A stretch of 64,000 nt of DNA, taken from NCBI RefSeq assembly GCF_006345805.1, contig NC_043001.1, positions 110,360,001 to 110,424,000 on the forward strand, read 5' to 3'. A model generated the notes under the pieces. It saw only the letters and a program-made list of their open reading frames with translations. It had not been told where the DNA came from and did no database searches. Both the position numbers and the translations under genes were made by a program. The DNA is from Octopus sinensis. Its lineage: Eukaryota. This document shows, piece after piece, positions 1 to 64,000 of this stretch. Each line of letters starts with the position of its first letter. Within the stretch, counting starts at the first letter, position 1.

Positions 1-207
1 TTCCATTTTAATGCATTTTTTCGGTACTATATAAGGGAAGTAACTCTCTAAAAATGTCTACGATGAGTCGCGATTTAAAAAAAAATTACCATAATTTTTT
101 TTCCATTTTTAATGCATTTTTTGGCTATATTTTGGCTATAACTCTCTAAAAATGCTTATATAGTTATTTCCCTTACAAACCCGAGCAACGCCGGGCGATA
201 CTGCTAG
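1..207 (+). mobile_element. Non-autonomous Helitron, 3' end (truncated by window start)
   Basis: Subterminal GC hairpin CCCGAGCAACGCCGGG (180-195), then CGATACTG-CTAG (CTAG 204-207) followed by T. The same terminus occurs at 11987-12014 and, inverted, at 18412-18440. Confidence 0.8.
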
Positions 208-334
208 TGTATATATAAACGTTTACATACGTAAGCACAGATAAATATGACTATTTGTAGGTAATTAAACATACATATTAATGAACTTATACATACACAA
301 GTTCAAGCACTTTAGCTATATATACGCTGATACA

Positions 335-336
335 TC

Positions 337-402
<66 letters not shown>

Positions 403-431
403 AATCTATCTATCTTTCTATCTATTTATCT
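335..431. repeat. (TATC)n microsatellite
   Basis: Direct tandem TATC units; source of the IYLS ORF 281..637. Confidence 0.95.
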
Positions 432-1095
432 ACCGTCAATATTGTCACGCCTCCTTCCTTCAAACGGGAAGGAAGAGCTATTTTCATCATCCTTGTGGCT
501 ATGTCGAAAGAATGTATCTGGTGGACGCGTCTGAAAGGATTGGAGACAAACACTTTTCTCTCTGGTCAATCTCTCACCAACTTCTTCAAGTATCACTTGA
601 AGAGGAAAGTGAGAGTAGAGAAGCAAGTTTTGTCTAGCGAATGTTTTAAAAACAGATGGGTGAATGTAGCAGGCATGGGACGTATGAATGACGAAGCCAC
701 CTTGACTCTGATCCTATGAACCCGGAAATTTAAAACAGAGGGTTACCTACTTGCAAGCAAATGTGGTAACATGTAACAATATTGACCGAGGTTATCGTGG
801 TCTTTTCCGTAGGCTTTTCTTCCCACGGATAAACCTTATCTGCTTCCCCCTTTAAACCTTACATCATGACACTGTGATACACGATCCCTATTGATCGTTT
901 TCCTTTTTTTCTTTTTTTTTCTTATTTTCTTCTTTTTTCTTTTTTCGTTTCTTTTGTTTCTTTTCTTTTTTTTTCTTCTTTCCCTTTTACGATCCCTTTT
1001 GATCGAAAACCTACCTCACATTTTCCCCCCAAAAAGATAGCTCTACTTTGTAACCTGTTCCGTCTGTGTGCAGCCCTGTGTGACCAATAAAGAAA
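432..1095 (+). mobile_element. L1/Tx1-clade LINE, 5'-truncated: ORF2 C-terminus plus 3' UTR
   Basis: ORF 495..719 (KECIWWTRLK...FFKYHLKRKVRVEKQVLSSECFKNRW) resembles the C-terminal tail of Tx1-like ORF2 proteins. It is followed by a T-rich UTR and AATAAA at 1086-1091, and is flanked by (TATC)n on both sides. Confidence 0.6.
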
Positions 1096-1119
1096 CATAT
1101 TTACTTATTATCTGTCTGC

Positions 1120-1209
<90 letters not shown>

Positions 1210-1223
1210 CTATCTATCTACCT

Positions 1224-1554
1224 GTCAGTTTCACAAGACCTACTTGAATGTGTTGAAAACGATGAAATGATTTTGGAAGCTTTGCATAGAACTCTGAGGA
1301 AGAATCGCCAAGCTTTTGACAAAATTTGATGCAGATTCTCTGCTCAGCCTTCTGTGTCATGGTGAGTGCGACGATCACATGCTACACTCGTTCCTTTCAA
1401 GCACTACTGTACACAGCTGAAGCGAGCTAGAATATTAAAACTTAGTGCGCATTCACAGCAGAGAGGAAGCTCAATCTGTGAGAGAGGGTTATATTTATCG
1501 TGCTTTAGCTTTGTTACTATGATAACAGTCCGGATATTTATTGATCAGACCACG
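1224..1554 (-). mobile_element. Mariner-derived non-autonomous element, partial copy
   Basis: The end matches the TIR of the 31794-32628 element (CAGTCCGGATATTTATTGATCAGACCACG) and is followed by TA at 1555-1556. The minus strand encodes MTQKAEQRICIKFCQKLG, a mariner transposase N-terminus. Confidence 0.8.
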
Positions 1555-2189
1555 TAGACTGAAACTTACAAGTATACATCACCATACACACGCTTCTCTC
1601 ATACCCCTTTTCTGTGTGTGTATGTATGTAATTATTATATATATATATATATCTATATATATATAGATATATAATATATATATATATATATATCTTGTGG
1701 GTTATTAACAACAACCGAACTAATACAAAAATTGTACACCACTGACATATAACCGGAATCGATATGTGAATATATATATATATTATATATATATATATAT
1801 ACATTATATGTATATTAATTTTGGGTATTGATCCGTTTCCGTCTTTATAATCTACATAATTTAATATCAAATATTCTGACTGTCGGAAAGTTTATCTGTA
1901 GGTTATATTTATCGACTTCATTAACTACGAATATCTCTTGATTTTTTTTGTCTCACTTTTTCATCACCGAAGGAAAAATTTTCCTATCGACCGTGGATAT
2001 TGGCTTCTATAAACATTCATAATTTCTATCCTTGTCTGCCGATATATCTGTATCTATGATCTATCTATCTACCTCCCAGTATCTCTTCTGTCTCTCTCTC
2101 TGTCTCTCTCTCTGCCTCTCTCTCTCTGTCTCTCTCTCTGTCTCTCTCTCTGTCTCATCTCTCTCTCTCTCTCTCTCTGTATATATGTA

Positions 2190-2233
<44 letters not shown>

Positions 2234-2256
2234 TATATATATAATATATATATTAT

Positions 2257-2440
2257 GGTGATAATTTAACCAAAAACAAAAGACGAAGAGGGCTGTGTAA
2301 ACAACAAACCGATGTATTTGTTTAACGCTCGGGAAGTGAGAAAGTCTTTTACGTTTCGAACCTACGCTCTTCGACAGCAAGGAACACAGAAATAAACATA
2401 GAGAGAAAATAGAAAGGGTTAGTGGCTAGCCAGCAATCAT
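2257..2440 (-). mobile_element. Solo Penelope-type pseudo-LTR carrying a minimal hammerhead-like motif
   Basis: Minus strand 2346-2382 reads CTGTCGA-A-GAGC-GTAG-GTTC-GAA-ACGT-A-AAAG. Homologous to 12427-12603 and 5393-5500; inserted next to (TA)n. Confidence 0.6.
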
Positions 2441-2568
2441 ATAGATATATATAATCTGCATATTTATTTATATTTATGTATTCGTTATTTCTTAGTATGT
2501 CTACACATCTATATATCTGTATACAGGTATACTATTCTAGCGAACTATGCTTGTCTTTGAATATGTGC

Positions 2569-2603
<35 letters not shown>

Positions 2604-3473
2604 TGTATGTGTGAATAATCATAGAAGAGATATACAAATTTTGAACGAAAACGGTTATCATTTCAGGAGGTAACAAGCGATTAATTGATATATGAGTTAG
2701 AAAAAAAAAAGGAGGTAAATTTGCTTCGTGCCATATTTTACAGTTTTCTGTCTATATATATTGATAAATGAAACAATAATGACGAATGAATGTTTATAAT
2801 GTAAATATATATGCGAAATGACTGCAATAGAATGAGATCTAAGCTTTTGCTTGTTTACATTTACCAAAAGAAAAGAAAAGAAAAAAATTCTGAGAGGTAA
2901 ATTGGCTGAGTTTGTCCTTTATCATTCATTAAGATATGTTATTTGTGAGTTGTCATCCTCATTTTCATGTGTTCATTTTTTATGAGATTTTCAAACTCAT
3001 TTTGTTTCGAAGTGTCCTTGATACTGAGGTTATATTTCATGTGTTTGATACAACGTACAGGATAATTGATAAAGTGATGCACATAGATTAATCGAACATT
3101 TTTAGCGAAACATTCTCTCTATGCTTCCATTATCTGTAGTCCATTATAAGCTGCTGGTATTCGTACCTGCTGCATGATTTGATGACCCCCCTCTCCAAAA
3201 AACCCCACAAACTCTAATGTATTTCTTCGGAGAATCCTATTTTGTTGGATTTCTCATGGTTATGTACTGCGATAGAAATGCCTGCATAAGGGAAAGCCTG
3301 GTGCGCATATCACGGGATAATGTCGTTAAGTAATCTAATGCCATTCCTGAGCAGACAGACCAAATCTATAATTAAAGGTACTGCAGCTATAAGTAGGATT
3401 AAAGCTACTGTGGTTATATCTGAGCGTCTTTTTAATTTTATTTTAACAGTTATTTTATTTATGCACCCTGTTC

Positions 3474-3768
3474 AAGCCTAGCCAGGCTCATGGGCTCGGT
3501 TTCCTGGTTTCTGTGGCGTATGTGTGTGTCCTCACCAGCTGGACGGGACGCCAGTCCATCGCAGCATTACTCAAGAAACAGGAAGAAAGAGTGAGAGAAA
3601 GTTGGGGGTGAAAGAGTACAATAGGGTTCGCCATCACCTCCTGCCGGAGCCTCATGCAGCTTTAGGCGTTTTCGCTCAATAGACACACACAGCGCCCGGT
3701 CTGGGAATCGAAACCGTGACCCTCGGCCCGCGAGTCCGCTACCCTACCCACTGGGCCATTGCGCTTCT
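3474..3768 (-). mobile_element. tRNA-derived SINE, family D
   Basis: The minus strand has a tRNA-like head (A-box TGGCCCAGTGG, B-box-like GGTTTCGATTCCC) and a CTGCGATGGACTGGCGTCCCGTCCAG motif. Homologues at 20864-21160 and 47155-47453. Confidence 0.8.
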
Positions 3769-4513
3769 ATTTTTTTCCAGTTATAATATATTACAAATTT
3801 AGTAATGCGTCTATATATCGTTCCATATATTTATATACGACTCAACGAAAAAGTAAGTATTAGCCTCATCACTTGACCTTCGAAAACTAACAGCTAAACG
3901 TCCCTCAAATTATTTTCTCTTGTCTGAATTAAGGAAGGATACATGTGGTAGTACACGCGTCCACAAAATGGGATTGTCAAAACTGGCATACGTATGATCA
4001 TAAGGCTGGCATGAGTCTAATAAACAACGACGATACAAGCAGCAACGACAAAATATCACAAAATAGCACAAACGACAACAGCCATTTCACGAATGGAGAA
4101 AACAAAGCCACTTTGACAATACATATAACGTACACAAAAAAAAAAAAACTCAGTAAATTCTAGTTGTACCATAAGCAACAAACATTTTAAAGCGTTTTCA
4201 ACTTTTAACACCATTAAACAATTGGAACTAACAGTATTTGAATAATGATAAGAGTGTCAGCAGCAATGTGCAAATATCCTGGCCGAGATATAAATAAATA
4301 TAGAAATTTTAAAGAATTAGAATGGAAAAAAAATACCAGCAAAAACTTAAATATAATTATATATACGTTACAGTAAACTTGAAGAACGTCCGCAAGATTC
4401 TATTATTTAAAGATATGATTCTCAACAATGGTACCAAAGAGAATACGAAGTAAGTGTGCCCTTACATACAACATACATACACACTTATATATACCCACAA
4501 ACACATAGATACA

Positions 4514-4598
<85 letters not shown>

Positions 4599-4713
4599 AT
4601 ATATACGTATAATATATACACACATAAACTCAGGCACACATACAAAGTGATATACAAGGCCGTGATAAACACATACCCAGAGTGGAACAAGTCGATGACT
4701 GAATATATATATG

Positions 4714-4756
<43 letters not shown>

Positions 4757-4816
4757 ATATAGATATATATAATACATATAGATATATATATATATATATT
4801 ATATATATATTATATA

Positions 4817-4861
<45 letters not shown>

Positions 4862-4904
4862 ATTTATGTATATATATATGTATATATATATGTATATATT
4901 ATAC

Positions 4905-4943
<39 letters not shown>

Positions 4944-5392
4944 CAGATAGACACATACAAAATCATAACATATGAAGCCGAGAGAGTAAGAAGGAAAGAA
5001 AGAAAGAAAGAAAGAAAAAAAGAAAGAAAGAAAGAACGAAAGAAAGAAAGAAGAGAAACTGAGTATTGTTGAAGTTGCAGTCATTTGGGCGTCAGAGAGA
5101 ATAACATGCTGCATATGTAGCTAGTTTTGTCTTTCTGCATACAAAACACTCGCGGATGAAGGCAGAAATATAGAATGATGGATTCATAGTAAAAATTTAA
5201 AACGTCCCAATGAGAGCAATTTCATCTAGAGTTCAAATTTATCTATGGCCTACCAAAACGGTAAAAGGCTGAGTTCGAGGGGCAAGTGCCTAAATATTTC
5301 ATCAGTTAGTTGTTTGCCCGTTCAAAGAAAGTAGATGGAAGCGTCAAACACAATGGAATTTCAGTGGCAAGATGTAGATCGCTAACCACTAC

Positions 5393-5500
5393 GCATTCTT
5401 TATTTTCTCTCCTTGTTTCCTCCTGTGTTCCTTTCTGTGGAGAGCGTAGGCTCAAAGCATTAAAACCTTTTCATTTCACACAAGTGTTACGACTCTCATA
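5393..5500 (+). mobile_element. Degenerate Penelope-type pseudo-LTR directly upstream of a PLE ORF
   Basis: CCTTTCTGTGGAGAGCGTAGGCTCAAAG is homologous to the hammerhead-like units at 2346-2382 and 12520-12554. Confidence 0.55.
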
Positions 5501-7200
5501 AAGATATCTCCAGATGTCTGCGTGTCCTCAGTAAAATCAGTACTTGCAAACTCTCCAACGATCTCACAGGTTGTGTAGCGGGTAGTATGGATGTCATTTC
5601 ACTCTACCCATCTATAGACATAGATTTTGCTGTGGAGAAATGCATTGAGGTAATCTGTGAGAGTGAAGTAGAGTTCCGTGAGGTCAACACGAGGGAACTG
5701 GGCCTCCTCCTTAGACTAAGCTACGACAGTGATTATTTAGACGACCGTGACATCAATAGATTCTACATCACCTGGTCGCAGAGGGGAAGACCAGCCACAA
5801 TCACCTCAGCAGTGAATAAAAGCACCACTCCAGAGCGCTGGAGTAACTGGACCGTATCCATCCAAGACACTGAGAACAAAAATCAGGTGAAAGAAATGCT
5901 TGCATATGCAATAGGGGCCAGTGTAAGAACCAATTTGAAGAACCACATGGTAAATTTTAACAAAAACACTATACTCGCAGGTTCAAGGTGCAGCCATTGG
6001 TGTCGGTGTAGCTGGAGATGTGGCCGCCCTCTTCATGACCTGGTGCGGCAGAAAACTTAAGCAATTCTTACCAGAACAGTACATAACTCTTCTGCTCTAC
6101 AGTAGGTATGTAGGTGACATTAATATCATAGTTAAGACGGACTCTAGTAACGGTAATTTAGAAACTGATAGGAGCGTAATGGAGAGCATCCAGCAAGTAA
6201 CTAACTCCACCCACCTAAGTATCAAAGTAATTATAGATTACCCCACTACGCCCCCCCCCCACCAACAATAGAATTCCCGTCCTTGATACTGAACTTTGAT
6301 TAAAGACTGAACAATAGAGTGCAGCTCCTTCACTCCTATTACATGAAACTCATAGCTTCGAAATATATTGTTCCCAAGAACTCAGCTTTGTCTCACAACA
6401 TGAAAATTAACATACTGATAGCAAACTTAGGACAACGAACAAAGTGTCCCCACTATGAAAACTCTATGAAACGAATATACTTGTACGGAGCTTCATGCCC
6501 CGCATGCAATTCTCTGGATATGATCAGAAAGATAGGGTTCGAGTATACAAGGGCACTAGAAAGAAATTAGAGAACGTTATATGAAATGATACCAGTGGTA
6601 CCTGTCCTAGATATAGAGACAAAGAATGGAATAGGATACAAAGAACTTGTGTCAAAGCAAACAGGATGAACACGTGGTATAAAACCGACAAATATCAAAG
6701 AGTGGTGTTTGTAGAGGCCATAGCTCATTGAGAACTAGGCCGTAGCTTTAGGAAAGCTCTGAATGAGACCAAACTCAACATTAAGATTGCTGAAAAACCA
6801 GGAAACTCCATCAGATCAGAACTATGTAGGACATATCACTTTGAGAATACCATATGCACCAATGATAACTGCGTGGTATGTAGGATTAACCCAGGCATTA
6901 ACCGTAGAACTAGAAATGTAGTTTCCAGCATAAGATGCATAGAATGTGCTTGTAAAGACATGAACATGATATACATAGGGGAGACATGTGGGAGCATTGC
7001 AAAACGATTAAATGAACATTTGAGACAATATGACGACAAATAACAGTCCTCCATACTCTACAAGCATGCCAAGGACCAGCATGGAGACAACCTGGGTCAA
7101 CTTGACATCCGCATTTTATCCAAACACCCAAAGGACCCAACACTCAGACAAATACAGCAGTACGTCCTCATAAATGAAACTTCTCCAATACAAAATAGGA
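5500..7200 (+). pseudogene. Penelope-like element RT + GIY-YIG endonuclease, frameshifted and 5'-truncated
   Basis: RT motifs across frames: GSMDVISLYPSID (motif A), QGAAIGVGVAGDVAALFM (motif B), YSRYVGDI (degenerate YVDD), PVLDT, YYMK...SALS. Then CTNDNCVVC linker and IYIGETCGSIAKRLNEH...ILYKHAKDQH (GIY-YIG) at about 6850-7100. Multiple stops and frameshifts. Confidence 0.9.
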
Positions 7201-7585
7201 AATATACATAGTAGATATCATACCCACAGTTCATACAGGTTGCGTAGAATAGTTAATGGGCTGTTATGTAGATAGATGTATGTGTGTGTGTGTGTGTGTG
7301 TATCCATATGTATATAAGCATATGGATATGAAAGTAGACAGATAGACATACAGATGGATAGGTACATATGTTATATGAACAGAAAAGCACACATACACAA
7401 ATGAAGACTGAATCACATGACCATATATAAACACACACTTTGCTTCACACAAGGACACATAGGAGACACACATCCATACATACAAACACCGTGCACAGTT
7501 GCAAAAAAGCCTATACAAACACACACACACACACTCAGACATTCACACACAAGGAGACACAGGTATACATACACACTATACATAA

Positions 7586-7817
7586 GGCAGCGAGCTGGCA
7601 GAAACGTTAGCACGCCGGGCGAAATGCTTAGCGGTATTTCGTCTGCCGTTACGTTGTGAGTTCAAATTCCGCCGAGGTCGACTTTGCCTTTCATCCTTTC
7701 GGGGGTCGATAAATTAAGTACCAGTTACGCACTGGGGTCGATGTAATCGACTTAATACCTATGTCTGTCTTTGTTTGTCCCCTCTGTGTTTAGCCCCTTG
7801 TGGGTAATAAAGAAATA
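7586..7817 (+). mobile_element. tRNA-derived SINE, family C, full length
   Basis: Head GGCAGCGAGCTGGCAGAA...GAGTTCAAATTCC; central GTCGACTTTGCCTTTCATCCTTTCGGGGGTCGATAAATTAAGTACCAG, which resembles the MetaSINE-type domain (from memory, unverified); tail ends AATAAAGAAAT. Other copies at 40727-40949, 46825-46975, 47040-47520, 54860-55045, 59830-59920 and 17660-17860. Confidence 0.85.
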
Positions 7818-8169
7818 GGTATACATACACACAAATGTACACCCATACATATATACATATGCACACACATACATGCATACACACACATGCATGCACACAC
7901 ACACACACACATACTGACCTACACGCATGCGCACAAGCAAAAAGAAAAAAGAACGCAGTGTAATAACGGTCAAAGTCAACAACTATTGAAAAGGTTGGAA
8001 GACGCAACGAAAATTTTAGAAAAATAAAGAAGGAATGAGTGGAAATTTTACCGGTGTGTGTGTTAAATTATAAGGCACTAAAAGAGAATGTCTCTCCCCA
8101 GACACAACAGACTATGCTTCAGCACACGAACTCACATATAGAATCTTCCAAACCAAATCCCAAAACGAA

Positions 8170-8202
<33 letters not shown>

Positions 8203-9084
8203 TTGCATGCAAGCACACCTATGTACACGCATACATACCTACATACATACTTACATTCATTCATACATATATAATTCATACATTCATATATACATACATG
8301 AATGCATACATTATCTATATCATTGAGTACAAATTCATAAACACCGTCCTTTCTAATTGCATGTGACGGGAAAACCAAATATAAATTTATATTTAAGTTG
8401 CAAGCTTTCATATGTACATATACACACGTATGAAATACACGTACTTCCTTACAGATAAAAGAAGTGAATAGCTACATAAATAGATGAAAACATACACAAA
8501 TGCGCACATGCATACACATACAAGCAGATATGATCACGTGTATTTTTACGTCTATGCCATACAGAGTAGGCACGTTTAATGTATTTCGATGCTAATCATT
8601 ACATATATTCTAAAGACGAATTCTTGCTAATATCAGATATGCTTATCTATTGTACGAGCTCGTGTTGTACATACAAGTACGCGCATGTATATAAGTGTAT
8701 ATATGTATGCATGTATATATATAAATATGTGTGTATTTGTATCCATACGCCATCTGACCGAAAAGAAATACGTGAGACATATTGTGTTAAAACTGAATCA
8801 CAAAATTGAAACAAAGGTAAATATAATAAAAGTATATATATATATACATACATACATATATATATATATACATGCATGAATATATATGTATATATATATA
8901 TACATACATATATATATATACATACATGAATATATATGTGTATATATATATACGTATACATATGTGCATGTATATATATACATACATATATGTATATATA
9001 TATATTTATTTATTTATATATATGTATATATGTATACGTATATGTATTTACATATCACAATTTATAGACATACGTATTTATGCA

Positions 9085-9153
<69 letters not shown>

Positions 9154-9285
9154 AATATGCATACATACGTATGTCTATAAATTGTGATGGGGGATGGTTG
9201 AGCTGACGTCGAAAAGTTAAAACATACGAAATACTAAGGTTATGGAAACAAAAATAGTAACGAAAAACATAAAAAACGCTCGTTG

Positions 9286-9349
<64 letters not shown>

Positions 9350-9380
9350 TGATAATAATAATAACAATGATAATAATAAC

Positions 9381-9430
<50 letters not shown>

Positions 9431-9504
9431 TAATAATGATAATAATAACAAGAACAAAACTACCTCCACCACCATCAATAACAACAACAAGGATGATAAT
9501 AATG

Positions 9505-9550
<46 letters not shown>

Positions 9551-9560
9551 TAATAACAAT
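9286..9560. repeat. (AAT)n compound microsatellite
   Basis: Tandem AAT/AAC/GAT; source of the poly-I and poly-L ORFs. Confidence 0.95.
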
Positions 9561-9926
9561 GTGAGTATAATAAAAGCAATAACAGGAAAAGTAACATAGC
9601 GAAGCCTTGGCATCCATAATAGCAACAACAATAATGTGTGCACCGAAAATAGACTGTGAGTGAAGTATGGTGTCAGTGGTGTCAAATGTCCTCATAACAA
9701 ATATGCTATTGTCAAGGATATTGCAACACTAAGAAACCTGTATGTAATATACGTACAAACACATCGCCGCACTGCCACCCACCCACACACACACACATAC
9801 ACACACGCACACATACACACGAAAGAATAGAAACGCATAAAGACACACATATAAGCAAGTGGCTGTGTAAGTATGCGCATAGCATTATCTGTCCATTCAA
9901 AGCAACCGTAAGAAACCTACTATATA

Positions 9927-9991
<65 letters not shown>

Positions 9992-9993
9992 TG

Positions 9994-10024
<31 letters not shown>

Positions 10025-10514
10025 TTATACATATACATACATGCTCACACACACACACAAACACGCACACATACACACACACACATATATATATATTCCT
10101 CTATGTATATACGCATCTATGTCGCTGAATTCCTTGTATATTTTGAATACTTAATGCCATCTGTTATTTAGCCTATATATTTTAGCCTATATTTAGCCTA
10201 TATTTTTAGACCCTGTGTCTTATTGCTGAATTGTTTTATATCCTATTTTGTTTAAACTATTTTCTCTCGTTTCTTTCATTTTAGTTGGATAATTTCTTTG
10301 GAAACATTCTTGATATTTCCGTATTTTGTGGTTGAGTTATGCAGACAAATTTTACATTGCTTAATTCGGAACTCGTTAACTAAGCGAGAAGAATCTTAAG
10401 AATACATAACATTACTAAGAGCATTGCTTTTCCATATTAATGCCAAAACTTTTAAATTTTATAAAAAAATATTCCATTCACCATTTCTTTCAGATGATTG
10501 CAATGTAGGTTTCA

Positions 10515-10948
10515 CTCTTTTATCTCTTTTACTTGTTTCAGACATTTGACTGCGGCCATGCTGGATCACCGCTTTTAGTCGAGCAAATCCACCCCAGGAC
10601 TTATTCTTTGTAAGCCTAGTACTTATTCTATCGGCCTCTGTTGGACGTAAACACACCAGCATCGGTTGTCAAGCGATGTTAGGGGGACAAACACAGACAC
10701 AAAAACATACACACACACACACACACACACATATAATATATATATATATATATATATAAACACACCTATACGACGGGCTTCTTTCAGTTTCCGTCTACCA
10801 AATCCACTCACAAGGCTTTGGTCGGCCAACCTTGGGCAAGTGTCTTCTACTATAAGAAAACACTTGCCCGAGGTGCCACGCAGTGGGAATGAACTCGGAA
10901 CTGTGTGATTGGTAAGGAAGCTGCTTACCACACAGCCACTCCTGCGCC
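10515..10948 (-). mobile_element. tRNA-derived SINE, family A (internal TA/TG tract)
   Basis: Reverse complement of the copy at 27961-28430; contains an internal foldback at 10829-10874. Confidence 0.9.
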
Positions 10949-11429
10949 TATGGTTTGTTCGTAACAATTTAATACGTAACTTTCAGAAACGTACCTAAGT
11001 CTCTTCTACAGATTTATTCAGAGCTCAGCTCATTTCCTTTTATATCCTGGTATTCATGAAATAGATTAATAAATTTAATACTCATTTATTGAAATCGAAA
11101 TAAGAGAATTTGCTTCAACCTTTAACCCACCCCCACATACACACATATATGTATAACATATTATGATGTTATGCTAGTATCTAATTTAGATGCATTGTAT
11201 CAAACTATGTCAAAAAGTCTCTAATTACACTAAAAACCTAATTTAATGGATTCTATTTTAGATAATGTCGAAACCATATGAATGACCAGACAGACATTTT
11301 GTTTTTTAACTTTGGAACGAAATGTATTTCTTTAGCTACATATATTGAGGAGTAAATTTAGCTTAAGCTTTAGGCGTGTGACTAGTGAGACTGTAGTTTC
11401 GTGTACAGAATGAAACTAATTGCTATATA

Positions 11430-12014
11430 TCTAAATCTATAAAGATGAAGTTGTCTGTGTGTGTGTGTGTGGCAGGTTTGGTAGCCTTCAACTAACACTA
11501 TCACCTCCGAGACACTGCGGCGCAAGTTGACCGAAATTGAGAGTATGATAGAAGAACGCTCGCTCTTCCTTCCGTAGAAGAAAAAATTGAAATCGGACCA
11601 TGTTTAGACCAAAAATTATTTACATCAAAAGTGTACATTTTTTCCATGAAAATTCCTATTTTTTTACGATTTTTCGACTGCTGTGTCGCCATTTTACTTA
11701 ATGAATACTGTTGCAGTGTTAAGTTCTTAATAGATTTTCAGTGCAGTTCGAAACTTGAGCTTCATTTTGCTTTAAATCTACGAGTAAATTTTTTTCTCCA
11801 TAATGTTAATAGAAGGAATATTAACCAACACTACCAACAATTGAAGTCGGCATTACACATTTGCAGCACATTCAGAGCAAACTCGAGCATCGCCACACTA
11901 TACTTTTATTCATAGATTGAAACTATGTCAAAACTTTGTTAACGCGACATCAAAGTCTGCCGTTTTAAGCACATCTGAAAAACAAACCCGAACAACGCCG
12001 GGTTATACTGCTAG
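11430..12014 (+). mobile_element. Complete non-autonomous Helitron (~585 bp)
   Basis: Starts TCTAAATCTATAAAGATGAAG after an A (11429), ends with hairpin CCCGAACAACGCCGGG then TTATACTG-CTAG, followed by T (12015). This is the canonical A/T insertion with no TSD. Internal (GT)n near the 5' end; homologous to 18412-18803. Confidence 0.85.
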
Positions 12015-12312
12015 TGAATAATAATTTGAAATCGCTGCTCACAGGGACATTATATTCTTGAATGAATAATAGTTGTGGTTCAATATCATGGGAAACTGAA
12101 GGGTTGTTATGAACTGTACCTAAGAGACAGAAATATTAGAAGCATGCATGTTTGTGTGGTTAGAAGTTTTCCATTGCAGTCACTGGTTTTGGATCGCTCT
12201 CATAGCGTGACATAGGCGACGAAAAGCCTTATGGATGATATTTGTTAGCTGTATGAAAAAAAAAGGCATCAAAATTTCTCTTTTCGCATTTAGATCGTTG
12301 ACTTTATCCATT

Positions 12313-12347
12313 AACTGAAAGAAGCCCATCGTATATATGTATATATA

Positions 12348-12416
<69 letters not shown>

Positions 12417-12830
12417 TATATGTATAGGGAGAGTTTACGAAAAAAAACAAAAGACGAAGACAGGTGGTGTACAAAACAAACAGATGTAATAGTATAACGC
12501 TCAAAAATAGAAAAAAGTATTTTACGTTTCGAGCCTACGCTCTTCTACAGAAAGGGACACAGAAAAAACAAGGAGAGAAACAAGGAGAGAAACAAGGAGA
12601 GAAATATATATATATGTGTGTTTGTGTCTGTGTTTGTCCTCCTATCGCTTGACAACTGATGCTTGTGTGTTTATGTCCCCGTAACTTAGCGGTTCGCCAT
12701 AAGGGACCGATAGAATAAGTACTAGGCTTACAAAGAATAAGTCCTGGGGTCGATTTGCTCGACTATATGGCGGTGCTCCAGCATGGCCGCTGTCAAATGA
12801 GTGAAACCAGTAAAAGAGTAAAATGAGTAA
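12313..12830 (+). mobile_element. SINE family A (3' two-thirds), interrupted in its TA tract by a pseudo-LTR
   Basis: AACTGAAAGAAGCCCATCG-(TA)n...GTCAAATGAGTGAAACCAGTAAAAGAG; foreign insert at 12427-12603. Confidence 0.85.
12427..12603 (-). mobile_element. Solo Penelope-type pseudo-LTR with hammerhead-like motif
   Basis: Minus strand 12520-12554 reads TTT-CTGTAGA-A-GAGC-GTAG-GCTC-GAA-ACGT-A-AAA; homologous to 2257-2440. Confidence 0.65.
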
Positions 12831-13056
12831 CTGGAAGACATGGTGCATGGCTTTTACTTAACGCTATAAAGATTCTGCAAGACTGACATAAGTTTTTAAA
12901 TTTAAATCAAGGCAAGTCATTTTGAATGGGAGTGGGGTAATCTACATCTTTTTTTATCAACTTCGAAATCGGCGACATTTGAACTCAAGAGCCTGAATAA
13001 TACAAAGCATTTAATTCGATGCTTTCAGGATTATAACAGTCGACTGCACAGAAGAT

Positions 13057-13390
13057 TGAAGGATGGGGAGGAGGCTGAAGGGATGAGGAGGATGAAGGTG
13101 AGGATGAAGGATGAGGAGGATGAAGAGGAGGAGGATGAAGAGAGGAGGGTGAAGAGGGGAAGGGTGAAGAGGAGGATGAAGGAGAGGATGAACAGGAGAA
13201 GGATGAAGAGGAGGCGGATGAAGAGAATGATGATGAAGAGGAGGATGAAGAGGGGGAGCAGGATAACTGTAACGTGGAATTATTAGGAAAGCGCAAACAT
13301 CAACCAGTGATAAGACGTTATTACTGTAGGTTATGATGAAGATGATGATGAGGTTAAGGTTATGATGATGATGATGATGATGATGAAAAG
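13057..13390. repeat. (GAG/GAT/GAA)n degenerate trinucleotide tract
   Basis: Low-complexity purine-rich triplets. Confidence 0.9.
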
Positions 13391-13977
13391 CAGTAAGAAG
13401 TTGGGGTGAGTAAGATAGTTCGCATAATGGCGAAAGGAAAGAGAGTGAGAGGAGGATTACGACGACGATTATATCAACGTCGAAGATGATGCCGAAGTAA
13501 TCTGATATTCCTGTTAATTTTCCGTATCGGCCAAAGTATCTATTACCGAAGTTGAGTGAATTGTAATAAAACAGCCACCAACAGTAACCGTCTTAATTTA
13601 TAAATGTATTAAAGAAACGACACTCGCAAATTAGATATTCAACAACGGAAGAAGATTTGGCGAAATCGCTCTTCGTTGTATGTATAACGTCATAAAATAT
13701 GGTGATAATTTTTCATTTCGGTTATAAATATTAAACTTCACGGAAATTGCTTCCTGACCCTTTATTATGACAAACGTGTGAATGATTATTAATCCGTCAT
13801 CAGCGGAGCAACGAAATTCACGCTAACGAAAGTTTGTTATCTTTTTAAGTCGATAAAACCGGGAGAAACAACGAAGTTACTAATTTTGCTATCAAATAAA
13901 CAATATCAAGAAAACTATGAGAAAAAGTAAGGATTAATAGCTTTTGTTATAGTTTAGAGTGGACTGTGTTAAACATA

Positions 13978-14010
<33 letters not shown>

Positions 14011-14389
14011 AGAGGTATTGGTCTATATATATATATATATACATATGTATGAGAGGTATTTGTATCTAGAAGGCCCAAAAGTGGCAGGTAACGCTAAGTA
14101 AGTGCTATGAACAAACCGTAGTTAAACTCTTGGTTCGATAGTGATACGAGTTAGGGTTCTAATGTGGGTCTTGTATCAGCATGCACACACATAAATATGT
14201 ATATATATTTTCAACTGTAAATATGGAAAGCAATTAAATTTTGGAAAAATTAAAAGTTTTTAAAAAGAATATTTGCGTAGTGTTCAAATGCAAAGTGGCA
14301 TTTTCCTTCTTTCTGCTTTGTTTTCCTTGTTTCAGGCAGAAACAAAGAAAATGCCACTTGTATTTGAACACTACGCAAATATTCTTTTA

Positions 14390-14545
14390 AAAGACTTTTC
14401 ATTTCTGTCTACCAAATCCTCCCACAAGGTTTGGTCGGTCCAAGGCTACAGTAGAAGACTTCTGCTGAAGTTGCCATGCAGTAGGACTGAACTCGGAACC
14501 ATGTTGTTGGTAAGCAAGCTTCTTACCACACAGCCACTCCTGCGA
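14390..14545 (-). mobile_element. SINE family A, 5' half
   Basis: TCTACCAAATCC...GGACTGAACTCGGAACCATG...CACAGCCACTCCTGCG matches the family A head in reverse. Confidence 0.8.
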
Positions 14546-14961
14546 CTATTGTTAAAGTATGTTAAAGTGTTACTATTAAAATATGTAGAAAACTGATCTG
14601 TACTACGAAAAATGTAAGAGTGTATTTAGAACAGAGAGAAACAAAGATGTCAACCAGAAATAGCTTGTTAGTGCCGCCAGCTATCTAGAAAGACATTTAT
14701 CGGTCTCACATCGTGGAAGATAAATGAAGATTAAGTAGCTAATTTTAAAAAAATTTTATGTTGCCGTATTCACCAATCAAACCGATCGCATTTGCTTACC
14801 GGCGATTCTTCCAATTTCAGCTGGCAAACACACACACAGGCATACACACATATACATACACAAATATGCAAGCAAACATGACGTTCACACACACACATAG
14901 TCGCACACAAATACACACATATTTGCATACAAATCCAAACATTCTTTTCACACACACACAC

Positions 14962-15020
<59 letters not shown>

Positions 15021-15938
15021 TGCAAACAAAATCTCACGTAGTTTCTTATTCTGGAACAAACCTTTTCTCTCATACCTACAGGATTCAACGAGCAATATTC
15101 TACGAAACGGAAGGCATCTTCAAATGAAAGCTTGATGTCTTTAAACAGAACACAGTCGCATAAAATTTGTTTACGAAAAGAATGTGTAGAGCAGTCGAGA
15201 CTGGAATGAATTTGATTATAAATCTCTTCGATTAGATCTTACTAAAGAATTCACATACCTGCAATATTGTCGCAAAATAGAAAAAACTCTTAGTTCTCGT
15301 CAATGAAGCAACATAAAGAGATACTTGCTACGACTTTTAATCTGATTGTTCAAAGACAGACCTCTGTCCGCGTAACCACTCAGTCACTATCTCTCTTTCT
15401 TTCCCCCTCTCTCTCTATATATTTAGCTATCTTTTGCTATATATGTGTGTGTGTGTGTGTGTTAGTTTCTGTGTATGTATTTACGTACATTTGAATCAAA
15501 GCAATCTTACGGACATGTGTAACGGTGTATCCAATGTATAATTGTAGAATTAGCAGTATTAAGCGACAGCAGAGTCGTTCTGCGACGCAAATCTTCCTGT
15601 CAAACACAACTGCTTAAATATGCGACGAACAAGTGAGATGTGTTTCCACAGGATAGAATTTCTACGGTTGCGATGCCGTTGATCACAATTCTCCTGGATC
15701 AAATCTGCCTTACAGTTGAACAATAACAAGAAACATACTTTTATAATTTTTAGTGAGACAAATATGCATTCCTATGAAACACATTAGTTGTCTCTTGGTT
15801 CCCGAAATTTTAAATTCATTGCTTTGGAAGTTATCTTTTGTTCCTTTCTGGTTATGTCCCAGGCCAGATTTGATTGAGCAGACAATAGACTGGTGATTAA
15901 AATTAGGTCCAATTTATGAAGCCGTAACGTTGAATGAA

Positions 15939-16263
15939 GTGAAGGTTCGTGACAGTGGTTAGGGCAATTGTCTGACGATCGTAAGGTTGTCGGTTCGATT
16001 CTTGGTGCCACTTCGTGTCCCTAAGCAAGACACTCTATTTCACGTTGCTCCAATCCAGTTACCTGGGAAACTTGCGTTGTAAAAGTAATTCAAAGGGCCA
16101 GCCTGGTAACATTCTGTGTTACGTTGAATCACCCTGGGAACTACATTAAGAGCAAGCAGTATTTGTGGAAGGTTCAACCAATTTGATGTTAATTACACGA
16201 GCAGGCTCATCCGTTGATCGGTTCAACTGGAACACTCGACGTAGTAACAGACGGAGTTCCAGT
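15939..16263 (+). mobile_element. tRNA-derived SINE, family B
   Basis: Head with AGTGGTTAGGGC...GGTTCGATTC, then GTGTCCCTAAGCAAGACACTCTATTTCACGTTGCTCC; tail GACGGAGTTCCAGT. Homologues at 33545-33793, 42250-42567 and 45321-45648. Confidence 0.8.
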
Positions 16264-17376
16264 CATCCTTCAATGTGAGTGATACTGTAGCTGACATTAT
16301 CAAGTCGAGCTATGATTACATATTCTTATACTGAACAAAATAATTGCTCCTTCGTATTCTCTGTAGCAGTTGACACTGGTTAGTCGTTCTCTCACATGTT
16401 CCTTCTACAGTATAGCAAATAATGAGACGAAATGGCAGTCTTTAGAGTATCGTACAACATGGAACACAGCCTTTGCTTGATCCGATTTTTTGTGCCATTT
16501 GTTACCATTGTGTTGTGTATTTCGGCTTTTTAAGTTCTTACAGCAACACCAACAACATCACTAATGCGAAATAGGTGGCCTTTATGCAGCATTGGTGAAG
16601 TGGGGAAGTTGTTACAGGCATGGGTATTTGGCAGTCATCTTCCAAAAGTCTTCCCAAGGTCTGCACATACATGGGAAGATGAATGATTATATTAGATTGA
16701 CAGAAGTGTGTCATAATACAGTGACAAACTGTATTACTAGGGAATTTGAATGCTTAGTCAGAAAAGAATATTAATGTACATAGCATTTATCATGGGGTCC
16801 ATGAATTGTGAACAGATATATAAGTTAACCTCAGTGCGGGAAGCTAGTTTTTATATTTGCCAACGCTAAAAGCACTCATGGGCCTAATGGATGTTTTAAA
16901 GCAGATAATGGATAAAGTAAATTTTGAGTTCAAATCCTGGCAAGGTGAACTTCGCCTTAAATCCTTTCCGTACTGTGGTAGATGAAATCCATTGAAGCCC
17001 TCCTAAGTATTGTGAAGGAGTATCAATTGTTTGCTGGGTAGAAATAATGACAGTTAATTCACAGATGTTAGCAAGAAAAACAATGTTCTATGAAAGGAAC
17101 TATGCAATGCACATAAGAAATATCCAAACGGAAAAGAAATTTTAATTAACATAAAAACCGACTGAACAAGGTCACAAAGCTCAGAATATTATATCTCAAA
17201 GATATAAATGGTAGGACCCTTATGTCGCTAATATAACACAAATCTAAAGCAAAGAGTTGGCAGTATTTCACTGTTACTTTCTTTTAGCGAACCCGGAAAT
17301 ATTGAAGGTAATTTCAAATAAAAATATGACAGAAGTGAACACATGAGACATAGCGTTTTGTTGACTTAGTTTGCTG

Positions 17377-17379
<3 letters not shown>

Positions 17380-17409
<30 letters not shown>

Positions 17410-17517
17410 CTTCTTCTTCTTCTTCTTCTTCTTCTTCTTCTTCTTCTTCTTCTTCTTCTTCTTCTTCTTCTTCTTCTTCTTCTTCTTCTTCTTCTTCTTC
17501 TTCTTCTTCTTCTTCTT
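17380..17517. repeat. Perfect (CTT)n, about 46 units
   Basis: Uninterrupted CTT run. Confidence 0.95.
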
Positions 17518-18411
17518 TTTCTAATCAGGACTCATGCCATTAGCCACAAAGAATAATCCCTAATTCGAGCCTACTCTAAGCTACCAAGAATGTATTGACT
17601 AAAACACTCCCTTTAAAATCATTGTACCACATGCTCACATTATTAATGTTATGAATGGTGTATAGAGAAAATCGTTTGTGCGTCGAACAAAGTACTTTGC
17701 GGTATTTGTTGTGACTCTTTACATCCTGAGTTCAAATTCCAAATTTGCCTTTCATCCTTTTGAGGCAAATAAAATAAAGTAACAATCAATCGCTCGAGTC
17801 GATATAATCGATTAATTTCAACCACACTGCATTTCTGGCTTGGTGCCTGTATCATAAACAATTACTCTTTATAATTGTTGAAGTTGTTAGGAATCCTTTG
17901 TATCGTATTTTTGTTTTTGTTCTTATTACCAAGATAATTCAGACAAATTACACTCGTCAATATAAAGTATGAATTGAAAAAATACAATCAATATTTGGTG
18001 AGTGATTATGTATGTATTTTCTCTTCCAATAACATTTATCATTGAGATGGCACGTAATAACAATTTTTCGATTACTGAGCATGGTTTGACTTTAACTAGA
18101 GTTCCGTTGCTATAATTACATGGAAAATTAATTTGATATTTCAGGTTCGATGATTCCGTTTGTAGATAGATTTTCTTTTTATCTTTCTCTCACTTAAACG
18201 TTGATATTTATTTTGCAATCTATGTGAGTCATAACTACAACGATCCTACGGTTTTCTTTCGTTTTTGTTGTTTCTTTTTCAAGCCTCAGTCCAATCTTTA
18301 TCGAACTGACCGATGATCAAAAGCATTTTAGGTACCACAATCAGCCCTTTTTTCTATTAACTAGGCTAATTAGGTCCTCAGGAGCCAATGCATTTATTGT
18401 TTTATAAGATG

Positions 18412-18803
18412 CTAGCAGTATCGCCCGGCGTTCCTCGGGTTTGTTTCGACCCTTTAGAATTGGAATTTTTGAAAAGTAAAACTTTTGCATTATGTAGCTG
18501 GTTGTTTTCTTTAAGTGAACATTTTTCTGGTTGAAATACACAGAAAAATGGCAACACAGCAGTCAAAAAATCGTAGAAAAATAGGGATTTTAATAGAAAA
18601 AAAGCACCTTTTCCATGTAAATAATTTTTGGTGTTAACATGGTCCGATTTGAATTTTTCTTCTACGAAAGGAAGAGCAACCCTTCCTCTATCATACTCTC
18701 AATCTTGGTCAACTTGCGCCGCAGGGTCTCGGAGGAGATAGTGTTAATTAAAGGCTACAAAACCTGCCATACACAAACAACTTCAGCTTTATATAGAGAG
18801 AGA
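18412..18803 (-). mobile_element. Non-autonomous Helitron (~390 bp)
   Basis: The minus strand starts TCTCTCTCTATATAAAGCTGAAG and ends CCCGAGGAACGCCGGGCGATACTG-CTAG. The 5' part aligns with 11430-11690. Confidence 0.85.
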
Positions 18804-19429
18804 TTGTGATGTAATTAAGCAGAAGTGGGGCACTTCTTTTAGCAAGGTGTCATTCATTTTCAAGTTTCTCGCTGTGATTTGACAGCTATTTTTAATAGAC
18901 CGAAAGCTCACACGGACACGTATTGTTGGTTAAACATTTGACAATTTTGCATTTGTTCTGCGCTAATCTTCATTCTCCATACTTCAGAGGTATATGTTTA
19001 CATATGTATAGTCAACGGAGTAAGAAGAAAGACTCCATACTCTTTTTAACCTTCTTCATTCTCTGACTATCCCTCCATATTTCTTTCTATAACGAATTTG
19101 TAGAAGTTTGTAATGCAAATTGTCGGAACAAATCATTCTTTCCTATATTCTCAGTTGAAGTTTGAAAAGCCTAACTTGGACTTTCGTCGTTCCAGAATCA
19201 ATAAAATAAAGTTCGTATATACACACGAACATGCATATATATATATATACATATATGATGATGAAGACGATGGTTGCTAACTCGTGACCGAGGAATATCA
19301 TCATTGACCATTGGCCATGCAAAAAGTCAGCAATGCTTGAGGCTGTTGCAGCAGCAGTCGGTTTCAATCGGATTTGAGTTTGCGGCTTCCATCCTTGATG
19401 CGACCTCCTTCAACTTGACAGGACAACGG

Positions 19430-19900
19430 ATTATCATCATCATCGTAACCACCATCATCACTACCAACCTCCTCCCCCTCCCCCCTTCCCCCTTCTCCCT
19501 TCCCCCTCCTTCTCTCTCCCTCATCATCATCCTCACTACCACCACCATCACCGTCACCGTCACCACCACCACCACCATTATCATCATCATCATAGCTACC
19601 ACCACCACTTCCTTCATACTCTTCTTCATCCTCCTCCTCCTACTCATCATCATCATCATCATCCTCACTGCTACCACCACCGTCACCATCACCACCTACT
19701 CATCATTATAACTACCACCATCATTACAATCCTCCTCCCCCTACTCCTCATCACCATCATTCTCATCATCATCCTCACTACCACCCCCACAGTTACCAGT
19801 ATCATCATCATAATCATCATCATCATCATCATCATCATCCTCACCACCACTACCACCATCAACATTACCACCACCATCATCATCATCTTCATGATCATCA
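19430..19900. repeat. (CAT/CAC/CTC)n degenerate trinucleotide tract
   Basis: Low-complexity triplets. Confidence 0.9.
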
Positions 19901-20863
19901 TGGTTTGTGAAGTATTTCAAGCCTTCCACATCTTTAAAATTCAAGTACGTACACACTCTGAAAAGTTACAGGAAAACGCTCAATCTACGAGAAGTGTGAA
20001 AGATTAATTCCATATAGGTGGCGTTTGGTGTCAGATACTCCTACTGTGTCGTCATATTCACGGCTAATTGGAGGAAATTAATGAGTTAATAGATGCTTTC
20101 TGCAACATTGACTAACTTCTTAAACTGACAGAATTTTCTAACAACCTTTACAAATCCCAGCATTACTATATATACACGAAACATTGTCGATGATTGTGAT
20201 TATATTCAATCTTTGAATGTCTTTTAAAGACGACTTTACCTATATTTTCAGTTATACCAATTAGAAATGAGGTGACAGACGCAGTTATTTGCTCCCCTGG
20301 GCGTTATTATTTTAATTTAAAGAGCAAGTCTTTATACCTCTTTTACAGTTGAGACAGCTTCTCGACAATTGACATATAATATTGTCATGTCGATAATTAG
20401 TGCGGTATTGTCACATATGTCATGGATGTGAATTCAGAATAATTATGTGCCGTCTTGTATGATATGAAAGAGAAAGTTTAAGTCAAAGATACAGATTGTA
20501 TTTGTGATATCATTTTTTTTTTTTTTAAAGATTAATTAGCTGCAATAACAATGGCACATGTTTAACTGGCTGGAACAAATGATATAGACTTGACCGTCAA
20601 GATTATTACCGCCCAAACATTTATTCCTGAGCACATGTGTTCATATTTAAAAGCATATGGAAAATCTCTCTCTCACACACACGCACGCTGATTTCGAAAG
20701 AGTAATTATCACACACACACACAGACACTTCCAGAGGATAATTAACGCACAAACGCACATTCGCACATGTATACATTCACAAAAATTTCAAATAGCTATC
20801 ATCGATATTAAGACATGTAACGGCATAATAATCTAATTTGATGTGAGACATCTTGGCCTTGTA

Positions 20864-21160
20864 GTGGAGGTACATAGCCTAGTGGTTAGAGAAGCGGACA
20901 CTGGCGGTCGAGGGATCGTGAGTTCGAATCTCAAACCGCGCAATGCGTGTGTTATGAGTGAAACACCTAAGCTCTACGCAGTTCCAACAGAAGATAATGG
21001 TGAATTTCTGCTGATTCTTTCGCCACAACTTTCTCTCAATCTCTCCTCCTGCATCTACGAGCTGCTCACCTGCGACGAACCGGCGTACCGTCCAATGAAA
21101 CCGGGGAAACCGGCCCTTATGAGCCAAGCATGTCTCGAGAAGTAACAAACAACAACAAAG
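20864..21160 (+). mobile_element. SINE family D
   Basis: Head GTGGAGGTACATAGCCTAGTGGTTAG...GAGTTCGAATCTC; (AAC)n tail; matches the reverse complement of 47155-47453. Confidence 0.8.
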
Positions 21161-21317
21161 AATTTGACTTTGTATGAACTGATATAGAAACATTTAAAGA
21201 GCTATTTTTTGCTGGAAATAAGAACCAATTGTCCTTCTACCAAAGTTTATTGCTTTAAATGATATCAAAGAATATAAATAATAAACGAAATATTAGACGT
21301 ACTGGTAAAATAATATA

Positions 21318-21692
21318 TTCTCTTTTACTCTTTTACTTATTTCAGTCATTTGACTGCGGCCATGCTGGAGCACCGCCTTTAATCGAGCAACTCGACCCCG
21401 GGACTTATTCTTTTGTAAGCCCAGTACTTATTCTATCGGTCTCTTTTGCCGAACCGCTAAGTAACGGGGACATAAACACACCAGCATCGGTTGTCAAGCA
21501 ATGCTAGGGGACAAACACACACACGCATATATATATACATATATACGACGGGATTCTTTCAGTTTCCGTCTACCAAATCCACTCACAAGGCTTTGATCGG
21601 CCCGAGGCTATAGAAGAAGACACTTACCCAAGGTGCCACGCAGTAGGACTGAACCCATTGCGTGGCACCTTGGGCAAGTGTCTTCTTCTATA
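21318..21692 (-). mobile_element. SINE family A with its 5' head replaced by an inverted duplication
   Basis: Family A sequence from 21318 to about 21656; 21659-21692 is the reverse complement of 21609-21642. Confidence 0.85.
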
Positions 21693-21829
21693 TAAAGCAT
21701 AAAAAATGATATATAAAACGATATATGATATATATAAAAACGACATAGTTTGAATGTATAGCTTCGCGATTAGATATGGAGGGCTGAATGAGAACAGCAC
21801 CATCACACAATACTTATCGACATGAAGGA

Positions 21830-22335
21830 CATTTTCGTCATCATCATCATAATCATCGTCATCATCATCATTACCATCACGGATCACATGATCATGATTA
21901 TGATCATGATAATAATGACGATGATGAAGATGACAATGACGACGATGATGAAAAACATGGCAATCATCATCATCATCATCATCATTATCCTCCTCCTCCT
22001 CCTCATCATCATCATCATCATCATTCCAACACCACTATTGCTAACACCCATCATTATCGTCATCGTCATCATCAATACCATGATCATCATCGTCTCCGTC
22101 GTCCTTCTCAACATCATCGTCGTCGTTACCATCAGTATAATTAACATCATCAACATAAACATCAACACCACCATCAACAACACCGCCACCATCAACACCA
22201 TCACCAACACCACCGATCACCATCATCACCACCACTGTGATCATAATCATCCCCAAAACAGCACGCATTCCCAATTTGCTCTTCATCACCATCACCATCA
22301 CCATCGCCAGCCTCCTAAGCTTCGTCTCCACCATA
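21830..22335. repeat. (CAT/GAT/CAC)n degenerate trinucleotide tract
   Basis: Low-complexity triplets; source of the His/Ile/Met-rich ORFs. Confidence 0.9.
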
Positions 22336-22674
22336 ATGCTTCATGCATCCCGAGGTGACGTCAACGTCGAGACTGACAACTAAGATAATAATAACAATAA
22401 CGTCCATCACATGACAACCTAATCTCATGTTAGTTAAATAAGAAAACCTAACGGGCTGTTATTAGGACGGGCAATGGCAGCTTTGAACAAATGGCTTTCT
22501 GTGTCTGCCTTTTCAGAAGCACCGATAAACCTAAGTGCGCGCGCTCCTGTATGTATTTATGTATGTTTGTATGTATGCGTGTATAGATATAAATGTGTGT
22601 ATATATGTATTTATATATCCATGTATGTATATGTTATATATATATGTATGTATGTATATCTATGTATATGTATG

Positions 22675-22728
<54 letters not shown>

Positions 22729-24489
22729 GCATGTCTGTATATGTATATATATGTATGTATGCAGTTAAATATATATATATATATATTATATATATATATA
22801 TATGTATGTATATATATGTATCTGCATATATGTATTTATAGGTATATATATATATGTATGTATGCAGTTAATATATATATATATAATATATATATATATA
22901 TTTACATAGATAGATAGAGGGATATATATGTGTGTGTATAAATGTACATATATTAATATATGTGTGTGTGTGTGTTTGTGTGTGTACGCATGTGTGTGTA
23001 CGTACATCTATAGTATGAGTATATGTGAGAGTGAGAGTGTGTACGTTTGTGTGTATATATATACATATACATGCGGATGTATATTATAGATATAAGCTTA
23101 TATATACATATACCTCAAACTAACATACGTATGAATGTGAGTTGGCCCGCACTCGTACGGAAGCCTGTACGCATGCACCAGTGTGTGTGTGTATGTGTGA
23201 GTGCGCGCGTGTGTAACTGTGAGCGGGTTTGTCTACATATTTGTATATTCTGCCCCAGACGCTTTAATTACGGAAATAAATAATTACAAAAGAATAAAAA
23301 AACGCTTATAAATACACAATAATTACGGAAATGAATGAAATAAAAATGTGAAAGCAGGTACTTCAAAACACGAACAAAAACCGAATATTTTGCAGAAAAT
23401 GGGACATGTCAACATCGGACACTATCTGATAACCCTATTACTGCACCAAAAGTAGAAAAATCTCTGTATGTGGTTGCTTGATCTGTGGGCGACGACAACC
23501 AAATCACCGTCAAATATCACTGTTTCTGTTTCTTAAAAACTCGACTGTTACAATAGATAACGCATTCCCAATAATAGAAAGTGATTGAATGATGATAGTT
23601 TGTCTTCTGCCTTGTGGGCTCTAATCTTTTTTGAACTCTCTCATCTATCTGTAAATATGTGTGTGTGTGCGTGTGTGTTTGTGTGTGTGTGGTGTGTGTG
23701 TGCGTGCGTATGTGTGTGTGTCACATACCACATAAGCATTATGACTAAAAAGAAAGAGTTCGTTGTTCGAGCCACATACGTCGAAACGTCCATCATGTAT
23801 ATACATATATACACACACATATATATATATACCTGGATGGACGGATGGCTGGGTGGATGCATATGCATGATGTGTGTGTCTAAACGCGTATGTATGTGTA
23901 TGTATAGCTTATGATTCTTCCCAACCGAGAACTCTGACGGAATACATTGCAGTATATCGGCAAAGCGATAATATACACTGTTCTTATTCTAAAAGACAGT
24001 CTTCCAGAAGAAACCCATGATGACGCCTGACACCAATAACAGAGAACCAGACATGTTTTTGACGAGTATTAAAAACAAAAGAAAAAAACAGTAAGAAAAA
24101 ATAAAGGCGTCCACCAATGAATCAGTTAACAATACTATATTATTCCATGTTCATCTTATGGCAGTTATTTTGTGTTTATTCATTTATTGATTTCACATAC
24201 ACTACGGCCATAACTAGTTTTAGTATGTTTTAATAACTACGTGAGTACATTAATGTACAATACACTAATGGACCAAGAGGAGTTGTGCTGCATTTCGTTG
24301 ATATCTCAGTTTAATTACCTCTCTTACACAAAGACTCACGCACACACACATGTATGTGTGTGAGTGTGTGTGCGTCTCTGTAGAGATAAATTGATACATA
24401 TGCGTTTGTATGTGCATCAATTGTGGTGTATGTATACACACGCATACACATATTTTTACGTATGTGTATATGTATATGTATATATATAT

Positions 24490-24690
24490 ATATCATATAA
24501 AATCGGTCCTGTCTGTGTGTGTACGTGTGTCTTCTAGGATCTCGGGCATCCTCCATCCGATTGCACTCAAATTTGATATGTAGATACTGACGGTATCAGG
24601 GTGTGTATAAGTATTGAAAAAATTGCAAAAATCGAGTCCAGGTGAGAATGCGATCGATAAAGCCGTACTCCCAGTCAATAGCCTTATCAT
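24490..24690 (+). mobile_element. Possible Helitron/Helentron-like 5' fragment
   Basis: TCATATAAAAT...GTCTGTGTGT...CCGATTGCACTCAAATTTG has the same layout as the 5' part of the Helitrons in this window. No 3' hairpin or CTAG was found. Confidence 0.35.
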
Positions 24691-25374
24691 TACTGGTACT
24701 TTAAACTCTTCGGTTGCATATTTGTGTGAATAAAATTGTTTTTGTTTGGAACAGAAAAAAGGCTATCTTTGTTTCTTCTTTTGCTGGTGTCTCAAATTTA
24801 GGTTAAATTGGTGTTTCTCAAAAGGGGGTGCCAATGGGACGGTCGGAAAACTTGGCTTAAACGTTTGACAACTCATCACCGTCCATTGGACAGGGGGCGT
24901 TTTGCTCTTATATATATATATATATTATATATATATATATAAACAAATAAACGACAGAGATGGATTATACGAGAATATATTATTAATCACAACAATTGAT
25001 TCGACACATTCAGTATCGACTCCTCTTGTGGGACACACAAAAATGTGGTACAGGAGCATCTATTTAAATATAGAAGATGGTGGTCCCAGATTCATGATCT
25101 TAGTAGAAAGCACAGTTTCATATACATCTTTGTTCCTTTCCGCGTAAGATCTATATGTATATACTGTATGCAATCATGGTTTACATTATATACTTTCACT
25201 TTATATGGTATATGTGCGTCTATTCGCATGTGCAATCCAACCATCTAGATGCCCATATCATTAAATACGTGCATTGTATCATCATATCAACTCGGTTAAA
25301 TACATATTCACATACACCACTACATATAGATGTACATACATATGTATATACACGCACACACTGTTTATGTATAT

Positions 25375-25555
25375 CTCTTTTACGCTTTTACTTGTTTCAG
25401 TCATTTGACTGCGGCTATGCTGGAGCACCGTCCCCACTCATTCTATCGGTCTCTTTTGCCGAACCGCTAAGACGTAAACACACCGCCATCGGTTGTTGAG
25501 CGATGGTGGGGAGACAAACACAGACACACAAACATATACACACATACACTCACAA

Positions 25556-25623
<68 letters not shown>

Positions 25624-25824
25624 ATGTGTGTATGTTTGTATATATATACGACGTGCTTCTTTCAGTTTCCGTCTAGCAAATTTACTCAGAAGTCGGCCCG
25701 AGGCTATAACAGAAGGCACTTGCCCAAGGTGTCACGCAGTGGGACTGAACCCGGAACCATGTGATTGGTAAGCAAGCTACTTACCACACAGCCATTCCTG
25801 CACCTACACAGCCACTCCTGCGCC

Positions 25825-25825
<1 letters not shown>
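25375..25825 (-). mobile_element. SINE family A (internal deletions, duplicated 5' tip)
   Basis: Matches family A in reverse; CACAGCCA(T/C)TCCTG occurs twice at 25786-25825. Confidence 0.9.
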
Positions 25826-25903
<78 letters not shown>

Positions 25904-27699
25904 TAAGAGAGAGAGAGAGAGGGGGCAGACAGACAGATATACATACATGCATATATACATACATAAATACATACATGCATACAAATACAATTGTATGTAC
26001 CAACCATTACTTGTATTATCTTCTCGGTTTAGACAAAAGAGTATCCAATCTATCACTCATTTACCTAATACTTATGTATCAAACTCTCTTTAGATTTACA
26101 GAGAAACCTATTATCTTAACACATTGCAACAAAATTTAATCAAACACAAAATAATTGGTTTTGAAGTTTCCTTGTTTCCTATTTTGAGCTTGCGTTTTTT
26201 TTTTTAATTCTGAAGGCTTGATATTTTTTCGTGCATTGTTATATAATTGTATCCGAAATTTAAGTACTGTGTCATACTTTCAATTGAATCGAAGAATGTT
26301 CATGTTAAAGGAATATTTGAATGGCATAAATTGGTTTCGGTTTATTTTGTATCTTAAGAAATATATCCAATCATTTCTTCAAACTTCACGATGTTGGTTG
26401 AATAGATATTCACTGGCTAGGCGTTTCTCATGCCACTAAATTATATTACAAGTCTCTCTTATATGGAACAGCATATGAAAATCTTGCATACTATCTGAAA
26501 TGCTATATTTGTGAAAATGAAGAACATTACAAATGATACGTATGGGACATATAACAAGAATCTTCTATTTCTATAGGTTTCCTACTAGGACACCAGATCC
26601 CAGATTCATGATATTAATTGAAAGCACAGCTTTATAGACAACTTTGTTCCTTTCAGCGTAAGACCATTCCCGCAATAGACATGTCACTGCAATTCACCGA
26701 AGATGTCAGCTGCTCTGGATAACATATTTACGATTTCGTCACCCAAAGAAGCATTTTGGGTATTTTTACTCACCGAATGCGGAAATTATTTACAGACTTC
26801 TGATCATAAATGTTTTCTGTTACTTGATTTATTGCAAAAATATATGTAAGTTGCATGAACGTCACTGATGCATGGTATTTCATTTTGGAATTACTTCATT
26901 TATGTTTCTCTAAAACGATTAGACCAGAAGATTTAAAAGATTGCGAGAAATGTTATACACTGAAATGAACTCTTGATATGATTCTACAAGTACTGTCTTG
27001 CAAATACCTGGAATAAGAATTAATTTTGCCCCGTTTATTGTTCTTGCATTAAGTCTCTCCTGATGAAACAATGCCAACCTACTAGTAAGAGATATAGACT
27101 TAAATTCTTTGTCTAAATCCGTAACCAAGTACGGTATATCTGAAAAAAATAAGGAACAAAGAAAGCAGAGACTGCAACACGTTGCGCTCACTGAAAAATC
27201 CATATAATAAATCTGTCCAGGTTAAATAGAGTTCTCATACCCCAATGAATGTAAATAATAACGTTAAAACTTTTATCCGATTGCTTTTAGTACTTTTTTT
27301 CCTTGCTATATCGAATGTCAAACCAAGATTCACGAAAACGATATATAATTAGTGATTTCTCTTCTATATCTGATTTGCCAGTTGTCAAAAAGTACATAGC
27401 ACAGTAATGTTCCCTCAAGTTTAAATTAATGATAATAGTCGGCGTGAATTTGTTTTCTGCAACTTCACTCGCCAGTCTCCTCAGGATAAGATGAACTGTG
27501 ACTTTACATGTGTAACAAAGAAAGGTAAAGTTGCAATGCTTATCACGATTATATTTAATGGCTTAAAAATCAAGCGCTGGAAAACATGTTCATTGCTGCA
27601 TATCAGCGAAGACATTTTCAAACAATTTTGGCTCGGTCTTTTTGAAATCACATCCGTAGACCTCTGAGCATGGGCTCTCTTGCCAAATAAATTTCGTAG

Positions 27700-28122
27700 A
27701 CATGTTTTTCAGCATGAAATTATTCAAGTTTATATAGAGATGCCAGTGGCACTCTTTGTGGAAAGGATCACATAATATCTTCGTTGACTTTCCTTGGAAT
27801 AACTTCAAATGATTTTTATCTGCTTCAAGAAATAAAATGGAAAATTTAAATCGGAATATATTAAAGTTAAATACCATCAAAAAAGTGTAGAATAAATGTA
27901 TTAATGGTAAATCTTGCTCCACTTCACGTCGAAACTTTCACTAAAGATGTGAAAGTGCTAGGCGTAGGAGTGGCTGTGTGTTAAGTAGCTTGCTTACCAA
28001 CCACATGTTTCCGGGTTCAGTCCCACTGCGTGGCACTTTAGGAAAGTGTCTTCTAATATAGCCTCGGGCCGACCAAAGCCTTGGGAGTGAATTTGGTAGG
28101 TGGAAACTGAAAGAAGCCCGTC

Positions 28123-28189
<67 letters not shown>

Positions 28190-29722
28190 CATATATATAT
28201 GTATGTGTGTGTATTTGTTTCTGTGTCTGTTTGTCCCCCACAACCTCGCTTGACAACCGATGGTGGTGTGTTGAGGTCCCCGTAACTTAGCAGTTCGGCA
28301 AAGGCGACCGATAGAATAAGTACTAGGCTTACAAAGAATAAGTCCTGGTGTCGATTTGCTCGATTAAAGGCGGTGCTCCAGCATGGCCGCAGTCAAATCA
28401 CTGAAACAATTAAAAGAGAGAATGAGAGAGAACTAGGAATCGACCTAATGCATGGATATAGATGCAAGACGTTCGTGGTCGGTAGTAAAAATAAATAACA
28501 AAAACACACTGGTATGTTTACTTAAAAGAACCATGAGGTGCCAGTTTAACCCATAACATTAACTTACCGTTGCACAAAAACACTTGTCTGAAAAATTAAG
28601 GCCTGAATATTGAGTACATACTTTCCACAGTCGCTCTCCGTTCATTTCTACAAATGAATGAGCGCTCACAGGAATCTGGTGTCACTACATTTAATTAAAA
28701 GCACTTGCTATTCACGTCGCTGCTAAGAAACATCAGGTCAGCAAACTTCGCTCTTTTAGCTGAAAGCAGAAGTATTATCTTATGTGATACGAAGGATTAT
28801 CTGATATGATAAAAATAGTCCAAGGTGAACATTAAATTCTCAGAGGACAGGTTGTTTATACTTCAGGTTATTTTTGCACAATATGCACTGATATTTGTTA
28901 TATAAAATTCCACTGGCCATATGCTGACAAGCAAGATACACCATTGTGACTCTTAGGTTGTTTATGGACAATGTAAAGATCTCTATTCGGAATAAGGGCA
29001 ATATAAGAATGAGCTGCACATAATATGAATATATTTCTGTAATATTCAAATGGAATTTCCGCCCATTCCTTACAAGCGTTTACTATTTGAACAGGAAAAA
29101 AAAAAGAAGCAAAGCGGTTTTATCAATCACGAATGCTTTATATATACGGCATCCTATCTCCTCTGTAAACACAATACCTGTGCTATAAATACCTAGATAT
29201 AAATGAAGATATATCATGCAAACTTGCTCTGAACAAAAGCAGAATGACCAAAGATTAATACATCTGACTGAAAGGATATGGCAGTCATATCTTGTATTTA
29301 GTATTGAGGCAATATCTCAAAACTCCTTTACAGCACAAGAACTATTTCGAATGTATGGGATACTTCCTCGATGGAGGAAATGCGTTTCATATATTTCAGA
29401 CTACCAAGCAGCTGATGCCAACTGGGAGCATCCAGACGAATAGTAATAGTAACAAGGTCTACCGCAGAAAACAAGGGGTGAAAGTGTTTCGTATCTACCA
29501 AGGCATACTTTAAGAGCCGTATGGTATCAATCAGGGAATATCAACGAAGCAACAGTAGTAGAAAAACACAGAAAAAACTCATTTGTAAGTAGTAAAAAGA
29601 ACATGCCCTGGGTTGAAAGTGAACACCTCAAGAAGTACTCATTGTTTGAAGATCATACACGCGACCTCAGAATCTCTAGATTAGCATAAGCAAAAAAACG
29701 TATGAGAAACAACCAGAAACAA

Positions 29723-29755
<33 letters not shown>

Positions 29756-30350
29756 AAATGAATAAATATTAATAAATAAATAAAAGTTATGCACGGATAT
29801 GTTTTCCGTAAGCTTGGGTACAGTGCTAACTTAAACAGGAAATGTAACCTCTTTTGGACTTATGAAAGCAATGTTTTTGCAATCTAAGTGAAGGAGAAAG
29901 CTACAAATTACCTAACGAACAAAAGAGGCAGTGAAGCCTGCAAACCTCACCAGATGCAGCCCAAAATGTTGTGGAAGCTATACATATGATGAGCAGCTGC
30001 TTAAATGTGTCATTGAAGCACTATCTTACAATGCGTTGTGATGCTGTTAAAGCTATATGTGTTGATGTTTGAAAGACTTCCGTGGAATACATATGGAAAA
30101 TACTTTTTTGTTGAATACGTACATAGCTATCAACACCCAGACTGTTGGTAAGGGGCATTCCTGTCAAAACCTCAGCCAATAACAAACCTAACAGACTTGA
30201 TACTATTGTTCAATATGGAAAGGAATATAAATATGTGCAGTTAAAGTGACCATCTGCACCGAAGAAGAAAATATTTGTTCACAAAATAATGGCAAAGAAA
30301 TAATTTTGCCCAATATTTCGAAACCTGCTGCTAATCTTATAAAATTTTTA
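27700..30350 (+). pseudogene. Highly decayed Dong/R4-type (RLE) non-LTR retrotransposon ORF
   Basis: Colinear degenerate motifs on the + strand: GIDLMHGYRCKTF (~28435), IVQGE (~28815), VTLRLFMDNVK (RT active-site region, ~28945), YKYLDINEDI (~29185), RIWQS...NSF...YGIL (~29270-29370), VFAI*VKEKATNYLTNKR (~29870), VEAIHMMSSC...YLTMRCDAV (~29970-30050), IPVKTSANNKPNRLD (~30155). These parallel the fragment at 44600-45220. Interrupted by a SINE and (AAAT)n; the 5' boundary is uncertain. Confidence 0.65.
27961..28430 (+). mobile_element. SINE family A, full-length reference-like copy
   Basis: GGCGTAGGAGTGGCTGTGTGTTAAG (A-box)...GGGTTCAGTCCC (B-box), central (TA)n(TG)n, tail CAGCATGGCCGCAGTCAAATCACTGAAAC-AAAAGAG. 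Confidence 0.9.
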
Positions 30351-30419
30351 AAGTTACAGATATAACTACATAGGAAGATTCTGATTGGAAAAACTCAAAT
30401 ACTTAAAAGTAAAGCTAAC

Positions 30420-30575
30420 TGGCGTGACTGTTTGGTACGTAGCTTGTTTACCAACTACATGGTACCAGGTTCAGTCCCACTACCTGGTACCTTGGGCAGG
30501 TGTCTTCTGCTCTAGCCTCGGCCCACCAATGTCCTGTGATTGGATTTGGTAGACGGAAACTGAAAGAAGCCCGTC

Positions 30576-30628
<53 letters not shown>

Positions 30629-30633
30629 TATGC

Positions 30634-30668
<35 letters not shown>

Positions 30669-30925
30669 TGTATGTATGTATGTATGTATGTATGTATATA
30701 TGTAGTATTTATGTGTCTGTGTTCTTCCTCCGACTATCGCTTGACAGCCGATGCTGGTGTGTTTATGTCCCCGTAACTTAGCATTTTGGCAAAAACAGAC
30801 AGATAGAACAAGTACTAGGCTTACAAAGAATAAGTCCTAGGGTCGATTTACTCGACTACATGGCGGTGCTCCAACATGGCCACACTCAAATAACTGAAAC
30901 AAATAAGAGAATAAAAGAATAAAAG
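30420..30925 (+). mobile_element. SINE family A
   Basis: Same head, internal (TA)n/(TATG)n tract and tail as 27961-28430. Confidence 0.9.
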
Positions 30926-30979
30926 AACACCGACCTACATAAATTAAGGATACCCTATCACGCTGAACGATAAATATAT

Positions 30980-31400
30980 CGATCAGTTCGATCAGTCATC
31001 GAATTATGGTGTAAGAGTTGGGTACTCCGCTTTTACGTCCATCTAAATAATCACCCTCAGAAAGAATGAGCATGAAAGAATATGTGACAGTTTGGGCGCA
31101 TTGAATAAGCGTGAACTCCGGAACAGGGACGCAAGGGATGAAAGCGTACCCTCTAAAATTTGGGCGGGGCAATGAAAACATTTTGAACCACTTGGGTCGG
31201 ATTTGGGTTTGCTCTCACTGAGAAAATTTCTTTGTCGTACTTATGTGAATAGCAGTTAAAAATCACTCAACAGGTTATCATATATTTTAGGCCTTTTCAG
31301 TTTCCTTCTGAAAGCGTTCGTCAATCCCAGGATCTTTATAGTAAGGGACGTTTGAGTAGGGTGCTAAAGCAATGGTTGGAACCCAAATATCATGGTTCTC
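30980..31400 (-). repeat. Dispersed ~420-bp repeat, probable old SINE (family E), copy 1
   Basis: Aligns along its length with 34697-35130 (shared CCCTCTAAAATTTGGG, CGGATTTGGGTTTGC, CGTACTTATGTGAA, TTTTAGGCCTTTTCAGTTT, CAATCCCAGGATCT, TGGTTGGAACCCAAAT). Confidence 0.75.
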
Positions 31401-31701
31401 GACGATACACATATTCATAAGTTTATATTTAGGCATAAATGCAAACGCAAACATACGTAAATTCACACAAAGAGTCATAAAGCTGACATCGAATTCAGTT
31501 GCATCAGTTTAGCTTTTATGACTCTCTTTTAAAATGGCCATCTTCTACGAATAAATACAAATAAGCACCTGTTTAAAGAACAGTAGTAATAGAGCAACGA
31601 AACAAATCTGGTGAACAACATATATTAATGATATAAAAGAAGCCAGAGTTATCAATCTCATCTTAAGATAATTTCAAAGTTTAAAAATAAAATGCCTTTA
31701 T

Positions 31702-32905
31702 AGGCGCAGGCGTGTGTTTTGTGGCAAGAAGCTTACTTCGCAAACATGTGATGCACGGTTCATTCTCACTGCGAGGCAATTTTAAACAATGTACGTGGTC
31801 TGATCAATAAGTATCCGGACTGTTGCCATAGAAACAAAGGTAGAGTTAAGATGCTTGGAACAGATTGACCTTGGACGATGTTCTGCATGTGCACTACGCT
31901 TTAACGTTGTAGCTCACTTCTGCTGTTTACAGCAGTGCTTCGAAAGAAGGTGTGTAACGTCTGACTGTTGCATTGGCCATGACACAGAAAGTTGAGCAGA
32001 GGATCTGTATCAAATTTTGCTAAAATCTTGGGGATACTTGCTCATAGGACTACGCAAATTCCCCAAGAAATTTTAACCGTTCTCGACGCAATGAAGGAGC
32101 TTTTGTGCAACTGAACCCCATTGGTGTCTTTTTGGTCAGTTGAAAGCAGTTTTCGCACGAACTTGGCAGACACGCGTCTCATAGCCAAATCTTCAGCGAT
32201 AATTGACTGAATTGAACCGTAACTAATCTGCACAACTTCTGTAATTCGCAGATGGTGATTCGATGGTTTCCCTTCACAGCTGCATGCAAATCTGCGATGT
32301 TTTTCTCATTTCTGCTGGTTAGGGGTCCTCCAGAACGTTCGTCAATATCGACATTTTGCTGGTCAACTTGGAAATTTCTGAACAGCTCATATATTTGCGT
32401 GGCGCTCATACACTCCTCCCCATACATTTTCTGCAACTTTGCGATGGTCACATGCTACACACCTTCCTTCCAAGCATTGCTGTAAACAGCGGAAGTGAGC
32501 TAGAACGTTAAATCTCAGTGCGCAAGCACAGCAGAGACCAAGGTCAATCTTCGCCGAAGGGCTTCACACTGCATGTTTTACATTCTTTCCTTTGGCAATA
32601 ATCCGGATACTTATTGATCAGACCTCCGATATATATATTCAACGAGAACACACACATATGTATATAAGTGTGTGCCTGTGCATCTTGATATATTTTTGTG
32701 TCCTTCCACAACCGCTTGAAAACTGATGTTGGCGTGTTTAAATCTCCGTAACTTAGCAATTTGGCATTAGGAATCGATAGAATAGTATCAGGCTTAAAAA
32801 GAATAAAGAATGGGCAGTATTCAGTTCATTCTACTAAAAGTTTCACAAGGCACTGCTCCAGCATGACTGCAGTCACGTGACTAAAGGAAGGAAAAGACAA
32901 AAGAT
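31702..32905 (+). mobile_element. Old SINE family A copy split by the mariner derivative
   Basis: Head at 31702-31790 and tail at about 32690-32905 flank the TIR element; the SINE middle segment is missing. Confidence 0.65.
31794..32628. mobile_element. Mariner-derived non-autonomous element with two 5' ends
   Basis: TA then TIR CGTGGTCTGATCAATAAGTATCCGGA at 31794, with the inverted copy at 32602-32628. The + arm encodes MTQKVEQRICIKFC*NLG. The - arm encodes the mariner HTH region (ORFs 32179..32451 and 32042..32233: MYGEECMSATQIYE...DERSGGP...RITI, ISYGSIQSIIAEDLAMRRVSAKFVRKLL). Confidence 0.9.
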
Positions 32906-33110
32906 GCCAGATGCCAAACAAATGAGAACATCGTGAATGCCGCATGGCAGAGAATTCAACTAATCTTTGCAATTATTGGGCAGTTTTGTATGCAAGAAAT
33001 GTTCAACTACCATTTTTGTGAAACCATGGTTCAAAAAAAACCCAGAAATGAAGCAGCTATGTAGAACGTAGCACTTTCAAACCCTTCTTGGAACTGTTGG
33101 AATGTGTGAA

Positions 33111-33545
33111 ATATTTGAGAAACCATTCCTGTAGTATCTGCTCATATATGGAGTCATGCGAAAATTTGTATATGAACATAAACGTGTCATAACATAAATT
33201 CACATTGTCTAGGACATGTATTAGTTATATAATCTTTCGCAAAAATACATACGTACCCTGAGACAGTGGAACGGTCACTCCATCATTTACGACGGAGATA
33301 TATATTTGAGAAACCATTCCTGTAGTCGGTGCTCATATATGGAGAGATACGTAAAGTTGTATATGAACATAAACGTGTCATAACATAAATTCACATTGTC
33401 TAGGACATGTATTAGTTATATAATCCTTCGTAAAGATACACACGTATCCTGAGACAGTAGAAGAGTCACTCCATCATTTACGACGGAGGTCTATATTTGA
33501 GAAACCATTCCAATAGTCCCTGCTCCTGTATGGAGACCTACGAAC
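33111..33545. repeat. Tandem duplication, 191-bp period, ~2.3 copies
   Basis: ATATTTGAGAAACCATTCC recurs at 33111, 33302 and 33493. Confidence 0.9.
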
Positions 33546-33793
33546 TATCACTCCACCCATTACGATGGAAACTGTTCTCGTTGATTTGATGAGCTGGACA
33601 GCCTGCTCGTTAAATTAACATGCAAGTGGCTGAGCACTCCACAGGCACGCGTAACCTTAAAATTGTTCTCAGGGAGAATTAGCGTGACACAGAATGTGAC
33701 AAAGCTGGACATTACCATCGTGAACCGAATGCTCTAACCTATTTCTTTATTTCGTGAACCGAATGCTCTAACCATTTAGCCACGCGCCTTCCA
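33545..33793 (-). mobile_element. SINE family B, internally deleted
   Basis: CAGCCTGCTCGTTAAATTAACATGCAAGTGGCTGAGCACTCCACAG...CCATTTAGCCACGCGCCTTCCAC matches 42250-42567. Confidence 0.75.
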
Positions 33794-34051
33794 CGTGTGA
33801 ACATATAAAACTTACATTCGCGCATTCATAAACTCACACACACATACACAAACACACACTAATATATACTGTTTACTTTTTACACGTTTCAGTCATTTGA
33901 CAGCGGCCATGCCGGAGCACCCGCTTTAGTCGAACAACATATGAAATATTAGGAAAGGAAAAAATTGTAGGTGTAGTCGATCTATAATTCATAATCCAGG
34001 TTGGTACAGATCCAATATGAATTATACAAATTGCTTCGGTCCTCACCTCAT

Positions 34052-34112
<61 letters not shown>

Positions 34113-34205
34113 GGTGTGAAGTGTGTGTGTGTATAACCTATAATTGCCTGTATAAAAAAAGGCGATTTTAGCTGTTTCATCCTACATTGGAAAGCCTGTT
34201 GAATA

Positions 34206-34248
34206 ACCGTAATCGATTTTCGATCTTTCTTGAATTCTCATCAGAGGC
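34206..34248 (-). ncRNA. Minimal type I hammerhead ribozyme-like motif (canonical core, weak helices)
   Basis: Minus strand GCCT-CTGATGA-GAATTCAAGAAAGATC-GAA-AATCGATT-A-CGGT: canonical CUGAUGA/GAAA core with a palindromic helix III; helices I and II are imperfect. Confidence 0.4.
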
Positions 34249-34439
34249 ATCTTCATCAGTTTCACCATTTACAGAGAAGTAAGTAGCCAATCTCTCTCTC
34301 TCCCCTCCCCCCTCTCTCTCTCTCTCTCTCTCTCTCGCTATATATATATATATATCTATTATATATATATAATATATATATATATATGTACCTATATATA
34401 TATATTGCTATATATATATATATATCTTTATATATTATA

Positions 34440-34653
34440 TTTTTTTTTTTTTCAAAATGTGACCTCGTGTTACCGTTGGCGATTTTTTCCCTTCTCTCCC
34501 TTCTCTGGATCTTTCCTTCTCCTATGTTTCCGACGAAGAGCTCCGCCCTAAACGTACACCCCTCTTTCCTTCTTTCCTGAGCGTCCAAAATACTTATATT
34601 TGTTCCACTCTCGCGTTGTTGTGTTTTTTATTTTGTGCTTTCTATATTAGATT

Positions 34654-34655
<2 letters not shown>
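34440..34655 (+). mobile_element. Probable solo Penelope-type pseudo-LTR, decayed
   Basis: TTTCCGACGAAGAGCTCCGCCCTAAACGTA resembles the hammerhead-like unit of the other pseudo-LTRs; flanked by (TA)n on both sides. Confidence 0.45.
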
Positions 34656-34691
<36 letters not shown>

Positions 34692-34696
34692 TTTCG

Positions 34697-35130
34697 GTCA
34701 GTTCGATCGTTCATTTCAATTATAGTGTCAGGTTCATTTGAATTATTGTATTGCCTTGGGTACTCCACAAATAAGTCTACCTAAATAAACATCCACAGAG
34801 AGGATGAGTGTGGGAGAATATGCGACAGCTTGGGTGCATTGAATGACCATGAAGTCAGGAAGAGGGATACAATGAATGAAAGCGGGCCCTCTAAAATTTG
34901 GGTGGGAATTTGAAAGCTCTTGGTTCGGATTTGGGTTTGCACCCACAAAGTACATTTCGTTCTCGTACTTATGTGAACAACAGTTAAAAACCACCCAACA
35001 GGTCCCCAAAAATTTTAGGCCTTTTCAGTTTACTTCAGAAAGCATTTTTCAATCCCAGGATCTGTATAGTTAGGGACATCTGAGCAGAGCGGTAAAGCAG
35101 TGGTTGGAACCCAAATCTCATAGTTGCACA
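34697..35130 (-). repeat. Dispersed ~430-bp repeat, probable old SINE (family E), copy 2
   Basis: Aligns with 30980-31400. Confidence 0.75.
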
Positions 35131-35407
35131 GCGAAATTCCCGACGTTCAGCACACACACGCACACACACATATATATATATATATTGATGCAAGGTCAGC
35201 CTATATCACGGTAAGAAACTCAAATGAGAGTAACTGTATCAAACTCACGCATTCATCAAAGGCAAAATTTGATTGGCCATTGAAACAGTGACAAAAATGG
35301 CGGTTTCCCGAAATTTGGAGTAATTGGCGCTCAAAAGCACAAAGTTTTAAAAAATGCGTGTACACGTGTGTGTGCTTGTGTGCTCGTGCATGTGTGTATG
35401 TGAGTAT

Positions 35408-35452
<45 letters not shown>

Positions 35453-35839
35453 CGTAAGTGTGCGGGGTGTATGTGAGTGTGTGCGTACACACATTCTTTT
35501 TTGTGTGCATATACACCGATGCTTTTGGGGGAATTGAAACATATGACATACATAATATCGCTAGTTAACAAAATTTGAATTTTTTCACTCAGTAAATTAC
35601 GCACGTGCAACATCACCATTCCTTTGTTTAATAGGCTGAATGCATCCCCAAGGCATTTGTATTGCCAAATGAATTATAATTATGCTGGTAATGGAAATGC
35701 AATTATCAATATCCACGTTACTCCTGTGTTTATGTTCGTTGCGGCAAAATAATGCACACATGAATGGAACCAGTAGTAACGTGGACATTCCTGAAATGCT
35801 TGGGGATAAAGGTACCTCACCATGTAACCTATACGCACT

Positions 35840-36051
35840 CAAACACAGACCACACACATATACGCAGACATATATGCATATGCACACATGTATACACATT
35901 TATGCATATGTACATACACACACATATCTATACATATATATATACAGATATGTAATAGATAGATGTATATACGTACATATGTAAGGGTATAGTTATATAC
36001 ATAGGCATATATGTATGCATATATATATGTATATATATATATATACATACA

Positions 36052-36083
<32 letters not shown>

Positions 36084-36241
36084 CACATACATATATGTAT
36101 GCATATATATATGTATATATAAATATATATATATACATACATATATATATATACACATACATACATACATACATATATATATATACATATGTGTGTCTAT
36201 GTGTATATATATATATATAAATAGATGGATAAATAGATAGG

Positions 36242-36285
<44 letters not shown>

Positions 36286-36286
36286 G

Positions 36287-36333
<47 letters not shown>

Positions 36334-36581
36334 CAGACAGGGGTAGAGATAGAGGGAGATAGATAGAAAGATAGAGAGAGGAAGAAAGAGAGGGAAAACG
36401 ATATGAGTCGGTACGTGTAAGTAAGCGAATGTGTTTGGTTATTAATCCTGCTATGTTTGCACTTGTGCTAATACGAAGTCAATTACCCTCTTTATATATC
36501 TGTTTACACACACTTCATCATGACCTTACACCCTTCCACACAAACACACACACACATCTACACCACATACACACACGTTAA

Positions 36582-36627
<46 letters not shown>

Positions 36628-36990
36628 TACACGGAAAGTACAACGCCAGACTTATATAAACTTTTATATTCTCTGAAGCCGTGTCCCGTAACAAACAATA
36701 AACGCACGTTGAAGTACACAGATTCCCGAAACACAAGCTAATATTTACCCATGTGTAAACACAAATACTACACTTTTTACGTTGAAAGCACGAAAGATGC
36801 CGACATATGAACGACGATATGCTGGTAGACACGCATGTGTGCATCTTTATTAACGTGCATCCTCACACACACACACACACACGTATCCACGTATATCTTT
36901 TCAGTTTCAAGTATATATAATAGGAAGTAAAAAATAAAGTAACTGTACAAATAGGTATACATATGAGAAGGTTATATGTGTAACAATGTA

Positions 36991-37023
<33 letters not shown>

Positions 37024-37048
37024 GTGTGTGTGTGTGTGCGTATGTATC

Positions 37049-37090
<42 letters not shown>

Positions 37091-37217
37091 TGCATGTATT
37101 TATGCGTGCATCGATGTGCATGTGTAAGCAAATATGTGGGTACGTTTCTATATATTTATTTATGCGCATACTATATTGTGCGTGTTCTGAAAATATATAA
37201 AGTGTGTGTGTGCGCGC

Positions 37218-37254
<37 letters not shown>

Positions 37255-37503
37255 GAAGAGAGAGAAAGAGAGAGAGAGAGAGAAAAACATACATATATAC
37301 ACATATGCATATATAAATACATAATACGTACATATTTACATATATGCATATATATATATATATATAACGTATACATATATGCATGATATATATATATATA
37401 TATATAGCATGCATATATTACATATGTATATGCACATGTACCTCTGAAGGTATGCATTAATGTGTGTATATATATACATATATATATACATACACATACA
37501 TAC

Positions 37504-37535
<32 letters not shown>

Positions 37536-38319
37536 CATGAGTGTGTGTGCATGTGTATGTGTGTGTATATTCATGTATGTACGAATACACATGCTTCCAC
37601 ACACACACACACATACCCATGCGTGCATATGCACACACATGTTCAGAGTTATACATATTACAAAAAAAAAAATTAAAAATTGAAAAGTTACGAATCTGTT
37701 GCAATTCTGACAACAGAATACTTATTATTCCGAATAATAATATTTAAAAAGCAATTAGAAACAGCAAACAAGAAGAACAAAAAGAAGAAGAACAACAACA
37801 AAGAACAACAACAAAAGCAACAACAAAACTCCTAACGCGAACCATAAACAACAATAAACAAAACAAACAATAAACAAAATAATAATAATCTGAAATATAA
37901 CAAGCATATATCACTGATAATGGGTGATATACACTCTAACAAATGGTCAGTTGAATTTAGTGTATTTTTAAAGGCATAGATATTGACATTATTATTAATC
38001 GACGTACCAGAATTTATAGTCTGACCTTCATTGAAACGCGTAGAAGCATGCCAGCGTCATTTTAACAAAGTCCATCATCGTACGTTATTCTTATTCCAAA
38101 GAACGTTGCTGTTTGTTACTTTATGAAGACTTTTTAGCTTCACTTCTTTTTCTTCTTCTTCTTCTTCTTCTTCTTCTACCTCTTCTTCTTCTTCTTCGAC
38201 GTCGTCGTCGTCGTCGTCGTCGTTGTCATCGCCGTCACCCTCAACGTCTCCTTCTTTTCCTACTTTCTTTCTCTCTTTTTTTTTCCTTCCGCTTCTAGGA
38301 CATATTTTTCTGACTTTTC

Positions 38320-38379
<60 letters not shown>

Positions 38380-38691
38380 CATTCTTCTTCTTATTTTTTT
38401 TCTGGGACGTCCTCTTTCTTTCATCCTTTCTTTCTTTCCTTCTTGCTTTCTTTACTTTCTTTCTTTCTTTGTTTATTTTCTTATCTTTTCTCTTGCTAAG
38501 TTTTGTACCTTTTTTCTTTACTTCATCATCATCATCATCATAATCGTCGCATTCGTAACGTTGTCATTATCATCATCATCATCATCGCCGTCGTCGTCAC
38601 GATTTCTTCTTATTTTTGTTACACTTTACTTTTTCTTTCTTGCTGTTCTTCTATGTATGCATGCATGTATGTATGCATTTCTATATGCATG

Positions 38692-38757
<66 letters not shown>

Positions 38758-38826
38758 CTACTATCTATCTATCTATCTATCTATCTGTCTGCCTATCTAT
38801 CAACCTACCTACTTACATACCTACCC

Positions 38827-38864
<38 letters not shown>

Positions 38865-38865
38865 A

Positions 38866-38938
<73 letters not shown>

Positions 38939-39096
38939 GTCTCTCTGTCTATCTGTCTGTCTTATCTATCTATCTGTTTATCTATCTCCCTTCCTTTCTT
39001 TTCTCTTCGTCACTCTTCCTCCTTTACACTTTTAAAGTTTTGATTTTTTTAAAATTCTTGTCTATGCTGAAAAATTATTATCTTTATCATTATCAA

Positions 39097-39142
<46 letters not shown>

Positions 39143-39260
39143 ATTATTATTATTATTACTACTACTATTATTATTATTGGTATTATTACTATTATTATCT
39201 TTAGTAGTAGTAGTTGTAGCAGTGGTAGCCCTGTTGTGGTTGTTAAAGCTCTTATCATTA

Positions 39261-39318
<58 letters not shown>

Positions 39319-39677
39319 TCGCTCCGTGTTCTCCATCTCAATATTGTATATATGTGTATATATTTTCATATACACACACACTTTCGCACATTCATGAACG
39401 CATACATATAAATATACACAAACCCACAATCGCATAACACATACACATATATATACATAGCTATAATTATACAAGCATACACACACATATATATATTTAT
39501 ATATAACTTTATATTTATATATACATACACACACATATGTATATATATTTATATATATATATAAATATATATATTCTGTATATATGTTATCATTGGTACA
39601 TGTGTTACACATCTGCACATACTCGCAACATACACATGTATACAAAGTTCATACCTACATAGTAAACACACCAACAT

Positions 39678-39712
<35 letters not shown>

Positions 39713-40664
39713 TATATTAGATATATACATAACTACATAAACACACCCACACAAACACATATATATATATATATATATATATATGCATGTAGACGCTCAT
39801 ATATACATATTTACGATTGCATCGCAGCTGAACCTCCTTTAACTACACAAACCGCCTGCTCGCCAGCTTTCTCCTACGACTTCCACTTTCATAAAATCTC
39901 TCTGTGCATATATCTATCTGTCTACCTATCTATCTCTATCTCTATCACCTACCATTGCATTGCCATCACCAGCACCACCAGCACCATAACCATGGCCGAC
40001 ACTGAAGTTTTAAGATATAAACTTCCAACACACACACACACACACACACACACAAAACCAGAAAACTTCCAGCTTCCTCTTGTTTGCACCGCCATCACAA
40101 TTCACCACCACCACCACCGCTACCGCGAAAACACGCCCATCCCTACCACCACCACCACCACCACCACCACCACCACCACCTTCCGTCTGCACCAACGTTG
40201 CTTAGCTGTATATCACTTTCTCATATCTCTCCTCTCACTACACCTCACTGCTCATTATCTTCAATTATTTCCTTCTCTTCCGCTCTTCCTCACCTCCTCT
40301 CGCTCACAAACACACACATATATAACCACATATATATACATACAGAAATACATCTGCACACATACACAAACACGTACATACATCTATACACCATATATAT
40401 ATTATATATATATATATATATATCACTTACACTCGGAATTTCTCTATATATGTTGATTTTTCTGTATTTTTTTCTAGCGTATTTGAGTTTTATACTTCCT
40501 TTCCTTGTCACTAAAGTTCTCCATTTCTTTCTCCGTGATTATCTGCGCATGCATACATACATACATACACAGACACATGCATACATATATATATTATATA
40601 TATATGTATATATATGTATGTATATATGTATGTATATATATATGTATAAATGTATGTATGTATG

Positions 40665-40696
<32 letters not shown>

Positions 40697-40946
40697 GCAC
40701 ATGTTCACGCACACATATATATATATATTTCTCTATTGCCCACAAGGAGCTAACCATAAAGGGGACAAACAAGGACAGACAAAGGGATTAAGTCGATTAC
40801 ATCGACTCCAGTGCGTAACTGGTACTTTATTTAATCGACCCCGAAAGGAAAGGATGAAAGGCAAATCGACCTCAGCGGAATTTGAACTCAGAACGTAACA
40901 TCAGAGACGAAATACTGCCAAGCGTGCAAACGATTCTGCCAGTTCG

Positions 40947-40988
<42 letters not shown>

Positions 40989-41004
40989 GAAGGTATATGC
41001 GTAC

Positions 41005-41046
<42 letters not shown>

Positions 41047-41081
41047 ATATATACTATACATATATATATATATATTTATAT

Positions 41082-41136
<55 letters not shown>

Positions 41137-41336
41137 TTATATATAAGAAGGTATATGCGTACATGTACGTACATGCATGTCTCTTCTTTACTTATGCATC
41201 ACGTTTGTACGTCTGTAAATATATTTATATTTGTAGTTATCAATGCAGAAATATTTTCAATTTCTTAGTACTGTTGTCTAGTCATATTTTCAGTCTTACT
41301 CCTGCAACAGCTGTTAACACGTATGTCATAGCGAGA

Positions 41337-41380
<44 letters not shown>

Positions 41381-41590
41381 ACGCACGCACACAGAGTCTG
41401 TCTTTCTCTCCCCTTCTCTCTCTCTCTCTCTTATCATACACAAACAAATGCACTCACACACATACACACAGAGACACACACACGTAATTGTACAGATATA
41501 TAACCATATACACACACACACACCAGAAAAACAAACGGTAAGACACGCAAACGCACACATACACTGAGATAGAGAAAGAGAGAGAGAGAC

Positions 41591-41625
<35 letters not shown>

Positions 41626-42000
41626 GAGAGAAAGGAAGCTGGTGAATGGGTAGGAGGATGAAGTGACGGAGACAGAAGCAATGAAAGTCCCAACAAATTA
41701 TGTGGAGAGATAAATATTATAGAGAAGCTCAAGCACATATATATATATATATATATAGGTACATATATATATATGTACATATATATATGTACATATATAC
41801 ATATACACGCATCCATATATATATATATACATATATATATATATGTACATATATATACATATATATATACACGCATCCATATATATATATACATATATAT
41901 ATACACGCATCCATATATATATATATATATGTACATATATATATACATATATACATATATATACATGCATCCTTATATATAGATATTGTTTTCTTTTTTC
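35840..42000. repeat. Large compound microsatellite field: (TA), (CA), (GATA), (CTT), (TTA), (CTAT), (CAC), (GA)
   Basis: Near-continuous simple repeats with short unique islands and one SINE (40727-40949). Confidence 0.9.
40727..40949 (-). mobile_element. SINE family C
   Basis: Reverse complement of 7586-7817, including the AGC(C/T)CCTTGTGGG(T/C)AATA tail. Confidence 0.85.
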
Positions 42001-42194
42001 TTTTACTTGTTTCAGTCATTTGACTGCGGCCATGCTGGAGCACTGCCTTTAGTCGAGCAAATCGACACCGGGACTTATTCTTTTTAAGCCCAGTACTTAT
42101 TCTATCGGTCTCTTTTGCCGAACCGCTAAGTGACGGGGACGTAAACACACCAGCATCGGTTGTCAAACAATGCTAGGGGGAGAAACACAGACAT

Positions 42195-42239
<45 letters not shown>

Positions 42240-42743
42240 TAAAAAAAAAGACTCCGCCGGTTACGACGACGAGGGTCCCAGCTGATACGATCAACGGAAC
42301 CCCTTTGCTCGTGAAATTAACGTGCAAATGGCTGAGCATTCCACAGACACGTGTACCCTTAACGTAGTTCTCGGGGATAATCAGCGGACACAGAGAGTGA
42401 CAAGGCTGACCTTTGAAATACAAGTACAACTCATTTTGCCAGCTGAGTGGACTGGAGCAACGTGAAATAAAGTGTCTTGCTCAAGGACACAACGCGTCGC
42501 CGGGAATCGAACTCACAACCTTACGATCATGAGCCGAATGCCCTAACCACTAAGCCACGCGCCCTCACTATACATATATACGGCAGGCTTCTTTCACTTT
42601 CTGTCCACCAAAACCACTCACAAAGCATTGGTCGGCCCGGGGCTATAGCTGAAGACACTTGCCCAAGATGCCACGCAGTGGGACAGAACCCGGAACGATG
42701 TGGTTGGTAAACAAGCTACTTACCACACAGCCACTCCTGAGCC
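41995..42743 (-). mobile_element. SINE family A with a nested family B SINE
   Basis: Family A tail 41995-42240 and head 42570-42743 are separated by the insert at 42250-42567. Confidence 0.9.
42250..42567 (-). mobile_element. SINE family B, full length, inserted in the TA tract of a family A SINE
   Basis: Reverse complement of 45321-45648. Confidence 0.9.
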
Positions 42744-42844
42744 TATATATGTACATATATATATACATATATACATATACATATATATATATACATGCAT
42801 CCATATACATATATATATATACATGCATCCACCATATATATATA

Positions 42845-42891
<47 letters not shown>

Positions 42892-42966
42892 TCCATATAT
42901 ATATAAATATATATATACATATATATATACACGCATCCATATATACATATATGTGTATATATATAT

Positions 42967-42997
<31 letters not shown>

Positions 42998-43503
42998 CAC
43001 GCATCCATGTATGTGTTTATAATTTCTATTAATGACTGTTTACCCCTCCCTTTGTTGACATCTTCCTTACTACTCTTGTCTCTTACTCTTACTCTCCCCT
43101 AATTCCTTTCCACCCCACCCTCCCCACTCAGGCTTTCTCTCTGTCTGTATCTCTCCCTCTCCTCCCCTCTCTCTCTCTCCTACAGATCTACACACGCGCA
43201 GACAGTCTCTCCTACCGCTTTCTTTCTCCCTCTATCGCTAATTCTATTCTCTCCTCCACCCACCCCCATTTCGTCTGGCCTCCACACACACACACACACA
43301 CACACACCTACACCACCTACAACTACACATACCCACATATTGTGTAACACAGAGCCACCCTTAAGTACTCGTACCCTCCCTCGCCATTCAGTTTGTCTCC
43401 AGAAGTCGCGCGCGCTAACATTTCACGAATACACTCACTCGTAAATACATATACAAATACAAACACACACACACAAACAAACACACACACACACACACAC
43501 ACA

Positions 43504-43590
<87 letters not shown>

Positions 43591-44497
43591 CACACACACA
43601 CACAAGCACACACACACTCACGTACACATACAGAAGCAAAACTCACATACGCTCTCAAAAGTCACAGACTAGTCTCAAGATGCACATCCCAAAACTTGAT
43701 TTCGTAAGAACCACATGTGAGCGGTCGTTATATTCAAACAGCATTTTCCTTGCAGGAAAGATCTTTCGTGTTCGTGTGCGCGCTTGTTTGTATTTTGTTT
43801 TGCTTCGTTTCGTTTTTTTTCTTTAAAAAAAAAAAAAAAAATTGCTCTTCCTCCTTATATTTTGTTCATTGTTGAAGTTTTGGCATTGTACTTTTAAAAA
43901 GCTGTATTTCTTTTCTTAACTCGCAGTAATATTGTTGTTCCAGTTACTGCTGTTATCTTTATCAATGTTTTGTTTTGCTGTCTGTAGTTACATCCCTTCC
44001 CAGACTTAGTGGAAATCCAGACACTTTTAACTTCATCTTTCGTCTTTACTGTGGCGATACACAATAAGCAACGTACAAGCAGTGAGATGTTTAAATATCA
44101 AATATAACTCATAATTTTAGACTGGTGTCTGTTTCAGATACTTATTTTTTTTTTTGCTGTGCCCCTCCTCATAAAGAGGAAGACAGCCCTCACATGTTCG
44201 GCGATAGCTATTGCTATATATGCAGGCATCGTACACCATGTTGACAAAATGAAGTAGCTTCTCGACTGAATGTTATGTTGACAACAGGTCCCAGTTTTGG
44301 TCCACGGATATGCTCTCTTTGCGCATTATCTTATATTCAACTGCTGGAAAAGTGTCTGCTTATTGGATGAGGCACATCCCCAGCCATATCCTCTTCAGCA
44401 TTACTACTCCAAGATTTCAACTCAGAACTCATTGATCCTGAATTATACCATTCCCGAATGACTGTCACTTTGACACTGCTTGCCTATATAAGGACTA

Positions 44498-44566
<69 letters not shown>

Positions 44567-44599
44567 ACACATACACACACACACATACATACACACATA

Positions 44600-45220
44600 G
44601 AAATTGCAAAACTCTACTGCAACGTATCATCAAATAAAAGGATGAGTCTCTATGAGCAGAAGACTATGCATGGATATGTTAGTAGAAAGCTCCGTGATGA
44701 TTAACATCGATCATCAAAGCAATTTATCAATAGCCAGATTACTACCTTCCACTTTAAAGGGTATGCATTTGCAATCCAGGAACAGAAAATATCAACCAAG
44801 TACCTGATGCACAAAAGGGATAGAGATGCCGTAAAATGCGACAACCGATGCAGACTTTGTGGAGTTCACACTGAAGATATCACCCACATCATAAGCAATT
44901 GTCCGAAAATTCCATCACGGTATTCTCTACCGATGAGACATGACGTTGTATCTAGGACAATCTATAATGAAATCCGTTGGAAGGATAATCACGAGGACAA
45001 AGAAATAAAAATCCACAATATGGTAGAAGCCATAGCCACTCCTAATGAAAAGGAATATTAGTGGAATATACCAGTGAAGACCTCAATAAAATGTAAGTAC
45101 AACAAGCCCGATATAATGATTTGGGATGGAGAATAAACTGGGCACAGTTGTGGAAATTAGCTGCCCAGTGGATGTTAACATAAACCTGAAGATCAGTGAC
45201 GAAGTGTACAAGTATCTTGA
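44600..45220 (+). pseudogene. Dong/R4-type LINE fragment: CCHC zinc knuckle and restriction-like endonuclease
   Basis: GYAFAIQEQKISTKYL, CRLCGVHTEDITHIISNC (CCHC), MRHDVV (RH motif), then *WNIPVKTSIKCKYNKPDIMIWD...VVEISCP (PD-(D/E) motif). Includes ORF 44807..45061; has in-frame stops. Confidence 0.9.
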
Positions 45221-45320
45221 AGTATCTTGTGATTAATGATAATGTTGCATGCTTTGATGAAGTTAATACATAAATTTTGCAAGTCACAGATGGCCATATT
45301 CAAAAGGAGTTATAACCTTG

Positions 45321-45648
45321 TGGAGGTGCGTGGCTTAGTGGTTAGAGCATTCGGCTCATACTGATAAAGTTGTGAGGTCAAATCTCGACGACGCATTGTG
45401 TCCTTGATCAAGACATTTTTATTTCACGTTGCTCCAGTCTACTCACCTGGCACAAATGAGTTGTACCTGTATTTCAAAAGGACCAGACTTGTCACATTCT
45501 GTGTCTCGCTGAAGTCCCCAGTGAACTCCGTTAAGTGTGCGTGTGTCTGTGGAGTGCTCAGCCGCTCGCATGTTAATTTCACGAGCAAGCAGTTCCGTTG
45601 ATCGGATCAACTGGAACCTTCGTCGTCGTAACCGACGGAGCGCCAGTT
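45321..45648 (+). mobile_element. SINE family B, full length
   Basis: Head TGGAGGTGCGTGGCTTAGTGGTTAG; imperfect TSD GTTATAACCT / GTTACAACCT. Confidence 0.9.
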
Positions 45649-45649
45649 A

Positions 45650-45790
45650 CAACCTGTAATGTTTTTGCTGTAACAGTGCTAGCAACAGCACTTGCGATGC
45701 TTGGAATTCCTTAAATGGATCCGCAGTTTGGATGTGAAAACTAAGAATGTACTAACCCCAACTTCTGTCTTACGCATCAATAGTGACATG
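45650..45790 (+). pseudogene. Short Dong/R4-type RT thumb fragment
   Basis: NVFAVTVLATALAML and IRSLDVKTKNVLT...INSD resemble the post-RT NxFAVPVL and IDxKTRKxLT...NSD motifs. Confidence 0.5.
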
Positions 45791-46587
45791 ACACAGTCAG
45801 GATTGAAAGCGATCGACCTTTCAGCACCGCATCATATCATTCAGATGAAACTCTGTAGTAGGGTAAAGGAAAACATATAGAACTGGCGAGTAACACATAA
45901 AATAGCTCATCGAGCTTACACCTGCCCTATGTGACGCAAGAATACCTGGTCTTACATTCTTAAATAGAAGCTTAGAGAATAAACATTCACCGCATCAGCA
46001 GAATATTATGCATATAAAGATATCTGCAAGCTAGAGAATAACAATAACATTAATAAGAAGCATAGGATTCCTAGACGTTGATGTACATTCATGCATACTT
46101 TAGTTGGCACAGGCATCCATGCATACATTAGTCGGCACAAGCATTGGTGCATATATAAGTCGGCATTCGTACATAAAAGGAATAAATATATCAATTATAA
46201 TATTTCTTTCTTGGGCTCGATAAAATATGGAACGGTAAGTGCTGGCATCGAATAAATCTAATACAAGTTTTCCTCAAAGTATATGGTTTTGTAATTGAGC
46301 TACATATATAATTATTCAGAGTTTGATTTATACGGGGAGCAAAGAAACGTGTTTTTTAAAATGTTCCTGTAATAATGTAGCTTTACTGTTAGAGTTATAA
46401 GGAAAGTTCTTTCACTCTTAAACCTGCTCAAAGTTACTTTGCTATGAAAAGAACATGTAGTTTTCCCCCACGTTATATATAATTAAAATATTTCAAATTT
46501 TTACCACAGGTGAAGCTTGGGGGAGGTGGGGTCGAGTCAATTACATTAACTTCAGTGTTCAATAAAATATAATAAATGCGCCCTTTT

Positions 46588-46824
46588 AAAGCCTAGCCAG
46601 GCTCATGGGCCCAGTTTCCCGGTTTGTATGACGTACATGTTCCCCAGCTGGACGGGACGCCTATCCATCGCAGCGTTACTCATTTTTGCCAGCTGAGTGG
46701 ACTAGAGCAACGTGAAATGAGGTGCTTTGCTCAAGAACACAACGCATCGCCCAGTCCAGGAATCGAAACCACAATCTTACGATCATGGTGCTGAGGCCCT
46801 AATCACTACGCCACGCGCCTCCAC
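46588..46824 (-). mobile_element. Hybrid SINE: family B head and body with family D tail
   Basis: 46680-46824 matches 42430-42567 (family B); 46588-46680 matches 3474-3572 (family D). Confidence 0.8.
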
Positions 46825-47039
46825 TTCCGTGTTCAACTGGTACTTAATTTACAGACTCCGTAAGGATAAAAAGCAAAGTTAACGTCGGCGGAATTAGAAT
46901 TCATAACGTAGCAACGGGCGAAATGCCACTAAACATCTCACCCAGCGTGCTAACGGGTTTGACAGCTCGTCGCTTTAATATTCATTGATATAATTCTTTC
47001 TACTATAGCCACAAGGCCTGACATTCTACGGAGGGGCTA

Positions 47040-47520
47040 GTTGATTACATCGACCTCAGTACTCAACTGCTACTTATTATACTGATCCCAAAAGGATGAA
47101 AGGCAAAGTCGACCTCGGTGGAATTTGAACTGAGAACATAGCAACTGGCGAAATTGTTGTTGTTGTTTGTTCCTTCTGGAGCCACGCCTGGCTCATAATG
47201 AGCCGGTTTCCCGGTTTCCTTGGCGTATAGGTTCCCCACCTGGACGGGACGCCGGTCCGTCTCAAGTGAGCTGCAAGATGCAGGAGGAAAGAGTGAGAGA
47301 AATTTGTGGCGAAAGACTCAGCAGAAGTTCACCATTACCTTCTGCAGGTGCCACGTTGAGCTTAGGTTTTTCGCTCATAAACACACACATCGCCTGGTCT
47401 GAGAGTCGAACCCGCGACCCAGCTGCTCTAACCACTAGGCTATGTTCGTCCACAACGGGTGAAATACTGCTCAGCATTTCGTCTAGCGTGCTAACGAGTC
47501 TGCCAGCTCGCCGCCTTAAT
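47040..47520 (-). mobile_element. SINE family C with a nested family D SINE (47155-47453)
   Basis: The family C halves flank the insert; imperfect TSD CAACTGGCGAAAT / CAACGGGTGAAAT. Confidence 0.85.
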
Positions 47521-47777
47521 ATTAATTAATATTATGCTATGTAAATTATATAGATTTTTTTCTAAATTCGATACGAGGCCCAAAATTTTCAGTTGGAATA
47601 TATTGGTTACATAAGCCCAAGAATTCAACTAGAATCTATTTTATCGACCCTGAAAGAATGTAAGGCAAAATCGGTTCAACGGACTTGAAGTCAGAACGAG
47701 GCAGTAACTATTCTGCCAACTCCTCACCTTTTGTAAACTACATATGAAGAATAAATTGAATCATAACAGTAAATTGA

Positions 47778-47929
47778 AGGCGCGGGCGTGGCTGCGTGGT
47801 AAGAAGCTTGCTTCTCAACCGCGTGGTTCCGTGCCACCTTCAGCAAGTGTATTCTGCTATAGTCCCGAGCCGACCAAAAACCTTGTGAGTGGATTTGGTA
47901 GAAGGAAACTGAAAGAAGCTCGTCATATG

Positions 47930-47992
<63 letters not shown>

Positions 47993-48213
47993 AGTATATG
48001 TTTGTGTGTCTGTGTTTGTCTTCGAAACATCACTTGATAATCGACGCTGGTGTGTTTACGTCCCAGTAACTTAGCGCTTTGGCAAAAAAGTCCGATACAA
48101 TAAGTACTAAGCTTACAAAGAATAAGTCCTGGTGTCGATTTGCTCGACTAAAGGCGGTACTCCAACATGGCTGCAGCCAAGTGACTGAAACAATTAAAAT
48201 AGAGTAAAAGAGA

Positions 48214-48215
<2 letters not shown>
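47778..48215 (+). mobile_element. SINE family A
   Basis: Same head, TA/TG tract and tail as 27961-28430. Confidence 0.9.
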
Positions 48216-48252
<37 letters not shown>

Positions 48253-50305
48253 TATAAGCATATAATGTTACAGCTATCGAAAAATATATATTAGCTTACT
48301 ATTCATACCAAAAAATGTTTTGAATTTAAAGCATTGCATTACTATTTGTTGCTCTAGATACTTACTTGTCTATCGATTTCATAGCTAGTACCTAGAAGTG
48401 TTGCCATTTTGATGTGATAAAAAGGGGTTCACCTTAATTAGCTGAACAGCCTATTTTCTATAAATGAGGGTGCGATTGAATATCTGATCGAGCTGATAGA
48501 CCTATATAAAAGTATGACTAGATCGGAGCGCAGGATTGAGAAAAAGACACATGCCCTTGAGCTAATTCAATTTTTTCCCTGTCTGTTTCTAAATTGGTTT
48601 AAAACTCCCACTGTTTTGCATCTCGTAAATATTATGCTCCACATCCTCCACTCTTATCGCAATACTGGTGTAATTATTAAAGAGTAAGGCAAAATACACC
48701 GCGGTGTTTCCGGCTTTTTTACGTTTTGAGTACAAAACAGCGTGGAGGACATCTTTGTTCTCCATGCTTTAAATTTCGAAACGAACTGTGCAATAATAAC
48801 GTAGTAGCATCGATGGTATCGTGGTTACACATTCCCCTCCTCACCCCTAAAATTGCTGGCCTTATGACTGAATTATAAACATTTATCGACGGTGGGGTTG
48901 GGGGAAATTTATTACCAGAATTATTACAGTGTTTGTAAAATGCTTGGTGGTAGCTCTTGCGATTTTTTACATTCTGACTTGGAATTCTTCCATAGTCAGC
49001 CTTGATTATCATCCTTCCGGGTCGGTAAAATAAAACTCCAGGCGAATAGGGGCTGGGGGAAATTTATTGGCAGAAGTATTAAGGTGAAGGTGTGAAACAT
49101 GATTATAAAAAATCGCTCAAAGCTAGGTATGAACAACATACTAACACTTTCTTCAACATGTATAGATAAAATAATGTTACTTCTCTGAAGCAGCAAATTT
49201 GTAAAACATGGGAGCTGGGAACTACGAATACAAGTTCCCGCTGGGAATAATAGTTAATGACGCTGATTCTTCAAATTGACCAAAAGCAACACGAGACGTG
49301 TTGCCCCATGATACAGTAACTAAGTATACTCAGCAGGAGGCTTACAACATATTTGTTCACAAAACAGAAAATTTCCGCAGGAGCGCCGTATCAGAATGGT
49401 AGTAGACAAAATCTTTGGAGAAACGGCAATATTAATAAGGGTCATAATTACAGATACAAGGATGAAAATGGACAGGAAAATATAATTGATAGATAGCATG
49501 CATCTAACAAGAAAATTTCTGTGTTTGAATACCTCTTACAAAAACATGAAGGACCTTGCATCATAAAGTTTGTGTTTCAACCAAAATCTCAATACATACA
49601 TACACAGACACACACACACATACATACATACATACATACACACATACATATAGAGAAAGAAACAGACACAGATACACACATACAAACATGCATGCATGTG
49701 TATACATACATCCATGCATCTACCCATACATACACACACACAGATGAATACATGACATAAGTACATAGGGATATATATATTTATATATATATCCGTATCT
49801 TTCTCACTATCTATATACCTCTATTTCTCTCTCTCTCTCTCTATCTACCTACTTACCTACCTATTTATCTATATATCTATCTATCTACTTTATGGCTTGT
49901 ACCTTTTCTTACTCCCCTGTATAATTGTCAAGTTGCCTTCTCTCCGTCTCTCCATTTTAAAAAGAAAGTATATCGTTCTGTAATTTCGTATCTACTCTAC
50001 ATTTTTCTCCTCCGTTCTTTCCTGTCCTGTCCTTTCCCTCTCTGTGTCTCTGTCCCTCAATTTATTAGCTTCACTCTCCCTTTACTACAAATTTCAACAT
50101 TCTCTCAACAAAGTATGCAACCCCAGTTCTGCCATATCACATTGCTTATTTGATATTTGGAAACGGCAAAAGTTGACACATTCACACACACACATACACA
50201 ACATACACCGACATATAACTATACATATAACACCAACACACGCAAAATACACTGGCATATATATATATATTATATATATATATATTATATATATATATAA
50301 TATAT

Positions 50306-50339
<34 letters not shown>

Positions 50340-50811
50340 CAACGAAAACTACATGCAAAGTACTTGACGTGTATACAACACACCCACGCAAACATTTGCA
50401 CGCATACATACCACACATACATAATGAAACAGAAAACATGTAACAAAACGGAAACTTTCAATGGCAGTGGGTGTGTGTGTATGTATATATATATAATATA
50501 TATATATATATTATATATATATATACATACATAAATACATAAGCATATCATAAACATATGTATATATATATATATATCATATATATATGTATATTATATA
50601 TGCATATATATTCATATATACGTGTATGTATGAGTGTGTGTGTGTGTCTGTATACATGAATGAAAGTGTAGTAGGGTGTACATGCATATACATCATTGAC
50701 AAAGCAGTCGGCACATACTCTTATATCAATGGTAATCCGGTTGGCGTACATGCTTGTATATATATATCAATTACAAATTAGTTGTGTAATAATATCGATG
50801 GTAAAACAGAG

Positions 50812-50842
<31 letters not shown>

Positions 50843-50984
50843 TATATATATATAGTAATGTAAATACATACAGCTAACTGTGACAGAGATGGTAATACTT
50901 GTGCAGCTATACGCACATATTTACACACTCCCTCCGATCTCTCTCTCTTACCCAACATATATATAATACATAGTTATATATATA

Positions 50985-51023
<39 letters not shown>

Positions 51024-51961
51024 TACATATATATATATGTGTGTGTGTAAGCATAAAAATATAGATATATTTATATATTAACATGCGCACAAATATATGT
51101 TTACAGCCAAAAATATAACTATATTAATAAAATATCCATATGCCATTCTACACTTGAAGATCTTCCAGTCTCATAAGTTACCTACTCAATCATCAGTGTT
51201 GCGGCAGAAATTTTAATATTAAGCATATCTAATTCCATGTAGCATGTCAGTGTTTGGTGTTTTCTTGCAAAAGAAAGATAGATCGTTAAAACAAATGGAA
51301 CCATCAAAAATAAACCTAATTTATGCACATTCATGATGCGTTTAAATTCAGATGTAAATAAATTCCCATTAAACCTAATCTACTTCGTTGAGAAGGTACT
51401 AAATAGATTTAGATTTTTAACTGTTCGAATATTTTACAACATCTAATTAAAAATCCAGTCACTTGTTAATGAGGCAAATCTTAATCTACTGGCATTCACA
51501 CTCCGAAATATATATAGGTATATGTTAGACATATATTTCACACTCCATTTGTTCGTTTCAATTTTGGTTGAAGCAGTCTTCCAAATTGAATGCTAGTACA
51601 AATTGCATATCTATAATTACAAAACTTCTCTCCCGCCACTGATGATTATGTATGTAACACATGATACTTTGTAATCTCAAAGTCTGGAGATTGTACCGAT
51701 ATATACAGTTTTATTTGTAATTATTGAGTGTGTTGTTGCCGTTAACACTTACCTTAATTAGCCTTAGCTCATTAATTTGCTATACTGCATTTGAAATGGG
51801 AAGCATATTTCTAATAATACTCATTTCCGTAGAGTCCGACATCATGTCAGTGGCGTCGTCTGCGTATGTGACACGCCTCTGCTGTGATCTAATTCCTGTG
51901 GAATACACTTCAAGCTCTCCAGCCCTCGCAGCAAATGTTCAAATGCGAATACATATAAAGG

Positions 51962-53123
51962 CTAGCTTAAGGTTACTCGCTCTATGCGCGGGTGAGAGTG
52001 TGGTTGTTACTTTCTGTTTCTTATCGCCACATTCTCCCTCTTTGTTTCTCTCTCCTTTCTCACTTTCCCACTCTCTTACACTTCCTTTCTCTCTGACACT
52101 CCCTCGCTTTGCCTTACTCTCTACCTCTCTCTCATTTATAAAAAACAAAAGATCTCGATTAAGTTGAGAAAGAAATTATTTTGAAAGATCAGTCATAAAT
52201 ATCAAGCAGTGACAACGGAAAGCACACTTGCCACTATTTGACCGATTAAAAATAAGGAAAAAAAAAGGATTTCTTTGTTAAATTTAGTACTTATTTGGGG
52301 AATTTTTCGACGATTGACCATGCAAATGAAAGCTGTAAATTTCTTTCAGAAAAAAACGAAAGCTGTAAACAATAAAAATTAAAAGGCGAAAGTGCCTAAA
52401 ATGAGAAATTCTTTTCAATTTCAAATATCTTGCCTTAATTTTCAAAATTTCGAACCCATTTTCCGCGCTAAAATTACAAATCCGCTTCCACTTTACCATG
52501 TTGAAAATTTGATTGAAATCGGGCAGAAGGTGTCCAATCTAGACTCCCCAAGTGTCCCTAAAAATCAATAAAATCTCAGGTTTCACAGCAAAGCAACCAC
52601 TGTAGCGCCCCAAAACATATCCCAATCAATTTCTCACCTCAAGTTACCCCCTCCTGAAAAATTTAATCCCCTTTCAGCCCCATTTAGACCCCTTTTTACA
52701 TAAAAAATCCAATTTGCATCAGCGTTCGCGGGAATATTTAAACTTTTGCGGCTGTCAACGCTTTCTCTCTATAGACAGACGTACAGTGAGAGAGGTGGTG
52801 GGAGAAAAAGTGACAGAGAGACGAAGCTGTCAAATGTCGTTATAGAGAGAACGTGGAAGGAAGGAAGGAAAGAGACGGATCGAGGAGGACAGGGTGATAT
52901 CCGAAAGGGAGAAACGACAAACACTTGTCAAAGTCTGGGTTTTGTTGCCCTAGTAACCACACCTTTTGAGATAGTTTCTAACCTAGTCCAGTCGCATCCT
53001 CACCTCTTTTTCCATGTCCCTGTAAATTTTGGAGCCAATCCGACCCCATCTACCGGCCCTTAAACCGTTCCCATCCCAAAATGAGACAAACAAATTTTTC
53101 GCATTTCAGCTTTATATATAAGA
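51962..53123 (-). mobile_element. Non-autonomous Helitron (~1.16 kb), distinct subfamily
   Basis: The minus strand starts TCTTATATATAAAGCTGAAA (same 5' motif as 18803) and ends with an imperfect hairpin ACCCGCGCATAGAGCGAGT then AACCTTAAG-CTAG. The flanks are not the canonical A/T. Confidence 0.6.
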
Positions 53124-53659
53124 CGATTGTTACTGTTGTTTAGCCCTAGGAAACATCATTTCCAACTGGCTATACGACACAATATCTGTGTTCTAATATT
53201 TTCGAACAAGGTGTTCAGCATCCCCATCCAGGGCAAAGCAGCATCTGTCGACTGGTTCCTGGGTCAGTGCCCTTTATCAGTACAGAGTAGCCGTAACACC
53301 GCGCACATCTGCTTCGAATAAGAGAGCTCTAGTCACTGCTCTCCGTCGCAAATCGAATTCTAGCTTTGTTGCCGTTATGTGCCCCCGCTACTCCTGCCCA
53401 ACCATGGCTTTTGAGCCTTCATACTTCAGCTCACGCATTCTAGATCATACAATGCAACCTTCGTCTTCACGCCGAAAGAATTGTCAAGTGTCATTCGCCG
53501 CTAACACGTCCTTCGGTATTCCTCTTCTATGTGCCACTTCTAAGTTACTAACTAGTTTATTTTATATTCTATTGTTCTCTCAGGCAATATCTTTCCTAAA
53601 ATTAACTGATATATCTGTGATTTTTCTTTTTAAGGAAATCGTCACCTTTTGCTGATGAT

Positions 53660-54460
53660 AGACCGCGTCGATTCTCACTTAACTAGTATGGTAATCCGAT
53701 CCTTGATATCTTTCAATGTGGGGAAGGATCTGTTTATTTTCCTGTAGCTGGATCCTTTTCTAATTGTGTATTCTAAACTGACTTTAAGGGTCGCAAATTC
53801 GTAACCTGAATAGGCAACAACCTGAAACAGAGCAATTTATTCTATGCCTATCTCTTAGACTGATAAAAACCCTGTCTGAGAATGACCTGGATTACCCACT
53901 GTAATTTGACCATGTCTGTATTGGTGTATTAGGAAATCAAAGCGAAACCTGTCGTAGAGATGGACATGTCTGGGAGAGTTTGCGAGGCCTTTGCACCCTA
54001 CCCTCCAATCACGTACTCACACAAAATCCTTGCGTGTGTCCATGATCTCATTCCACTTGTCCACTAACAGAAGTGAGCGAGGTGTTTCAAGAAAAGTCTT
54101 AAGATGTATAAACAACCACTAATCTTAAGGTTGCACTGTTGCCTTCCTTGCTGCGTACGTACAAGTCCACTAACCTACCGTCCGTGTCTATGAAATCGGT
54201 ATTCGCTTTCACGTTAAGGTCTTTCGGAAACAACATTGTGATGCCACTTGGTCCAACTGGAGGGTACATGAACCGCGTGGTCCTTCAGAAGCAGAGAAAG
54301 CGATTGCGTTTCGGAAATTCTAGTGTGAATGATGGCTACTGTATGTAGATCTAGTAACCCGAGGCCGTTGAGCAGATGACACTTCCTCCCTGTCCTCATG
54401 TCATGAACATTTATACAGCATATTCTTAGAATTTTTTGATGAGGGAAAGACACTAGCTAT
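53660..54460 (-). pseudogene. L1/Tx1-clade LINE AP-endonuclease domain, decayed
   Basis: LRICCINVHDMRTGRK...LDLHTVAIIHTRI (APE start, ORF 54214..54453), then in shifted frames FRKDLNV...DTDGRLVDL...LRLVVVY, TWSNYSG*SRSFSDRV and KGSSYRKIN (cf. GxGYWKLN). Confidence 0.75.
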
Positions 54461-54859
54461 CCTAGTCTTTGGGTGGTCACTTTTCAGGCCTCTGCATGGG
54501 CCTTTTTATATTATGTTTTATTATAACGTTTTGAAACCCCACACACACATCATGGGAGAAATGTTTCCTCAAAATATGTTACGTGGTGGGAGTTATTCTT
54601 ACCAAAACTATCCCTTCCGATGCTTTGGAAATGATAACAGCGTCAGGACCCTTGCAATAATAACAGTTTCAAATGTTGGTAAATGGTCAGCAATTTTTTG
54701 AGAGGACGTTAGTCGATTACATCGAATTTAAAAAACTTGGCTGAATTTAAACTTAGGACATAAAAACGGACGAAATGCTACTAAACGTTTTTCCAGCACG
54801 GTAACGATTCTGGAACTTCGTCACCTTGCTTCTTAATATTGGTTAAAACTTTGACACAA

Positions 54860-55045
54860 GGCCAGCAATTTCGAGCAATGGGCTAAGTTGATTATATCGA
54901 CCCCAGTGCGTAACTGGTACTTAATTTATCGATCCCGAAAGGTTGAAAGGCAAAGTCGACCTCGGCGGAATTTGAACTCACAACATAGCGGCAGACGAAA
55001 TATGGCTACGCATTTCTCCCAGCGTGCTAACGTTTCTGCCAGCTC
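54860..55045 (-). mobile_element. SINE family C
   Basis: TCGACCCCAGTGCGTAACTGGTACTTAATTTATCGA...GGAATTTGAACTC...GTTTCTGCCAGCTC is the reverse complement of 7590-7750. Confidence 0.85.
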
Positions 55046-56219
55046 AAATACCGCTAAGCGTTTTTTCCGGCACGGTAAGGATTCTGGAAGCTCACCCCTT
55101 TACAACTTAAATTTAATTTTGCAAATCAGAAATATTTACGCGAAAGTCTTTAAGGGGAAATAAAACATGAAATGCAACTCTTTACTAAGGCACGTTAGGA
55201 CATCAGGCATACCTATTCGACTCTAATGCAAGTATTGTTGCCTCATGTTCCCAGGAACCAGTTATTTGTATGTTGAATAGGTTGGTGTAGATAAACACCT
55301 AATCCTTCAGAGCAGAGTTGTTTCAGTTCGTTATTTTATACTTCTATTATTTATACTAAGACCCCGTAACTTATTTCTTTCCTGTGTTACAAACTCAAGC
55401 TGCACCTCTGTTATCATTTATCGCACCACAAATACACGATTTTATCTATTAGTGGTCGGTCTGAATTTCGAAGGACGTTGAATCTCACTTCTTCACCTGC
55501 CTAATAATTTTTAGGTGTCATTGCCTTTTATGCAACAGCTGTTGTTGATATTTTCATTTTGCAGTTGTTGTTTAGTCCCAGGCAATTCATACAAAATTAA
55601 ATCCCAGCCAAAACTACGCAGTGCGTTACCAATATGTAGGATCACGTTATCCAATATGTTCTCTCCTTATTTGTTACGTCAAAATGCGATTTGCAGACGA
55701 TATGATGGTTTCATCTAATAAGGTCAATCAGCCACGTAAAGGCTTACCCTTCGGCACGTTTTGCTATCAGCAGAGGTGAAAAATGGTGGATATAGCGTTG
55801 CATGGTTCTGATACTTATTGTTAAGCGTGATTAAATGAATATTCTCCAGTCACAATCTGACAGATGCCTATTTATTCAATGCAAATTTGATGCTTTTTCT
55901 GACCCCACAGAAATGGCCTCTGCTTTGGTATGCGTTGTTGCACCTGCGATCTGTATTTAATTACCATGAATGGGTATTACAGGTGGGTGGTAGTGAGGAT
56001 TTGTATATGGCGGTTGGATTATATTATTGGAGAAAGAAGAAACAGCAAGCGTTTACTACTGAGAACTTCTTTGGGGCAAAATGAAATGATAATTGGTGAT
56101 GGAGGAAGGAAATTGGAAAGAAAATGTTATTAATTATGAAGAATAAAACAAATCGAAAACGAGGCTAATGAGAAAGTTGAAGTGGGTGGGTCAAACAATA
56201 AAATCGGGAAGAATATTAA

Positions 56220-56585
56220 AAGTGTGGCTGTGTGGTAAGTAGGTTGTTTAGCAAGCACATCGTTCCAGGTTCAGTTCCACTGCGTGGGCCCTTGGGCAAG
56301 CGTCTTTTACCCACCAAAGCCCTGTGAGTGGATATGGTAGACGGAAGGTGAAAGAGGTTTGTCATTTATACATATATATATGTGTGTGTGTATGTTTGTG
56401 TGTCTATTTTTGTCCCCCAACACCGCTTGACAACCGATGCTGGTGTGTTTACGTCCGCGAAACTTGGCATTTCGGCAACAGAGCCCAATAGAATACGTAC
56501 TAGGCTTACAAAGAATAAGTCCTCGGTTCGATTTTTCTCTACTAAAAGCGGTGTTCCAGCATGGCCGCAGTCAAATGACTAAACT
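56220..56585 (+). mobile_element. SINE family A, abutting the truncated end of the PLE
   Basis: Family A head to CAGCATGGCCGCAGTCAAATGACT; the AAAAGAG tail is missing. Confidence 0.85.
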
Positions 56586-58006
56586 AAATTTAGTCGTTTG
56601 TTGTTTTTTATGCTATATTTGTTTAATATGTTTTTCATTTTGGGGCTTTGTAAGGCTATTGGTAGGTTTGAATGTATGGTTTGGAACATGTTGGTAACTC
56701 CAGGGTTGTGCATGTTTATAAAAGGGATAATGTTTTCTTTGTTTTTTGTTTTGGGTGTCCTGAGTTGGTCGATGTCTAGTTTTAATGCTCTTGTGATTCC
56801 TTCTATAGGTTTAAGGGGGTATTTTTGCTCTTGGAGGAAGTTTTTAAGTTCATCTAGTCTTATTAGTCGTATTTGTGAATCAGTTACTATGCTACATATT
56901 TGTCTTGCCATACTATATGGGATGTTTCTTTTTGTGTGTGATGGGTGGCAGGAGTGGAAATTTAAATATTGGTGTGTGTCAGTTTTTTTGTAGTGGATGT
57001 CTGTTGTGACGATGGAGTTGTGTATTTTGATGTTGATGTCTAGGAAGGGAAGTTCGTTGTAGCTGGTATCTATTATGAAGTTGATAGATGGATGCAGCGT
57101 ATTGAGGATGTTGTGGAATGTTCGTAGGTCTTCTTCTGATCTGTTCCAAAAGATGAAGCAGTCATCGAGGTAGCGTTTCCACTTTTTCTTGATGTCTTCT
57201 TTGAAGTCGTGTTCGAAGACTTTCCCTATTTCATCGTATAGTTTGTTCTCCAGGAAACCCATCACCAGGTTGGCATATGAAGATGCGAAGTTTGTACCCA
57301 TAGCCGTGCCTTTTATCTGTCGGTATGTCTTGTTGTTGAATGGGAATGTATTTTCTTCGAGTATTAATTGGGTGGCTTGGGTGATAAAGTTTGTCTTGAA
57401 GCGTTCGTCTATAAGTTCTCTGTATTTTTCTATCGATTGTTTTATTGCTTCTAGACCTAGGGTGTGTGGTATGTTTGTGTATATATTTGTGACATCAAAG
57501 CTTGCAAGTATGGTGTTTTTCGGGACTGTATTTGGAATGTGTGTGAGGAAGTCTATGTCATCCCTTATGTAGCTTGGTATCTGTGGGCATAAAGGTTTGA
57601 GGGGTATATCTATGAAGTGGCTTAGTTGTTGTGTTGGTACCTGGGGTCCTACCACTATTGGTCTCATTGTGAGGTCTGCAGGCCTTTGTATTCTTATATA
57701 GTGGTTCCTCTGTTCCTTTATGGCTCTCTGTATTTCAGAACTTTTATGAATTTTAGGTAATCCATAAAAATTGCTTTCTTTGGTTCTTGAGTTGTATAGA
57801 TAGTCTTTTTCCTTATCTGTAAAGGAGTCCTGGTATTTATTAACTAAAGTTCTAATTTTTTTTATTGTTGATTTCTCCGGTGGTGTTGGTTCCTCTTTAT
57901 AGTATGTCTGGTTGTTCAGTAACTCCAGTATCTTTTCTTTGTCGTAATCTGTATCCATAATTACTATTGCTCCACCTTTGTCAGCTTCTTTTATAATGAT
58001 TGACAT
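56579..58006 (-). CDS. Penelope-like element reverse transcriptase, open 475-aa fragment (endonuclease missing)
   Basis: ADKGGAIVIMD, FYGLPKIHK, RPIV, SFDVTNIYTNIP, YRQIKGTAMGT, KRYLDDCF, LPFLDI and YKKTDTHQYLNFHSCHP are all diagnostic PLE RT motifs. Homology appears to continue upstream to about 58160 through a frameshift near 58050. Confidence 0.92.
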   Translation of the reverse strand: MSIIIKEADKGGAIVIMDTDYDKEKILELLNNQTYYKEEPTPPEKSTIKKIRTLVNKYQDSFTDKEKDYLYNSRTKESNFYGLPKIHKSSEIQRAIKEQRNHYIRIQRPADLTMRPIVVGPQVPTQQLSHFIDIPLKPLCPQIPSYIRDDIDFLTHIPNTVPKNTILASFDVTNIYTNIPHTLGLEAIKQSIEKYRELIDERFKTNFITQATQLILEENTFPFNNKTYRQIKGTAMGTNFASSYANLVMGFLENKLYDEIGKVFEHDFKEDIKKKWKRYLDDCFIFWNRSEEDLRTFHNILNTLHPSINFIIDTSYNELPFLDINIKIHNSIVTTDIHYKKTDTHQYLNFHSCHPSHTKRNIPYSMARQICSIVTDSQIRLIRLDELKNFLQEQKYPLKPIEGITRALKLDIDQLRTPKTKNKENIIPFINMHNPGVTNMFQTIHSNLPIALQSPKMKNILNKYSIKNNKRLNLV

Positions 58007-58190
58007 GTCATTTTTCAGTTTTTGTAAGGCTTGTTTTTCTCCTCTGCGGGAGATTCTGTTTGCATTTGTGTGTGTGGAGAGGGAATTTGGATATTGTCTC
58101 TATGTATGCGTCAAGGTGTTTGTCACTTCTCGTGTAAGGGCTGAAATGGGATTTTTTTCTTAAGATTGAGTTATCTTATATATATTATAT

Positions 58191-58250
<60 letters not shown>

Positions 58251-58660
58251 TGTATATACACATACACATATATATATATATATATATATACATATATTCA
58301 TACATATATGTATATACACATACAATATATATATATATATATAATATATATATATATACATACATATACATATATACATACATATATGTATATACACATA
58401 CAAATATATATATACATACATATATACATACATTTTATGCATATATATATACATATATACATACATGTATACATACATTTTATACTAATATCTATTTTTT
58501 CTTTTAATAATTACATTAGTTACGGAGATGTACTTGCATAGCAAGTGATTTGATCTGAGATCGTGTGCTGAAACGAAAATAATTGCAGCGTGGAAGGTGT
58601 TTGTAGGCCATTTAAGAAACACACAAAAACCGTTCGATTCACTTCAACATTTATGTTTAA

Positions 58661-58711
58661 TTTGTCAAAATATTTTCGTCGCTTTAAGACCGCGACCTGT
58701 TCACTGACAAA
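58661..58711 (-). ncRNA. Minimal type I hammerhead ribozyme variant (G3-C8 core), mirror copy
   Basis: Minus strand TTTGTCA-GTGAACA-G-GTCGC-GGTCTTAAA-GCGAC-GAA-AATATT-T-TGACAAA. Confidence 0.62.
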
Positions 58712-58728
58712 AATCCGTGGCACGGATT

Positions 58729-58779
58729 TTTGTCAGTGAACAGGTCTCGGTCTTAAAGGGACGAAAATATTTTGACAAA
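58729..58779 (+). ncRNA. Minimal type I hammerhead ribozyme variant (G3-C8 core)
   Basis: TTTGTCA-GTGAACA-G-GTCTC-GGTCTTAAA-GGGAC-GAA-AATATT-T-TGACAAA: 7-bp helix I, 5-bp helix II, palindromic helix III. Confidence 0.6.
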
Positions 58780-60419
58780 TTAAACTTAAATGATTACTTT
58801 AGTTTTATTTCATTTACTACGTACCAAATAAAATAAAATAAGTGCAGAAGTCAAATGGTAATTTTCTTAGTATTGTAGAAGTTGTATATGTGAGTAAGCA
58901 ATGGAGAAATACTTCCCAGCCTCAAACAAGACTGACAAATCTCTTACACAGAACAAAGCTTAAGGCCGACTCAGTATTGACATTAACTCCCTCGTTTATC
59001 TTCTTGCTTTAACTGATATATATATATATATACATATACATAGATGTGTGTGTGTTCCGTATGTATGAACGTATGTATGTATACATCTATGCATGTATAA
59101 ACTGAATTAATTACAGGCGAGAGGTTTTAAGTGCCAGTTTCTTTCCCCCTAAAGTCATGTCAATTTTATTGAGTAACAAGTGACAACGAGAAAGACAATG
59201 TACATCACAAATTCTATTTTCTTTAAGCCTGGAGTACAGGAGATTCCTTTTTGCCTATTAACAAACAAACCAATCTTTATTGTAGCTTTCTACCCACAGA
59301 GAATATATTAGTGATAGTTTCTGAGATGTTTCAAATTTCTTGTTTCCTTTTCGTGAATCGCAAAGTTACTTATCGAAGGGAAATGGAGAATTTTATTAGA
59401 TGGCTTCTAAGGCGGAACAGGATTATACCGGAAGTAGAGCTTTAACCGGATATTGAAACCAAACTCTTGGAGAATAGCTGCCATCATATATTTTGATTTA
59501 CAATACATAACAAAACATGCAATAGATTGATAGTTCCTTCATCAAATCACAAATGCATATTTGTGCTTGACTTCCAAACACAAATGTCCATTATGCTTGG
59601 ATTCCTATCAGATCTAATTAACTGATAATTTAGAAATTATTCTATGTTTATTAAAGGTGTAATAATTATTACTATTTTTGTAGCGGTTGTTTATGTCCAG
59701 CTCAGACCTGATCAAATAGAACTATGAGAAATATGAGCGCCAGTTGTTAGGTTCATCTCTCCTTGACAGCTCATTTTTGGAGAGCTAAATTATTTGGAAA
59801 ATCACTCCAATCACCTCCTTATGTACAAGGCCAGCAATTTTTAGCTGGTATTCATTTTATCAGCCTCGAAAGGAGGAAAGTTAAAGTCGACCTCGGCGGA
59901 ATTTGAACTCAGAACGTAATGCTGACACTCACATTGGCAACTAATATCTACAATGCATATACATATTATAGACGAGAATCAACATCAGCGACTCAGTCCC
60001 CTAAAGCACTTATCAAATCCGATTCAGGTTAGCAAATTACATAAAATAAATGAATGAAAGATTTCTTTCTGATATTGTAGGTTTAAAATTATCGCGTGAT
60101 CAAACGACAAAGAAAACACTTCGAATTTACTGATTTCTAACGAAATAACCGATAATAACATAAACACACATATACATACATATATGCAAGCAAACATGCA
60201 CAAGCATACGCATTCCTATATCTATGTATACGTATGTAAACATACACAGATATATTGGGTTGTCCGGAAAGTTCTGAGCGTTTTTTGATATACAAAACGG
60301 GTTATAATTGACCTTTCAGTAAATTTTATTCAATGAAATAATTTCCATTATTATTAATGAATTTTGTCCATCTATTAGGCATTTCAAATATCCCTTAGCA
60401 TAAATTTTGAAGAAAATTA

Positions 60420-61087
60420 GTTAGCCCACTGTGGTCTCCTCACACAAGACAAAACATCTCCAGAATTGAGTCACCCCAGAGGGCTCTCACTAAACAAATT
60501 GAAGGCATGGCTGCTCTCGATTATTGGGATCGCCTTAAAGCCTTGAAACTTTACTCCCTCCAGCGTCACCGTGAGCGGTACATCATTTGTACGATGTGGA
60601 AAATATACCGCCAACTTTGCCCAAACGACCTAAACATTAGCTTCAAGGTTCATCCAAGACTTGGACCACGGGCTATACGTCCCTGCCCAATTCAAGATCA
60701 CAACATACATGTACACTGCAACATAATTTCTTTTCCTCAACAGGCCCTGCCCTATTTAACATTGTCCCGAGGGAGATCAAAGAGGAAAAGGATCCCATCA
60801 ACTTTAAACAGAGTCTGAATAGATTCCTTCAAAGAATACCAGATAAGCCACCCATAATTGGATACAACTCACCCAACAAGAACTCACTCCTTGAACAAAA
60901 CTGGATACAACTCACCCAACAAGAACTCACTCCTTGAATAAAACTGGATACAACTCACCCAACAAGAACTCACTACTTGAACAAAACTTGACTTAAACAG
61001 GATTCGAATAATCCTATCAGGTGGTGCTATTAAGTTAGACATGGCCTGGACCAATCTTTGGTCGAAACATATCTAAGTTTATCTAAT
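60420..61087 (+). mobile_element. CR1/L2-group LINE 3' fragment
   Basis: SPLWSPH...IESPQRALTKQIEGMAALDYWDRLKALKLYSLQRHRERY (ORF 60507..60818), then GPALFNIVP...FKQSLNRFLQRIPDKP. Short 3' UTR with hairpin GACCAA-TCT-TTGGTC and a short ATCTAA repeat tail. Confidence 0.85.
60858..60986. repeat. 43-bp tandem triplication
   Basis: (C/T)TGGATACAACTCACCCAACAAGAACTCACTCCTTGAACAAAA at 60858, 60901 and 60944. Confidence 0.95.
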
Positions 61088-62396
61088 ATCATTAAATGTT
61101 TGTCCTTGCAATGAGTTGTGTAGTGGCACAAACAAGGGGTAATCAAAGGGGAAAATGTCAAGAAAACATGATTTCATTCTGTTTCAAAAGCATATCACAA
61201 ACAGAATATCGGTCGAAGCAATTCTTTTTTGAGAGCTTCTGAGGGACCCATACATTAAAGCGAGAAATGTATCCTCGCTTCACTAGGTGTTCATGACTTG
61301 TACTTTAAGAAACTTTCAACTCCTCTGTAAGTTCTCCGGTCATGTTATTTGAGTTTTCTTCGGCATTTGCCTTGAAAAAAATCTTCATCCAATTTTGAAG
61401 GTCTTCCAGTGCGACTGTCAGCTTCCAAGCTAAACTCTCCAGCTTTAAATTCTGCAAACCACCTTCGAACAGTTGATTCACTTACAGCATTTTCTCTTTT
61501 TTTATAAAAAAAAAAAAGGCATTACAAGGCGAATATGAAATTTTTGGTTATCCATTTCAAATGTCAATAAAGGGTAACCGGAATGAAAGACAAATCTAAT
61601 TTTAGGAAGGAGTAAGAGATGCTCTACCACTTCAAGCAATGCCTAATTTTTTAACTGTGCTACCTTTCAGGTGTGTTCAATGAAACGTTAAACGATTTAG
61701 CTTTAAAATTCTTAGAACATGGAGAAAAGAGGAACGTGTATAACATTTAGGAAGGAATGTGGAAGAACCGTGTCTTTTAAACAAAACCCTTTGCGATATT
61801 TGTTCTGCATAGAATTACACATGCGCTCCCTAAAACTGTAGCTGCAGGACATGCAAAGAAACGGTCACTAGATTGCTTATGACCTGTTGTTAACAGACTT
61901 ATTGTTCACTAATTGTATTATACAATATTAAATTTCGTAATAATTGTATTTTTAATGAAATTTAATGAAATGTTTTCTTTCGTAATTAAATTATCCTGTA
62001 TGTGATATCCCTTCAGCAAGAGTAATATAATTGTAGAATCAATTAAAGAAAAAACAGAAACTTTACTCTCAAACAATCGGAAGTTCAACCAAAAACTAAC
62101 TTTAATTGTGGACAAATAATCAACCATAAGAAAAGAATACCTGTAAGGCATAGTTTATCGAACGATAGAATACTGAATAGAAAAATTAATTCGTATTTGT
62201 TATGTAGAAGTAGAAACAGAGAGTAAAAATGGGTACAAGAAATGAATGCACATACAAAATGTACGAAGAAACAAAATTTGTTTCAGAGAGCGAGAGAGAG
62301 AGAGAGAGAGAGGTGGGGGAGGCAGAGGGAAAGAAAACTGTAAAGAACGCTGAGTGTAGAGTAAATTAAAATTGTGAAGAACAACTAAAAGATGTG

Positions 62397-62464
<68 letters not shown>

Positions 62465-62562
62465 AAGATAGATAGATAGATTGATAGATGGATAGATTGA
62501 TACATAGATAGATAGATAAATACATAGATAGGTTGGTTGATTGACTGATATATATATATATC

Positions 62563-62595
<33 letters not shown>

Positions 62596-62996
62596 TATAT
62601 GTATGTATATATATACGTATATATACACTAGATATCCAATCGATTTAAGACGAATAGGAAATAGCAAATTAAATGTCGTCCAAAGCTTTTATTTATTATT
62701 TCATCATTTAAAGAACGTATTCTTGTACCTCATTAATGTCGAATATTCAACAATGGCATTTGCTAATGGCTACTACAAACATTGGAACCGTTATATACAA
62801 ACATTATCAATTAGTTCTTCATTAATATATGCTTTATCTGACAAGTGTGTATTTTTTCTGCTAGGAAATCCCAAAATTTATGTGCACGCGTACTGACGCA
62901 CGCGTACACACACACACACGCACAAAAGACACCCCACATACACATAATCGAACACGATCATATCTGTACATACGCATATATATGTAAGTTTAAATA

Positions 62997-63070
<74 letters not shown>

Positions 63071-63559
63071 CATAAATATAACTAAATATATATATATATA
63101 TAAAAAATAGAGTTATTCAAATTATTTTACTTCCGACAAATGTTTCGACGATCATAACTGGTATTATTTGAAAGGAATAAAATGATGTAAAACAATGTAA
63201 TCTTCTCTTCAGGGAAATGAAGAAATGAAACTCGTCAATAAGATATTTTAAGAGAATATGATGAATATGCATAGTAATTAAGTGAACGCTATTAAGTTTG
63301 TTTTAAAAACGCGTTAGAGGATATAACGTCAAAGGTAGCCTATAGAAAGAGGAGGGGTAAATGAAAGAAAAGTAAAATCCTCAAATAAATGAGAAGTATA
63401 TAACGATATGTAAATAAATAAAACCCTATAGTCTTGAAAAAAGATATGTCTAGTGAATGTGAAATGTAAGAAGAAAATTAATGTTTAAATTATATATAAT
63501 GATAGATATCACTTATATGAAGTAAAAGCGTGTTTCTGCCAATGTTTACATCGGTAGAC

Positions 63560-64000
63560 ACGCTCTGTAACCGTGCTTAGTAGGGGATTTTTAGAAAAAA
63601 GAATTAAAAAATAGTTCAAAATTACAGAGAAGACAGAATTCCTTGCCCTTATCATAAGGTATCGAAATTGAGAGAATTAACCAATCTAAATTACATTGTT
63701 TAATATGGACTTTTACTTGCGAAGTTAATTTACTAAGCCCTATACTGTTACGTTTATTCCTATTCCTAAATGTAGAGTAATAATTAGAAATTCTCTTAGA
63801 TAACTGAGATGTGCTGCCTATATAAAAAAAAGACTTCATTACCAGAAGTAAATATTTCATTGGTATATAGAATTTTTAATTTTAGAGTTACTTGACATAA
63901 ACGTCATTCTGTTGTAATTGACTTCAGATACAAAAACTTTATTATTAATATTTCTTGGGGGATGGATGGTAATAATAAGTTCTGTAGTCGATATGTTCGA
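63560..64000 (-). pseudogene. Penelope-like GIY-YIG endonuclease fragment
   Basis: ORF 63591..63860: FYIGST...KRISNYYSTFRN...SIGLSK...LDWLIL...PYDKGKEFCLLCNFE matches the YIG...R...LS...W.IL...C.LC..E pattern of PLE endonucleases. Confidence 0.75.

Follow-up and report, generated by a model that had tools for sequence, protein, structure and literature searches.

The palindrome at positions 58648-58792 of the window (that is, the whole 64 kb stretch of Octopus sinensis DNA that was analysed) is best explained as the centre of a short insertion derived from the terminal repeat of a young, high-copy Penelope-like element (PLE), which carries a predicted hammerhead ribozyme with a family-wide G3-C8 core pair; the back-to-back layout of the insertion likely arose from the insertion process. 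We assign this reading a probability of about 0.85. The PLE origin and the inverted terminus that had been proposed for the palindrome are retained, while the locus itself is ordinary and the palindrome likely a simple by-product of insertion.

Structure of the insertion and its two predicted hammerheads

As originally predicted, the palindrome consists of two 72-nt arms (58648-58719 and 58721-58792) separated by a 1-nt spacer, which are 96% complementary and differ at exactly three position pairs (58693/58747, 58681/58759 and 58654/58786). The left arm continues beyond the limits claimed for the palindrome, as far as 58519, and the unit measures about 210 nt. Comparison with a paralogous empty site (L163) delimits the whole insertion (58519..58792, 274 bp) as a long arm of the PLE terminal unit (pLTR) joined to a shorter arm in inverted orientation. 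The long arm (58519..58719, minus strand) carries the hammerhead followed by the start of the parent ORF and stops at the distal 3′ end of the family, as judged from other copies and from L208, a tandem copy of the parent; it is 94-98% identical to 29 other loci and can be aligned to the 5′ pLTR of L208. The ORF is represented by its first 31 codons (58519..58611, minus strand, with the ATG at 58611), which match the start of the ORF in L208 and are truncated by the end of the insertion.

The copy in the window is atypical in two respects. Its short arm (58721..58792, plus strand) stops early, at about unit position 81, which leaves the outer end some 70 nt shorter than the family norm (142-158 in 39/40 inversions), and the remaining target duplication is only 4 nt long, with one copy of ATTA on the left (58515..58518, plus strand) and another on the right (58793..58796, plus strand), instead of the 9-13 nt that are usual in the family. 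Because the duplication is reduced to ATTA and the short arm ends near position 81, the outer part of this arm was likely deleted later. A duplication of 11-12 nt was considered for this insertion and rejected, as the empty site shows 4 nt. The uninterrupted target in L163 is itself a repeat. The target sequence in the window (58486-58518 and 58793-58860) belongs, as a fragment, to another dispersed repeat (L163-L170) and seems to lie here in rearranged pieces. Elsewhere in the window, at 60856-60991, three 43-bp tandem copies end an apparent LINE 3′ fragment.

It had been suggested that raw data might expose the inversion or its mismatches as assembly errors. One contig of run X1, which is possibly the assembly's own sample, is identical to 58721-58784 (0 differences), so the right-arm letters over this interval are not assembly errors; the palindrome in full is spanned by none of the contigs. 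The empty joint 58514>58793 is found in contigs of three of the four DNA runs, with just 20 letters on its shorter side, and these contigs probably represent other target-repeat copies.

A hammerhead descriptor with positions 3, 7 and 8 left free, run over the whole 64 kb, matched the two arms alone, with cores at 58736 (plus strand) and 58704 (minus strand). Ten locally shuffled windows gave 0-2 matches at loose settings and none, in 10/10 cases, at the helix lengths of the motif. The motif parses as TTTGTCA / GTGAACA / G / 5-bp helix II / GAA / AATATT / T / TGACAAA, which corresponds to a three-helix junction with a 7-bp helix I, a 5-bp helix II and, as helix III, the short palindrome AAUAUU. 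The literal core CUGANGA is absent, GUGAACA taking its place in both arms, and the other core features (U4, G5, A6 and A9; G12, A13 and A14; A15.1-U16.1; the NUH triplet) are kept. In the left arm, the predicted hammerhead (58661..58711, minus strand), which has the family-type sequence, would be built from helix I (58711-58705/58667-58661), the core GUGAACA (58704-58698) with the extra G next to it, and helix II (58696-58692/58682-58678), followed by GAA, AAUAUU and U17 at 58668. Its predicted counterpart in the right arm (58729..58779, plus strand) has the core GUGAACA at 58736-58742 and U17 at 58772, and its helix II includes the private letters T58747 and G58759. The cuts that had been predicted at 58772 (plus) and 58668 (minus) follow from this parse, and the sequence data support a naturally occurring type I hammerhead of the minimal PLE form whose core pair is G3-C8. 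The motif is indeed overlooked by standard searches: an Rfam scan of 56000-62000 returned hairpin and microsatellite noise and no hammerhead match up to an E-value of 5.

The pair of changes within helix II had been interpreted as covariation between the arms, and this interpretation has not survived comparison with the rest of the genome. The right-arm sequence with both changes has a single genome match; among 70 sampled arms the flagged pair is U-G in none and G-C in 56. Single or double decay at this pair is common, helix II departures mostly break pairs, and double changes are seen among the 70 arms at other helix II pairs as well. A subfamily with the U-G pair was also considered, and rejected since none exists in the genome. 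The chance that two of three mismatches fall in one pair is about 0.6-1.6% for a single palindrome; because this amounts to roughly 1% per palindrome and yet there are thousands of arms, the U-G pair of the right arm is best read, from its sequence, as private decay.

The expectation that a long hairpin would compete with the ribozyme fold fared better. The hairpin is predicted at -105/-102 kcal/mol, versus -37 kcal/mol when the hammerhead helices are forced, a difference of about 65 kcal/mol in its favour. As each strand holds one ribozyme together with its antisense, and the modelled hairpin is far more stable, the ribozymes in this particular copy are likely inert. It could nevertheless be argued that the palindrome itself is functional, either as a selected ribozyme pair or as an ADAR/Dicer hairpin, the step from G-C to U-G being selected covariation. 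Such a view would draw on the low chance (about 0.6-1.6%) of a double mismatch in one pair and on the contigs of four presumed-RNA runs that include the family unit, a coverage that is not locus-specific and is uninformative on strand, ends and editing. We consider it highly improbable, given that the U-G change is found in a single genomic arm when thousands were available, that the two-ribozyme layout likewise occurs in 15/40 sampled inversions, and that the ribozymes lie on opposite strands, with the hairpin dominating predicted folding.

The terminal-repeat family and its parent element

The reading of the palindrome as an insertion by-product is best appreciated from the other copies. Exact matches to the G3 pattern number 4,082 genome-wide, versus 0 for the reversed control, and an exact pattern taken from the unit's 3′ part has 6,458 matches (control, 0); both counts are lower bounds and refer to arms, not loci. 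Loci were sampled from the first 100 of the 6,458 matches, that is, from the start of one chromosome. The 86 loci obtained (L072-L157) were reduced to 79 by discarding seven that overlapped or were too short, and then to 73 independent loci by discarding six that shared flanks. Back-to-back inversions are present in 40 of these 73, 15 of them with two whole hammerheads, so that the special status once attributed to the palindrome is lost. One inverted insertion was met six times on one chromosome with the same flanks (L081, L108, L132, L135, L151 and L152), having been carried within a larger repeated segment. Nine multi-copy loci were examined and are local duplications that include the flanks, or a large inversion; the copies are solo or back-to-back, and the head-to-tail hammerhead arrays by which non-LTR retrozymes are recognised were not seen.

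The positions at which the arms end are strikingly regular. The long arm ends at unit position 197-211 in all 40 inversions and the short arm at 142-158 in 39 of them (at 97 in the remaining one), and in no case (0/40) do both arms stop at the same site. Long inversions at the endonuclease loci likewise have arms with differing ends (9/9). The arms overlap at their junction by 1-11 nt in 22/40 inversions, and more than half of the copy 5′ ends (64/118) fall at unit positions 1-10. Flanks of at least 8 nt are shared in 54 of the 73 loci, versus 52 of 300 mismatched flank pairs; target duplications outside (TA)n are clear and measure 9-13 nt, and many others sit in (TA)n and are hence ambiguous.

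The original prediction also pointed to a reverse transcriptase (RT) fragment about 500 bp away. This fragment (56582..58099, minus strand; Pfam RVT_1, E 3.4e-8) has a 506-aa open frame that lost its 3′ end before the endonuclease, and it belongs to an unrelated PLE family. Given that it lies on the same strand, some 500 bp off, and that pLTRs and 5′ introns are known in PLEs, the palindrome might be imagined as its inverted 5′ pLTR, the (TA)n tract then serving as an intron. We regard this as extremely unlikely. In its other copies, the neighbouring RT runs on into an endonuclease of its own and a distinct 3′ end, and the hammerhead unit lies within 1.5 kb downstream in 0/29 of them; the protein of the true parent is just 27% identical to this RT over 156 aa; and the unit is a separate insertion into another repeat. 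The family of the neighbouring RT (56582-58170, minus strand) comprises 742 candidates that are 94-97% identical, with a cysteine linker and a (TA)n-rich 3′ end, and in the 1.5 kb that follow the RT end the descriptor detected no hammerhead.

The true parent of the inserted terminal repeat was traced via locus L161. In 26 of 30 loci with the parent endonuclease (seed included), the unit lies 0.5-1.1 kb downstream on the same strand, and the parent copies are 97-99% identical to one another. A single ORF holds the RT, a cysteine linker and, at its C terminus, an endonuclease of GIY-YIG type, with the unit at the 3′ end of the element. For instance, L201 has an 839-aa open frame in which DKS, YVDD, the cysteine linker and YIGET can be read by eye; Pfam assigned no family to this frame, and homologues carry the name "reverse transcriptase domain". 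In L208, a partial tandem (pLTR-ORF-pLTR), the unit stands in front of the ORF and contains its ATG. The family thus displays a partial tandem (L208), inverted copies (40/73) and two 3′ ends, all of them PLE traits. Copies of a protein named from Octopus vulgaris are found at 91-98% identity in the O. sinensis genome, and a scan of IMG/VR returned no relative.

Some further features of the parent deserve mention. In its RT (L201:4962-7478), motifs A and B′ are separated by about 65-70 additional residues and DKG is replaced by DKS; its relatives number 154, mostly in unannotated marine-type assemblies. Judged from its sequence, the parent might represent a C-terminal EN+ subclade not yet described, with a fingers insertion, and its linker motif would fit Neptune or Nematis alike, the tree of relatives having been built without named reference clades. 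Additionally, a branch-point-like CTAAC, a pyrimidine tract and YAG stand at L208:4020-4046, immediately ahead of the 5′ end shared by the short copies; in these, (T)GAG often precedes the unit, and the long copies have the splice-acceptor-like sequence. No spliced pLTR form was identified in the contigs, and both an intron and a capped start site fit the common 5′ end.

An insertion mechanism can be proposed on the basis of the end positions, on which the priming model is solely based. The element endonuclease would nick both target strands about 9-13 nt apart, and both strands would prime reverse transcription on uncut element RNA, one target end at unit position ~209 and the other at ~151. 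Both cDNAs would be copied towards the 5′ end of the RNA, situated some 60 nt upstream of the predicted cut; they would then join, often via a few shared letters, to give a pair placed back to back, with one side carrying a tail. The templates are taken to be uncut because copies keep sequence upstream of the predicted cut. The accessible text of Frangieh et al. 2024 (PMC11167929) describes a PLE protein which, at AT-rich sites, nicks both strands and extends them; its RT has two internal start sites just inside the ORF, with uncut RNA as the main template. The formation of PLE inverted repeats is listed as open in the accessible part of Craig et al. 2021 (PMC8557442), which describes inverted 5′ copies as typical of PLEs, and the rule of one site per arm (39/40) places a sharp and testable constraint on it.

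The 3-8 core pair and the question of catalysis

The 3-8 pair is G-C in 66 of the 70 sampled family arms, the remainder being single decays or a gap, and G3-C8 is present in autonomous copies too. Within the family, none of 95 matches with another letter at position 3 has C3-G8. Frequent subfamily differences fall in loop II (five columns) and the flanks, none being found in the core or stems; copies within the family are too young for covariation to show.

The comparison between families is more informative. This genome also contains a sister family (58% protein identity, nearest row of the tree, support 86/99), which has a hammerhead in 30/30 loci, with C3-G8 in 35 of 37 motifs. Its helix II reads G-U-C-A-C/G-U-G-A-C, versus G-U-C-G-C/G-C-G-A-C in the family of the palindrome, and the difference is one A-U for G-C exchange, at the pair that had been flagged earlier. 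The sister motifs (L232-L261, e.g., L232:2598-2660) lie about 750 nt behind the matched stretch, have a non-palindromic helix III and, in 36/37 cases, show C for A at core position 9 (CUGAUGC). C9, which also occurs in L211 together with U3-A8, is a second core variant that would be invisible to standard descriptors.

Metagenomes provided 21 loci, of which the nine with 3′ flank were examined. Among these relatives (42-48% identity), C3-G8 is found in L212, L213 and L214, and U3-A8 in L211, with motifs that lie 89-147 nt behind the ORF match, include the extra nucleotide and have a helix III that is palindromic. The other five (L215, L221 and the near-identical L217, L219 and L220) yielded no motif. 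The hammerhead of L213, 89 nt behind the end of the ORF match (4883), has U15.1-A16.1 and a palindromic UAGCUA. In L217, L219 and L220, CUGAAGA is found about 130 nt behind the ORF with a short stem and AAAA instead of GAAA, possibly a further variant or a decayed motif.

All six families that yielded a motif consequently have a Watson-Crick pair at 3-8: G-C in the present one, C-G in four others and U-A in one. Because the relatives hold C3-G8 or U3-A8 at the same place and in the same architecture, G3-C8 is, as far as sequence comparison can tell, a true compensatory change and the family-wide wild type, which places the swap noticed in a single palindrome on much firmer ground. By simple parsimony, G-C would be the derived state.

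These data are also relevant to catalysis. With the same element and inversion origin, the G3-C8 motif could be a dead or nearly dead relic, a protein-binding structure or simply unselected. The sampled copies show no trace of cleavage, as only 2 of 118 copy 5′ ends lie at the predicted cut, both explained by helix I microhomology. Moreover, in the accessible text of PMC11167929, hammerhead mutants were without effect on insertion in vitro and in Anolis no read had its end at the cut site; minimal PLE hammerheads of metazoans are poor cleavers (PMC4209133), and the relatives include further core departures, namely C at 9 and U15.1-A16.1. By contrast, Watson-Crick pairing at 3-8 is retained, with three different pairs, in 6/6 motif families, which requires double changes; U4, G5, A6, G12, A13 and A14 are identical in all six; and the subfamily changes spare the core and stems. 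A relic is, on this balance, a serious but doubtful explanation.

We would give slightly better than even odds to a ribozyme that works, if at all, slowly, as a dimer or helped by protein, in pLTR-ORF-pLTR transcripts. It would act in transcripts of the parent tandem, where two same-strand copies would pair their AAUAUU. As far as the accessible texts go, a PLE hammerhead needs protein in order to cut and is rescued in part by C3G/G8C (PMC11167929), and a hammerhead with U15.1-A16.1 is active at a lower rate (PMC3088659). Still more tentative, and somewhat short of an even chance, is the full proposal of a natural, active and undescribed G3-C8 hammerhead as the wild type of a recently mobile, multi-thousand-copy octopus PLE, with lineage-wide 3-8 changes and ordered two-site priming. 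If true, the hammerheads of this lineage have passed through C-G, G-C and U-A at 3-8 as well as C9 and U15.1-A16.1, and ordered priming at two sites and on two strands would explain how PLE inverted termini are formed. C3G/G8C is the classic laboratory rescue, and a retroelement family with the swap as wild type would be a natural proof of the pair, to which the sister families with C-G and U-A add. Having A8 or C8 in an unchanged core also tests whether just the sugar at position 8 matters. In any case, thousands of motifs in one genome escape CUGANGA descriptors and Rfam.

Comparison with known systems

The published systems are represented in what follows by the accessible parts of their articles. 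PLE hammerheads, inverted termini and U3-A8 were already known (PMC4209133, PMC3088659, PMC8557442), and G3-C8 was known as an engineered mutant (PMC11167929, PMC8495972, PMC3884650). A natural G3-C8 was not found in the literature and supplement text searched; Lunse et al. 2017, which lies outside that text, may list one. The natural core variants of Perreault et al. 2011 (PMC3088659) include a compensatory U3-A8, and G3-C8 is not named among them in the text.

The closest published PLE-type hammerheads share with the octopus family the type I topology, the extra nucleotide between 9 and 10.1, G10.1-C11.1 and a weak palindromic helix III, as well as the location in the pLTR; they are mostly dispersed single motifs, sometimes with two nearby on opposite strands. 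By contrast, they have C3-G8 or U3-A8 and include no octopus, whereas the octopus family has G3-C8, and their helix I is 4-5 bp long, compared with 7 bp here.

With respect to the whole element, the parent resembles Neptune/Nematis-type C-terminal EN+ PLEs (PMC8557442) in its RT, CX2-5CxxC linker and GIY-YIG endonuclease, in the cysteines between two endonuclease motifs, in its (TA)n preference, and in its partial tandems, inverted 5′ copies and hammerhead near the 3′ end. It differs in having DKS for DKG and about 65-70 residues more between A and B′ than the RT in the window, an insertion that canonical C-terminal EN+ PLEs lack according to Craig et al. 2021 (PMC8557442). Its cysteine linker sets it apart from Penelope/Poseidon, which are without one.

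Poseidon PAc of Anolis carolinensis (PMC11167929) has in common with the octopus family a hammerhead at the pLTR-ORF junction, AT-rich targets, an uncut RNA template and two 3′ ends inside the start of the ORF, which leave a tail. This tail is about 57 nt in the octopus family, versus 30-40 in Poseidon PAc, and the octopus ORF begins behind the ribozyme, unlike that of Poseidon PAc. In the latter, C3G/G8C was engineered and is partly active, whereas G3-C8 is the wild type in the octopus family. Finally, the arms use different ends in 39/40 octopus inversions, while no difference in start site between the strands was seen with Poseidon PAc in vitro.
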